A stretch of 64,000 nucleotides of DNA from Octopus vulgaris (Eukaryota), in the NCBI GenBank assembly GCA_951406725.2, contig OX597815.1, positions 45,136,001 to 45,200,000 of the forward strand, read 5' to 3'. The position numbers were made by a program, and so were the translations under genes. The notes beneath the pieces are model-generated. The model saw only the letters and a list, made by a program, of their open reading frames with translations, made no database searches and was not told the DNA's origin. Numbering within the stretch: position 1 is the stretch's first letter; every line of letters starts with the position of its first letter. This document shows, in pieces, positions 1-64,000 of the stretch.

Positions 1-179
1 GTCAGCAGGGACCACTTGACTCGGCATCTTCCGGACATGCTTTTCTGTATGTATGTATGTGTAGGCATGTATGTGGGTGTATGCGTATATATATGCATGT
101 GTGCACATTTGTATGTATGTATGTACTCTGCATGTATGTGTGTATTTGTGTGTGTACCTCTGTTTATTCTTGAAAATCA

Positions 180-180
<1 letters not shown>

Positions 181-221
<41 letters not shown>
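181..221. repeat. (TTA)n microsatellite, 3' flank of R4/Dong-like element
   Basis: Direct TTA run abutting the element's 3' end. Confidence 0.95.
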
Positions 222-224
<3 letters not shown>

Positions 225-982
225 TAGTTTTATTTTTATTTTTATAGCGTGCTTTCACTTCACTACCGAGCGCAGCTCTGTGTGCCTTGGGTATGTGCTG
301 TGATTTGTTGTGATGCTCTGATGGTTATTGTATGGAAAGTGTTCTGCGTAGGATGTGTGCAGTGCCTAGTAGTGCAATTTTCTGTATGTTATATGTGTTT
401 GTAAGTCCTGGTGTTTTTGTTATGTATTTGTCTGAATATTTTTTTATCATGCCTAATGCACCTACTATGATAGGAATTGTTTCTGTTTTCAGATTCCACA
501 TTCTAGTTACCTCTATTTCCAGGTCTTTGTATTTTGAGAGTTTCTCCATTTCTTTTAGAGACACGTTGTCATCTGCCGGTACTGATACATCAATTAGAAA
601 GCATTTTTTTCTTCATGGTCTCTGACAACTATATCTGGTCTGTTGGCCTTAATTTCTCTATCTGTGTGTATCGGCATATCCCAGAGTATGGTTGCTTTCT
701 CGTTTTCTGTGACCTTTTCTGGTGTGTGCCTATACCATCTTTTTTCTGTTGTTATTCCATAATGTTGGCATAGCTTCCAATGTATGTAAGTTCCAACTCT
801 GTCATGTCTGTGAATATATTCCTTCTTAGCCAGGACTGGGCAGCTAGAGATAATATGATTTATTGTTTCTTGTCCATCTCCACATATTCTGCAGTTACTT
901 GTAATATTTCTTTTCATTACATGTTTTTGGTAATTTCTGGTGGGGAGGCTTTGGTCTTGTGCTGCAATTAAAAATCCCTCTG

Positions 983-983
<1 letters not shown>
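222..983 (-). mobile_element. 5'-truncated R4/Dong-clade RLE non-LTR retrotransposon (family 1), frameshifted
   Basis: Minus strand reads TEGFLIAAQDQSLPTRNY, CCHC knuckle CRICGDGQETINHIISSC, RHD motif, ILWD...NRPDIVV (PD-(D/E)xK endonuclease), EKLSKYKDL, PIIVGALG, QKIALLGTAHILRR. Flanked by (TAA)n on both sides. Confidence 0.9.

Positions 984-1058
<75 letters not shown>
984..1058. repeat. (TTA)n microsatellite between two R4-like elements
   Basis: Direct TTA run. Confidence 0.95.
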
Positions 1059-1059
<1 letters not shown>

Positions 1060-1990
1060 GCGATGAAAACTCACAGCTTAATTTACTAGGTATGATGGAA
1101 AGTGTCAGCGGTCCACAGCTAGCAGACCAATGTGCCACTTGTTAATTGGTCATGCTTCAAGAACCCTGCGAAGAATTCTTGCAGTTCCAAGGAATGCTGA
1201 TTTTTGTAGGTGTTCTACCTTCACACTTGCACCAATCTTTTTTAGCCATGTTGGTAGTTGAGTACTGATACTTTCAAGTGCACCAATTGCTATTGGTATT
1301 ATGTCTACTCTCCTCATTGACCACAACCTTTGTATTTCCCACTTCAAATCGTCATAGTTGTCTATTTTCTTCTTCTTTCACATTTATCCTGTTGTGACCG
1401 GGGTACGCTATATCGATTAGCATGCAAGTTCTTTCTTTTTCATTCAATACAACAATGCCCGGTTTCCGAAGTGTGTAGTCGGGTGATCGCACTGGATCAT
1501 TGTATCCCACAGGATTTTGCAATTCTCATTCTCGGTGACTCCTTCAGGAGTTTTCTCATACCACGTCTTTGCTCTTAGTAGGTCGTGATGTCCACAGAGC
1601 CCTCAATGGATCATTTTTTCCACATTATCATGACGTCTTTTATATTCGCGTTGTGCTAATTTCAGGCACTCTCTAACGATGTATCATACCATTTCATCCC
1701 TCTCACCACACATTCTGTATTTGTCGCTGTCGGTAGTGTTGTCTATTCTACACTTCACATAGTTGGTCCTTAACGCTTGTTCTTGAGTTGCGCGTATGAG
1801 TGCTTCTGTATCTTCAGGTAATTCCTCCTCATCCATATCCACCGGTCTTCGCGTTCACATCTCTTGCAAACTGACCATGCATTTTCAATTTTGATGACGT
1901 CGGCCTTCTTCGTATGTTTCAACCATAGCACAACATTAACGGGAGGCAAGGAATTGGTCTGTAACTGTCAGCAGTATTTCCCTTTGAGTA
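1059..1990 (-). mobile_element. Decayed R4/Dong-clade RLE retrotransposon (family 2) with internal RT deletion
   Basis: Minus strand: KGNTADSYRPIPCLPLM (RT motif 1) joined almost directly to KMHGQF, TEALIRATQEQALRTN, YRMCGERDE...REC, KRRHDNV, KILWD, WEIQRLW, PIAIGAL, LQKSAFLGTARILRRVL. Several stops and frameshifts. Confidence 0.85.
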
Positions 1991-2867
1991 CAGCCTACTC
2001 GGAGCATTGGTTATTTGAAGGTGCTAGATACTCGTCTTTTCCCACTCTTCTCTTGTTGGTTGGGTGGAGGAGTTGGGCTTGAATGTCAGGAGACCGGTGT
2101 TGCGCAGGCCATTGGGTATTTTATGTGATGGACTCTCAACACCACTCATAAGAGAGAAAGAAAAGAGAGAGAGAGAATACATAAATAAAAAGAAAAGAAA
2201 GGAAGATCAACTAGGGAGAGGATGAAGACATTTAACACAGCAGGTTCAGTATAATCCATTCAGATCGACAACGAGAGTAGGACTGCTCAGGAGTGATTGT
2301 CAAAATGGAAGTGAGGTAGATATTGGATATGAGAGAAGATGGTAGAGGGGGTGGGTAGGGCGGTCGCATCACCGCCAAGAAAAAGTGCCTACTGCACAAA
2401 CAGGAAAAGATTCAGTCGAGAACTAAAGTTGCAGAGATATGTTATGTATTTTAAAGATATTTCTTTGTAATATATATTAGGATCATAGCTCACGGAGTTT
2501 TGACTGGGACTCCCTTGATTGTAAACAAACAGACGTCCAGCGTGGTTCTAGTAGCATATAAAAATTGTACTTTGCAGAGAGGGAGAGGCAGATAGATAGA
2601 TAGAGAGATAGAGAGATAGAGAGAGAGAGGAGAGGAGGAGGACGGAGAGAGAAGAAGAGAGAGAGCGAGGAATGAATTAGAGAGGGGAGAATGAGAATTT
2701 ACCTCGTGAGATAAAAGTTACTTTCGAGAAATTAATTAAATTTGAGGACGTGACAATTAAGTTCACTTCTACATTGAATTTGTAAAAAAAAAGGGAGTGT
2801 TACCTTAGTTCACTGGTAGTGAACAGCGACACCGTAGTACATCTCCAGTGTTAGAATCTACGCAAAG

Positions 2868-2878
2868 ACAATAATAAT

Positions 2879-2917
<39 letters not shown>

Positions 2918-2918
2918 A
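2868..2918. repeat. (CAA)n/(TAA)n microsatellite
   Basis: Direct repeat run. Confidence 0.9.
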
Positions 2919-3475
2919 ACTTGCCCTGATGCAGTACCAGACAGTGGCTCTTATTTGACTAATTAGAAGTTTTAACATGTACATTGTTTTGTCTTGGTAT
3001 AAAAGATGGGCTACAGCAAATATTCTGCTCAATACCACAGATTTGCTTGTCAGTTGTTTGACCTTAACCAGTTGAACATGTTCATTAGTGGCTGACGATA
3101 TGTGCTTCTCTGATAACGAGAAGAAGTATTGGGAGAGCATCATAGCCATGTGTTGAAAGGAATTCTTGGAGGTTTGGATAATTCACCTTTGGAAACATGG
3201 GTGGTTCGTTCAATATCCTTAAACAATCCTTATTCAGGGAACTTTTGAGTGGGATGGGCTAGTCGACCAGAAGAAAATTCTAACTGGGCTCCACCTGCAA
3301 GGTCATGCGCTGTTTATCTTGATATGAGATCACCATGTCACGCACATATGCTTGTAATGCATGTGCCTGGTGTACCCTTATCATACGGGTAGTCATGATG
3401 GGTATACTGGGATTCGTATATTTTACCCCAGTGTCACTTTAATGACTGCACTGCTCTCTCTCTCATTTTTTATAA
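2919..3475 (+). mobile_element. ~560-bp non-coding interspersed repeat between (CAA/TAA)n tracts (putative non-autonomous retroposon)
   Basis: More GC-rich block bounded by (CAA)n/TAA and ATAACAATAACAATA. No supportable ORF. Resembles an abundant octopus repeat I recognise (not verified). Confidence 0.5.
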
Positions 3476-3489
3476 CAATAACAATATTA

Positions 3490-4430
3490 ATAGATGGTGT
3501 CACAATAAAAACACTGGTAATTGCGCAACCTGAAAATCGCTACCTCATATGAGTGACAAGGAAAAAAAATATTGTGAATAACGGTGGTAGCGAAACTGAA
3601 GGCAATGATGGTGACAGTGTTACACTCGGTAGGCTCAGAGAGTCTGGTCCAGCTCCAGCCTGTTGATATCCAGAAAGGGACCACCACACACAGCGTAGAT
3701 GGAGCAAGCAAATTAATGCTGTGGTCATGGAGTGTTAGTACCTGAACAGCCCGGTAGATGAAAATGGTGCTCAAATTAGGGGTTACCGACAACGTATGTA
3801 TGATCATTGGAGAGAAAAGGAATTGTTTCAACTCACGGAATAGAGACTGTGATCAAGCTAGAGCAATAAGAAAAAAATGTTTGTTCGAAGAAGTAGAGCT
3901 GAAAGCTATCAAAAATGGGTCATGGAAAATAGCAGCAGAGATAACAATGAAAATACAGTTCTTACTAATAAGAGTAATCCCAAAGCACAGGAAAGGAGCA
4001 GTGGTAGTTTACTTGATGAGAGACATATACATGATCTAAAAGAAGACAATAAATCTAATGGCGACATGACAGATGAACAAAAGGCAATCTACGACAAAAT
4101 AAAGGTAAGACTACTGGAGAACGATAGCGACATTGTTTGCAACCTTAAAAAGGTTGAACGATGGAAATTGAACCAAGAAACAAAAAATGTCAATGAAATT
4201 CTGAAATACATTAGAACAAACAACATCACAGAAACAAATAATTTGATCAAGGCAACAAGCATTTTTGTAGCAGAAAACGTGGGTCAAGAAAAAGAAACAT
4301 AATGGGAGTGGCAAAAGAAAAGATCCATGGTGGAAAAGAAGAATCCAAGCAGGGTTAGACATGCTCTCGAAGGAAATCTCTGTGTTAGACTGAAAAGAGA
4401 AAGGGGAGCTTAAAAGCGAACAAAAATACA
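3490..4430 (+). mobile_element. N-terminal fragment of an R4/Dong-type ORF (pseudogenised)
   Basis: RRWSKQINAVVMEC*Y, RGYRQRMYDHWREK, CDQARAIRKK, VNEILKYIRTNNITETNNLIKA, KDPWWKRRIQ: motifs typical of the region upstream of RT in R4-clade elements. Confidence 0.75.
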
Positions 4431-4452
4431 CACATGCATTCATATATATGCA

Positions 4453-4752
4453 TGTAGCTGCTTTGTGGTTTGCAGACCGCTTTTCTTCGCAAATATTATT
4501 CAGAGAAATTCCATGATGCTTCTCGAATCTTTGAAGTCATCCTTCCCAATAAGTACATGTTCTAATTTGAATTCTTTATGAAACAACTTAGCTTGTTCCA
4601 TTATCATATCTGATAAGTTCACCTCGTAGCTCCGTCATTGTCGAAACCATTCCATCATCATTCGACCATGATCAGTATTCTTTCTATTTTGTATAATTTT
4701 CTAGTGGTCATTTGCCTTTTCGAACCATTCTGTCCCCTTGCTGCTTAGCATC
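4453..4752 (-). mobile_element. pogo/Tigger (CENP-B/jerky-like HTH) transposase fragment
   Basis: Minus strand: MMEWFRQ*RSYEVNLSDMIMEQAKLFHKEFKLE / EG*LQRFEKHHGISLNNICEEKRSANHKAA, matching the CENP-B-type DNA-binding domain. Confidence 0.75.
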
Positions 4753-5109
4753 ATAAATAGTAGATGAACCATAGATATCACATAGCCTATATACCGAAAC
4801 ACCATGGTTAATCGTTTTTAGCAGTTATATATTTATTTTCGATCGATAAGGATTTATGTTTATATTTGACACTAATAGTCCTTTTACCTGTAGTAGCCAT
4901 AGCTATGGGTTACTTTATGCTAAATAAGCAGAGGTCACTTAAAATGTTGGTATCGACTCTAATAAGTGTAGTGTGAATAATGCATATAAACACACCGTAT
5001 ATACAACGCCCCCGGTGGTCACGCATTGAGCTAGACTGGATTTCAAGTTCCTCCTCGTAATTTATCAATATTAAAAGAGGTGTCAGACCATCAGTAGTCA
5101 AAAAATTGA

Positions 5110-5960
5110 GGGCGGTAGGTTGACGTAATTGTTAGAGTATCGAGAAAAGTGTGCTTCGTGACATTCATTCTGGGACTTTACGTTCTGTGTTCAAATCCCG
5201 CAGATGTTACTTTTGACTTTCTTTTTTCCAGGGTCGATAACATAAAGTACCAGTAAAGTACTGTGGTAGATATAGTCGAGGAACCGCCACCTCCTAAAAT
5301 GTCTGGCCTTATGTTAAAATTTCATGCAGTTATTTGAAGACCAATAGCTGGCAGATTCGTTAGACCGTCGGATTAAATGTTTGGCGGTATTTCTTCCGAC
5401 TTATTACATCCAGAGTTCGAATTCCATTGCAGCCAACTTTGCCATTCACTCTTCCAAAGTTAATAAAATATATTACCAGTCAAGTACTAAGATCGATCGT
5501 ATTGACTCACCTCAGAAATTTCTGCCCTTGTGCCAAAATTTGAAGCAATTATTACTTTTAAAGGTAGACAGCTGTCAGAATCGTTAGTGTCGGAATAACC
5601 CTTGTGGTATTTTTCCCGCTCTTTACGTACAGAGACAATTTTTTGCCTTTCGCTTTTTCAAGATGGATAAAATAAACTATCTCTTCAAAACTGCTGAATT
5701 GCTGGCCTTGTGTTTAGGTGAAAAACTATAATTAATACGAATGATGGGTTTGTTGGCAGAATCGTTAGAATGCCGGCGAGGATATCTTGCAGTATTTATT
5801 CCGGCCTTTTACTCTCTGGCTTCAAATCTTCCTGAGGTCAACTTTGTCTTTCATCCTTTCGTGGTCGATAAAATAAAGTACCACTCAAAATCTGTAGCCT
5901 TTCATTCATTAATACTAGATAAAGTACCTACAGAGTACCAGGATAAATAAGATCAACTTA
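5110..5960 (+). mobile_element. Four head-to-tail decayed copies of tRNA-derived SINE family A
   Basis: Repeated GGCAGAATCGTTAG...TTCAAAT...TTTCATCCTTTC..GGTCGATAAA..AAGTACC motif at about 5110, 5345, 5565 and 5745. Same family as the copy at 10657. Confidence 0.7.
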
Positions 5961-6699
5961 GCTCCTCACTAAAATTTACGATTTTCGTCGTCGTCGTCGT
6001 ATAGTAGTAGTAGTAGTAGTTTCACCTGGAAATACTTTAGTAGAGAAACAAGTGTCATACCTTCACACAAACAGGAGCCAAGAACAAAAAAGTGAAAGCC
6101 TCTGAAGCCACGCTAACGTACATACGAATAGAAATTTGCATTGAACATTATATTAGTAACGTATGCTACACAACATACACAACATAAAACTCACATCTAA
6201 CTGTTTAAATTCGAGCTGTGGGTCAGGTGTAAAATAGAAATGGTCATACGGCATCATTTGATAAAATAGATCAGACTTCCGATGCATTGTTATGGAAGCA
6301 GTTGCAATCCAGGTGTGTTTGCTCATAGCAATGGAATTTCTCACGCTTTCTTTATTCATTCTGATCTGTCTTTGCCCTGAATCGGAACAGTGTGGGTTAA
6401 TTGCGAATCAAACAATCTTTACCTGTTTCATTTTTCTTTCAGTGTGTGTGTGTGTGTGTTTTGTTCTTTGCTTTCATTTTTTTTTTTTTTACGATGTGCT
6501 TACTTTTGACTGCTGATGATAGTTATGGAGATGAAGTCATTATGTAGGACACAGATGACGGGAGTAAAGCTGCGTAGACACTATCTGCTGCAGGTGTACG
6601 TAGCACGGCTACAAGCATATTTGCTATTTTGTATATATACATATCTGCACACACACGCGCGCGCACCCATACACGTACATCTACACACGCACGGACTGA

Positions 6700-6751
6700 C
6701 ATGCATACATATTCATGCATGTATGTATCTATGTATATACATACATGCACG

Positions 6752-6795
<44 letters not shown>

Positions 6796-6880
6796 CATAC
6801 ATTTATGAATGTATATATGTAAATATACATTTAAGAATACATATATATATATACATACATACATGTATACATGCGTTCGG

Positions 6881-6912
<32 letters not shown>

Positions 6913-7086
6913 GCAGATATATATATATTTGCGATGATATATATATATATATACATACATACATTTATGAATGTATATATGTAAATATACATTTAAGAAT
7001 ACATATATATATACATACATACATGTATACATGCGTTCGGATATGTATATATATATATATATATGCAGATATATATATATTTGCGA

Positions 7087-7170
<84 letters not shown>

Positions 7171-7250
7171 GTGTGCGTACATATATGTATACGTGTATAC
7201 ATACATGTCTACACACATGCACACACGCACACATACATAGTATAAATTAA
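6700..7250. repeat. Compound (TA)n/(TACA)n tract with an internal ~160-bp tandem duplication
   Basis: CATTTATGAATG...TTAAGAATAC...ATGCGTTCGGATATG...GCAGAT...TTTGCGATGAT occurs twice (~6790-6945, ~6950-7090). Confidence 0.9.
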
Positions 7251-7435
7251 TAGGAGATGGATTTCGTATTAGACCATTATTAGGTACAGCATATGTGGCG
7301 ACACATCCCTTCAGGTACATTGATAAAGATGTCTCACTACATATTTTTAATGTCGGCTGGCAAAAGTTAGCCTAAAATGAGACAACAAAGTCAAGGCAGT
7401 GTGAAATTTCTAGGACATTAATAATGCGTAAGGTA

Positions 7436-7483
7436 GCCTTACAGTTGTTTCAGGGAAATAAAAAATATCGCATCATCAGAGAC
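7436..7483 (-). ncRNA. Type I hammerhead ribozyme motif (decayed stem II)
   Basis: Minus: GUCU-CUGAUGA-[stem II degenerate]-GAAA-CAACUG-UA-AGGC. Stem I GUCU/AGGC. Confidence 0.6.
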
Positions 7484-7617
7484 GATATGCGAGAGTTAAA
7501 TAGAAGGAAATAGTAGAGTCCTATAGACAAAAGTTATTTTGGAAAGGGGAAGATATAAGAAGTATACAAAGTAATATGAGAATAAAAAATGTTGATGTTA
7601 AAGTTGTTGTTCCATAA

Positions 7618-7673
<56 letters not shown>

Positions 7674-7696
7674 ATATATATATATATATATTACAC

Positions 7697-7742
<46 letters not shown>

Positions 7743-7785
7743 GATAGATAGGTAGATATACGTACATATATATAAACGTGTGTTT

Positions 7786-7832
<47 letters not shown>

Positions 7833-7836
7833 GCAC

Positions 7837-7886
<50 letters not shown>

Positions 7887-7892
7887 CACATA

Positions 7893-7938
<46 letters not shown>

Positions 7939-7976
7939 TACATACACACACACACACACATACACATATATATATT

Positions 7977-8056
<80 letters not shown>

Positions 8057-8070
8057 TATATATATATAAT
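7618..8070. repeat. Compound (TATC)n/(GA)n/(TA)n/(CA)n microsatellite
   Basis: Direct. Confidence 0.95.
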
Positions 8071-8609
8071 GCCTTTGTAGATCGTTCGGAGACGTCTCCG
8101 AAGTCTGTATATTTGTATCAGTTTCTGCCTGGCTTTAAGTAACGATATATAATAAGCAGGTTTGAAAGAAAAAGAGAAGGCAAGTCATTTGTAATTTCCT
8201 TCGGCTTGAAATAAACCGCATTGATTGTTACAACTTCTGTGACGGTCTCGAAAGATCGTAAGTAACGTGTCTACACCTGAGATTAACGTATACAAACAGA
8301 GAAATAAAAAAGACTTCTAAGGCTTGTCTTTTATCAGGTCGTTCCTGTTGTAGCTCGATACGTAACTTTCCCTGTATATATGAAACGTCAATCAATCATA
8401 AGTTATAACATAAATAGTTATACATTTGTTCTGTATTTACATTTTTGTTTCAGCAACCAGTTTTTGTATTCACATCAAAGATTTTCGTCAAAGCGTATGC
8501 AAATATTTTGAGGGAAGGGTCTTTTTTTGTCGTTTATGATAAATAGCGATTTTTGCTTGTGGTACACTAGGATTTTATAAGGAATATATATATATTGTGT
8601 GTGTGTGTA

Positions 8610-9180
8610 TTGGGTCGGCAACTAAGTAAGTTTCCGCCGTATTTTAAATTTAATTTTTTAAAAAGGTTTAATAAAAAATAACAACTAATTAATCAATAAT
8701 GTATTCACCTTTGTTGTTAACAACTTCTTCCCAACGTTCAACACGATTTTCAATACCTCGTTGGTAGAAATCATCCGATTTCGACTCGAAATATTGATCC
8801 AACCAAGCTCTAAATTCTGCATCAGTATTGAACGAAACTCCGCGCATAGCATTTGAAAGAGATCGAAAGAGGTGGAAATTCGTTGGTGCCAAATCAGGAG
8901 AGTACGGCGGGTGTAGCAGCACTTCTCAGTCATGCGTTTGAATGGATTCTTTGGTCATATTGGCGATATGAGGGCGGGCGTTGTCGTATAGCAGAAGAAC
9001 TCCACCCTGCCGACTAGGTCTTTCCGCTTGAATAGCTGTGTTGAGTCGTTCCATCTGTTGACCGTTTGGTTCCACGTTGATCGTTTGGTTCCGTTCAAGC
9101 AATTCGTAATGGATAATCCCTTCCCAGTCCCACCATACGCACAGCATCGTTTTACACGGATGAAGATTTTGTTTCCCGCG
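8610..9180 (-). mobile_element. mariner (DD34D) transposon, 3' half with TIR
   Basis: KTMLCVWWDWEGIIHYELL...LYDNARPH...HPPYSPDLAPTNFHLFRSL...GEYIID*. TA + TTGGGTCGGCAACTAAG terminus at 8608. Confidence 0.9.
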
Positions 9181-9848
9181 CAATAGTGATTAGTTATGAG
9201 AAATGGGTTCGCTATAAAAATGTCAAGTACCGAAGGCAGTGGGTAGGGAAAGGAGAAACACCGGTACCCCAGGCTGAAGAAGGCCTTCACCCACGTATGG
9301 TGTTGCAATCTGTTTGGTAGGTTATGAAATGTTTTGTCTGCTTTGAATTTTAAAATCCAAACCAAACGATAACAAAGGGGATCTACTACGAACTGCTTGA
9401 GCGGCTGAAGTGTGCACTAGAAGAAAAACGACCATCTTAATTACAAAGCGAAAAGTATTCTTCGATAAGGATAAAACTCGACCACATACATCGAGGATGA
9501 CATTCCAAAGGCTGGAGCAGTTTGAATGGGAAACGATGCCGCACCCACCATATTCGCCGGATATTGCCGGATATTACCCCATCTGATTATCATTTACTCC
9601 GCAGTCTTCAAAATCATTTGGACGGAAAAAATATGAATTCGAAAGACGAGGTGATAACAGTACTGGAGAACTATTTTTCGTCACGGACAAGTGAATTTTG
9701 GAAGAAGGGCCTTGCAAGTCTATTAGATACATGGCTGAGCATTGTAGAAAATGAAGGAGAGTATATTTTAGATTAAAAAAAGAACTTTGTCTATCTTAAT
9801 TTTGCGAAATAAAAGAAGTATAAAAAACTGCAAAATTTATGGGATCAC
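9181..9848 (+). mobile_element. Second mariner (different subfamily), 3' half with TIR
   Basis: IVISYEKWVRYKN (D1 region), DKTRPH, WETMPHPPYSP..PSDYHLLRSLQNHL...GEYILD*. TIR-like AAAACTGCAAAATTTATGGGATCAC. Confidence 0.85.
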
Positions 9849-10656
9849 ACACGCACACACATTCCGACGAATAAAAAATATTACACACGTGTGCTTACAT
9901 TTATCTTATTCATCACTTAACACAAATTATCTTCTCTAAATGTACACTTGTATATTTTTAAAGGATAATTTGAAAAGAAAACAAGGTTATCCAAATGCTG
10001 TCCTATTGTATTGACTAGTGACATGTTTGGACAATAGATTACAGTCATTAGTATTATTATGACTGGAGCGAATACATGAAACTATTGCATAGCATTTGTG
10101 CGTTTGTATTCATATTGTAATCATTTTATCCTTTTGACATTTGCCATGTGTGTGTGCGTGTGTGTGTATTTATGCATGCATTTGTATGTGTATATATGTA
10201 TACAACCTTGAAGTACATGTGTGTGTGTGTGTTGTTTTATTCCTATTTTGGTAATGACAAAAATGTATTATTAAAAATACACACAGACTCATTCATACAT
10301 ATGTATGTGTTACGAAGAAGAAGACGTCGAAATCTGTTGCTATTTTTGATATGTAAAATTTTATCCTTTCTCGTAAACAAAAATCAAATGTGGTTACGAC
10401 GAATGACAAAACGTCGTGAGAGTTTGAATGTTGTTGTTCCTGGTATAATTGTAGTAGTAGTCAAAAAGTTAGCTGCTGGTCAGTGAGTTGCTGTAGCCTA
10501 TCGTTCATTGTGGTTGTTGTCAGCACAGGTCAGTTGCTGTCAGTTAAAATGGTTCTGTTCCAAGTCTTTGACGAGGTTTGCTCGATCAGATCTTCTGAAA
10601 TACGTAGGAGGTCATCAAGAGGGGTGCCTTAGCGACCCACAAGGTAGTATTTACTT

Positions 10657-10889
10657 GGCGAGTTGGCAGAAACGTTAGCGTACCGAGCGAAATGCTTAGC
10701 GGTATTTCGTCTGCCATTACGTTCTAAGTTCAAATTCCGCCGAGGTCGACTTTGCCTTTCATCCTTTCGGGGTCGATAAATTAAGTACCAGTTACGCACT
10801 GGAGTCGATATAATCGACTTAATCCGTGTGTATGTCCTTGTTTGTCCTCTCTGTGTTTAGACTCTTGTGGGTAGTAAAGAAATAGGTAT
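10657..10889 (+). mobile_element. tRNA-derived SINE family A, near full length
   Basis: A-box-like TGGCAGAAACGTTAG and B-box-like AGTTCAAATTCC, central GTCGACTTTGCCTTTCATCCTTTCGGGGTCGATAAA. Many paralogs in the window. Confidence 0.85.
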
Positions 10890-11868
10890 ATTTCTGCTGT
10901 TTTTAACAACTGCTGTCTCGGTGATGTCATACGGTACTCAGACGCTATCTGCACTGATCTGAAGCTTGTTTCTCACTCTTTTCTTCTGAGATAGCCTTTC
11001 AATATCACTGTTTCAGTGAGATTTTGCCGTTGATGGCAGGTTCTCCCATGTTTTAATATCTATGGTTTCGATTTCCTCTGTAGATATTTGTGATACTCTG
11101 CTAATGCATTGTGGTATATTGTGCTTGTAGTATGAGTTCCAACTGATATGCTTTTTGTAGACTAGCATAATGTGCATTGATTATCCATCTTTGTTCTTAG
11201 CACATTTGTATGATATATTTTCATCATTATCTAACTATTAGATAATGTTATGGAGAAAGGGTGCTCGGGATTAATTTTTCCATATTTAATTGTTATCTTT
11301 ATATCAGCGGAAATTGTGACTAAACCTCTTCTCTTTTCCAGCATTGTAAATATGTTGAACATAAATATTTGGATCATCCACAATGAAATTATGGGTTACA
11401 TTAGTGTATTTTCCTGCAAAAAGAAATTTCAGTGGATTTAGATACAAATTTGATAGAAGCACGTGTAAACTCTCATCTTGGATGTAGAATCGGAAATTAT
11501 GATTCAAGTTATTAGTCACAAATGTGAGGATTGTAGATCAGGTCCTTATGAACTTTTCGCTGGCAGCTGATACATTTGCCTGCTGGAATAACTTCAGAAT
11601 ATATGGTGTATATTTGTATACTAGTTATAGAATAAGGTGCCATTGTTTTTAAAATGTAATGATTAAAGTACTGAATCGCATAAAGTACTAAATGACATAT
11701 AGACATAAATTCATAGCGGTAAAATACATGTGAAAAGAAAGTGGAGTTAACGATTCTGTAGGCATGTCAGAAAAGAATTATTGGAGCAACTTATTTGTTT
11801 GATAAATAGCACAGTTGATCAAACGAATATAAAAAAAAATGAAAGTATAACAAAAGTTTCCAACAATA

Positions 11869-12086
11869 TTCTTTTCTGCTCTAGGCACAAGGCCCGAGAT
11901 TTTTGGCGAGTATGGAGCAGTCGATTAAATCGACCCCAGTACGCAACTGGTACTTAATTTACCGATACCGAAGGGATGAAAGGCAACGTCGACCTCGGCG
12001 GAATTTAAACTCAGAATGTAAAGGCAGACGAAATACCGCTAAGCATTTCGCCCAGCGTGCTAACGTTTCTGTCAGCTCACCGCCTT
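11869..12086 (-). mobile_element. SINE family A copy
   Basis: Reverse complement of the 10657 element head and body. Confidence 0.85.
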
Positions 12087-13209
12087 AGTTTCTAAAATTA
12101 AGTCAGTGCCCCAGCCTGGTCGCAGCCCAACGACTAAAACAAGGAAAAAGTAAATGATATACCCTAACTTGGTCAAAGTTACCAGTACCTGTTTTCTTTC
12201 GGCAATACTACTATTTTATTTCACACACACACACACACACACACTCTCTCTCTCTTTCTCTTGTACGTATATGTATACCTTATAATGTAACCATAAATAT
12301 TGTCTAATGCAGTCACACAAGCTACGAATATATATGTGTGTGAGCATAAAATACATTATGTATAGATAACCCTATAATATCACTTTATTCGTTTGAGATA
12401 TGTGGTATTACGAGATTTCATTGTTTATACTCAACATGTTGCTAACCACAGTCATGGAACATCTGGCCATAAGTTCATATTAGTCATTGTGTTTATATTC
12501 CTAATACGACAGTGATTCAGTTTTTACTTAGCGGTTTGTTTCCAAATTACATGCAGAGAGTAACAGATTTTTTTCATAATACCGTAATTTATATCGTTAA
12601 ATTATTATACGTATACGAAACGTCGTAACTTTCAGTGTTGGCTATCAACTCTATAGAAATTCTGTAGAGATAAACTTAACAATGTCAAATCAATATGCAA
12701 ATAACTTATTTCAAGATGTTTCTGAATTTTTATCGTTTCCGAATAATACTTGAGAGCGATTGTAGAGATTTATTTATTAAATCCAAATAAATATGCGGGC
12801 TTCAATGATTATCAAGAGGATCAACACATCGTATTTAATAATGAAATTCATGAGATCAATATCTTCTAAAATACGTAGAATAATTTTTTATACATAAAGC
12901 ACATTGCTCAGACATATTTATGTAAGCAAATTATTAAGAGTTATGTAAAAAAAGAGAAAACGATTCATTAAAAAAAAAAAAAGTCTGGTAGAAAAGCTCA
13001 TTTCGTGTTATGTGCTTTACTATATCCTTCTTGTAGGCTTGAGCCCAACAGACGAGTGTTTCAGATAAGCATTCTACTAAACTCACTCATTACGAACCAA
13101 ACAGGAATCTTCACATGCTCCCTCGATTCACAAAATGTTTTTCAATCGACATTATCGTTTTCCCAAAACGAAAGACATATTAAGTCCTAGATAAATGATA
13201 AAATATTCG

Positions 13210-13430
13210 GAAGCAGTGAGCTACTGGCTGAGTCGTTACTGTCTCGGACAAAATGCTGAGCGATATTGCTTCCAGCACTTTCCCCCCTCAGTTCAAATTC
13301 GCCGAGGTCAGTTTTGCCGTCATCTTTCTGGGGACGATAAAAGAATGTACCAGTCAAGTAATAGAGTTCATATAACCGACTTGCTTCATCCCCTCAAAGA
13401 TTGCTAGCCTTCTGCCAAAATTAGAAAGAA
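13210..13430 (+). mobile_element. Decayed SINE family A copy
   Basis: GTGAGCTACTGG...CAAAATGCT...GTTCAAATTCGCCGAGGTC...GGGGACGATAAA. Confidence 0.6.
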
Positions 13431-13684
13431 TAAATTATGAATTGCTTGAATTGCTTTAAAACTGATCATTGCAATGGAGTTATTCATTTCATCAGCATTA
13501 TGCTAAATGAAAAATCAAATGTAATAGAGATACACACAAACATGCGCGCGAGCATTTAAAACTACAAATTCATGTGAACGCATAAGACTCCCTGATTTCA
13601 CAAAACACTGGCCACTGCGTTCTGTGAAATATATTTATGTGTGTGACTCAAAGTCTCACACATAAATATATACTTATAATATAT

Positions 13685-14260
13685 ATACTACGGGCTTCTT
13701 TCAGTTTTCGTCTACTAAATCAACTCACAAGGCTTCGGTCGGCCAGAGGCTATAGTAGAAGACAATTGCCGAAGGTGTCACGCTCTGGGACTGAATCCAC
13801 AACCATGTGGTTGGGAAGCAAGCTCCTTACCATACAGCCACGCCTGCAGACTGCTGCTATGCAGGAGCACTGCCTTGAAGGTAGTCGGACAAATCGATCT
13901 CAGGACTTCTTTTTAGAATTTGGTACTTATTCTATGGTTTTCTTTTTTGCTGAACCGCTAGCTTATGGGGACTTAAACAAACCACCACTGGCTGTCAAGC
14001 GGTAGTGGGTGACAAACATACGTGTGTGTGTGTGTGTGTGTGTGTCATTGTGTTTCTATTTGCCTCACGATCATCGCTTGACAACCGTTTTGGGTTTCTT
14101 TACATCCCTCAAGCATTGGCGGTTCGGCAAAATATATCGACAGAATAAGTATCAGACTTTTAAACTATAAGTACTGGGGTTGATTTGTTCGATTAAATCT
14201 TTCGCGACAGTGCTCCAACTTGGTCGCAGTCTAACGACCAAAACAAGAAAAGGATAAAAG
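13685..14260. mobile_element. Cluster of SINE family B fragments (head and tail on -, tail on +)
   Basis: Matches segments of the full copy at 54321-54767. Confidence 0.75.
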
Positions 14261-15780
14261 ATATACTCTAAATTAGTCACGGATACCAGCACCTGTTTGC
14301 TTTCGGAAATACTACCATCCTACTTATGGAGTAGCCATTAATTGAGTATCAACGTGGTCTTTCGACCTGCTAGTAATAGCAACTAAATCCATCTGAAATA
14401 GTATCTAATATTTTTAAAAATAGAAAAAAATATAATGTATAATATAGCAATAAATTTATTGGAAACAAAAATCAGTAAGAAATACTTAGGCTGAAAGATC
14501 TGTATCATCGGTAAGAAAATAACAACCGTTTCCTTTCCTTTTTAGCTAAGTTCGAAAATTTAATGCCTTGTTTTTGGCGAGCACCAGATCAGCTTTAAGT
14601 AAGCATATTGATCAAAAGTATTCTGATAATGGTCATCCCATCTTTCGCCCGCCAGATATATGCCAAGAACTATAATATATATGCCCTCCCTTTGTTAATA
14701 CAGCAGGGTGAGATTTGAGAGAGACTAGGTTTCATTATTATTTCTCGAAATTTTGGAAACCACGTAGAGACTCATTCTTTAGTTCATAAAACTTCTCGTA
14801 TTATACGTATGTCTGCTAAATTACCGCAACTTCTGTAATTCAGTAATTAATATCTCCTCTGATACAGTTACAAAGAATATAGTTTGATTATATATTTTCT
14901 TTCTCACTATTTTGTTAATTATAATTTTCCTAACAAAGAACCATAGTGTTGATAACTTCATGTTATAGTCCTTCTTTTTAAGACTTACTCTTTCATACTT
15001 TTACAATATCTGTTAAAAATATTGCGTCTCTCACGTTGAATATATGAATAAAAACAACAAAAAGATTAAAAGATGTTGGTAAGATAACTTTTTCATTGAT
15101 TCTATCTTCAATTCAAAATAATGTTTTCAATAAAGTTTCAAATAAAATGAATAAAAAAGAAAAAGATTTCATTGAGTAATGAAAAAAGAAACATCTGTTT
15201 CTTCTACGATGAGATTATTTCCCGATGAAAATATTTACAACTGTTTACGCTTTACTCTTCACGAATATAATTTTATTGCTAACGTTCTTCAGCCAACTTT
15301 CTGCCTCTCAGAGAATTTTCTTAGACATCTCTGAGAAAAATAAACAGACGATGTATCGTTAAATCTTGTGTATGTTATCTCCCGAAAAATCTTCTGTTAG
15401 TAATTTGTGATGTAACGTAGAAGTCAATATAACAGTTAGCTAATGTCAAATAAATAACGAATTTTAGAATATTCTCGATTCATTGTTTAATGATATCTAA
15501 TTTATAGACTCAACTAGAAATAATAAACTTCATGAATGCCGATAGTGTTCTCTTAAATATAAACACTCGAACATTTGATACTTTTCACGCTAAATGGAAT
15601 GAAATAGCTTTAGTTAAGAAGTAAAATCGCTTTGCAAACACGGCATACGAAAGAGTTTAACTCTATAATCTCTATTTAATAATAGTCGATATAAATGCTG
15701 GTTGTTTGGTCGGTTGGTTCTCCAGTTATAATTTACCTCCTTTAGTGAAGGATGGGGAGAGAGTGAAAGCGAGATACTTA

Positions 15781-16464
15781 TACGAGGTGCGGGATACGTG
15801 AACATGCTAGATATTGAGTAAAGGAACGATATACACATGGATTGTCTTTTTGTCTCTGGCTCAAAGTGATGAGCCCATCCTGGCTTGGGAAACGTTCAAG
15901 GAAACCAGCTGGATCTGACTCAAACAATATCGGATTTTCCGGTGATGTGATCAACCAGGTGCACCTTTGATCAAGTGTCAGAAACATGGTATCCACCGAG
16001 CAGAAACTATCGCCATGCCAATATCGCTGTGTAGAATATTCCCAACTCTCACTGGATACGCTAATAGCATTGGCTATTTGATTTATAGTCAATCGTCTAT
16101 CATCCATCAGCATTTGGTGAACACGATCAATGTTTCCCTTGGTGGTGGCAGTTGCAGGACGTCCTCAGCTTGGGTCATCTTCAAGACTCTCCCTTCTCCT
16201 CCTTTTGCACTGCTGATAAAGCTGGGGATTAAACCCTTTTACAGCACAATGCCAAATTTTTACAGCACAATGCCAATTTTGTCCATTTTCAAGAGAAGTA
16301 GCTACCAGTTATTTCTGAAGTCTTCTCCGAGCAGTTAGATATCAGTTTACCTGGAAAGAAACAATGCAGTTATTAATAAGATGCTTTGAAATTAATGCTG
16401 GAAATATTTTACAGCTCTGACACCACTCCCTCTTAGTCAGCCTATGAACTTTTCAGCCCACTCT
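15781..16464 (-). mobile_element. mariner (irritans/Himar-like) 5' half with TIR
   Basis: TA + AGAGTGGGCTGAAAAGTTCATAGGCTG terminus. RESLEDDPS*GRPATATT...IDRVHQMLMDDRRLTINQIANAIS...FLERF. Left boundary uncertain. Confidence 0.8.
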
Positions 16465-16802
<338 letters not shown>

Positions 16803-18705
16803 TGATCACAACCTTATGAAAAATTTCTTACAATCGTGTCTACTTAGATCTGTCTATCTTGTTTTTCTGCTCCGTCATCCCAGGTGTTTTTGATACAAGT
16901 TTTATTAACGTGTCTCAAAGCAAGCGTTTTGAAAATATCATGAAATGCATTTTTTTATATGCAGAATATTCTAAAATATTTTACTATGCAACCTGTATAT
17001 AGATAAGATGGTATTTTAGCCTGCTTAGTTCCTCAGTTTCTATGATATGCGAAATATTTGGGTCAAAAAGGAGAGTCTCTCAGTGATGTATTTGTCCCAT
17101 TTTCTATTCGAGTCCTTCATAGTTCTTGTTTTTGTTTGTTTCTGTGAGCTATTTCTTTCGCTTGTCTGTGTGTGTTTGTACACGTGTGTGTGTGAGCGTG
17201 TTATTTTCTTTTTGACAAAACTGTTATTAAATATATAATATTTCACCAGTTAACTATATAGAAAGTGTCTGTAAGTCTAAATATGATATATAAAAAGAGA
17301 AAAAAAGTGATAAATGTGTAAACTTGTTTGCTCCTATGTTTCTGAACAGGTAATTAAAGAGCAGTGTACGTTCACTCAGTCAAATAAATTACACCGTAGA
17401 TTACTGCGAACATTTGTAATACAGATGACATTTTATATTTTTTAGTATTTTAAGAAGGCAAAGAAAATGCTTTGCATTAAGACAAGCTGAACATTATATT
17501 TAAAGGGAGAAATTAGTTTAAATATTAGTGAAAGTGATTCAAAAATACAGTATGAATTCAAATCTTCTGAAGGTATTAATTATGAGCAATAACATTTGAA
17601 ATAGAAGGTAAATAGTAAAATAAGATGTGTTCATCCTAATCATTAAACCACAGATTTTCCAGCGACCTAAAATGATACTTCTGTTTTCTTTTCTCTTCTT
17701 ATTTGCACCCCAATAAGCGAGGATTAATTTATCTGAACTCGCGTGTAATAAGTTTAATAGCGAGTAGATACTTGCACGTTAGCCATTTTATGCAAACCCA
17801 TAAAAAGAGTCAGGGCCTCAAGATAACCGGGAATAATGATCCTGAAGTTAAGTACTTCTGTAGCTGGTTTTTCGTCTCCCTTACTGCGTCTGTTCTAAGA
17901 ACAGAACAGAAAACTGCAACTGAATTAAACATTTATTGCACATATATCCCCGATTATCACTGTTTCATTCATCACTGATTTGGATAACACTGTTCACTAA
18001 TCGTTAACTTTATTTACCCTTATCACACTTGATCTGTGATAACACGGGTCGGCGACTAGTAAAAGATTCCTCTTGGATCGCAAAAGCGTACATCAGCGAC
18101 CATCTACAATGTTCAAGATAACAAGGATCTCCAGAACGAAATCTATTTTCCGCCATTTATTGTATCAGTGATTCTATAGTGAAAACAAACACCCTTGATA
18201 AACGAGTATAAATGTACAATACTCCCGTAGATAACTACACTGAACTTTAATTCTCTCATGGACTTGTATGTAATAAGTGTAATCACAAATAGATACTAGC
18301 ACATTAGCTATTTTATGTAAATTCATAAAAAAAGATTCAGGGCCTCGAGACAAATGGGAATTATTATCTTTGATAAACGAGGATAAATGTACAATACTTC
18401 CGTAGATAACTACACTGAACTTTAATTCTCCCGTCACATAAATTAGAATTGTGATAGCATGTTAAATTTAGTGATGGACATTGCACAGTTAAGGAAACGT
18501 ATACGTTTTCGACTTTTAATAATCTTTCAATTCGATCATTTACATTCTCAAAATTTCCTTCGTGGTGTTTGCCACAGCTCTTCTTAGATTGATGATGGAC
18601 GAATACGTTAAAGCAACTATGACATCTCCAAATTATGGAAAGCGTAGCGCAAGCCATAGAGTACAAATTATCTATTGTAGGTAATGTAGAGAATAAAACT
18701 ATAAG

Positions 18706-18999
18706 CGTCGCCCTTTTCAAGCCTAGCCAGGCTCATGGGCCCGGTTTCCCGGTTTCTGTGGCGAATGTGTTCTCCCCAGCTGGACGGGACGCCAGTCCAT
18801 CGCAGCGTTACTCAAGAAAACAGGAAGAGAGAGAGTGAGAAAAAGTTGTGGTGAAAGAGTACAACAGGGGTCGCCACCAACCCCTGCAGGAGCGTCGTGG
18901 AGCTGTTAGGTGTTTTCGCTCAATAAACATACACAATGCCCGGTCTGGGAATCGAAGCCGCGAGTCCGCTGCCCTAACCATTGGGCCATTGCGCCTCCA
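18706..18999 (-). mobile_element. tRNA-derived SINE family C with V-domain-like segment
   Basis: Minus: GGAGGCGCAATGGCCCAATGGTTAGGGCAGCGG...TTCGATTCCC (A/B boxes) and GCTGCGATGGACTGGCGTCCCGTCCAG resembling V-SINE 3' segments. Confidence 0.8.
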
Positions 19000-19471
19000 C
19001 AACATAGAGAATAGTGCACCATAAATATTATGTTTCATATTGCAGAAATAATGTAACATAAATATTTTGCTGTATATTACAGAACACCAGACATACAGTA
19101 TATTATATGTAATGATATAACAGTCGTAAAAAAAGGGTGTTTAGGTGTGCGTTTGAGTCGAGAAGTGGTGAGAGACATATATATGCGTATATGTATTTAG
19201 GTATATTCATACTTCCATAGTTCCACTTGTTGAGTTAATCATATTTGGTATACACTATCAATTTAGATCGACTACATTTTCAACCGTCTAGCGATTGAGT
19301 AAAGTGCAAATATATCTTAATGACCTTTCGTATATGCGCCTGCCGGATAAAATGTTAGTAAACTGCCCCCACTTCACACTCACACACACACACACGCGCG
19401 TAACCTATGTTGCAGATATATGAACACGATTAACTTAGCTATTTCTCAGCAGCTTGAATAAATGATGAACA

Positions 19472-19513
19472 ACCTTAGTTGGTTTCGAACCCTGTCGGGT
19501 TCCCATCAGAGGT
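19472..19513 (-). ncRNA. Type I hammerhead ribozyme motif (A9G)
   Basis: Minus: ACCU-CUGAUGG-GAACCC GACA GGGUUC-GAAA-CCAAC-UA-AGGU. Confidence 0.7.
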
Positions 19514-19551
19514 CTCCACATCAATTTTGACCTGTACCACATAAAAACATA

Positions 19552-19606
<55 letters not shown>

Positions 19607-19645
19607 ATGTTTGTGTGCGTGCGTGTGTGTTTGTGTGTGTGTGTA

Positions 19646-20875
19646 TTAGGTGGTCAAGAATGAAATTTGTAGAAAAGAAAAGTGTTTCCAAAAGTTTTAT
19701 AAATACAAGGAATAGTTTTATTCATCAAAGTATGCACCCATACTGTGAATACACTTTTGGCATTTCAGTAGTAGCTTGTCCAGCCCAGAACTGTAAAAAC
19801 CTAGCAATCTAGAGTCAATAAAATCTTGGAAGGCCTGTTTTATAGCATCATCGGAATTAAATTGTTTTCCTGTCAAAAATGTTATCCAAATTCTAGAAGA
19901 AGCGGTAGTCATTGAAAGCAAGTTCAGGTGAGTATGGTGGATGATGGAGAACTTCCTGTCATTTTTGCGATGTGTGGTCTGGCGTTGCTTTGCAATAAAA
20001 TAGGAGTGGATATGTTGACTAATCTAGGCTGCTTTTTGTAAGTTTCTACATCATTTGGTCCAGTTGGCTGCAGTATACTTCGGCCGTGATTGATGAACCA
20101 GGTTTAATGAAATCATAATTGATCACACCTGCACCAGACCACCAAACACACATCATCAGCTTCTTTTGATGAATTTTGCTTTTTGGACTGTGTTTTGGTG
20201 GCTCGTCTTTGTCCAGCCATTGTGCTGAACATTTATGATTGTTGTATTGGATCCATTTCTCATCACATGTTACAATTCGATTAAAAAATGATTAATTTTT
20301 GTGACGAGAAAGTAGCATAATGCAGGCTTCCAAACGTTGTTGTTTCTGATTTTCATTGAGTTCATGTCGAACCCACTCATCCAAATTTTTCACTTTATCG
20401 ATTTAAACTGCTAACACCAAACAACAACGGTAATTCACAGGCACTTTGAGATGGATCTGACTTGGCGGTGGCTTTCAGTTCGTCATTATCCACCTTTGTT
20501 TCTGGTCGACCGCGTTGCTCTTTTGTGAAGTTACCAGAACGAAATTTTGCAAACCAATTTGATACTGTCTGGTGTGTAACAACTCTAGAATGAAATACTT
20601 CATTAATATTCCGAGCTGTCTGTGATGCTGTATTTCTAAGAAAGAACTCATATTTCAAAACTGTATGAATTTCCAGCTTATCCATCTATAAACAAAAATA
20701 GGAAAAAATTATTTATAAATACTTTATAAAGTGCAAAATGAGTTAGAATAAAGAAATAGATGTGTCAGCTTTCTAACAAAAAATAAAGATTGTCAAAATA
20801 TAATAATGGTGCAAAATGAGCAGCTGTCAAAATTTACCATATACCTTACTACACATTCCATACTTAACGACCTAA
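19646..20875 (-). mobile_element. Full-length decayed mariner (cecropia/Hsmar1-like), TA target duplication
   Basis: TIRs TTAGGTGGTCAAGAATGAAATTTGTAG / TTAGGTCGTTAAGTATGGAATGTGTAG. MDKLEIHTVLKYEF...WVRHEL...IVTCDEKW...NARPH...HPPYSPEL. Stops and frameshifts. Confidence 0.92.
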
Positions 20876-20905
20876 TATATATATATATATATATGTATAT
20901 ATATG

Positions 20906-20992
<87 letters not shown>

Positions 20993-21105
20993 TCAACAGT
21001 AGCAGCATTGCTAGAAATAAGAGTCAAAACAACTCTTAACCACGAGAAAGCACTTATCTTATGACTGGTAAGGAAGGCAAGCTCCCTACAGCATCCAGGA
21101 CATAC

Positions 21106-21149
21106 CCAGATCACCAGTGATTTCACATTTGATTAATGCTCGTCAGCGG
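21106..21149 (-). ncRNA. Type I hammerhead ribozyme motif, AUC cleavage triplet
   Basis: Minus: CCG-CUGACGA-GCAUU AAUCA AAUGU-GAAA-UCAC UG GUGA-UC-UGG. The host element ends at the (TA)n at ~20990. Confidence 0.7.
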
Positions 21150-21419
21150 CTCTTACCTGACTACATAAGATTAAGCTAGCTCACCTTATCAGTTTATAAG
21201 CGTTCCTGTAAAAATCGTATGCTAATTTCATAAATGGTAAAAGTGAAAATTATGAATAATAAAGGTTGCTTATTCGCTCCCTCAAACTTCTGGCTGAAGT
21301 AGAGCCTCGGCGGAAGTCGTTTTGAATCCAGGGTCCTGGATACTTTCATTTTCGAGAAACTCTATGGAGCTTCGCGAATCAGGTGGAGATCTACAAATGC
21401 ATTGAAACAGGAGGATCCT

Positions 21420-21507
21420 TGGCACCTTAGGAAAGTGTCTTTTACTATAGCCTCGGGCCGACCAAAGGCTTGTAGGTGGATTTGGAAGACAGAAACTGAA
21501 ACCTGTC
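21420..21507 (+). mobile_element. SINE family B head fragment
   Basis: GGCACCTTAGGAAAGTGTCTTTTACTATAGCCTCGGGCCGACCAAAG...GACAGAAACTGAAA. Confidence 0.75.
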
Positions 21508-21509
21508 AC

Positions 21510-21543
<34 letters not shown>

Positions 21544-21596
21544 TTAGTGAGGGAAGAAATGGAGCTGAACGAAGATTTTACAAATTCCTTTTTATT

Positions 21597-21682
21597 ATTT
21601 TCTACACATGTTTCAAAGGCTGCAAATTCCCTAATTCGGATTGAATAAGGAGACCATTTTGCAGCTTTCTCTTCAGGAAAAT
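21597..21682 (-). ncRNA. Type I hammerhead ribozyme with long stem II, in PLE-like pLTR fragment (21543-21760)
   Basis: Minus: AUUUUC-CUGAAGA-GAAAGCUGCAAA...UUUGCAGCCUUU-GAAA-CAUGUG-UA-GAAAAU. Confidence 0.75.
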
Positions 21683-21763
21683 CCAGGAACTTAAATCTCC
21701 AAACAAATGCGCAGCAAGCTTTTCGAACAAAGTTGTTCGAGATCAACTGCTTCGCCAAGAAAC

Positions 21764-21839
<76 letters not shown>

Positions 21840-21859
21840 GTGTATGTGTGCGTATGTAT

Positions 21860-22053
21860 TTGTTCCCCCACCCCAACACGGGTGTTGGTGTGTTTACGCC
21901 CCTGTAACTTAGCAGTCCGGCAAAGAGACCGATAGAATAAGTACTGGGCTTAAGAAATAAGTCCTGACGTCTATTTATTCGACTAAAACCTTTCAAGGCG
22001 GTACTCCAGCTTGGCCGCAGTCAAATGGCTGAAACAAGTAAAAGAATAAAAGA
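21860..22053 (+). mobile_element. SINE family B tail
   Basis: GGTGTGTTTACG...CGATAGAATAAGTACT...GGCCGCAGTCAAATGGCTGAAACAAGTAAAAGA. Confidence 0.8.
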
Positions 22054-22207
22054 ATGCGTGTGTGTTAAATTGAAATAAAATTCGAGTAAAAATCTCGCAA
22101 CGCGCATTTAATAGCGCTTATGCCATTATTTGACAACCACATGGTATCCTACACTAGGGTGTATTTCTAGGGCTGGATATACATGCGGAACTCCTCTTTA
22201 TATAAGA

Positions 22208-22590
22208 CTAGCAGTATCGCCCGGCGTTGCTCGGGTTTGTAAGGGAAATAACTATAAAGCATTTTTAGAGAGTTATAGCCAAAAAATAGCAAAAAAATGG
22301 GAAAAAATGATGCTAAATTTTTTTTGATAGTTAAAAAGGTCGAGTTGCGTCCCCTAGACCATCTGTGGTTTGTGTTTCTGATTGTCGACCCCATGTCGAA
22401 TTTATCGATCTTTTTCAGAACTGGGGGAACTTTTCAAAATTTTCGCTGCGTTAGTTTTGAATTATGACATTGGGCTATGTGTGTGTCAAGTTTCATCAGA
22501 ATCGGTTGAAAGCTGTGGTCAGAGTGAGGGTACAACCAAACAGACACACAGAAACACACACAGACAAACTGCCGTTTATATAGAGAGAGA
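22208..22590 (-). mobile_element. Non-autonomous Helitron
   Basis: Minus strand A|TCTCTCTCTATATAAACGG ... subterminal hairpin CCCGAGCAACGCCGGG ... CTAG|T. No TSD. Confidence 0.9.
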
Positions 22591-23784
22591 TTAATACAGG
22601 AATAATATAACACAAGGATGGAAGATAACAGGCTTAATAGATCACAGCATTTGTTTCTGCACCGCACATCAGTATTAACTTAAGTTGGTATAATGGTATA
22701 TTCATATACCATTATACAAGATTGTTTTTTTTTTTTATAATTACTAAATACTTGAATATTTGTCAGCAACAGACGTGTGTAAGCGCTTCATCGGGTGGAA
22801 TTCAAAAGAATATAATATTCTTATTCTTTTGAGAATATTTCAACAATATTTAAGAGGCGTAAATCTTTCTCTTCTGACTTCTCTTTCCTTGTCATAAATT
22901 TATTGAGGCTTACTGGGTAAAGGTTTAACAACAGGTTAAACAAATTTTAGTGACTTCTTTTTATAATATTAACATCTGCATGAGAAGTTTAGACAATCGG
23001 TTGTTTGGGCTACACCCAGATATATGTCACTCACAAATATAAATCCCAAAATAAGAGTTGTAATAGATAATTCAGTTCAAACTGCATATATTTATGTATT
23101 TATAACAAGTAAGGTTACTTGTAAAAGTAAGGTAAAACCGCAAGCTATTAGTATATGTTTCTGTCAGTGATTGACTGTAAACAACATAGAATAGAAATAT
23201 ATATGTGTATAGCATACGTATTTATTTTCATGTATACATATACTCAAATAGATAAAAGAGACAGAGAGACGTATATAAATATAACTTCACATGTAATTAT
23301 TAGACATATGGCCTTTCGCAAATATTTATGCATGCAATTCAGTGCAACTTTATAGCTCATAAATCAGAGCAAGTACTTTAACTATATGCAAAATCTAAAT
23401 GTGTCGTAACGTTATTTACTTTTGATCATTGTATATAATTATAAAGCGGTGAACTGTAAGAACGTCAGATAGATTGCCTTGCTGCTGTTCCTTCTATATC
23501 TCTACGTTCTTGGTTCAAGTCATGTCGAATGCACTGCTTTCATTCTTTCGATTCGATAAAATTCAAGTTCTATACTTATCTTTCTCTTTCCTTTCAAGGA
23601 AGAAATCGACTGGAAAGGGATGGACACCGTCAAGGTCTAAAATGCTCAAGGCGAGCAGTATGCTATGGCAACATTCCTATGATTCTATCAGGAGGTAAGG
23701 GCCCGAGGCAATAATACAATAGAACAACGGTTTTCCTCCCTTCAATACTTGTTATGCATTCATCATTTTAGAGGCATGCATGAA

Positions 23785-24045
23785 CTGCAAAATGGACTCC
23801 TTATTCAATCCGAATTAGGGACTTTGTAGCCTTCGAAACATATGTAGAAAATAATAAAAAGGAATTTTGTTAAATCTTCGTTCAGCTCCATTTCTTCCTA
23901 CACTTAATATATAAAACTTCAAATTTCCGCACTAAGGCACGGATTTTATGCCCCATAGTCGTAACTTCAACCGTGTTTTTTCTGTTGTGATTTTTGCTAC
24001 CCAGGTATCGGTTATCATTTGAATTGTCCGTAATAAGATAATTCA
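23785..24045 (+). mobile_element. PLE-like pLTR fragment, paralog of 21543-21665, carrying the 3' half of the HHR
   Basis: Inverted match to 21543-21665. GCCUUC-GAAA-CAUAUG-UA-GAAAAU. Ends at (TA)n. Confidence 0.7.
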
Positions 24046-24051
24046 TTTATC

Positions 24052-24114
<63 letters not shown>

Positions 24115-24116
<2 letters not shown>

Positions 24117-24348
24117 TGCGCTTCGTCCCAGCTGATATGATCAACGGAACAGCTTGCTGGTGAAATTAACGTGCAAGTGGCTGAGCACTCCACAGACACG
24201 TATACCTTTAACTTGTTCTCAGGAAGATTCACCGTGACATAGAGTGTAACAAGGCTGGCCCTTCGAAATACTGGTACTATTCATTTTTTCCAGCAACGTG
24301 AGATAAAGTGTCTTGCCCAAGGACACAACACGTCGCCAGGAATTGAAC
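24115..24348 (-). mobile_element. tRNA-derived SINE with CORE-like segment (family D)
   Basis: Minus: GTTCAATTCCTGGCGACGTGTTGTGTCCTTGGGCAAGACACTTTATCTCAC (B box + CORE-like motif). Confidence 0.7.
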
Positions 24349-24438
24349 AAACAATTCAAATACACGAATAAATAATACGAATAAAACGGACAATATGAGG
24401 ACGTACACAAGAAATGTATTAGCTCGTTGAAAGGAGAA

Positions 24439-24471
24439 TTTGACGTTTCGAGCATAACTCTTCGTCGCAAA
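24439..24471 (-). ncRNA. Minimal hammerhead motif (decayed) in PLE-like pLTR
   Basis: Minus: UUU-GCGACGAA-GAGU UAU GCUC-GAAA-CG-UC-AAA. Confidence 0.55.
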
Positions 24472-24551
24472 GGAGAAATGGAAAAGTCTCAAAAACACAA
24501 AGTTGCCAACGTCACACATGTAGTAACATTGCTGAAGTGACTGGAAGTAGG

Positions 24552-24586
<35 letters not shown>

Positions 24587-24675
24587 GCTTAGAACTCATT
24601 ATACATATAATGTAGAACAAAGTGTCTGTCACGTCCAGAACAGATAGATATATACACACATATTTATAGATGCCT

Positions 24676-24827
<152 letters not shown>

Positions 24828-26134
24828 CGAGCGGGAGAAATATACTCAATACTATAGTAGAGCAGATCAGCTTACATAAACTATGTGTGCATGCATGAAT
24901 GTGTTTTTTTACATGTATATATAAATTTTCTTAGATCCGCATATTCTTTACCGTTCTATTTACGCGCATAATAAATACTCATAACTATACACAATTATAC
25001 ACATATACTTACTCACAAATATACAGACTTTTGTTCTCTTTTGGTTAATATTCTTTCCCCTCTCCGATTACAAACTAGACTAGAACTGTCGCCATTTCCC
25101 TACAGACCAGTCGGAACACGTTTATTTTGGTTGAGGAACGCTAAAAAATACACTATGAAGAACCTTTGACCCTAATTAAAGACCGACAAAAAGGAACAAA
25201 AATGGCGTCAACCAGAAGAGCTGTTTACTGCCTTATTACAAGATTTATCGCTGACAATAGACTAAAACAAAAGCATATATATAAATAAAAATAATTAAGA
25301 ACAATTACTGTTACAACTAATAAAACTATAAGGAAAACAGAAACGAAGAGTAGTACAATAAAACAAAAATTATATATCAAAAGACAGAAAGCAAGAGGCA
25401 GGAAACATATGGGTAGTTGGTAGGTGTCACCGAGGATATACAGAAGAAACATTTTTAGCAGGATTATATTTTTATGGGACGGCTTATATTTGTTTTTGAT
25501 TTTTGTTTTAATTTATTTATTTCATCTATTTTTATGTATTTGTAATATGAGTTGCTTGAAAGCAAAGTGTATAGTTTCAGTCGTAGAACATATTCTTTGT
25601 CATGTAATGAAAATATTAATGATTTCTATACTTGCCAAAGTGGCGATGGCTAAACGAGTTAATACAAACAGACTACAAAATAAGTTGAGGGTTTACGCTG
25701 AATTGACAATGAAAAGACAGGCATTGTAAAGACAGGCATGGAAAAGCGAGTCAAGAGATCCAGGATTTTTCTTTGTACCAAACGATAAGTGCTTCAATTC
25801 AGCAGTATTCTTCGACTTACAGAGACATACTGAGAGTATTCTCTTTCGCATGAGTTATTCTTGCCTCTGCCAACCATCCTTTTAGCACTTTTACAACACA
25901 ACCCTCTCTATTTTCACCGCCTTTTCGAGAACTTCAAAATGATAATGAGGGTTCAGCTGAAGTATAACGTGTATGCTCTAATCTGGCCCAACATACAATC
26001 TCTTTCTCTAATGTCATCAAACGGAAAAATTGCATACACTTCTCTGTAAAAGAAAGGCTGCAGGGGTTTAGCACTTAGGACCTTTTAATCGTTTGCATGA
26101 TTTATGAGTGAAGTGCTTATTCTAAGTGTAAGAG

Positions 26135-27119
26135 AAAACACCCCGAGGATAATATTCCCTCGGACAAAACCCCCATAGTTAAAGTGTGAAAGCGGGCAAA
26201 ACCCCTTCGGTTATATTTTTCGGTTATTTTTCGTTTTTTTCCCCTTTTACTTGTTTCAGTTATTAGACTGTGGCCATGCTGGGGTACCACCTTGAAGAAT
26301 TTTTAGTTGAACGTATCAACCGTAGATTTTTATTACTTTTTACTTGTTGCAGTTATTAGACTGTGGCCATGCTGGAGCACCACCTTAAAATGATTAGACG
26401 ACTGTATCGAACTCAGAAGTTTTTAAAGCCTGGTCAAAACCACCACAGTGATAAATTTGTTTCTTTTTTTTGTACTTGTTAAATCATTAGACTGCGGCCA
26501 TAATTGTCTTTGGTGATCTTTAATTTGTGATCGGTAATAAAGTCACGGGAAAGAAAAGTCACAGTAATAAAGTTACAATTTTCGCTAGGAAAAAAAGTCA
26601 AAATTAATTTATGGGATCCAGACAAAGCCTCCCTAGGACAAAACCCCCTCGGACACCCACCCCCGGCCAAAACTCATAAGTAGAAGAGAATAACAGAACA
26701 AAACTCTTTAATGTACATATTGTCTGAATTCTAACAACAGGGAAAGCATCTACTTCAAAAAAATGTGTAGAAAGATAGAAACAATAAGAAGTACACTTGA
26801 ACAACTAGCCTTCAGCGCCATAATTCTGTTGGACCTTCAACGACCGGAGAAAGTTCAAAAGGTCAGTTCATTCTCATTAATCTCTAAGTGCATACAGAAA
26901 AAAACAAAAGAGTTTAAATCTAAATTTTAAAATACTGAATTTTCTGCGACTAATAATTCTTCAAGGGGATGCCCTAGCATGGCCGAAGTCTAATGACTGA
27001 AACAAGTAAAAAGGAAAAAGAACGAAAAACAACCAAAACATATAACCGGGGGGATTTTGCCCGCTTTCGCACTTTAACTAAGGGGGTTTTGTCCTAGGAG
27101 TGGGTTTTGTCCGGATCCC
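26135..27119. mobile_element. Foldback/Mutator-like non-autonomous element(s) with GGACAAAACCCC subrepeats
   Basis: ~145-bp inverted arms (26160-26305 vs 26945-27095). Terminus GGGATCC(A/G)GACAAA at 26613 and in reverse at 27119. Confidence 0.65.
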
Positions 27120-27239
27120 GCATATTTTATAGGCTCTTTACAACCGGTGTGGCTTTACTTACGTCCCTGGGACTTAGCGCTTTGGCACGTATGTATATAT
27201 GTATGTATATATGTATGTATATATGTATGTGTTTGTTAG

Positions 27240-27380
27240 ACGCTTCTGCATAGTTTCCATCTATTCACTCACAGGACATTAGTCGGCCTAAGGCAGTTGC
27301 CTAAGGTGCTATACAGTGACAGTGAACCCGAAACCACGAAGTTGTAAATTGAGCTTCTTAACCATACAGCCATGCCTGCG
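27240..27380 (-). mobile_element. Decayed SINE family B head
   Basis: Reverse complement similarity to 54321-54480. Confidence 0.6.
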
Positions 27381-28101
27381 ATATCATGTCTTTTCTTTTT
27401 CTTTGCTTTAAAGAGTGTTTGCGACGGCTAATGTTCCTCCTTTCTTCATATTTACATTTGCCGTAACGTGTGCATGTATACCGTTGCTGGTGTCGGTCTC
27501 GTTGTGGTTGTAGTTGCTGATACCGTTTAGAAGATTTCTACTCAGTACAATTTAAATTCAATGTTAAAATGCTCGTGTTTATTTTAGTTCATAGTTACAA
27601 TAAAGTATTCTTTTCTTTTTGTTTTCTGAGTGTGAAATATAGTGTATTTTTCCAGTTTTCTTTTTGTAGGGCTGGAGTACGAATATTCATTGCCAATTCT
27701 TTGCATGTCGGTGACTGAAATTAAAAATGGCGTAAAGGTTAGTATATTGCATTCAGGATCTAACGATTATGAGTTCGTATTCCCGGACCGGGCGACGTGT
27801 TACGCTCTTGAGCAAAAGCAGACACATTAATCCTTCTTTTGAACAGGTTTAATGATTTTTCTTTAATACATCTATCAAAAAATATCTATCGGTTTTCTAT
27901 CGGTTTTCGGCAAATATATATACGAATCAAGGAAAGAATCGGAGAAAATAAACAAAGAATTAAGCGCTACATCAATGCCGATGGTCCCTTTTTTATACCA
28001 GACCTTACTTGCCACCGAACTTAATATTTGTGAAAATGGGTTTGAAAACATAAATTACTAATGAATAATTAAAGTTTGGCATTAACTTCATAGTATAAAC
28101 A

Positions 28102-28614
28102 GAAACAAAATGTTAATTTTTTCATATCATTTTGTCAATATCTGGTGTCATGTTAGTGTCATTATTGTTATTTTATGTTTACATCTAACATTTATATTTA
28201 ATGGCATTATTTGAGGTTTTGTGCATTCAACTACTTAAACCTAATAGTCGTATAATCGCGAACATTTTGCATTTGATTAATCTCTTATTCCTGCTAAAAT
28301 AGACCGGGAACCACGAGGCCTCCAAAAAATGGCCAGGGAAACAAAATGTTAATTTTTTCATATCATTTTGTCAATATCTGGTGTCATGTTAGTGTCATTA
28401 TTGTTATTTTATGTTTACATCTAACATTTATATATAATGGCATTATTTGAGGTTTTGTGCATTCAACTACTTAAACCTAATAGTCGTGTAATCGCGAACA
28501 TTGTGCATTTGATTAATCTCTTATTCCTGCCAAAATAGGCCGGGAACCGCGAGGCCTCCAAAAAATGGCCAGGGGCCGCGAAGCAAAAATTGTGAAAAAG
28601 GTTGAGAACCACTG
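28102..28614. mobile_element. hAT (Charlie-like) terminal fragment with 236-bp internal tandem duplication
   Basis: Terminus AAGGTTGAGAACCACTG (rc CAGTGGTTCTCAACCTT). Unit starting GAAACAAAATGTT at 28102 and 28338, nearly identical. Confidence 0.75.
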
Positions 28615-28919
28615 TACTAGACCATGAAATACACTATAAATTTTATTGCAATAGCATGTACTTGCAAAATTACCATATAAATAAGCTTTCAATAGTGCGC
28701 AGGCAGGTGCACATACGCATATAACCATACATAAGAATAAGCTATGTACATTTAATAAACTGTGAGCCTTTGTAGACACACAAAGGAAACGCTCTTTATT
28801 TACTTTACTTTCTAACGTTGTATAACTTCAGAAATGCTTTGCTTTATATAGGATACAATCGTATTAAATATCTAAATCTAACCACCCGCACTTGCATATA
28901 TATATATATATATATATAT

Positions 28920-29185
28920 AGGACGAATGCTGCTGTTGATTAGCTCCAAGAGGCGGTCGCCTCTAGCTAGCTATATGACATACGAACCTGTGTCCATTAT
29001 AACCTTCGAACAGGGAGGTCAGTCGCTTCCCCTTGCTGGTCTGGCATCTACAGACAAGTTTCAGGGTAACTCAGAGTAACAGGATTTGTTGAATTTTCTG
29101 CTGCTTTAAATAAAGCATATAACTCTACCACTGGTATTTGAGTACTCTTTTTTCCACCTTGTTTCATATTTATGTGTTTACTCCA

Positions 29186-29255
<70 letters not shown>

Positions 29256-29497
29256 GGCAAATACCCTGAAACTTGTCTGTAGATGCCAGACCAGCAAGGG
29301 GAAGCGACTGACCTCCCTGTTCGAAGGTTATAATGGACACAGGTTCGTATGTCACATAGCTAGCTAGAGGCGATCGCCTCTTGGAGCTAATCAACGGCAG
29401 CATTCGTCCTATTTTTCTGGACTGCCATGTTAGCTTAGCGATAACTATTAATATCCAGTACCGCTGCCGTAGTCTCCTTTAGAGAGACTTAGAAATA
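28920..29497. mobile_element. Inverted-pair HHR-associated element in (TA)n (relative of the 353-bp repeat) fused to a second pLTR family
   Basis: 149-bp arms 28920-29068 / 29262-29410. The + arm starts inside an HHR: GGGGCAAAUACCCU-GAAA-CUUG-UC. Confidence 0.8.
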
Positions 29498-32400
29498 TTA
29501 ATATATATATATATTCCGAAAGGCCTTGTTGGAAGTCAACCTTCCGAGTTCTTCTACAGGGTTTAGAAAAACTGAAGGACCGCTGCAGTAAGTGTTTGAA
29601 TCTGAGAGGGGAATATGTTGCATAAAATCATAAGTAACTGATCCTCCAGTATTTTCTTTCATCGAAAGTCAGTAACTTCTCAGCACTCATATTTCGTGAA
29701 AAGCAATCTACTCATCGATGCTTAGAGAATTTACATGGTACCGCAAAACTAAATGTAAATTATATACAATTTCAATTGGTTAAGCCATTTAAACTTTGAC
29801 GGTTCCGGGTGTCTATAAACCTAAACACACTTTGTTTATCGACTCCCGAAATTTGCAAATAAACAGAGTTGTTCTCGTCGGGATTTGAAATGCAAAACCA
29901 AAATAAACATCTTTAGGTTTCTTCGTTTGAAACACCAAAACAGCTCTATCAATTCGCTTTCTGGCTGGTGTTGCATGCAAGCTTGCTATTCTTTCGTTCT
30001 TTATAGCTGATATTTATTTGGTGTGTGTTGTGTCTGTAGTTAAGAATGTTAGTCTTACTAATGATGTTGTGTGTTGTGCTTTTACTGTCATAATAGCTAC
30101 TTCTGATAATATCGTCGATGACATCGTTGTCTTCCTTATTGTTGTTATAGCCACTGTTATAGCTGTCACTGTTGATGTGCTCGCTCATGTTGATGTGCTT
30201 TTTGCTGTCTTTTTTCTGTTATTGTGTAACTATTTGTTTCTTATAGCATCAGGTGACATGGAAAGAAAGAAAACAACTGTAGATGTATTGTATAAGCGTT
30301 GAAGCTAACCTAGAGTTACCATAAATTAAAGTAAATATTCAAACAATCTACTTTTTCATGTATTGTTTTCTCTCTGTCACAGTTTTCGCAGATACTCACA
30401 GATGTGTATAGGTGGTGGTTTTGGAAGATGTCTGCCATTTTTTTACACGCCCACAGTTTTTAAAACGAGTGCGGGAATATGACTGTGTGTGACCATATGC
30501 ATTATATTAAAGTAATTGTGTGTGTATATATGTGTGTAATAGTATGTAATTGATATTTACGGATGCATGTCAAATATTCTGTAATGTTTGCTATATGTAC
30601 GCATGCACAGACGGAAACATGTGAATCCACGTGTTTAAAATACACAGCCAAACGCATATGCATACAATATGTGTATGGAAGTGCGTGGATTTGTGTGTAT
30701 GCGCGTAAGTATGGGAGTTAAGTATAATGTGTGTAAGTAGCCCATGATATATTTAAACACGGTATATACATTTTCAAAGAGTGAAAAGAGTGTTTCAAAA
30801 AGGCTTTGAGAATTGATATGGAAATGCAAAAGGAACAGAAGGGTCATATTCGAAACTGTGTAAGTTTCAAATAATTTAAATAAAATTAAGCCAGACAATA
30901 AAATAAACTCACTGAAAGCCCAACAATAAGATAAACTACTTGGAAGCCTGACTGAAATATACCATTACAACACGGTTGGTGGTTTTCTACACAATTTTTT
31001 CCAACAATACTTAAATATTCTTTGAAGCAAATCACTATTTTTCCTTTTCACCTTTTTTTGAAACCGGAGAGAAGTTTCCTCCCAACCATAATTATAAAGT
31101 TTGTGCAATAAGGTTTAACGGGCCATGCATAAACAACGAAGACCACTGTCGAAAAATATGTGTTCAGAAATTAATTGGATTTATATCGTGATGGATCAAA
31201 AGTATGGAACCGATATATATTTTGAAGTTGGAATGCTGAGTTCTGATATTGTGAATAAGTTTTTAAGTTTCCTACACAAAATAATTATCAACAGAAGGGT
31301 AGATTATTTTGGAAAAACTCTATATTTGACGGTTTCAGTTTGTATGCCGTCAAAATATGTTTAACTGGTTATTTAAGCGCTACATGTCTACAGGATCAGT
31401 TCACAAGACAATCAGTTACAACAACAGCAACAAACCACTTTTAGTATCAGAAATACATGCAATACTAATCATAAGATGTAAACATTTCATAAATCTCATA
31501 CTTAAAGGGCGTAGTTCTGTAAACCCCAAAAGATTTAGTTGCTTGTGTAATAATACATTGCAAGGGAGTTTTCCATATATTTCATTGGCAAATTTGATTT
31601 CTGCATGTGAGGAAAAGAAACGTTGTAGTTTATACGTGAATTCTGTCCTCTAATACTACTCCTGGTACGAATTTGCAGCTAACGTGAACTAAGCAACAGA
31701 GTGTAAAAATAGTTGGCCAAAAAATAGCACGTCAACCACATCGATGTTGGGATATGAAATGACAAATCTCCAACTCCTCGGAAGGTGGAGATACTTTCTC
31801 TGCTTGTCTAGTTGCAACTAACAGAGACGTATTACATTAGAAGCACAGTAACTCCTACAGCCAATTTTTGTTGGTAACTCAAAAGACTAAATATTAGTTT
31901 TACTTTTTCTGATTATATTTTAATTTGAACGATAAGCAATCTCATTTAATGAAATATACGCAGTCACTCCTCAGGCCTGACTTTCTAAGTGGCCGGAAAA
32001 GAGGAGATTCGTTGGGCCAACAGTTTTCCCAGGTTAGTGGCATTATTCAATTCAAACCAAGATGTTTTAACGATTGCCCACAGTTTTTTTTTACTTGGTT
32101 CATTTTTGTTGTATTTGCTGTTTTTACATCGAGTAGAAAAGAATGTTCGTCTCTTTTCAAATATTCTTGAATCCACCTGTTGAATCGAAAGCATCTTGCT
32201 CGGTAAGCAGAAGTTGATCGTATTTTAGTCATTAAGGAAAAGGTTAAACCTCTACATTTGCTTTTGACTTACTTTCTTTTGCTGAGTATTATCACTTACT
32301 GCTATAACCTATGTATTTGATGGGAATTTTATTCTATTTCTTCTGATTATTGTCTGTTGTAAATATGAATCTGCGGGGTTTTGATGTTGAGTTTGCTTAT

Positions 32401-33105
32401 TGAGGATATTAATCTATGAGTGAGTTTATGATGTTCATTTTCACACCACTTGTCAATCACTGCGCGGTTCCCTTGTGATGTACCTAATTAGCACTGCCAT
32501 TTTGGCAGACCTTCGAAAAATACATGTGATATTTTACATTTTAGTTTCAGTTGTTAAATAGCGAATACTCGTAATTTAATATTGGGGTCAGCTTTGCATG
32601 GGATGGATGGGTAGTAAAAACAGTTTCTTAATCAGCAACAATCGTTTAAAAATAATGCTTGTTTCATTTTACCACGCGGTTTCCTAGCCCAAATGACCTT
32701 TAAATTTAATCGCGTTGCTAAATTCGTGACTTAACTTAAATTAAAATCCTCCAATCTCTACTCACTTGGAGAGAGCCCGAACAACAGAAAAGAAAGGATA
32801 GATAAGGCAGAGACGAGATGAAAACGACTTCTTATCTAGTAATTAGAAGCACTGCAATAGAAGATAAGATACCTTCTTAAATATGATTTAGAATCCCCCT
32901 TCCAAGCATACACTCTCCGTGTCCCTTTTATCACATGCTTTTTCTGAACGTCCCTGTCTACGTTTGCCTCTGACTCTACCACTTTTTTCTATCCACGCTT
33001 TCTTACTTTTTCTCTCTTTTTCTCTTTCTCTTTCTATTTCCATACATATATACATGTATATATACACTTACACTCAGCCCCACACAAATATATGTATGTA
33101 TGTAC

Positions 33106-33165
<60 letters not shown>

Positions 33166-33274
33166 TTATCTATCTATCTATTTATCTATCCATACATAGA
33201 CACAGACACACGCACAGACACACATAGACACACACACACATAGACACACACACAAACACGCACGTGTGTGTGCG

Positions 33275-33400
33275 TGTATCTGTTTCAGTCATCAGACTGT
33301 GGCCATTGTGGGGCACCGGCTTGCAGAATTTAGCTGAACTACTATGTTATGAGGACGTAAACAAACGCGGCCTGTCAAGCAGTAGTGAGGGGATACAAAG
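33275..33400 (-). mobile_element. SINE family B tail fragment
   Basis: TGTTTCAGTCATCAGACTGTGGCCAT...GACGTAAACAAAC. Confidence 0.6.
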
Positions 33401-33437
33401 ACATACACACACATACAGATACTTAGTGGCGTGTGTA

Positions 33438-33488
<51 letters not shown>

Positions 33489-33493
<5 letters not shown>

Positions 33494-33818
33494 TGCAGCG
33501 TGGAAGGTGTTTATAAGCCATTTAAGAAACACACAAAAGCCGTTCGATTCACTTCAACATTTAAGTTTAATTTGTCAAAATATTTTCGTCGCTAAAATCC
33601 GCGACCTGTTCACTGACAAAAATCCGTGCTGCATCACGTGAACAGGTCGCGGATTTTAGCGACGAAAATATTTTGACAAATTAAACTTAAATGTTGAAGT
33701 GAATCGAACGGCTTTTGTGTGTTTCTTAAATGGCTTATAAACACCTTCCACGCTGCAATTGTTTTCGTTTCAGCACACGATCTCAGATCAAATTACTTGC
33801 TATACGAGTACATCTCCG

Positions 33819-33820
<2 letters not shown>
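33489..33820. mobile_element. Palindromic PLE-like pLTR insertion in (TA)n
   Basis: Perfect 125-bp arms 33489-33613 / 33638-33762 plus a ~58-bp tail. (TA)n on both sides. Confidence 0.85.
33571..33620 (-). ncRNA. Hammerhead ribozyme variant with G3-C8 core
   Basis: Minus: UUUGUCA-GUGAACA-G-GUCGC GGAUUUUA GCGAC-GAAA-AUAU-UU-UGACAAA. Confidence 0.75.
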
Positions 33821-33873
<53 letters not shown>

Positions 33874-33980
33874 TCCTTACGTCACTAACTTTTTGGGAAG
33901 TTTTTCCTTATATATATATATATATATATTCGAACTTCTTTCAATTTCCGTCTACCAGATCCACTCACAGAACTTTGGTT

Positions 33981-34590
33981 GATCCGGGATTTAAATTTTT
34001 TCCCACGAGAGTTTCGGACCCCAGTTATGAACTCATTTGCATTCAGCCTATCAGAGCTCACATTCACCTTCTTGTAAAGTTAACAAAGATTGGCATTCAA
34101 AATGGCGACTTCCGATTGCAATGCGAATCTTGTATTTATGCTCCCACGCACATCCCTATATCATCAATACTGAATATATACGCTGGTTAGCGGTAAGTTT
34201 GAATTACTATAGCAATCAAAGATTATGTTTTTGACGAATGTGAAAGTACGGAAACTGCTTGAAGGTTTTATAAATACACATTGATTCATTGATACGAATT
34301 ATGGACGTGTGTGTATTGTTAATGTATATTTGGCTATCCGAGTCCCACATGTGCATTTTCCTGTGGTCTTCAGAGGCAGCCATGGTTGAACCAAGAACAA
34401 GAACAACAAGCATTATTAAAAGAGAAATGGAGCATGGTCATTCCTTACCCAAGTAACTTTATCTTAGCGCCCATCACTTGTTATGCGCTCATAAATTAGT
34501 TTGATAGTTGAGCTCTGATTGGCTGCATGCAAATGAGTTCATAACTGGAGTCCGGAACTCTCGTGGAAAAAAATTCGCGACCTGGGTCTG
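33981..34590. mobile_element. MITE with ~70-80-bp TIRs
   Basis: 33993-34060 is the reverse complement of 34509-34575 (CCACGAGAGTT.CGGAC.CCAGTTATGAACTCATTTGCAT.CAGCC.ATCAGAGCTCA). Confidence 0.8.
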
Positions 34591-35339
34591 TGGAAAAAGA
34601 CATTTTCTCATGCTGCTACACAGAAGACTGAAGCATCAATAATGTGGTGTATTTATGTACGTATGTATGAATGTATGTATGTATGTATGTATGTATGTAT
34701 GTAGGTAGGTAGGTATATAGATGAATAGATAGATACATACATACACACACATATAAATACACATATGTATACACACACACATACACACAAACATAGGGAT
34801 TCTAAAATCACAAGAACCCATGAATTTTTTCCTGTTAGACAAGAGCAACTGTTGCCTATGCAGAAGCCTCTGCACCATTGATGTTGTTCAAGAGAACAGT
34901 AAGTGCAGAAATTCTATGATATAGAAATTCAACATCATGTTACATGCTAACTAGATATTGGACATTAAGTATTTCGAAGTTAGTGACGGGTGGTTATAAT
35001 GATTTATAAAATGTCATGAATTAAAATATTAGACCACTGACATCGAAACAGGCAGTAAACCAACCTATTGAATCGAATTTTTCAGGAAGCGGTTAAGTAA
35101 TTTCATCGTGAAGAGCTCCTAAATTCTCAAGTATATAACGAGGATAAAAATTTAAGAAAGAATCTCCTCTTAATGAATCCTCATTCCCTTGTCGCAAATT
35201 AAATAATGAGTTATCTGTCCACGTTGCTTTGTGCGAACGCAGCAGTATGGAATTTGTACGATTAATGGAGAAGTGTGGTGAACACATCCGCAAGTTTTGA
35301 AAGACGTATTAATCCAATTACTAGTGCATTATTACTATT

Positions 35340-35490
35340 GCGGTGAGCGGACAGAATCATTACTGCGCCGGACAAAATGCCTAGGTGCATTTCTTCCGGT
35401 TCTTTACTTTCTGAGTTCAAATGCCGCCGAGAAGGACTCTACCTTTCATCCACTCAGGGTGGATAAAATAAAATAAGTACCAATCAAGCA
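35340..35490 (+). mobile_element. Decayed SINE family A copy
   Basis: GCGGTGAGCGGACAGAATC...GAGTTCAAATGCCGCCGAG...CCTTTCATCC...GATAAAAT..AAGTACC. Confidence 0.7.
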
Positions 35491-35725
35491 CTTAGAAATC
35501 GCGGTTCAGTGTGCACACTTCTGTTTTTTCTCACATTTCATTTATGCAGTCGATAGATACTAGTAAGATGATCTCAAACTTCCTACTGATAATGTGGAAG
35601 TACTGTTAATGTGGGCCAATGCATCTGCTTACCCACTTGGTCATCAGCTTGTTAGTACAGATGAGAAAATAAAGTGTATGATACTGTTGCCTAATGTTAC
35701 GTTTTACGATCCAATTATAATTGTT

Positions 35726-35819
35726 GTCTTACGGCCATATCACGTTGAAAATTTCTCGTCTGATCACCGAAGTTAGTACTTAGATGTGTGACCACTTGGG
35801 AAACCTAGGTGCTGTAGAC
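35726..35819 (+). pseudogene. 5S rRNA pseudogene with two internal deletions
   Basis: GTCTTACGGCCATATCACGTTGAAAA..TTCTCGTCTGATCACCGAAGTTA|GTACTTAGATGTGTGACCACTTGGGAAACCTAGGTGCTGTAGAC matches both ends of metazoan 5S rRNA. 94 bp versus ~120. Confidence 0.85.
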
Positions 35820-37310
35820 ATCTATTAAATAAGGCTGTGTTCCAAGATGGCCGCAGTCAAATGACTGGCACAAGTAAAAGAATAAAACAAAATAGATCAA
35901 TTGATCAAGGTACAATTGTAGCCTTCAAGAGACTATACTAACGAAGATTTTTGGATGAGGTTCTCGTGGTGATAAAAGGGGGCAGTATTATGGAAGGCGC
36001 TGAAGGCAAGTAATCGCAGCATCATCTATTTTATCCATTTTCATTCCCATGGCGTGAGACAACTATTGATATTAGTTATTATATGCACCAATTCAAGACA
36101 AAAAGAAAAAAAGAGCAACAGAACTACATATGTGACTCGAATCACCAATGTATCATCCGCTTGATATCGTATACTGCTTACGCAAGAGAATGCTTGCCAT
36201 TTCCTCATCTCAAATTCGAGACTAACAATAGATACGTATTTCAAGCACCGTCAATGTTTTGTTCTTTCGTTTCAATCTGGTGATAAATAACAACACTAAT
36301 ATCAGTGTTGTTATTAACAGTCTGTATTCCGCCAGCCTGTTTTGGTTTATTCCTTCAATAAAGCACTTCAATAATTAGGCTCAGAATATCGTGCTAATAT
36401 TGTGGACTCCGCCAAAACGCCATATGATATTCAATAAAGATACTCGAGTAATTATTGTTTATGTTTATCCCTATTTTATATATAATCTATTGGAATAACT
36501 AGGGAAAGGCGATGGAATGGTCCACTCCTGGTGGACGTTTTTTAGGAAGCGGCAATTTTAGGTCTGCTCTATAAGCCTGTATGGACTATATTGGTAAGAA
36601 AATGGCGGCAAGCTGAAGAGTTACCCCAGGCGGCACATACACTTGTGACGCCACAGGCAGGCTTGTGATTAAAGGTTTTCCAGTTGTGATTAAGCACTTT
36701 CTCTGTTTGATTATTATTGTTGTTCTTTTTCCTAAGATGATTTATTTATTACTTTATTATCCTATGTGTCCTTTTCAATACGTAAGGGGGTGATTTCAGA
36801 GATTTATTGACTATTTCAGTTAGGCTGATCGACCATTTAGAAGCTCACCCTTTTTACACAGTTAATTTGATTTTGTGGGATCTTAATAACTTATTCAAAG
36901 AGCAAACCTGTCGCGCTGATCTGACAATAACATCTTCCTATACTATCAAGCGGCTTAGCGAGGAGTATAAGGACCCTTTCTGAAAGGAACGTGCAAATCT
37001 AATAACTTAGCTTGATTTACTCCTCTTAATTAAGCGGAGATAACAATTATTAATTGAATGTGTCACATATCTCATATATCAAATGACATGTTATCATTAT
37101 TTTCATAATTATAGTCGTATTATTTCATTTTGTTGGTGATGGTGGTGACAGCGTCGCAGTGGATGTCGTTCGTATTGTTATCATTGTTTACAAGAGAACG
37201 ACAGCGATGACAGAACCAATGAATTATGTTCCTTTATATTTCATGTTCTTAAATCGTCGTTTCCGTCTAATTTGTTGTGGTATCTTTGCTGTGCAAGACA
37301 ACAACTACAA

Positions 37311-37376
<66 letters not shown>

Positions 37377-37504
37377 ACACACACAGAGACACACACACAC
37401 ACATACACATACACACACACACACGTACACGCACACACACACACACACACATATACTGTGATAACAACAATCATTTAATAAACACAAGATTTCAATGTGG
37501 GCTA

Positions 37505-37864
37505 CTATAAGTTTCGTGTTCTGTTAGCAGAGTAGTCGGATATACATGCACAGCGCATAATAGCGGCTGATAGGTACGTTGCTTGGCATTAGAAATGGCT
37601 TGTCGAGGTTTTGTGGGGGCGTTCATTCTTCAACGCTCTTAGTGGCCTTGGAGTTACTGGTACAGCAAAATGGAGGCTTACAATTCCATCACAGAAGCTG
37701 CATAATTGAAAGTTACTAGATGGATTTCGTTAAAGAGAGCAGACCAAAAGTTTGCTGATATTGAGATGCAGACTAGGACTTGATCAACCACAGCTGGCTT
37801 GACTGGCTAGGGGTGTGATGATGAAAGACCCGACTCCCGCGACCCTAGAAATATCACTGACGAA

Positions 37865-37866
<2 letters not shown>
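37505..37866 (+). mobile_element. HERO-like RLE non-LTR retrotransposon 3' fragment
   Basis: VRCLALEMACRGFVG / SFFNALSGLGVTGTAK / SITEAA* / KVTRWISLKRADQ, resembling the PIEVGCRGF...EAAEKASRWLWLKR C-terminus, followed by a 3' UTR and (TA)n. Confidence 0.7.
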
Positions 37867-37917
<51 letters not shown>

Positions 37918-37921
<4 letters not shown>

Positions 37922-38123
37922 ATTCGCCGTGATAGATCGCTAGCCACTACACATTCTTTATTTTCTCTCCTTGTTTCTTTCGGTGTTCCTTTCTGTGGAA
38001 GAGCGTAGGCTCGAAACGTTAAAGACTTTTTCACTTCCCGAACATTAAACTAATACATCTGTTTGTTGTCTAAACCACCTGTCTTCGTCTTTTGTCTTGT
38101 TTTTTTTTTTGTGAATTCTCCCT

Positions 38124-38125
<2 letters not shown>
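37918..38125 (+). mobile_element. PLE-like pLTR family E with minimal HHR (37989-38024)
   Basis: CUUU-CUGUGGAA-GAGC GUAG GCUC-GAAA-CG-UU-AAAG. Paralogs at 40620 and 44470. Between (TA)n and (TATG)n. Confidence 0.75.
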
Positions 38126-38155
<30 letters not shown>

Positions 38156-38342
38156 TGTATGTATGTACGTACGTACGTACGTATGTATGTATGTATGTAT
38201 GTATGCATGCATGTATGTACGTATGTATGTATGTATGTATGTATGTCTGTTTGTCTGTGCGTGTATATATATATGTATGTATTATATATATATATATACA
38301 CACACACATATATATATATGTATATATATGTATATATATATG

Positions 38343-38392
<50 letters not shown>

Positions 38393-39301
38393 CGTACATA
38401 CATACATACATACATACATACATACATACATGTATATTATCACTGTATTCGTTATTTGAATCCTATATTTAGTCTTCTTGTCCCTCCCCCTTTACACACA
38501 CTCGCACACATGAAACGATGCGCTGTCTCTCCCTCTCTCTTTCTCTCATTCAGTCCTCTTTCCATTCTCCCGCTCTTTTTCTCTCTCCTTCCCTCCCTCC
38601 CTCTCCCTTCCTCTCCCTCCCTCTCTCTCTCTCTCTCTCTCTCCCCTCCCCCTCTCTCTCTCTCTTCTCTCAACCCCATCCAGTCACTGATTCCTTTATT
38701 TATAAATAACTTCCACACCACATTAGGTCAAGCACAAACACTGAATTTCTTATTTTGGACCCAAAATTATTTTGACATTTCCTCTTTCTTTTTAAGTAAC
38801 TGAACAATCCAGACTGATTTAAACCGTGTTTTTTTTTCTTTACCCTTTTTTTCTACATTTTTGTCATTGTTCAACAGGTGTTCACCTGCCTGGGGCCCTT
38901 CGAACTCGCCTAAGGAAAACAAAACAACTGGCGTGTGTATGTGTGTGTGTGTGTGTATGTGTGTGTGTGCGTGTGTATGTGTATGTGTATGTGTGTGTGC
39001 ATGGTTGGCCATATGTTTGTGAATATGTTACGTGCATGAGTATGACACCTTTTGTTAGATTTGTGCCAGGTCTGAATATTGCGCTTGTCATCTTCGCGTT
39101 TCTTCTAAATACCTTTTCCCTATCATATAAAGAAAATGACATTAAATATTCGTTCATGCAGTGTCAAGCATACGTGGCACCTATACACGGACACAAATAT
39201 GTACACACGTGCTCGAAGGACTCAAAAGAAAATACACACTACATCATTCACAGATACACTGACACGCGCAACCACGCATGCACACACACACACACACACA
39301 C

Positions 39302-39342
<41 letters not shown>

Positions 39343-39347
<5 letters not shown>

Positions 39348-39579
39348 TATATAGAAGGAGCTTCTACAGGACTAGTACTGTTTCATTCAAGAGAAATCTT
39401 CAGGAAGCTCTTCCTGAAGACTTCCTGCATGTATATCCGACTTCCTGCTTCCTGAAGATTTCTCTTGAATGAAACAGTACTAGTCCTGTAGAAGCTCCTT
39501 CTATATAATAAATTAATTTTACTCTGCTATGTATTGAGTACCTTACTTACTGTGGTTAACCCCGAATCAACCCGGGACC

Positions 39580-39582
<3 letters not shown>
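39343..39582. mobile_element. Inverted-pair PLE-like insertion in (TA)n with a complete HHR in each arm
   Basis: 66-bp arms 39343-39408 / 39447-39512 plus tail. Confidence 0.85.
39447..39495 (+). ncRNA. Type I hammerhead ribozyme (mirror copy on - at 39358-39410)
   Basis: GCUUC-CUGAAGA-UUUC UCUU GAAU-GAAA-CAG UACUAGUC CUG-UA-GAAGC. Confidence 0.8.
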
Positions 39583-39616
<34 letters not shown>

Positions 39617-39620
<4 letters not shown>

Positions 39621-39840
39621 AAACAACACAGCTCCCATGACTTTCGGAAACATTTTTTCACTCTCAGAGTTGCTGAAGCATGGAACAAACTGCCTGCGTC
39701 AGTTGTTGACTACCATGACACTGCATCCTTTAAGGCCCTCATGCTTTCCGAAATCCGCCGAAACTACACCTGAATATACATACACTTTAGATGAGTTGTA
39801 GTGCACCTGAGCACTGTACACAATGTTTTATTATTATTAT
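39617..39840 (+). mobile_element. CR1-type LINE 3' end
   Basis: FRKHFFTLRVAEAWNKLPASVV...SFK C-terminal motif, short 3' UTR, (TTA)n tail. Confidence 0.8.
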
Positions 39841-39864
39841 ATATATATATATATATATATATAT

Positions 39865-40003
39865 TGCGAGGAAGGGATGGCCTCCCTTTGCAAATACTTC
39901 AAGGGCACTGAAAGGCTGTCTAAAGCCAGCTGGAGACGATGATCTCCTGGGGCTAAAAGCTACAGTAACACCCCCACTTTGTGGTTAGCCATATTGAGAT
40001 GGC
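39865..40003 (+). mobile_element. Diverged fragment of the 353-bp HHR-repeat family
   Basis: CCCTTTGCAAATACT...GCCAGCTGGAG...CTCCTGGGGCTAAAA.CTACAGTA...GGTTAGCCATATTGA.ATGGC shared with 56210-56345. Confidence 0.8.
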
Positions 40004-40034
40004 TTTCATACTTTACATTATATATATATATATA

Positions 40035-40212
40035 TATTCTTTTATTTGTTTCAGTCCTTTGACTGTGGTCATGAAGGACCACCGCCTTAAAGGGATGTAG
40101 TCGAAGAACCGACCCCAGAACTTATTCTTTGTAAGCCTAGTACTTATTCTATCGGTGTCTTTGGCTGAACCGCTAAGTTTGGGGGACATAAATACACCAG
40201 CAACGATTGTCA
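40035..40212 (-). mobile_element. SINE family B tail
   Basis: Reverse complement of 54600-54765. Confidence 0.8.
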
Positions 40213-40215
40213 GAC

Positions 40216-40337
40216 GGAGGTAATGAGTACGCACACCACCGTTTTCGGCATGACAAAAACCCTAACCCTAACCCTAACCCTAAACTCTAATCCTAACCCT
40301 AACCCTAAACACCGGATGTGCGTATTCTTTAGCTTCA
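40216..40337. repeat. Mini inverted-repeat element enclosing (CCCTAA)n telomere-type repeats (40259-40308)
   Basis: About 8 CCCTAA units, some degenerate. Flanks GAGTACGCACACC / GATGTGCGTATTC. Confidence 0.7.
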
Positions 40338-40519
40338 TCCGATTGTCATGCGATGGCGGCGGGGGATACAAACATGATATATATATACATATACATATAC
40401 ATATATACCACTCACACACCCATCCCCAAATCTCCACACCCACACATACATACACACACACGTCCAGACCACTAGCCCTTTTTCACACGCACATACATAC
40501 TCTCTTATACACACACGCA

Positions 40520-40812
40520 CCTTTGTATTGGGGGCTCCTTTGTATTAGAGGTCATCTGGACCTTGTTATCTCCCCTTCTTCCCCTCTCCCGTCTGAACAT
40601 TCTGTCGGAAGTCAGACGCCATGATAGATCGTTAGCTACTACACACATTTTTTTCTCTCCTTGTTTTTTTCTGTGTATCTTTCTGTAGAAGAGCGTAGGC
40701 TCGAAACGTAAAAGACTTTTTCTATTCCTGAGCGCTATACTAATACATTTGTTTGTTTGTACACCACCTCCCTTCGTCTTTTGTTTATTTTCGTAAACTT
40801 TCCCTTTATATA
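40520..40812 (+). mobile_element. PLE-like pLTR family E with minimal HHR (40678-40715)
   Basis: UCUUU-CUGUAGAA-GAGC GUAG GCUC-GAAA-CG-UA-AAAGA. Confidence 0.75.
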
Positions 40813-40877
<65 letters not shown>

Positions 40878-40882
<5 letters not shown>

Positions 40883-41297
40883 GTATGGTAAGACAATAAA
40901 AGAAGTAAAGGGACCTCGATATTATGTAAATAGAGGAATTTATCTGTAATATAATATGTGACGATTATTCGGTTGCCATAATAAAACTCCGAGTTTCGAA
41001 TGTCGTGGCGGAAATCTGCACCGGTATCTCTTCAGTTATCCAGGCAATTAAAATGACTGCTAAACAAAGGGAAATTACTATGTAATTGACCATTATTAAG
41101 GCTAAAGAGCTATTAGAATGACCGTTAAATAAGGGAAAAAATCCAAGGGGAGGAACTAAAAAGTAAAGGGATAAAAATGCTCATAGCAATCGCGTATGCG
41201 CGCATGTACATCCGTAAACATGCGCGCACGCACACCCACGTACATGTGCCTATATGCATATCTCACTCAGACTTGCATGAAACACACACATGTATCC
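40878..41297 (-). mobile_element. Inverted pLTR of the adjacent Penelope-like element, with HHR at 40980-41040
   Basis: Minus: GAUAA-CUGAAGA-[31-nt stem II]-GAAA-CUC G GAG-UU-UUAUU. Its inner end resembles the element's own 3' UTR (42490-42535). Confidence 0.75.
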
Positions 41298-42550
41298 TTA
41301 GATTTAAATAAGAATATTTACAAACCTTATAGGAAGTCAACGATAGACTTAGTTATATTAATATAGGTTCCTGCCATCCCCCATAGTGCTTAAAAATTTA
41401 GATAAAAACATTAGCAAAAGAATTTCTAACCTCTCCTCCGATAGGGACATTTTTTATAGCGTTGCCCCAGTATATAATAAAGCTCTAAAAGATAGTGGTT
41501 TTAGCGAGGAAATAACCTATACACCTGTCACCAGTTTAGTAATAAAGAAAAGGAAACATAGGAATAGGAAAACCCTCTGGTTCACATCCCCCTACTCCCC
41601 CGAAGTGACCTTTAATATAGGTAAGTATTTCTTAGCACTTTCAGATAGACATTTTCCAGTCAACCATAGTTACAGAAAGCTCTTCAATAGACATAACTTA
41701 AAAATCAACTACTAATTTTAAAAATATAATCGCACACAACACACAAAAACCACAAAATGAAACCAGCTGTTCATGCAAGGATAAAAATTTGTGCCCGCTA
41801 AATGGAGCTTGCATGTTGGAGACCATCATTTATGAAGCCACCATGGACTCTTCAACCACTAAGGACACAGTTTCGACAAAGAAATATGTGGGCCTGACAG
41901 AGGGGAATTTCAAGGCCAGGTTCAACAATCACACCTTGAGCTTCAGCTGGGATAAAAGGAAAACGACCAAATTTCCCAGTCACATATGGTCCTTAAAAGA
42001 TAAAGGTGTCAGTTACAACATCCAATGGAAGATCTTAGCCAAGTGTAAGCCTTACACCAACGGCAGTGGAAAGCGCGGTCTTTGTGATATGGAAATATGG
42101 CTCATTTGTAAAAGCAGCTTAGACCCCACTACATGTCTAAATTCAAGAACTGAACTTTTTGGATCATGTCCATATGTGGCTAAATATTTGTTACGTTTTT
42201 GGTCCCCCCAAAATCACAGATAGAACTTGCTTTTTATATTGTGTCCATGTTCAAGTTTTTTATCTCTCTATACTTTTTATATATATTTCTTATATATTTT
42301 TTACATATTTTAATATTTTTATTGCTTTATATATTTTCCCACATTTTTCCTTGTATTTTACCTTCCAGTCTGCATTTGCGTATATAGACGTGTATATGAA
42401 TTTTTCTGCGCGCGCGTGTGTGCGTGTGCGCGGGTGTGTATATATGTACATGTGTATGGTTGCATATATACATGGGCGTACATGCGATTGTTCCACGCGA
42501 GTGTAAGTGAGCATATGCATATATAGCATGTACATATTTTAGACGTGAAT
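41298..42550 (+). mobile_element. 5'-truncated Penelope-like retroelement: RT C-terminus + GIY-YIG endonuclease (pseudogene) and 3' UTR
   Basis: ISKRISNLSS...YNKALKDSGF...LWFTSPYS...NIGKYFL..DRHFP..KLFNRHNLKINY; CSCKDKNLCPLNGAC..IIYEAT..KYVGLTEGNFKARFNNHTLSF..HIWSLKD..IQWKIL..LC..E..LNSRTEL..C. Confidence 0.9.
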
Positions 42551-42552
42551 AT

Positions 42553-43735
42553 ATATGCCTATCTCTCTGATTTCATACAACAGCAAAGTCATGGAACGAA
42601 AATTTGAAGAAAACGACTTGCCGAGTGATACCCAGCATAGTTTTCGACCAGGTAGGAGCTGTCTGATCCAGAAATTGTGTAGTTTTGGCACAGCTGGAAA
42701 ACTTGTCGGGTGGTTACAGGACTTTCTGAAAGATAAAAGTCAGACAGAGCTGGCCAATGGAGCCACCTCTAAGAAAACACAAATAGTGAGTGGTGTTCCA
42801 CAAGGCACTGTCTTGGGACCACTGCTTTTCATAGTGGCCCTCTCAGATATACCCTCAGCTGCCCGGATGGCCACCTTGCTAGCTACGCAGATGATACGAA
42901 AGTCTTGCAGAAAATACAAAACCATAACGATGTTGCACACCTGCAGCAGGAGCTGGACACAATTTACAGATGGGCAGAGGACAGTAACATGCAGTTTAAT
43001 GCTGGAAAATTCCAAGCCCTGAGCTACCATCACCCAAAACTGAACCTTGAAGGGGTACACTGGCCCAGGGGTGATTACAATCCCCAAACCGAAATCAGTG
43101 CGTGGCCTGAGTATCGACATAAGATTACCAAGATGGCGACAAAGACAGCTGGCTGGTTGGATCCTGAGAACGTTCAGAACCAGAGAGAAGGAAACCATGA
43201 TAGTCCTCTAGAGGAAATTCGTCCTCAGCTGCCTTGACTACTGCTCCCAACTATGGTCACCCCGCAGTGTAAAATTAACAGCGAACCTTGAAGCAATCCA
43301 GCAAAGTTTCACAAGGAAGGTGTCTCATTGCAACAGCTCAGCTACTGGGAAAGACTGAAACAGATAAGATTCTACTGCCTGGGGCGAATGCGGGAGAGAT
43401 ATGCAGTAATATACAAGTGGAAGATACTGGAGGGTATTGTGCCAAATTTTGACATTCAAAGCCACACAAATGCCAGAACGGGTCGCCACTGCACAGTGTC
43501 AAAGATCCCAACAATGCCGTCGTCCTTCAGGACCAGTTACTGCAACAGCCTGGGTTTCAACGGCCAACAGCTTTTTAATATTCTCCCAAAGAACCTGAGG
43601 GACCTACACAAAGTGGACGTAGGTGTTTTCAAAACAAAACTGGATCTCTTCCTGTCGAGAGTCCCAGATGAACCTACCTCGCGGCAGGAACCGCAAATGA
43701 GGGCAGCGGCACCTGCTGGTCGACAATCTTAGCTA
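42553..43735 (+). mobile_element. CR1-clade LINE reverse transcriptase fragment (pseudogene)
   Basis: PISLIS..KVME, QHSFRPGRSC, SGVPQGTVLGPLLF, SYADDTK, WAEDSNMQFNAGKF, LDYCSQLWSP, LSYWERLK, FKTKLDLFL. Frameshifts and deletions. Confidence 0.9.
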
Positions 43736-43859
43736 ATACTTCATGGAAAATGCCCACAAGGGTACATTTCCTGCAGTCATTATTAATGTAGATAACCAAC
43801 ACAGATATTCTTCCCCAATTTTATTAAGCCAATTCAACAGAGGTGAATATGTTTCATCT

Positions 43860-44655
43860 AACCCTCCTTCCCCTTTTCTCTCTTCCTCTCACACCTACTT
43901 CCTCCCACACACCTCTCCTCTCTTGCTCCGACTCCTACTTCTTCTCTTCACTCCCACTCTCCTTCTCTCTTCTCTTCACTGCTACCCGTCTTCTCCCTTC
44001 ATCCTCTCCCTTCAACGTCACCCCTCCCTCGTAACCCTACCCCGACATATCAAACCCCACCTTTCCTATCCATCCCACCTCACTCCATCCCTTACACTCA
44101 CTCCTACATACCTCACCTCTACCCCCACCCTCAGCCTAACCCACACCCCAACCTTGCTTTCCCCACTCTCGCATCCCCTACATCCCAACACTACCACACT
44201 ACACCACACACCACCACACCAAACACCGCCATACCACATAACTCCACATCACATCACACACACTAGCACTGACCACTTCCCAGCCCCACACCATCATCCA
44301 CACACCTACACATGCACACACGTACACGTCAAGGTCACCAGCCGTCTTCCACACGAACATACATGCTCTCTTATACTCACGCACGCGCACCTTCGTTTTG
44401 GGATCACCACTACTTTATTATCTCCCCTTCATCCTAGCACTCCCGTGTGACCCCTCTGTCCGGCACTCGCTATGATAGATCGCTAACCACTATACATTCT
44501 TTATTTTCTCTCCTTGTTTCTTTCTATGTTTGTGTGGAAGAGCGTCGGCTCGAAACGTTAAAGACATTTTCACTTCCCGAACGTTAAACTAATACATCTG
44601 TTTGTTATCTACACCACCTGTCTTTGTGTTTTGTGTTTTGTGTTTTGTGAATTCT
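43860..44655 (+). mobile_element. C-rich 3' UTR plus pLTR family E with decayed minimal HHR (44528-44563)
   Basis: Pyrimidine/C-rich tract leading into TGATAGATCGCTAACCACT...GAAGAGCGTCGGCTCGAAACGTTAAAG, as at 37930 and 40620. Confidence 0.65.
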
Positions 44656-44656
44656 T

Positions 44657-44736
<80 letters not shown>

Positions 44737-44794
44737 CATACATACATACATACATACATACATACATACATACATACATACATACATACATACA

Positions 44795-44826
<32 letters not shown>

Positions 44827-46526
44827 CGTGCATATACACATATACAGAATTGTACAAACAGAGAATTTCCAGAAATTAACAATTAATTTCACAGAAAATT
44901 GAATTTTCACGCTTAAGGACATATTACATTTATTCTGTTGGATATATGAACAATGTAACTAATTCTTTTTGCTCGAGTTTGTCAAACTGACATAAAATAT
45001 TTTCACCCCATACTTCATCCTCGAATCTCTAGAGACAGGAACAGTATCGCACTACAAAGATTTGAAAAAGACTGGAAACCTTATTATAGTCGTTCAACCT
45101 GCTAGAAATAGATGAAAATCTTAGCTGGAATCACATCTCTTAATGTGAAATGATAGATTTGACAAATTATATTCATTGATAGGCAAAATACAGGATAGTT
45201 ACAGCTAGAATGCATTTGATTGTATGTCACATTGCTCGAGTTTCACCTGAGGTTAAACGGTAATAACTACATTATATCTCCTAACGAATAACATTTCATC
45301 AAGGAAGTAAGTGAGCGTGCACAAACAATAAAAACAATAGAGAAGTCAAGGATGTCGTTGGAAATTAGAGGAACGCTCAAAATTATGAAGTTAACTTTTC
45401 TAGGAAACAGAACTGTTGCATAGTTTGTATTTTCTAAATATTCTTATAAAAACATAAAACTTTTTATATATAAAGTCTCGCGAAGCAGCTTTGAATAAAA
45501 TATAGTGTCATTCAAATCCCAGTATGTATATTCATCCATGCTCTTTGGGAAGAGAAATTTCTTCTGGGACTAATTCCGCAGTGAAAGATATTCTTACGTT
45601 CGAATATACTTGAACGTGTTAAATACAACTTTACACGTATATATATTATTCAGCACCTCTTCGTGTGGCTATATTTAATTCTGACTTGATTAAACTTACG
45701 TACATCAACAAACGTAGCGTATATGATACTAATTATAAGCATTTTTTCGTTCTGATCGGGCTGTGAAATACGGATTGGGAGTTCTTTTGAGACTAATTCT
45801 GCAACAGGAAGTTTTTTAATGTTCGAATGTACTCGAACATGTTAAATGTGATTTTACCGGAATATATTATACTTTGTAACTTTCAGTGGGGGATATATGG
45901 TCGTGCACCTTGTTTAACAGAACCATCTGGTTATTGAGCACATAGTGTAGTATAATATGATGCAAGTATACACACCAAGATAGATATTCACCAATATAAA
46001 CAGACATACACCACCACCAACACTACTTATATCATGTATACACAAGGTACCTACTTTATGCGTATATCTGCCATACAAACACGAAGTAAAGACAACTAAA
46101 GAGAAATCAACGTAAAGGACACAGTTGTGTGGAAATTAACATTGTCAAACGGAAAAGTTGTTTAATTGAATAATCAATAATAAGTCGAGTATTGTGGATG
46201 GATGCTTTTGTTGACAGCACAACCTTTGCAAAGAACAACATTTTTTTCAGCGTACACATTCAGATCATGAATTTTACGAAACAGATACATAAAGAATTTT
46301 ACACACACACACACACACACACATACGCACGCACACATACACACGCACACATACACACACACACACACATACACACGCACATACGCACGCACACACATAC
46401 ACACACATATACGCAGGCATGCATATACACACACACTCATATGTATATATCTGTATATGTATATATGTATGCATATGTATGTATGTATTTATGTATAAAT
46501 AAATAAATATATATACACACACACAT

Positions 46527-46557
<31 letters not shown>

Positions 46558-46564
46558 GCAAAGT

Positions 46565-47034
46565 AAAGTTTTAAGGTACCGCACGAGTGGAAATATATGT
46601 GAAAGAAAGTTTGAAAATGGAATTTTAAAGATGTTTATTCACTTGACCGGTTTCACTTTTTTAGAAAAAGATTGTCAAAAGTAAAATGTAAAGCTTTGTA
46701 TCAGCTTTGTTGTGTCAAGAGAAAATGTCAGAAAGAGAGGTCAGTTATTCCTCTACAATTTTTGTAAGCTCTTAAATATATCTCCTTCTGTGTATATATC
46801 TATATACTACCAAACAAGCATGATTTTTATTGAACTCAAAATACTTTTTGGAGTATCGTTCTGATTACTTTCTTAAATACTTTCTTGTAAACTGTTTTTA
46901 ACATTTTCTTATTATTATCAACACAACAAAGCTTATACAAAGCTTTACATTTCACTTTTGATAATCTTTTTCTAAAAAAGTGAAACCGGTCAAGTGAATA
47001 AAGATTTTTAAAATTGCATTTGCAGACCTTCTTT

Positions 47035-47038
<4 letters not shown>
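46565..47038. mobile_element. Inverted-pair PLE-like insertion between microsatellites
   Basis: Arms ~46598-46730 / ~46898-47038. Confidence 0.8.
46951..46998 (+). ncRNA. Hammerhead ribozyme variant with U3-A8 core (mirror copy on - at 46638-46685)
   Basis: UUCACUU-UUGAUAA-UCUUUUU CUA AAAAAGU-GAAA-CCGG-UC-AAGUGAA. Confidence 0.8.
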
Positions 47039-47078
<40 letters not shown>

Positions 47079-47081
<3 letters not shown>

Positions 47082-47440
47082 GAGTTAAGAACTGGAGTAG
47101 ATAAGATCCGAGCAACATATGTTTCATAGCGAGCGGAACCTCGGAAGTGATAAATATCCAAGTGAGGTGTATCTCGCAGGCTACCCTTCAGGCCAAGGAT
47201 ATATTGATTAAATGAAAGTTTAATTCTGTTTTAATCTTCCTTGTGTTAACATGTACCTTTCATTTAATCAAGATATCCTTGACCTGAAATGTAGCCTGCG
47301 GTATACACCTCGCCTGGATATTTACCACTTCCGAGGTTCCGCTCGCTATGAAACATATTTAGCCCGGATCTCATCTACTCCATTCCTCAACTCTTGTATT
47401 CTTATTCGCATATCCGGCAATTTTGGATGCCTACAGTGAA
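47079..47440. mobile_element. Inverted-pair PLE-like insertion with long-stem-II HHRs (47111-47194 -, 47281-47365 +)
   Basis: Arms 47079-47219 / 47257-47396. Minus: GGC-CUGAAGG-GUAGC...GCUAU-GAAA-CAUAUG-UU-GCU. Confidence 0.75.
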
Positions 47441-47595
47441 ATATAAAAAAGAACTTTTTTTCTATTTATCGTACTTCAATAAGAAAAAAATCCACAACCT
47501 TCCGTCTCAATAAACCACTATTGTCCCTGAAAGATTTTTTCAAATATTGATTACGGTTTGCTTGAAGCTGACTTTCATCATAAATCTCGATTCTT

Positions 47596-47949
47596 GGCTT
47601 TATGGTAAGAAGCTTGCTTCCCAATCACATAGCTCCAAGTTCGGTTCCATTGCGTGGTACCTTGAGCAAGTGTCTTCTGCTATAGCCTTGGGTCGACCAA
47701 AGCCTTGTGAATGGATTTGGTAGACGGAAACTGAAAGAAGCCTGTCGTGTATGTATGTTTGTGCTTGTCCTCACCACCATCGCTTGACAACCGATGTTGG
47801 TGTGTTTACTTCCGCGTAACTTAGCGGTTTGAAAAATGTAACGATAGAATAAGTACTAGGCTTACAAAAAATAAGCGTTGGGGTCGATTTTTTCGTCTAA
47901 ATGCAGTGATCCAGAATGGCCACACTCAAATGACTGAAACAAGTAAATG

Positions 47950-47951
<2 letters not shown>
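47596..47951 (+). mobile_element. SINE family B, near full length
   Basis: Colinear with 54321-54767. Confidence 0.85.
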
Positions 47952-47999
<48 letters not shown>

Positions 48000-48001
<2 letters not shown>

Positions 48002-49065
48002 TATACTATACTAAAACTCAAAGTTTGTCTGTTTTCCTGCCCTTAGATCAAGAAGAAGCAGATTACAAATAAAATAGTCATTTCCCCCTTTAAGAAAAAA
48101 ACAAAAACAAATCAAGTTGAAAATGTCGATTTGCGTCACTTTAAAGAGTCGTCGCAGCAACCACCGTCCATCCTTTTTTTCTTACTTTCTTGTTTCGTCC
48201 CTTAATCATTTATACAACTTTCGGCGTGCCGTGGATGAAAGATAGAAATTCTCCCTGTATTTTTATGAGATATTTTTGAATCAGGGGTACTTGATTTTTT
48301 TTCTTTCTTAAGGTAGATAAACAGATAGAGAGGCTATCTCTTTATAGTCGAAGATCAGTTGCAATGGACGGAGTTGAATCGCATACGAATGGAAAAACAA
48401 TCAACAATAAATGGGTTGTACCTTGTAATGAAACTCTTTTAAGAGCATTCAAATGCCACTGCAACGTTGAAATCGTTGCTAAGTGAGGTCAGTTAAGTGC
48501 GTCATCAAGTACACGCTGAAAGGAATGATCAAACTGCTGTTCAAATAAACAATGATAACGAAATTAGTCAATATCTAATAGGTAAGTATATTGGACCATC
48601 TGAAGCAGTTGCATCCATTTTATAGTTTTCAATTCATGAAAGAGCACCTGCAATAGTGATACTGCAAGTTCATATACCAGATGAACAAAGAATATTGTTC
48701 ATAAATAATGAGGATATAGCTGTCAATGAGCTACATATTAGAACATTGACAGAATTATTTTCATTGTGCATTAAGGATGACTTTGCAAAAACATTACTTT
48801 ATGCTGAAGTACCCATGTATACCACTTGGAACAATAGTAACAAAGAATGGCAAAGAAGAAAGCGAGGAAAAATTTGAATACCATTTAAACTTTTCCAAAA
48901 AGAAACACTTGGTCGTGTTTATGTTGTCACTCCAAAGGCAGTAGAACTGTTTTATATAAGAATCTTATTACATGAAGTTTGAAATAGTATTTTTTCCTCT
49001 GCTACCGTGCAACGACATTTTCAACCCGGAGTGGTTGTAATCCAACGGGTCACAGGTACATCTAG
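48000..49065 (+). mobile_element. Internally deleted Helitron with RepHel fragment
   Basis: INNKWVVPCN..FKCHCNVE, KYTLKG, EISQY..KYIGPSEA, FSIHERAP..LQVH, TLTELFSLC.KDDFAKTLLYAEVP, WQRRKRG, LGRVY..FYIRILLHEV. 3' hairpin ACCCGG..CGGGT and CTAG|T. Confidence 0.85.
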
Positions 49066-49139
49066 TATGTATATGTGTGTGTGTGTATTTGTATGTGTGC
49101 ATACTGCACAAACATACATGCACACATACATGCATATAT

Positions 49140-49182
<43 letters not shown>

Positions 49183-49818
49183 AAAAACTGGAGGGAATAA
49201 AATATATGATGTAATCTTCTTTATATGTTAGATACTCGTTTCAACATTGTCAGTATTTTATTATATACTACAGGTAGGCATTTCCCCATAAACCATAAAT
49301 ATAAGTTCTTTAATCCAAATATCGCTACGGTGAGCATTGATGGCGCCAAAACTTTCGTTGCTTCAGTAACCAGTATAGGAAGTACGAACTTGCACAATTA
49401 TTCTTCTTTATGGTATTATTTTCAATTCTATTACCTTGTCTTCCACCCCGACGCTATGGGACTTTCGAAAGCATTACTATATCAATCATCTCTCTCTCTC
49501 TCTCTCTCTTTTTTTTTTTTCTCCCTCCTGCAAGTATCTCAGGAGTCTGCAGAATCGGACTTTATCCTGGTGTTTGTGGCGTTTAAATGAGACTCTCCTT
49601 CTTACTCTGAGACAAGTTCTTCAGAAAGTTAACTCACAGCTGCTGCTTGTATTCATTTTCAATCGAGTGGATTGGTGCAACGTGATTTAAAGTACTTGCT
49701 GAACGATACAACACATGCCAGTCCAGGAATCTAACCTAAGACTCATCGTAAACCAATACCTAAAATAATAAACTAGGGGCCATACACGCACACAAACTCG
49801 CATTCACACACATCATAA

Positions 49819-49849
<31 letters not shown>

Positions 49850-49867
49850 TGTATGTATGTATGTATG

Positions 49868-49919
<52 letters not shown>

Positions 49920-50022
49920 AACAATATAAATAATATTAAAATTATTTATATTATTATATGACCAAACGCCACGCATCCTTTTCCAAGTAAGTCTTATCTA
50001 TTTATCTATCTATCTATCTCTG

Positions 50023-50102
<80 letters not shown>

Positions 50103-50144
50103 TACATACATATATATAAATATATACACACTCACATACACACA

Positions 50145-50520
50145 CATATGATGAGCAAAAACAAGTAAAAGACACAACGCGAGGAACAAGTTTTAACAAG
50201 AGTATTACTACTATAATGTTTGAAAAAATGGGAAAGGACTTTTAACGTTTCGGGTGATAGTTCTTCACCAGAAAAAAAAGGAAAGAACAGGAAAAAGATG
50301 GTAGGAAGAAGAAGGAGACAAGTGAAAAATTTTAGTGGCCGGAAGGAAATGCGGTTCTATCAGGAAGAGTTACAGAGTTGGAGGCGGAGTGGTGTGTACA
50401 TCTTTAGGAGGGGAGCCGCGTATGAAGTAGGGAGGTGAGCATAGAGGGAGGTGTGAGGTGCGAGTTGTTACTAGGTGTTGGTGTGGGGGTGCGCAGCACA
50501 TATATGCCTATGTGTATGTA
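50145..50520 (-). mobile_element. Decayed PLE-like pLTR with minimal HHR remnant (50240-50275)
   Basis: Minus: UUUU-CUGGUGAA-GAAC UAU CACCC-GAAA-CG-UU-AAAA. Confidence 0.5.
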
Positions 50521-51173
50521 GTGTGAAGCTGTTTTTATTTGTTTGTAATGTCCACAGTAAGAAAATAGCAGCCTAAATATTTTTAAATGTATTTATTTTC
50601 ATTTGATATAAAATGCATACACATATACATATATGAGCTTGCCTGTTAGCGCATGTCTATGTGAGTACGTGCGTGTGTGTATGTATCAGCTAAAGATAAC
50701 AGAGAGGAAGAAACGTCAGGCGAATATAGGATGATATATACACTTGAGGCATTTTTAATTAAATAGCTTCTCAAGCGACATATGCTGCAACAGTGAACTT
50801 ACAATCTAAGCACATTCTCTCAATCATTTCTCCCCTAGAACACTGACCTACTCTATACATACACACGCATACACACGCATACACACGCACGCACACACAC
50901 ACACACACACATACACACACACACACATACACGCATATATACAGATATATATATACAGATATATATATATATACATACATATACATACTTATAGATATAT
51001 AGACATATACACACATACATCCATACATACATAAACTCACACACATATATATATATATATGTATCTATATATTTCGTGATGGCATATCTGGCGTATTTAT
51101 ATATATATATATACATACATACATACATACATACATACATACATACATACATACATACATACATACACACATA

Positions 51174-51246
<73 letters not shown>

Positions 51247-52620
51247 TTACGTATACGTATGTGGTGTATATATTTGAATGCGTGTATTTATATGCATGTA
51301 TAAAACTAACGACCCGTATTTATAAATACATTCATATATAAAAATAATTATGAAAAAAAAAGAAAGAATCGATTCTGTAAAGAAAGAGGAAGGATTAAGG
51401 GGATTAGGTCGAAGAATTAGCCTAAATTTGGAAAAGAGATGGCGGTTGGGTGGGAGTGAAGGATTAGCCTTGAATTTGTGAAAAAGAGAGAAAAGTATTT
51501 GGCGTAAAAAATATTTCCTGTTAGATTTCTTGGCATGTGATCCTGTCAAAAGAAATTTTCGTTCAATTGTTCTACGTCGAAAAGAAGAATTCGTTGGTGA
51601 CATCTGTTTATATTGTTAGGAAGATGTTACAATGTCTAAGTGTCAGCTTCGCCAGTCGGCTTTACATGGCTTTGTTTTGTTGGTATTATTATTGAAGGGG
51701 TCACTTTGTGACACTCGACAGAGAAGTATTATGTCAACTAATAAGAACATTGTAGCAGAGCTATAGCCAACTCTTAGCCTAACGCAAACAGACGTGAAAA
51801 GCGACCGCCCAACCTGGCTCAGCATAGCTTAACATCAGCAAAGACGAGAGCCATCGAGCCTTATACCTTACGTTCTTGCTACGGTTTACAACGTTAGTGA
51901 CTAAATATAAAAAAATGGAAAAAGAAACTACTTGGAGTAGGGAAGATAGGAGATAAAAAAAAAGTAAAACAAATGCTTGTTGAAGGGCATATAAAACAAA
52001 TAATCGAGAGGCTAAATAAGCAAATATTATCCTCACCCCACAAAAAGATATTCTGACATAGCCAAAATTACTGCTTGACAAAAACATTGCTATACACTTA
52101 CAGCCTCACCACCACCAACACCAAAAAAAAAAAAAAGAAAAAAGAAAAAAAGGGAGCATTTTCATTGTTTCTAAGCTGAAGAAGAAACGTCGGAAAAAGT
52201 AAGAGAAAATTGGGAATGACAAGCGATAAATGAAATCAGGAACAGCAAAGTGTTCAGTAGAAGCTATTTCACGAAGATCAGTTTATACAATTAAACAATT
52301 TCCATTAATTTCATAGTAACTCACTCGATATAATTTTGCATTTTATATACATACATGTGCGCGCGCGCGTGTCTGTGTGTGTGTGTGTGTACAAATTTGT
52401 TACCAGTTCAACTATGCTTGGAGCATATCTGAACCTATATGAAAACCACTTATTGTGTTTTGTCATGAAGAAAATTTCTCGCAGTAGGCAAATGGGTGTA
52501 AACACGCCAAGTCAGTTCGAAGTACCTTCTACCAATCTGATGGACGCATGCATTTCAGAGTGAGTATCTGTTTTCAGCGCATCAGATATAGGAAAGGGGA
52601 ACGCTACGAATTGACAAGAG

Positions 52621-52761
<141 letters not shown>

Positions 52762-52804
52762 TGTGTGTCTCTGTGTGTGTGTGTAGTAAAAAATTTAGAT
52801 TCAG

Positions 52805-53198
52805 ATGAATATGGTACTTAAGTTGAGGCACCAGAATTTAGTATGGTATTATCCATACAATTTCAAAATAAGGTGATTAAAATCAAAATAAGCAACAAGG
52901 ATATCCAGAGGTAATGCTGTACGATCGTTTCATGCAACTCCATTTAATTGAACAATGCAATCATTTCATTACATCAATTTAAAATGTAAAGCAATCTTCA
53001 GCTGCACAAAGACATAGAATTTAATTAAATTAGAAGGACACATTAGTATAATTTTAACCAAAATCTCCAAGAGGATAAGGAGATAGACAAAGAACATCTT
53101 TTACCAACAACATCATTGTTGTAACAACATAGTTAAATGGAGTCGCATGAAACGATCGTACTGCATTACCTGTGGATATCCTTGTTGCCTATTTTGAT
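52805..53198. mobile_element. Inverted-pair PLE-like insertion with very long stem II HHR (52915-53006 -)
   Basis: Arms 52882-52947 / 53133-53198. Minus: UGCAG-CUGAAGA-[~63 nt]-GAAA-CGAUCG-UA-C(A/U)GCA. Confidence 0.7.
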
Positions 53199-53238
<40 letters not shown>

Positions 53239-53980
53239 GAAAATATTGCATTTAATGTTTACATTTCAAATGTATATTTAAGCCATGCTCAATTTTTGTG
53301 CTTGTATGAAACAGGTATGATTACATCCAGTTATCAAATATTTCCATTTTAAACTAGACTTTCTTCGTCAGCAGTAACTACCAGTGAGTGATTATCATAA
53401 TTAATTAACAGGACTTAAGCATGCGACTCTACTATGTAGCTCTATTTTAATTCATTTATTCGCAATAGCTCTTCTTTCATCTACTTACTAGCTTGCATTA
53501 AAAGGAAAAAATACGTAAATCTTAAATCTGATGACTACTCAATAGTGGACATTCCTAAAATGAGTTGCATAGATAAACATGGAAAACTCACTTAATCACA
53601 TCCTACCATCTTAAAAAGTAGGAGAAATTAAGTAATATGATCTTGAGTACTGCATGCCTGAAAAATAATGTCACGGTTGGAAAACAGTTAATCATAGATC
53701 TGCATGGTCGAAGCTCACCCAGAATTTGGCATAGACTAACGTCTAACAATTCAAATTTCCAGTTAATTGTTTCACTTTTTATCCCAGATAGCGTTCTAAA
53801 GTAGTTTTGAAATAAAAAAAAAATCATAAGCAGAAATGAAATAATGTTTCCCAGAAAAATGTATAATGTTTTATACACTGCTAAGCGCTTTGTCGATTTG
53901 TAGATGAAATTTTTAAGAATTTATCAGACCAATCACTAGATGCTATAACTTCACTGCAATATCGTTAAATTTGATAAAAG

Positions 53981-54485
53981 GGCTGAATTCTGGTTTAAGC
54001 AACCCATATAACCTCTCGTAACCTTTTCATTTTTTGGAATTTTTAGTAAACTTTTGCGAATTTGTGTTCTACACACGGGAATTCATACGATTAGGAAAAT
54101 ATGACTTGTGTCATATAAGTGCGATTTAGCTGTTTCTTTAGCACATCTCACGACATTCCTCGTTTCTTTGTCACATCGACATGTATTGATGTTTTTCAAT
54201 ATTTTCTGCTCATAAACACATTTAAGGGAATGATAATGCACCCAAGTGTGGTCCATTGCTGGAATTTAAGCAAAATTCGGACTGTCCATCTTTTAAACTG
54301 ATTTTAAAAAAAATTGCATAGGTGTAGAAGTGGCTGTGTGGTAAGTAGCTTGCTTACGAACGACATATTTCCGGGTTCAGTCCCACTGCGTGGCACCTTG
54401 GACAAGTGTTTTCTACTATAGCCTCGGGCCGACCAAAGCCTTGTGAGTGGATTTGGTAGACAGAAACTGAAAGAAGCCCGTCGTA

Positions 54486-54560
<75 letters not shown>

Positions 54561-54930
54561 ATATGCTTGTGTGTCTGTTTGTCCCTCCAGCATCGCTTGA
54601 CAACTGATGCTGGTGTGTTTACGTCCCCGTAAACTAGCGGTTCGGCAAAAGAGATCCGATAGAATAAGTACTAGGTTTACAAAGAATAAGTCCTGGGGTC
54701 GATTTGCTCGAGTAAAGGCGGTGCTCCAGCATGGCCTCAATCAAATGACTGAAACAAATAAAAGAGTGGAACTTTTAGGATTTATGGAGAGGTGAGTGTG
54801 TTTAGAAATATAAAAAACAATTTTTTTGTAACGGTATGAATTCCCATGTGTAGAGCACAAATTCGCAAAAATTTTCTGAAAATTCCAAAAATTAAAAAAA
54901 GTTCTGAGTGCTTAAACTAAAATTCAGTCG
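53981..54930. mobile_element. MITE with ~100-bp TIRs, interrupted by a SINE
   Basis: CTGAATT..GTTTAAGCA...TTTTTGGAATTTT..TTTTGCGAATTTGTG.TCTACACA.GGGAATTCATAC at 53984-54089 and in reverse at 54835-54928. Confidence 0.75.
54321..54767 (+). mobile_element. SINE family B, full length, internal (TA)n/(TG)n
   Basis: A box TGGCTGTGTGGTAAG, B box GGTTCAGTCCC, body, microsatellite, tail ending ATGACTGAAACAAATAAAAGAG. Confidence 0.9.
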
Positions 54931-54999
54931 GCAAAAGTTTTTGAATGAGATATTCATAGGAAAAATAAAAACCCTACTTCCTTAAAATCCTTTCTACAA

Positions 55000-55203
55000 T
55001 AGGAACAATGCCTCAAATTTAAGCGGGGCTGGCTCGTCGTTCACTTCGACCCCTGTCCTCAACTACTACGTATTTCATCGACCCTGAAAGTATACAATGC
55101 AAAGTTGACCTCGGAAAATCTAAACTCGGAACGTAGAGAGCTGGAGAAAATGCCGAGAAGCATTTTGTCCGACGTGTGCTGACGATTCTGCCAGCTCACC
55201 GCT
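55000..55203 (-). mobile_element. Decayed SINE family A copy
   Basis: GACGATTCTGCCAGCTCACCGC end; ATCGACCCTGAAAG..AAAGTTGACCTCGG. Confidence 0.7.
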
Positions 55204-55608
55204 TTTTATTTCTCCATAATAAAACTATACAAAAACTCCTCTTTCCAGTTGAGATAAAGGAAATAAAGATGTTCCAGAGATTTGTTTACATTAAATTATG
55301 ATTATATTTTAGTGGTTTTATTATTTATTTATTCTTTTTTTGTCAGTTGTGTGCTCGCTTATCTATGATAAAAGAAGACAGATGTGTTATATTTATTTTA
55401 ATAGCATCCACGAATGAAAAAAATTCTATGAATGTGTTTTTGCGAGCACAGATATATTATATATATATATATGTATGCATGTATGTATGTATGTGTACCG
55501 TGTATATATATATATTTGGATACGCGTGAACGTATATATGTATACTTACACACATACACAAATACATATATGCATATATACATACGTATATGTACATACA
55601 TCTATACG

Positions 55609-55692
<84 letters not shown>

Positions 55693-55699
55693 TATATAA

Positions 55700-55772
<73 letters not shown>

Positions 55773-56147
55773 ACAATGATAAATATCAAAGTGAGTTATA
55801 TACAGTAGCGGTAACACATCGTGACGTATTTTTGCCATTTCAATATGGCTAACCCCTAAGGGTGGATGCTACTGTAGTTTTTAGCCCCAGGAGGACACAC
55901 TCCTCCAGCTGGCCATAGACACACTTTCTGTGTCCTGTCAATATTTGCAACAGTAGCATCCACCCTTAGGGGTTAGCCATATTGAAATGGCAAAAATACG
56001 TCACGATGTGTTACCACTACTGTATATAACTCACTTTGATATTTATCATTGTTTGATTTCACTTTTTCAATATCAGCGACAGTGGGCGCTGGAAAAAGTA
56101 TAAGTATTTGTGAAGGAAATCTAATTCTCGGCGACAACTATGATTGT

Positions 56148-56192
56148 CACACGCTGACGAGAGGTCAATACAGCGAAACTCGAGTCAGTGTG
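56148..56192 (+). ncRNA. Type I hammerhead ribozyme, copy 1 (stem I/II mismatches)
   Basis: CACACG-CUGACGA-GAGGU CAAU ACAGC-GAAA-CUCGAG-UC-AGUGUG. Confidence 0.75.
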
Positions 56193-56500
56193 TATCATAA
56201 GTTGAAGACGGGAAGGATGACTTCCCTTTGCAAATACTGACAGGACACAGAAAGTGTGTCTATGGCCAGCTGGAGGAGTGTGTCCTCCTGGGGTTAAAAA
56301 CTACAGTAGCATCCACCCTTAGGGGTTAGCCATATTGAAATGGCAAAAATACGTCACGATGTGTTACCGCTACTGTATATAACTCACTTTGATATTTATC
56401 ATTGTTTGATTTCACTTTTTCAATATCAGCGACAGTGGGCGCTGGAAAAAGTATAAGTATTTGTGAAGGAAATCTAATTCTCGGCGACAACTATGATTGT

Positions 56501-56545
56501 CACACGCTGACGAGAGGTCAATACCTCGAAACTCGAGTCCGTGTG
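56501..56545 (+). ncRNA. Type I hammerhead ribozyme, copy 2 (canonical, intact)
   Basis: CACACG-CUGACGA-GAGGU CAAU ACCUC-GAAA-CUCGAG-UC-CGUGUG. GUC cleavage after 56539. Stem I extends via UAUGAU/AUCAUA. Confidence 0.92.
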
Positions 56546-56709
56546 TATCATAAGTTGAAGACGGGAAGGATGACTTCCCTTTGCAAATACTGACAGGACA
56601 CAGAAAGTGTGTCTATGGCCAGCTGGAGGAGTGTGTCCTCCTGGGGCTAAAAACTACAGTAGCATCCACCCTTAGGGGTTAGCCATATTGAAATGGCAAA
56701 AATACGTCA

Positions 56710-56754
<45 letters not shown>

Positions 56755-56758
<4 letters not shown>

Positions 56759-57604
56759 TATGTGGGCACAGGACGTTATGAAATGTTTACAACAAAAAAA
56801 TACGAAGCACGAGTATATAGAACATGAACTATTCTTCCGAACAACGAAAGACACAAATGAAAAACAAAATAAGCACAAAGAACGACCCCTCATCAGTTGT
56901 TGGCTGTTTCTCTAGTCTCGTATTTCGAGCATTTAACAACAATATACGCCTTCGATAAAACAGTTGCTCCCGCAAAGCAGATTAAATAAAATTTGGATTT
57001 TGCGGAAGGTCAAAATAGCCAACACAGACAGGACAGTGAAAACAAACACGAAGGTCTGCTAAGCCTAAACAAGGACGCGCACTCTATACGATTTTTTACT
57101 CTTTCGTTTTTTCTTTCTTTCTTTTACCTTCTCTTCTCCCACTATTCTATCCTATTACTCTCTCTCCTTCAATCCTCTTCCCTTGGTCACGTGGCCCCCA
57201 CGTGACAATCGGCTGTCTTTCTTTCTCTCCGTTGTAGCTGGAACAAGGAAGACGTGTTCTTGTTTGTCTCGTGACCTAGCTTGATTGACGCATTCGCCAC
57301 CACAACCTCGTTTAGGCTTAGCAGCCCTTGTTTTCTATGTCCTGTTTGTGTTACCTATTTCGACCCTCCGCAAAATCCCCAATTTTATCTAATTTGCTCT
57401 ACGGGAGCAACTGCTTTATCGGAAGCGTATATTGTTGTTAAATGCTCGAAATGCGAGACTAGGAAAGCAGCCAACAACTGATGAAGGGTCGTTCTTTATG
57501 TTTGTTTTGTTTTCCATTTGTGTCTTTCGTTGTTGGAAAGAATAGTTGATGCTCCATGTACTTATTCTTCGTACGTTTCATGAGGTTCTGTGCCCACGTA
57601 TGCG

Positions 57605-57605
<1 letters not shown>
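56755..57605. mobile_element. Diverged inverted pair (~300-bp arms) of a PLE-like pLTR family in (TA)n
   Basis: 56762-57072 vs 57310-57599 reverse-complement similarity. Both carry CAACAACUGAUGA. Confidence 0.75.
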
Positions 57606-57678
<73 letters not shown>

Positions 57679-57756
57679 TAATTATATAATAATATATATA
57701 TTATATATAAAATTATAACGTATAGATGTATGTACATATGCGTATGTATATATGAT

Positions 57757-57798
<42 letters not shown>

Positions 57799-58129
57799 TA
57801 TGATTGAACACCACGCATCCTCTTCCAAGTAAGTTATATATATATGTATATATATATATATATATACATACATATATATATATACATATATACATACATA
57901 TGCTTGTATATATGTGTATGTATAAAACAAAATTGTCATTATACGAATGAATTGATAAACATGTGTGAGTAATTATATATTAATTTAATGTGATATATTA
58001 ATTTAATGCGATTTAATGCAGTGAAAATAACTAAATGAATATGTGTTATATACTTGAATGTGTGTGTGTGTGTGAGTAGGCCGAGTGTGTATAGATATTT
58101 GAATATGTATGTAGAAACACACGCATACA

Positions 58130-58191
<62 letters not shown>

Positions 58192-58299
58192 TACATACAT
58201 ACATACATACATACATACATACATACATACATACATACATGTATGTATGTATGTATGTATGTATGTATGTATGTATGTACGTACGTATGTATGTATGTA

Positions 58300-58510
58300 T
58301 TAGAAATGCTAGTTGAAAACAAGAAGCCACTCTGAAATAAAGGAACAAAGATGGAGTCATAAGTCGAGGATAATACGTATAAATAACTCGTTACAGATGG
58401 TTTTATGTTTCGCTCGAAACGAGCATATCAAACGATTCTTTTGACAGGCTCGTTTAGAGCGAAACATATGGCCATCTGTGGTGAATTATTTAACGTGATG
58501 CGTAACTCAC
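58300..58510. mobile_element. Old inverted-pair insertion with U3-A8-type HHR remnants (58388-58435 -, 58441-58485 +)
   Basis: Minus: UCGU-UUGAUAU-GCUC GUUUC GAGC-GAAA-CA...UG-UA-ACGA. Plus: UUGACAG-GCUC..GAGC-GAAA-CAUAUGGCCAUCUG. Confidence 0.55.
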
Positions 58511-59862
58511 ATGTATATACATATGTACATACACATATACTGTATATAAATACTTTTATTCACCTATACGTACAGGATTCTCCGTTGATCTTGATGATGA
58601 CCAACTGAGTTCTTGTTCGTGAACTTAACTTGCAAGCGGTCATGTATTTCATACACATTATAACATCTGCTCAATTGATCTTTTTTAACTCGACAATGGG
58701 TTAGTTAGTATTGTAAGAAAATTCGTTCAACAGTAGCCGTATACAGTAATCAATTCTATGTAGTGAACTGTTGATGAATGTTGCACTAGAAATTGTTCAA
58801 ATATTGTCATAAACCTAGAAAATACATTTTAAGATTGTTATTGTTGTTGTTTAAACCCTGATCAAGCCGGTCAGTTATTAAAAGCTCTCCAGCCATACTC
58901 ATAGCAAATTGCTGCTTAGTGCAACTACTAATGAATTTACTACATGTTGGTAACCGAAACGCCCCCCCCCCCCCCTACCAATCAATAATTTTGTTTGGTA
59001 CTTTATTAGAAAAATCTAGTTTCTCAGTTCAGAGTTGCCTGTCGTTGATATCTGGTACTGGTGAGAAGATAACTACTTCGAAGTTCATTCATCCAACAGT
59101 CCAATAGTGGGAGCTTTGAACTGACCATGGTATTTTTACACTTTTTTGTCTCCAGCGAGAACACTTCTCCATGACAAACTGCAACGAAAAGCCGTTTCAC
59201 GGATTCAGATGTCTCTGAAACGTATTTAAACTGGTATCAAGTCTAGGTTATAAAATCTTTGTGCGTGTGTATGCAATTTTAGATTATGTACGCTGGCAAG
59301 AAACTCGAATGCTGATGTTTTTTGTTTCAAGCCCTTTGGGTTATTCGTTATTCAATCGCACCATCAAGAATATCATGAACTTGTGCAACCGACGGCTCTA
59401 CTGCTCTACATTTGTAATATAATATAAAATATAATGTAATTGTATTCATGGGTATTGTGTGTGAAGGAGTATTTACGAGTGTGTGTCTACTCGTGTCTGT
59501 GAATGTATATCTTTTATTACATATATATCCATTTAATTCTAGCATTGTTTCTATGCATATACATATCAGCGTCTGAATATATGTATACATATACGTGTCA
59601 GAATATGTATCTATACGTGCATGCGTACCCTCGTTCTTTTTGTTCTTTTTTATGTGCAAATAAGAGTATTTATAAGTGTGGCTCTCTGGTAAGAAGCTCG
59701 TTTCTCAACCGCATGGTTCCGACCTCAGTCTCACTGCGTGGTGCCTTGTGCAAGTATCTTCTACAGTATTGTTCCTATAATGACTACTGAAACAACGAAA
59801 TTTGCTCCAATAAAGGAAAAATATGTAATGACCATTATTATGTTTAACTTGTTTTATATATA

Positions 59863-61177
59863 CAGTAGCGAGCAAAAAAAAAAAAGAGAGAGAGAGAACG
59901 ATAAATATATTTTTTTAATGTCGGAAAAGCTAGTGAGCGTACAAATTCGTAACTGGTTTCGTAAACACGATTAACCATTAGCTAAATTCTCTGAAAAATC
60001 TAAGTTTTTAAGCTCTATGAAGAAATTAAAGGTTTTGAACTGAAAAAGGCAACTGGTGGATCACGCAAAATCACCGTGTGAGATGATCGAGCCATGAAAC
60101 GGTACGTATTAAAGGATCCTTTCGAGACTGTGGCTGAAGTTTCTAAGAAAATAAGAAGTAAATAATGGTACGGAAGTGAGCCGCTTTACCGTGTCTTGTT
60201 CGTTTGAATGAATTTGGATTAAAGACTCGTTCCCCGGCAACAAAACCTACCATCAGCAAGAAGAACAAACTGGAAAGACTTACATTTGCAGAAGCTCAAG
60301 TGAACTGGAGGGATAAAAATTGGTGAAAAGTTCATTTTAGCAATGAAAGCAAATTCAATTTAGTAGGTTCAGATTGTAGACAGTATGTTAGGCGCTTCAC
60401 AAGAGATCGGCTAAAATGCAAGTGCCTGAAGAAATCTGCCAAGTTTGGAAGAAGAAGCGTCATGGCGTGCGGAATTTTTTCTGAAGGAGTTGGCCCTCTA
60501 GTGCAGATTAATGCTAAGATCTATTTGAATTTGGTAAAACAGCATGTGGTCCCATCATTACGAGCATTTCCGAATCAACTGTACATTTTCATGCAAGATA
60601 ACGCCCCTTGTGATACTGCAAAGTGTGTCGCTGAATTCTTTAGTGGACAAAATATCCAAGTAATGTAGTGGCCAGCACAGTGTCCAGACTTAAATCCAAT
60701 TGAAAACATTTGGAAGATACTTGGAGACAAAGTAACACAAAGGGCACCAACTACTACGACGAATTTATGGGAGATATTAGAAGAGAGGAATGGAAGAAAG
60801 GAACACCTGACTTGTGCAGGAAACTTGCTATGTCCTGTGGCAATCGATGTGCAGAGGTGATCTCCAACAAAGGTCTACAAACATCATACTAACTGTATTA
60901 AGTTCATATTTACATTTCTTTCAATCATTATTATGGTTTTGAGTTAATTGAAGCAATTTTTGGTTTGATCGTTCTCTTCTTTTACAGATGAGACATTTGG
61001 ACGAAACTAGTACTAGTGTTGTTAACTGTTATTAAGACCATTGTACAAACTTAGATTTTCCACAGAATTTAGTTAATGGTTAACCGTATTTACGAAACAA
61101 ATTGCGAAATTGTACTTTTACTAGTTATTCTGAAATTTAAAAAAATATTAATCGTTCTCATTTTTTCTTCGCTATTG
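59863..61177 (+). mobile_element. Tc1-like (DD34E) transposon, N-terminally deleted, long TIRs, TA duplication
   Basis: TA|CAGTAGCGA ... TCGCTATTG|TA with ~145-bp matched TIRs. KVHFSNESKFNL, IFMQDNAPC, WPAQCPDLNPIENIW, GLQTSY*. Confidence 0.92.
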
Positions 61178-61194
61178 TATTTATATATATATAT

Positions 61195-61395
61195 CGTCTG
61201 TATCACTAGCGATTTTTACCCCTGTCTTCCCTTCTCGGGATCTTTCCTTCTCCTATGTTTCCGACGAAGAGCTCCGCTCGAAACTTCAAACCCTCCTCCT
61301 TCCCTTCTTTCCTGAGCGTCCAATAATACTTTATTTGTTCCACGTCCTTGCGTTGTTGTTTTTTTGTTTTTGTTTTCCTGTTTGGATTAACTTTA
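61195..61395 (+). mobile_element. PLE-like pLTR with minimal HHR (61257-61291)
   Basis: GUUU-CCGACGAA-GAGC UCC GCUC-GAAA-CU-UC-AAAC, between (TA)n tracts. Confidence 0.7.
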
Positions 61396-61417
61396 TATAT
61401 ATATATATATATATATT

Positions 61418-61558
61418 GATGAAAATAGTAAGACAACAAAAGAATGAAAGAGACCTCGATATTATGTAAATAGAGGAATTTATCTGTAAATGTAATATGT
61501 GACAGTTATTCGGTAGCCATATTGTCACATATTACATTTACACATAAATTCCTCTATT
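61418..61558. mobile_element. Short inverted-pair fragment of the 40878 pLTR family
   Basis: 61425-61520 matches 40885-40980. Hairpin arms 61469-61504 / 61523-61558. Confidence 0.8.
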
Positions 61559-61669
61559 GTATGTATGTATGTATGTATGTATGTATGTATGTATGTATGT
61601 ATGTATGTATGTACGTACGTACTTATGAGTCTTCGTGTACGTATGAGTCTTTGTGTGTGTATGAGTCTT

Positions 61670-61895
61670 CGTCCTCCACCACCGTTTGACAACTGGTGTT
61701 GATGTGTTTACGCCCCCATTGCATAACTTAGCGGTTCGGTCAATGAACAATAAAGTAAGTATCAGGCTTAGATAAAAAAAAATAGAAAGAAAAAACTCTG
61801 GGATCGATTTGTTCTACTGAAAAAAAAAATCCTTTAAGGCGGTGCTCCAGCTTAGCCGCAGTTAGATAACTGAAACAAATAAAACAGATAAAAGA
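61670..61895 (+). mobile_element. SINE family B tail
   Basis: TTGACAACTGGTGTTGATGTGTTTACG...AACTTAGCGGTTCGG...AAGGCGGTGCTCCAGC...CTGAAACAAATAAAA. Confidence 0.75.
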
Positions 61896-61959
61896 TATGT
61901 CTACTTAGAGTTTTTATTGTTGTTGTTTTTTCTTTTGAGAGAGAGTGGGTAGTTTATGA

Positions 61960-62028
61960 GTGTATTTATATATTTAACATGTGTATATCAACAAATATTT
62001 GTGCTAATCTCTATGCCTGTGAGTGTCA

Positions 62029-62084
<56 letters not shown>

Positions 62085-62507
62085 CTGTGTGCATGTGCAT
62101 GAGTATGTGTATGTGTATGCGTGCATATGCATTAAGCGATTCTATTGTTATTGTCTGCCAACGTCTCTCTCAGTGTTGCTATTCTGGTTATTATTGTTAT
62201 AGTTGGTTGAATCTTTAGAAATTATTTCCATATGTAAAACAATTTTATGAAGCACCACTGTGATTTACATCTATTTATCTATCTATGTATGTATCTACAT
62301 ATGTGCTTGTGCATAAATGTGTGAATGTGTTCGAATGCGCATGTATGTATATATGCATGCATGTATGTATGTATACATACACGCACGCACACACATATAG
62401 GCACAGTTACGTATATATATATATGTATGTAAGTATGTATCTTGGCGCATATTGGTTTATGTGTGTATGGATGTATGTGCACAAAAATCCATACTTATAT
62501 TGCAATG

Positions 62508-62586
<79 letters not shown>

Positions 62587-62858
62587 CATACATACATAAA
62601 TTATTCACACACACACACAAACACACATTTATATATACATCTACATATATACACACACACACACATATATATAAATATATATATCTGGCTATGTGTATGT
62701 ATATATATTGTACACAATCATATATCTGTGTGTGTGTGTGTGCATTGATAGATAGACAGACAAACAGAGAAGGTATGTAGGTAGGTAGGTTGGTAGGTAG
62801 GTAAGAGGTTGGATGGATTGACATACAGACATACTAATATATATAAAATATATATGTA

Positions 62859-62927
<69 letters not shown>

Positions 62928-63273
62928 CATATATAAACATACATGCCTACAACATATAAACCTACATAGAAAGACACACATACAAACATACACACACATA
63001 TGCATGCGTGCATATATGTATGTACGTGTGTACATACGTATGTATGTATGTGTGTATGTTTATAAGTATGTATACAGATATGCACAAACATAACGACCCA
63101 ACAATAAAATAGCACGAACAAAATAATAAAAAAAAGTGCATTCTACTCTAAAAGTAATTTCATTTCTTTTTACTTTATTTTTCCTTATGCTGGTGGTGCT
63201 TGTTTTGTCTTGACATGTCGTTTTTCTTTTTCTTTATTTTTTCCAAATGCATTTTTTGTATTCAATTGTACTT

Positions 63274-63345
<72 letters not shown>

Positions 63346-63515
63346 GACAGTCGGACAGACAGAGACAGAGAAAGAAGGAAAGAAAAAAGAAAGACAAAAG
63401 AAAGAAAGAAAGAGCAAAAATTTCCTCGAGCGTTTGTGGGTATATTTCTAGAAAACGAAAAAATACTGCATACATATGTTCACACAACACATGCAGACAC
63501 ACACACACACACCGC

Positions 63516-63581
<66 letters not shown>

Positions 63582-63682
63582 ATATGTGTGTATATATGAT
63601 TACATACACGAGCATAAACACACACACACAGTAATATATATGTAGGAAGATGTATGTGTGTATGTGTATGTATGGCTGTTTT

Positions 63683-63716
<34 letters not shown>

Positions 63717-64000
63717 CGGGAATATGTGTGTGAAATATTGTGACAACTGTTTGATTATCCTTTTTACTGTTATAAACGCACGCACATGAACACGCATGCA
63801 CATATGTGTCTGTAGGTATGAGTGTATGAATGCATGTGTACAGTACGTATCTGAATATGTCTTTCATTTATATGTATGTACAGATGTATATATATGCACT
63901 TACATACGCTCCTGTGCACACATCTGTGTATGCATGCATTTTTTAAGTCCCCATACGTGTAATAATATGCTTGTGTGTGAGTCAATGTCTGTGAGGGTGT
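61960..64000. repeat. Extended compound microsatellite/low-complexity region (TG, TA, CA, GA)
   Basis: Direct. Confidence 0.85.

Follow-up and report, generated by a model that had tools for sequence, protein, structure and literature searches.

A U3-A8 minimal hammerhead motif in an inverted pair of truncated PLE 3' ends from Octopus vulgaris

The window analysed here is a stretch of 64,000 nt of the Octopus vulgaris genome (contig OX597815.1), and is part of a 2.8-Gb genome in 227 contigs. It contains a locus with two hammerhead motifs on opposite strands. We consider it probable that two 3' ends of a Penelope-like element (PLE), 5'-truncated and inverted relative to each other, make up this locus, each with the U3-A8 minimal hammerhead motif of its family. 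In full tandem transcripts of the element this motif would likely show weak cleavage, restricted to the dimer, while the locus itself is predicted to be inert. The features of the locus are as follows.

46951..46998, plus strand: minimal type-I hammerhead motif with a U3-A8 core, a stem II closed by U·U and a palindromic ACCGGU; predicted cut after 46991
46638..46685, minus strand: second copy of the motif, U3-A8, with the core UUGACAA at 46678-46672 and C17 at 46645; equal to the family majority sequence
46738..47038, plus strand: 5'-truncated copy of a PLE 3' end, about 300 nt, with internal deletions and no tail, followed by (AC)n; 75-87% to the long copy L061 by blastn
46549..46719, minus strand: inverted copy of the same PLE 3' end, more strongly 5'-truncated, ending in (AT/AC)n; 94% to L061 over 153 nt
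46556..46596, minus strand: optional tail of about 40 nt, on the minus-strand arm only; copy ends cluster at about 46593-46600 or about 46561-46572

In the plus-strand copy, a 7-bp stem I (46951-46957/46992-46998) encloses the core UUGAUAA (46958-46964) and U46965, a 6-bp stem II (46966-46971/46975-46980, CUUUUU/AAAAAG) with the loop CUA, then U46981, GAAA (46982-46985), CCGG and UC (46990-46991). The 7-bp stem I of the minus-strand copy includes one U·G. Stem II is all A-U except for one C-G, and at its base the window and the majority sequences of all three subfamilies have U·U where G10.1-C11.1 would close the stem. The palindromic ACCGGU is also the same in the three majorities, and its duplex was calculated at -8.3 kcal/mol. 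With 7 and 6 bp possible in stems I and II, 87.5% of the cells were paired, compared with 43-69% in slid controls. The preliminary description had listed the UUGA(U/C)AA arms, the 7-bp stem I, the CUUUUU/AAAAAG stem II, the U·U mismatch and GAAA-CCGG-UC, and both the sequence and the scan described below agree with it.

The scan used a descriptor of the minimal type-I motif, with a Watson-Crick 3-8 pair, a stem I of at least 5 bp, a stem II of at least 4 bp and a palindromic loop III of 4 or 6 nt. The descriptor matched the window four times, while each of 100 dinucleotide shuffles remained without a match. The four are the two U3-A8 arms, a C3-G8 motif at +56507 and a G3-C8 motif at -33613, as expected from the earlier statement that three of the four possible 3-8 pairs occur in this one window. 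In the Rfam scan neither arm was matched by a hammerhead model among the best 150 of 263 matches listed, which extend to scores of about 31 bits and are mostly microsatellite or miRNA artefacts. Hammerhead_1 (RF00163) appeared among the listed matches only at 56501-56545, with 32.2 bits, under its gathering score of 34.

The two motifs lie in the arms of an inverted repeat (46600-46715/46921-47036), which are 116 nt long and 92% identical, with microsatellites on either side. It had been pointed out that only N7 varies within the core of the two arms. This is true but uninformative, because the arms are mismatched at just 9 of 116 positions, and the probability that nine differences spare the 11 conserved core positions is about 0.39, which is chance level. 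At N7, U is a minor allele and occurs in 4 of 64 copies. A second inverted repeat, with 141-nt arms at 89%, adjoins the hammerhead locus at 47078-47397 of the window; its sequence is unrelated and gave no descriptor match.

The arm had 1,719 first-look candidates genome-wide, 40 of which were scored, with main matches at 93-96% identity. When 30 loci were compared, the 3' end was common and the upstream stops were variable. Two downstream end points about 40 nt apart were observed, with (AT)n or (AC)n adjoining, and an inverted partner was frequent at a variable distance; many family loci are single, and arm lengths and spacers vary. Longer copies extend this 3' end into a gene: L061 and L068 are colinear from the ORF to the tail (2,982 nt, 83%), and in L066 the RT, EN, UTR and motif follow in that order on one strand. 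Pfam searches of the long copies returned RVT_1 (E=3.8e-9) and GIY-YIG (E=0.0025), of which the latter fails its cut-off. The single ORF with RT and then GIY-YIG is present in longer copies and in a sister subfamily (L101-L112) and absent from the truncated window locus. The U3-A8 motif is located on the sense (coding) strand about 2 kb 3' of the stop, or about 2.06 kb in the sister subfamily, which has about 85% identity in the endonuclease and the same two end types as the window family (tail present or absent). The L104 ORF matches RVT_1, and its database homologues have RVT_1 and often also GIY-YIG. A CxxxxCxxC linker stands between RT and EN in the L065 and L104 translations. With GIY-YIG after RT, the family belongs to the EN+ PLEs, and by this linker and the microsatellite flanks it is probably of the Neptune/Nematis type. 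The sister PLE subfamily (e.g. G000:C8:9191500-9198500) is a young one with many near-identical open frames of 776-847 aa, a microsatellite-rich 3' UTR of about 2 kb and a predicted UU cleavage site.

Craig et al. (2021, PMC8557442) described 5' truncation, an inverted truncated copy and a one-sided tail of 30-40 bp for EN+ PLE insertions, a hammerhead near the 3' end of PLEs, and, for Neptune, a CX2-5CxxC linker and a microsatellite bias; the tail is reported to fall between two RT start sites (PMC11167929). EN+ PLE insertions as described in PMC8557442 and PMC11167929 show no structural difference from the window family. Since the 5' truncation, the inverted partner, the one-sided tail and the continuity with RT and GIY-YIG match this published anatomy, the locus is, to judge from its layout, an insertion that holds only the 3' end of an autonomous PLE of the Neptune type. 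The preliminary description had the motif on both strands; one motif per strand is indeed present, but this is a by-product of ordinary PLE insertion, not a case of two cooperating ribozymes.

To describe conservation within the lineage, three subfamilies were assembled: A with 27 copies picked by upstream sequence, B with 13 picked by endonuclease and C with 36 picked by downstream sequence. As the loci were picked by flanking or endonuclease sequence, no subfamily was selected on the core. The three majorities agree throughout the core and the palindrome (0 of 15 positions changed), whereas 23 of 86 positions differ downstream and 24 of 40 upstream. Compared with the downstream part this gives Fisher p=0.02, a modest test, since that flank itself changes rather little. 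The subfamilies differ at N7 (C/A, with U in some copies), at H17 (C/U) and in loop II. One stem II pair changes from U-A to U·G across subfamilies and stays paired. In stem I the terminal pair changes, and one inner pair is U·G, U-A or, in the oldest subfamily, a U·C mismatch. U3 was found in 63 of 64 copies and A8 in 64 of 64. Helix covariation within the lineage, in 8 hand-picked rows, amounted to one double change, which was equalled in 174 of 500 shuffles.

In the proposed mechanism, the inversion and the tail would form during insertion. Two motif copies would pair via ACCGGU and thereby provide stem III, U3-A8 would take the place of the C3-G8 tertiary pair, and multimeric PLE RNA would be processed by a cut after C17. 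In read-through RNA of the locus, the two arms would pair with each other.

The hammerhead fold was never the predicted minimum, and the monomer P(stem II) was 0.10-0.17. For the right arm at 37°C the hammerhead dimer was calculated at -19.5 kcal/mol, two monomers at -16.2 kcal/mol and an alternative dimer at -24.5 kcal/mol. In this rival dimer, the partners of the 5' strand of stem I are the 3' strand of stem II and the GA of GAAA; the rival is favoured by about 5 kcal/mol, a margin that grows to 7-9 kcal/mol for the sister subfamily. With the left arm, two monomers were more stable than the hammerhead dimer at both 25 and 15°C. AAGUGAA occurs twice within window positions 46951-46998, 14 nt apart, and a similar alternative fold is predicted in the sister subfamily. 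Because of this duplication the 5' strand of stem I can pair with either copy, giving an inactive hairpin or the hammerhead. A whole-locus transcript of either strand is predicted to form a 116-bp hairpin that buries the motif (-186/-181 kcal/mol), and with this predicted arm-to-arm pairing the locus is likely silent as a ribozyme. Three raw RNA-seq runs were chosen by species label and about 6% of each was read, at low depth and from fragmented libraries. The window stretch drew 39-52 reads and the 3' end of the sister subfamily 4-6, and the predicted cut site was read through. No pile-ups of read begins or ends were present at the predicted cut in this shallow, fragmented RNA-seq, which cannot decide cleavage.

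The U3-A8 core swap is already published, also in PLEs. Perreault et al. (2011, PMC3088659) reported natural U3-A8 covariation in several hammerheads that are cited as active in vitro. Those hammerheads share the covariation with the window motif, and as described there they commonly have full stems and tertiary contacts, whereas the window motif is minimal and of the dimer type. Cervera and de la Peña (2014, PMC4209133) tied about 1,300 U3-A8 minimal hammerheads to PLEs of Schistosoma mansoni. The minimal hammerhead assayed there had no activity as a monomer and low activity as a dimer, and a review also backs the dimer view of minimal hammerheads (PMC6765202). Opposite-strand pairs of minimal hammerheads 100-700 bp apart are likewise described, and G10.1-C11.1 is termed highly conserved in those of PLEs (PMC4209133). 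From that account, the S. mansoni Cercyon motifs have in common with the window motif the type I topology, a long stem II, a palindromic loop for stem III and U3-A8, and the S. mansoni motifs sit in the PLE terminal repeat, as in the window family; the window motif differs from the Cercyon motifs by U·U for G10.1-C11.1, a nearly all-A-U stem II, a Neptune/Nematis-type host and a 7-bp stem I. Non-LTR retrozymes, as described in part in a preprint (bioRxiv 10.64898/2026.07.22.740005), have PLE-derived type I hammerheads, as here. The window family is autonomous and dispersed, unlike their tandem monomer arrays, to which a tandem family of about 359 bp described below is closer. In an anole PLE, hammerhead cleavage was reported to be dispensable for insertion in vitro, and an engineered C3G/G8C double mutant of the hammerhead partly restored cleavage (PMC11167929). 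The role of PLE hammerheads is to be judged against activity that is low in vitro and against one in vitro system where insertion did not need cleavage.

The motif could also descend from a PLE hammerhead that no longer cuts, being kept in this AU-rich lineage as a protein-binding or RT-start structure beside the tail, or as a hairpin-dominated switch. The U·U at 10.1-11.1 and the predicted dominance of the alternative folds would fit such a loss of cleavage, as would RNA reads that cross the predicted cut site, the conservation of the 90 nt downstream as well (63 of 86 positions) and the anole PLE hammerhead mutants, which were reported to have no effect on insertion (PMC11167929). Against such a loss stand 11 core positions and a palindrome that are constant in three subfamilies, with N7 and H17 varying inside the hammerhead rules, and a relative at 57% amino acid identity that retains a hammerhead with a different Watson-Crick 3-8 pair. 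Moreover, nearest-neighbour energies neglect the tertiary contacts of the core, which weakens the folding argument for a motif that has stopped cutting. We regard the loss of cleavage as unlikely.

The 116-nt inverted arms at 92%, and the inverted partners at many family loci, are also what would be expected of a fold-back or MITE DNA element with terminal inverted repeats, in which the hammerhead look would be an AU-rich coincidence. However, the arms and spacers have no constant length and many loci lack a partner, the 5' truncation is variable and the element continues into a gene with RT and GIY-YIG, and the descriptor had no match in 100 shuffles. The MITE or fold-back identity was rejected, being largely refuted by the link to the ORF, and we give it very little probability. 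It is harder still to believe that the locus is a working two-strand ribozyme device which cuts, for example, sense and antisense host transcripts. Both cores are intact, but with arms that differ so little chance alone would often leave them so (P≈0.39, as above), and the RNA of each strand would hold one motif and its complement, which are predicted to pair. We retain the inverted pair of truncated PLE 3' ends as the preferred reading.

The preliminary description had further proposed an independent compensatory swap in another PLE-like family. Membership in the PLEs is supported by the RT and GIY-YIG domains and by the tail and inversion, but the independence of the swap is not borne out, because no C3-G8 ancestor of the lineage was found and all three subfamilies are U3-A8. 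Such an ancestor was sought through one related family, which gave A3-U8 instead; the related families sampled are A3-U8 or U3-A8. A literature search on C3U with G8A found nothing.

Other 3-8 pairs were found elsewhere in the window and in the related PLE family:

33571..33620, minus strand: G3-C8 minimal hammerhead-like motif in an inverted element (33488-33760) with a one-sided tail and an (AT)n flank
56501..56545, plus strand: C3-G8 hammerhead of another family (element 56300-56710), with a 6-nt palindrome and a direct terminal repeat of about 60 nt
G000:C6:124656000-124659500, minus strand, core at 2680: A3-U8 example (L203), the fourth possible 3-8 pair

The motif at 33613 has a 7-bp stem I, a 5-bp stem II with G10.1-C11.1, an AAUAUU palindrome and a predicted UU cut site. 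Its repeat family has 461 candidates genome-wide, and G3-C8 was present in 30 of 31 regex matches from 20 loci; no PLE ORF was linked to this family. A chance match in a palindromic repeat was considered for this motif and set aside in view of the stems, G10.1-C11.1, the one-sided tail and the conserved core. The A3-U8 motif belongs to a related Neptune-type PLE family (L203-L218) with 57% amino acid identity over 633 residues, which was sampled by endonuclease (16 of 150 matches examined). The A3-U8 core was present in 13 of the 16 loci, while one had a damaged core and two were without any. This motif has a 2-bp GC stem II, a palindromic CCGG and a stem I of 4-6 bp, and lies about 300 nt 3' of the endonuclease. 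With U3-A8, C3-G8 and G3-C8 in the window and A3-U8 in the related PLE, all four pairs are present in this genome. Any Watson-Crick pair at 3-8 is reportedly tolerated in some hammerheads, according to work attributed to Przybilski and Hammann in 2007. Our literature search, in which colon spellings were not matched, found no report of natural A3-U8 or G3-C8 core families, and an earlier listing is possible.

Genome-wide pattern counts were made with the 3' box GAAACCGGUC fixed; they are confounded by family and reflect family sizes. The U3-A8 pattern had at least 1,245 matches (control 15), which come only partly from the window family, and the other states had 244 for C3-G8 (control 16), 136 for C3-A8 (9) and 42 for U3-G8 (12). 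As read from these patterns, positions 3 and 8 go together across families and the paired states dominate. An alignment for 3-8 covariation had been suggested as a check. Across families the counts, though confounded, point that way (244 and 1,245 paired versus 136 and 42), but within the lineage U3 and A8 are both fixed and the family alignment therefore cannot test covariation. Much of the C3-A8 count, among the matches listed, is a fixed 28-nt repeat match with C3, A8 and no evident stem II. The purine-3/pyrimidine-8 pattern had 2,212 matches against a high control of 1,019; by eye, the first 100 listed of the 2,212 comprised 85 A3-U8, 8 A3-C8, 6 G3-C8 and 1 G3-U8. The same GAAACCGGUH box, together with a U3-A8 or C3·A8 core, was also seen at L127, L129, L131, L132, L150, L151 and L208, in families that look unrelated. 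Given the U3-A8 cores in such further families, U3-A8 is common in this genome.

The tandem family of about 359 bp is retrozyme-like (L073-L079, L088-L090, L133-L149 and L152; e.g. G000:C4:80856700-80858500) and contains U3-A8, C3·A8 and C3-G8 subfamilies; the 56300-56710 element of the window is about 70-76% similar to its distant members, and the C3-G8 motif at 56501-56545 is thus a distant relative at about 70%. The copies with the C3·A8 mismatch stand in tandem arrays. For a tree, 49 rows were picked according to their state and positions 3, 7 and 8 were masked; its root was set by a distant outgroup. U3-A8 was basal, and 11 C3·A8 and 24 C3-G8 rows fell in one clade (100/97); the C3·A8 group was weakly supported (90/51), and four state changes were needed. 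The tree suggests that the swap in the tandem family passed via an amplified C3·A8 mismatch intermediate, in a direction that the tree does not fix.

Taken together, these families might serve as a natural allelic series to show how much cleavage is needed by PLE-type elements, a broader reading that we put forward tentatively and with more doubt than confidence. One animal genome would then hold amplified hammerhead families of all four Watson-Crick 3-8 pairs (C3-G8, U3-A8, G3-C8, and A3-U8 in a PLE 57% identical in protein), plus a tandem family in which U3-A8 is basal to a split of C3·A8 and C3-G8, so that the unpaired intermediate of a compensatory swap would itself have been amplified. 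The window family would add an AU-rich stem II with a closing U·U, which may alternate between the active dimer and an inactive hairpin. The 3-8 pair kept in four ways in related families argues for selection on the active-site pair, and from the amplification of a mismatch subfamily it seems that a broken pair can be tolerated for a short time. The window motif has its value as one member of this panel, in which the U·U closing pair and the four-pair series, with its mismatch intermediate, are most worth a bench test.

Follow-up and report, generated by a model that had tools for sequence, protein, structure and literature searches.

The window (the whole 64,000-nt stretch of Octopus vulgaris DNA analysed here) holds a copy of a young non-LTR retrozyme family that, on the anatomy of its insertions, probably parasitises a Neptune-type Penelope-like element (PLE) and may spread by a five-step cycle built around a circular RNA.

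Organisation of the locus

A direct repeat with a period of 353 spans 55950-56713 in 2.2 copies (2.16 units), with five mismatches between the tandem copies across 55950-56360. The inverted arm that precedes it (55772-55950, 179 nt) differs from 56228-56406 at 2 positions, and (TA)n flanks the repeat on the left and on the right. An initial annotation of this DNA had described just such a 353-bp tandem with an inverted 179-bp leader and (TA)n on both sides, and repeat analysis and sequence comparison confirm it. It had also placed one type I hammerhead in each unit, on which a motif scan and matches to Rfam RF00163 agree: the CUGACGA core occurs at 56154 and 56507, and the GUC sites end at 56186 and 56539. 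Units are numbered from the first base after the cleavage site (+1 = 56187). The locus is a single inverted insertion with one end at each of two sites, A and B, and is a slightly damaged copy of the family. Its features are as follows; the sites that bound the 'tail' are presumed to be reverse-transcription start sites.

55748..55771, no strand: (TA)n target, left side
55772..55950, minus strand: inverted arm, unit positions 42-220; outer end 55772 is site B
55950..56713, plus strand: direct arm, unit positions 117-353, 1-353 and 1-174 (2.16 units); outer end 56713 is site A
56148..56192, plus strand: type I hammerhead copy 1, defective; predicted cleavage site after 56186
56501..56545, plus strand: type I hammerhead copy 2, intact core; predicted cleavage after 56539
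56187..56539, plus strand: predicted 353-nt monomer between both cleavage sites; 42% G+C, strongly folded, non-coding
56361..56406, plus strand: 'tail' between the preferred 3' end sites A (56360, +174) and B (56402-56406, +216-220)
56714..56755, no strand: (TA)n target, right side; AT common to target and site A

Other repeats share the window. A second element embedded in (TA)n occupies 56756-57604, with inverted arms of ~270 nt (84%); it is matched in 10 other loci of 222, in tandem at L190, a hammerhead scan of it found none, and it is likely another non-autonomous family of PLE type. An old fragment of the retrozyme family itself (unit 25-158, 80% identity) lies at 39870-40003. Two 236-bp tandem copies, 97% identical, make up 28102-28574, where the hammerhead scan found none. 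At 61261 (+), and again at L190:3164, an unrelated common repeat carries a minimal hammerhead-like motif with a CCGACGA core and a 4-bp stem II, without helix III.

A young and dispersed retrozyme family

An exact 45-nt hammerhead pattern matches the genome (2.8 Gb, 227 contigs) 407 times and its reversed control 0 times. Contigs C1-C3 contribute 95 of the exact matches, in 57 loci that were all retrieved, and scaling from these puts the family at about 250 loci of dispersed insertions. The copy-number search suggested at the outset thus yields exact hammerheads dispersed genome-wide; a separate 25-mer count gives 510 exact copies. Our sample combines the 57 C1-C3 loci with 24 top-scoring full-unit loci, for 81 locus records and 83 insertion records. 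L020/L021 and L051/L053 are apparent duplicates, L031 is two copies of one insertion and L054 is a stray fragment; L021 and L031 were left out of the haplotype, junction-crossing and arm-containment counts. L031 was also considered as an autonomous element and rejected, its two hammerheads, 3250 bp apart, being duplicates inside a low-complexity repeat.

The sampled insertions diverge from the majority base by 0.84% on average, and with family divergence under 1% the description of the repeat as young holds. Older subfamilies, at 75-92% identity, retain the fold and still end at A and B. Many contigs carry the unit as free, non-coding tandem arrays of at most about 6 copies (1-6 per arm). The outcome feared earlier, that the unit would prove to be only the pLTR of a coding PLE, is not what we find, since these arrays stand free and have no reading frame of their own; genome-wide, they are what a non-autonomous non-LTR retrozyme family, as first proposed, should look like.

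The unit has the anatomy of that class. It is a tandem unit of 353 bp, within the range of about 150-450 bp, dispersed as dimers to multimers, with a type I hammerhead in each unit (defective in copy 1 of the window locus). It is non-coding and non-autonomous, below 50% G+C and highly self-paired as a monomer, has no LTRs, and is flanked by target duplications of >4 bp where these are present. The reading frame with RT and GIY-YIG that would mark an autonomous EN+ PLE is absent from it. By anatomy, we are confident that the family belongs to the non-LTR retrozymes; cleavage and the circle, the two defining features at the RNA level, are predicted for it. The octopus and cephalopod hammerhead, ribozyme, Penelope and Neptune literature that we searched holds no account of this family.

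Hammerhead motifs and monomer fold

Against RF00163, the type I hammerhead model, copy 2 (56501-56545) scores 32.2 bits (E 7e-6) and copy 1 (56148-56192) 22.5 bits (E 0.012). The Infernal comparison proposed earlier therefore recovers both copies, although both fall under the gathering score of 34, and an Rfam search of the window at the gathering threshold gave no matches. MicroRNA matches in the window at E-value level are artefacts of (TA)n or of the inverted repeat. Copy 2 has a 6-bp stem I with a distal extension to about 56488-56557, a 5-bp stem II, and a 2-bp stem III with a palindromic UCGA loop. With an intact core and the best RF00163 score at the locus, it is indeed the canonical motif described beforehand, extended stem I and palindromic loop 3 included. 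Metazoan type I motifs usually have just such a 2-bp helix III closed by a palindromic loop, and invertebrate retrozymes are described as cleaving as monomers and axolotl retrozymes better as dimers (PMC7229834, PMC4209133, PMC6155905). Among predicted Xenopus retrozyme dimers, however, only 1 of 9 cleaved (bioRxiv 2026.07.22.740005).

Copy 1 carries the three substitutions previously noted, at 56172 and 56173 in stem II and at 56187 in the first pair of stem I. They break two stem II pairs and introduce a G-A mismatch beside the predicted scissile bond (after 56186). The stem II and +1 changes also create complementarity to the copy's own stem I 5' strand and favour a non-hammerhead hairpin (-25.9 vs -21.2 kcal/mol). 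Its stem II changes are private, being absent from all the others of 79 insertions.

Every core of a double hammerhead is built from one half of each copy. The proposal that copy 1 may cleave as a dimer with copy 2 runs into this geometry, in which the lesions would be shared out, the stem II damage going to one core and the G-A mismatch at the scissile bond to the second. As each core would inherit one lesion, the window locus is probably unable to release monomer efficiently and probably makes a poor parent. Because the lesions are private to the locus, the construct suggested for in vitro cleavage (56100-56600) would be a poor test of the family, and likely to fail.

The 353-nt monomer has a predicted fold of -118.3 kcal/mol (z -5.3), equalled by 0 of 100 shuffles, and a natural intact unit folded as a circle reaches z -6.4 against 60 shuffles. 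The long-range helices picked out by eye in the initial annotation occur in the predicted monomer fold, the 14-bp helix with two G-U pairs; the predicted ensemble leaves stem III unformed. The monomer is 42.5% G+C, the longest stop-to-stop frame within the unit is 66 aa, and a search for PLE protein matches in the window found none.

The hammerhead shows signs of conservation. Across 18 hammerhead pairs in 32 young and old copies, 92% of cells are paired and double changes number 13 vs 4.9 in shuffles, far above slid controls, and compensatory changes appear in 12 of 95 monomer pairs (15 sequences), all counts that are drawn from related sequences, so that the events are not independent. At the cleavage site, the NUH rule leads one to expect changes of C17 to U or A and not to G; genome-wide substitutions (U 7, A 7, G 0) fit this rule. 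The base of stem II is G10.1-C11.1 in the young family and C-A, C-U or U-U in older subfamilies, which spread with a mismatch there; of the 32 rows, 24 are unpaired at this position, and some older subfamilies carry CCGA instead of CUGA. Among L123-L150 and L203-L220, this base is C-A in the oldest copies, then C-U/U-U, and G-C in the young family, accompanied by a G-C to A-U compensation in the next pair. Given the sub-threshold scores, the unpopulated stem III and the stem II mismatches and CCGA of older copies, an efficient ribozyme may not be required for the family to spread.

Insertion ends point to a PLE

The 3' ends of the insertions lie away from the cleavage site, at two fixed internal sites. 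From 127 such ends, 64 fall at +174 and 8 at 170-172 (site A), and 47 at +215-222 (site B); by an eye count, (TA)n follows all but about ten of them. The 83 insertion records divide into 44 inverted and 39 direct. Inverted insertions pair one A end with one B end in 40 of 44 cases, with A/A 0, B/B 0 and one other end in the remaining 4, and independent choice of ends would yield A/B in at most half. Direct insertions (n = 39) have their 3' end at A in 30, at B in 5 and elsewhere in 4, and their 5' ends are scattered over 1-334. Target duplications of ~8-13 bp occur at non-TA sites in four insertions (L048, L064, L136, L144). At site A the RNA reads AUGUGU and could pair with a TATATA primer end via two G-T wobbles. 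Complementarity to the target is poor at site B, which suggests that position rather than pairing probably sets it.

Published PLE insertions are described as partial tandems accompanied by a 5'-truncated copy in inverse orientation, with a 30-40 bp tail that is often confined to one end (PMC8557442, PMC3846280), and the tail has been described as the segment bounded by two internal start sites of reverse transcription (PMC11167929). The octopus insertions have the same partial tandems, inverted 5'-truncated copy and one-end tail, in a (TA)n or AT-rich target common to the unit and the PLEs examined in the genome. The initial annotation had left the mobiliser as a PLE or a LINE. Together, the fixed internal 3' ends, one-end tail, head-to-head inversions and (TA)n argue for the former and against the latter, and mobilisation by a PLE is very likely. 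The strict one-A-one-B rule quantifies a feature so far described as 'often at one end only'.

The reverse-transcribed template

The +1 cleavage junction is crossed by 101 of 122 arms, twice or more by 48, at least three times by 15 and at least five times by 3, counts biased upward by the choice of loci with an intact hammerhead. Across the genome, 18 hits lack C17, and only 3 of these are ends at +1. The cDNA passes precisely through the cleavage site, for up to 6 units. This read-through argues for a circle or an uncleaved multimer as template and against a cleaved linear monomer.

Haplotypes narrow the choice. An allele seen in at least 5 insertions is fixed throughout its insertion in 67 of 73 cases and mixed in 6; with a cut-off of at least 3 insertions, the corresponding counts are 74 and 16. 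Rare alleles are present in every covering copy in 19 cases (up to 6/6, in both arms) and in part of the copies in 3; singletons number 167. Comparison of the two arms gives identical alleles at 34 of 39 informative sites (shuffled mean 0.15, maximum 0.35) and full agreement in 25 of 30 insertions, with exceptions in a mosaic array (L004) and an insertion with two different arms (L215). For a mutation to fill every unit of both arms a monomer bottleneck is needed, and a circle gives it directly. On balance these patterns favour a monomeric, presumably circular, RNA as the template.

Three arms have their 5' end at +1 (both arms of L209/L210, and L214) vs 1 at a control position, so that a 5'-end pile-up at the cleavage site is not significant; the sampled set, which is biased against such ends, has 0. 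In L209/L210 (G000:C2:201423260-201423343), both inverted arms begin exactly at +1 and are joined by short repeats of the first 20 nt, an arrangement that looks like cDNA run-off from a cleaved linear monomer.

The family could instead be a non-autonomous PLE derivative copied from linear uncleaved multimers, or by template jumps on a linear monomer, with no circle and with the hammerhead a passenger or active outside transposition. The same end signatures would be expected. In vitro, an anole PLE inserted unprocessed RNA from internal starts, no reads ended at the hammerhead site and hammerhead mutants made no difference (PMC11167929). The mosaic array L004, and older subfamilies that still spread with imperfect stem II, also suit a linear template. 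We nevertheless regard it as unlikely. A mutation in one unit of a multimer should reach one daughter unit, yet alleles are fixed 67 to 6, and rare ones fill up to 6 units in both arms, as a monomer bottleneck would have it. Typical template-jump junctions are not exact, whereas the +1 junction is exact in 407 copies. The hammerhead, moreover, is conserved with compensatory changes and without C17G.

We give little credence to single priming, in which the cDNA would fold back and prime its own inverted arm, and endonuclease resolution would create the A/B difference. Self-priming and endonuclease resolution have been proposed for PLEs (PMC3846280, PMC8557442); they would explain the shared haplotype of both arms at once, inner junctions are near-palindromic at L042 and L055, and 31 of 39 inverted insertions are compatible. 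However, in 8 of the 39 neither arm is contained in the other, where fold-back predicts 0 and independent priming 11.1 +/- 2.7. Inner junctions are in the same phase in only 2 of 39, the longer arm is the A arm in 23 and the B arm in 16, and the arms of L215 and of L018 (see below) derive from different templates. Local growth of a satellite or minisatellite through slippage or unequal crossover is highly improbable, as is a SINE moved by a LINE, and this reading is already largely refuted: the organisation is tandem, gene conversion can homogenise units and local amplification of PLE termini into arrays has been suggested (Li et al., bioRxiv 2026.07.22.740005), but the insertions are dispersed over many contigs as 1-6 units with fixed internal 3' ends and random 5' ends, show target duplications and head-to-head inversions with sequence-overlapping arms, and have a unit without poly(A) or a repeat tail of its own.

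Candidate partner elements

A GIY-YIG search gave 148 matches among 150 scored of 6136 candidates, and about 70 loci were examined. The four autonomous RT + GIY-YIG families examined all insert in (TA)n. Three PLE proteins that were scanned have RT and GIY-YIG domains and the CX4CXXC linker of Neptune/Nematis, the motif on which our label 'Neptune-type' rests. The autonomous PLEs end at two sites ~30-42 nt apart, the first followed by ATATAT in their own RNA, and inverted insertions of the Neptune-type elements are A/B in 3 of 3. No pseudo-LTR homologous to the unit was found in the loci of the four families (150 of 6136 GIY-YIG candidates scored). An 81% match beside the PLE frame at L114 is a separate older insertion, not the pseudo-LTR of that element.

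One PLE family, F18, is a possible though tentative partner. Its copies are 95-99% identical, and L195 keeps an intact 784-aa frame; the protein has no match among solved structures. At L018, a 5'-truncated F18 arm is joined head-to-head to a 5'-truncated retrozyme arm through a 7-nt filler, without (TA)n. The PLE arm stops at its own site B and the retrozyme arm at +274, not A, and no target duplication ties both arms to one event. At L146, a 415-nt RT fragment, 78.6% like F18 and 71-73% like other PLE families, is bordered on one side by (TA)n and joined on the other to an old unit at its 5' end, with no (TA)n at that junction. Of 5238 candidates from a targeted search, 40 were scored, and these contained no further chimera. 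Since insertion with deletion could mimic chimeras, two in about 130 loci are a lead and not proof. Among rejected candidates, L180/L194, L057 and L046 are tail-to-tail neighbours in a shared (TA)n, and at L061 a PLE of family F61 is cut about 65 nt before its end, on the same strand, and may reflect insertion with deletion.

The PLEs have motifs of their own. In the 3' untranslated region of L191, L199 and L201 (F18, F61), ~60-130 nt before site A, hammerhead-like motifs have UUGAAAA for CUGAnGA, U3-A8 replacing C3-G8; the F61 motif has a perfect stem I. The L114 PLE family has C(C/U)GAAGA at its hammerhead-like core. In L104 (at 1438-1444), L191, L194 and L195, an upstream frame (437-479 aa) without a Pfam match overlaps the RT frame in -1, and a conserved U UUU UUA slippery site stands at the overlap in two PLE families. 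An ORF1 separated by a frameshift is noted for PLEs (PMC8557442, Fig. 1 legend).

A model for movement

In the cycle that we propose, a tandem array would be transcribed, type I hammerheads would excise the 353-nt monomer, and a host ligase would circularise it. The GIY-YIG endonuclease of the PLE would then nick the target, (TA)n or another AT-rich sequence, on both strands, a step to which the insertion ends point strongly. Next, the PLE reverse transcriptase would start cDNA from one target end at site A (+174) and, in roughly half of the events, from the second end at site B (+216-220) of the same RNA; the end positions are observed, and this enzymology would account for them. Each cDNA would follow the template round past the cleavage junction and stop after a random length of at most 6 units, the read-through being observed and the circle its presumed cause. 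Finally, short microhomology would serve to join the cDNA ends to each other, or one of them to the target. More speculatively, and with perhaps a one-in-three feel to it, an asymmetric Neptune-type PLE dimer, with F18 as partner, might sit on a single 353-nt circle and prime A and B by its two active sites in rolling-circle target-primed reverse transcription.

Comparison with known systems and significance

The nearest class is that of metazoan non-LTR retrozymes (Cervera and de la Pena 2020, PMC7229834; coral, mussel 350-390 bp, axolotl 331/353 nt). As described there, these share with the octopus family a non-coding tandem unit of 150-450 bp with one type I hammerhead each, a short helix III with a palindromic loop, G+C under 50% with strong self-pairing, target duplications of >4 bp, and a genome that also contains PLEs. 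For them, cleavage, circles and expression were demonstrated; for the octopus family they are presumed. In that paper the step from circle to tandem cDNA and the PLE partner are put forward as hypotheses, and the passages that propose them give no start sites, A/B rule or haplotype test, on which the supplement may bear. For vertebrate retrozymes, Li, Clavereau and Pollet (bioRxiv 10.64898/2026.07.22.740005) reach the same conclusion, that PLEs mobilise retrozymes, from co-occurrence and pseudo-LTR homology in 35 species, no mollusc among them. The octopus case rests instead on insertion-end anatomy and, unlike those vertebrates, yielded no homologous pseudo-LTR in the loci of the four PLE families examined.

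The insertions equally resemble those of EN+ PLEs, namely Neptune/Nematis (PMC8557442, PMC3846280) and the anole Poseidon PAc (PMC11167929). Shared features are 5'-truncated partial tandems, a head-to-head inverted copy, a one-end tail, (TA)n targets (with duplications of 8-10 bp in those PLEs), two internal starts that bound the tail, and cutting and extension of both strands. In contrast to EN+ PLEs, the octopus unit has no reading frame and forms whole-unit arrays of up to 6, its tail is 43-46 nt rather than 30-40, and its hammerhead is canonical rather than minimal. In vitro, PAc start sites did not differ between the strands (PMC11167929), whereas octopus inversions are strictly one A and one B. 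By its ends, then, the family works like PLE insertion, yet it is not an autonomous PLE. The hammerhead itself shares a type I fold, 2-bp helix III and palindromic tetraloop with newt satellite 2, Schistosoma Sm-alpha and the cricket satellite (RF00163), and its loop 2 ends in AAUA like the RF00163 consensus; outside the motif the unit is unrelated to these satellites, as far as Rfam shows.

Already known are the retrozyme class, the argument in print for PLE mobilisation and the one-end tail. The literature searched offers no mapping of retrozyme start sites, strict A/B count or haplotype test, with the proviso that the supplements of PMC7229834 and the bioRxiv paper may bear on these. PLE mobilisation and the circle as tandem-cDNA template, the two central steps of retrozyme movement, are still hypotheses in these papers as presented. 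Should circles be absent, the octopus family would simply be another non-autonomous PLE derivative. Young (<1% divergence) and legible in about 250 insertions, with defined start sites and with intact proteins of candidate partners encoded in the same genome, it makes both steps, and the origin of PLE tails and inversions, directly testable in vitro. If the asymmetric-dimer reading is true, F18 and the unit would form a reconstitutable pair for testing retrozyme movement and PLE inversions, and the one-end tail and head-to-head inversions would reflect two active sites at work on one template.
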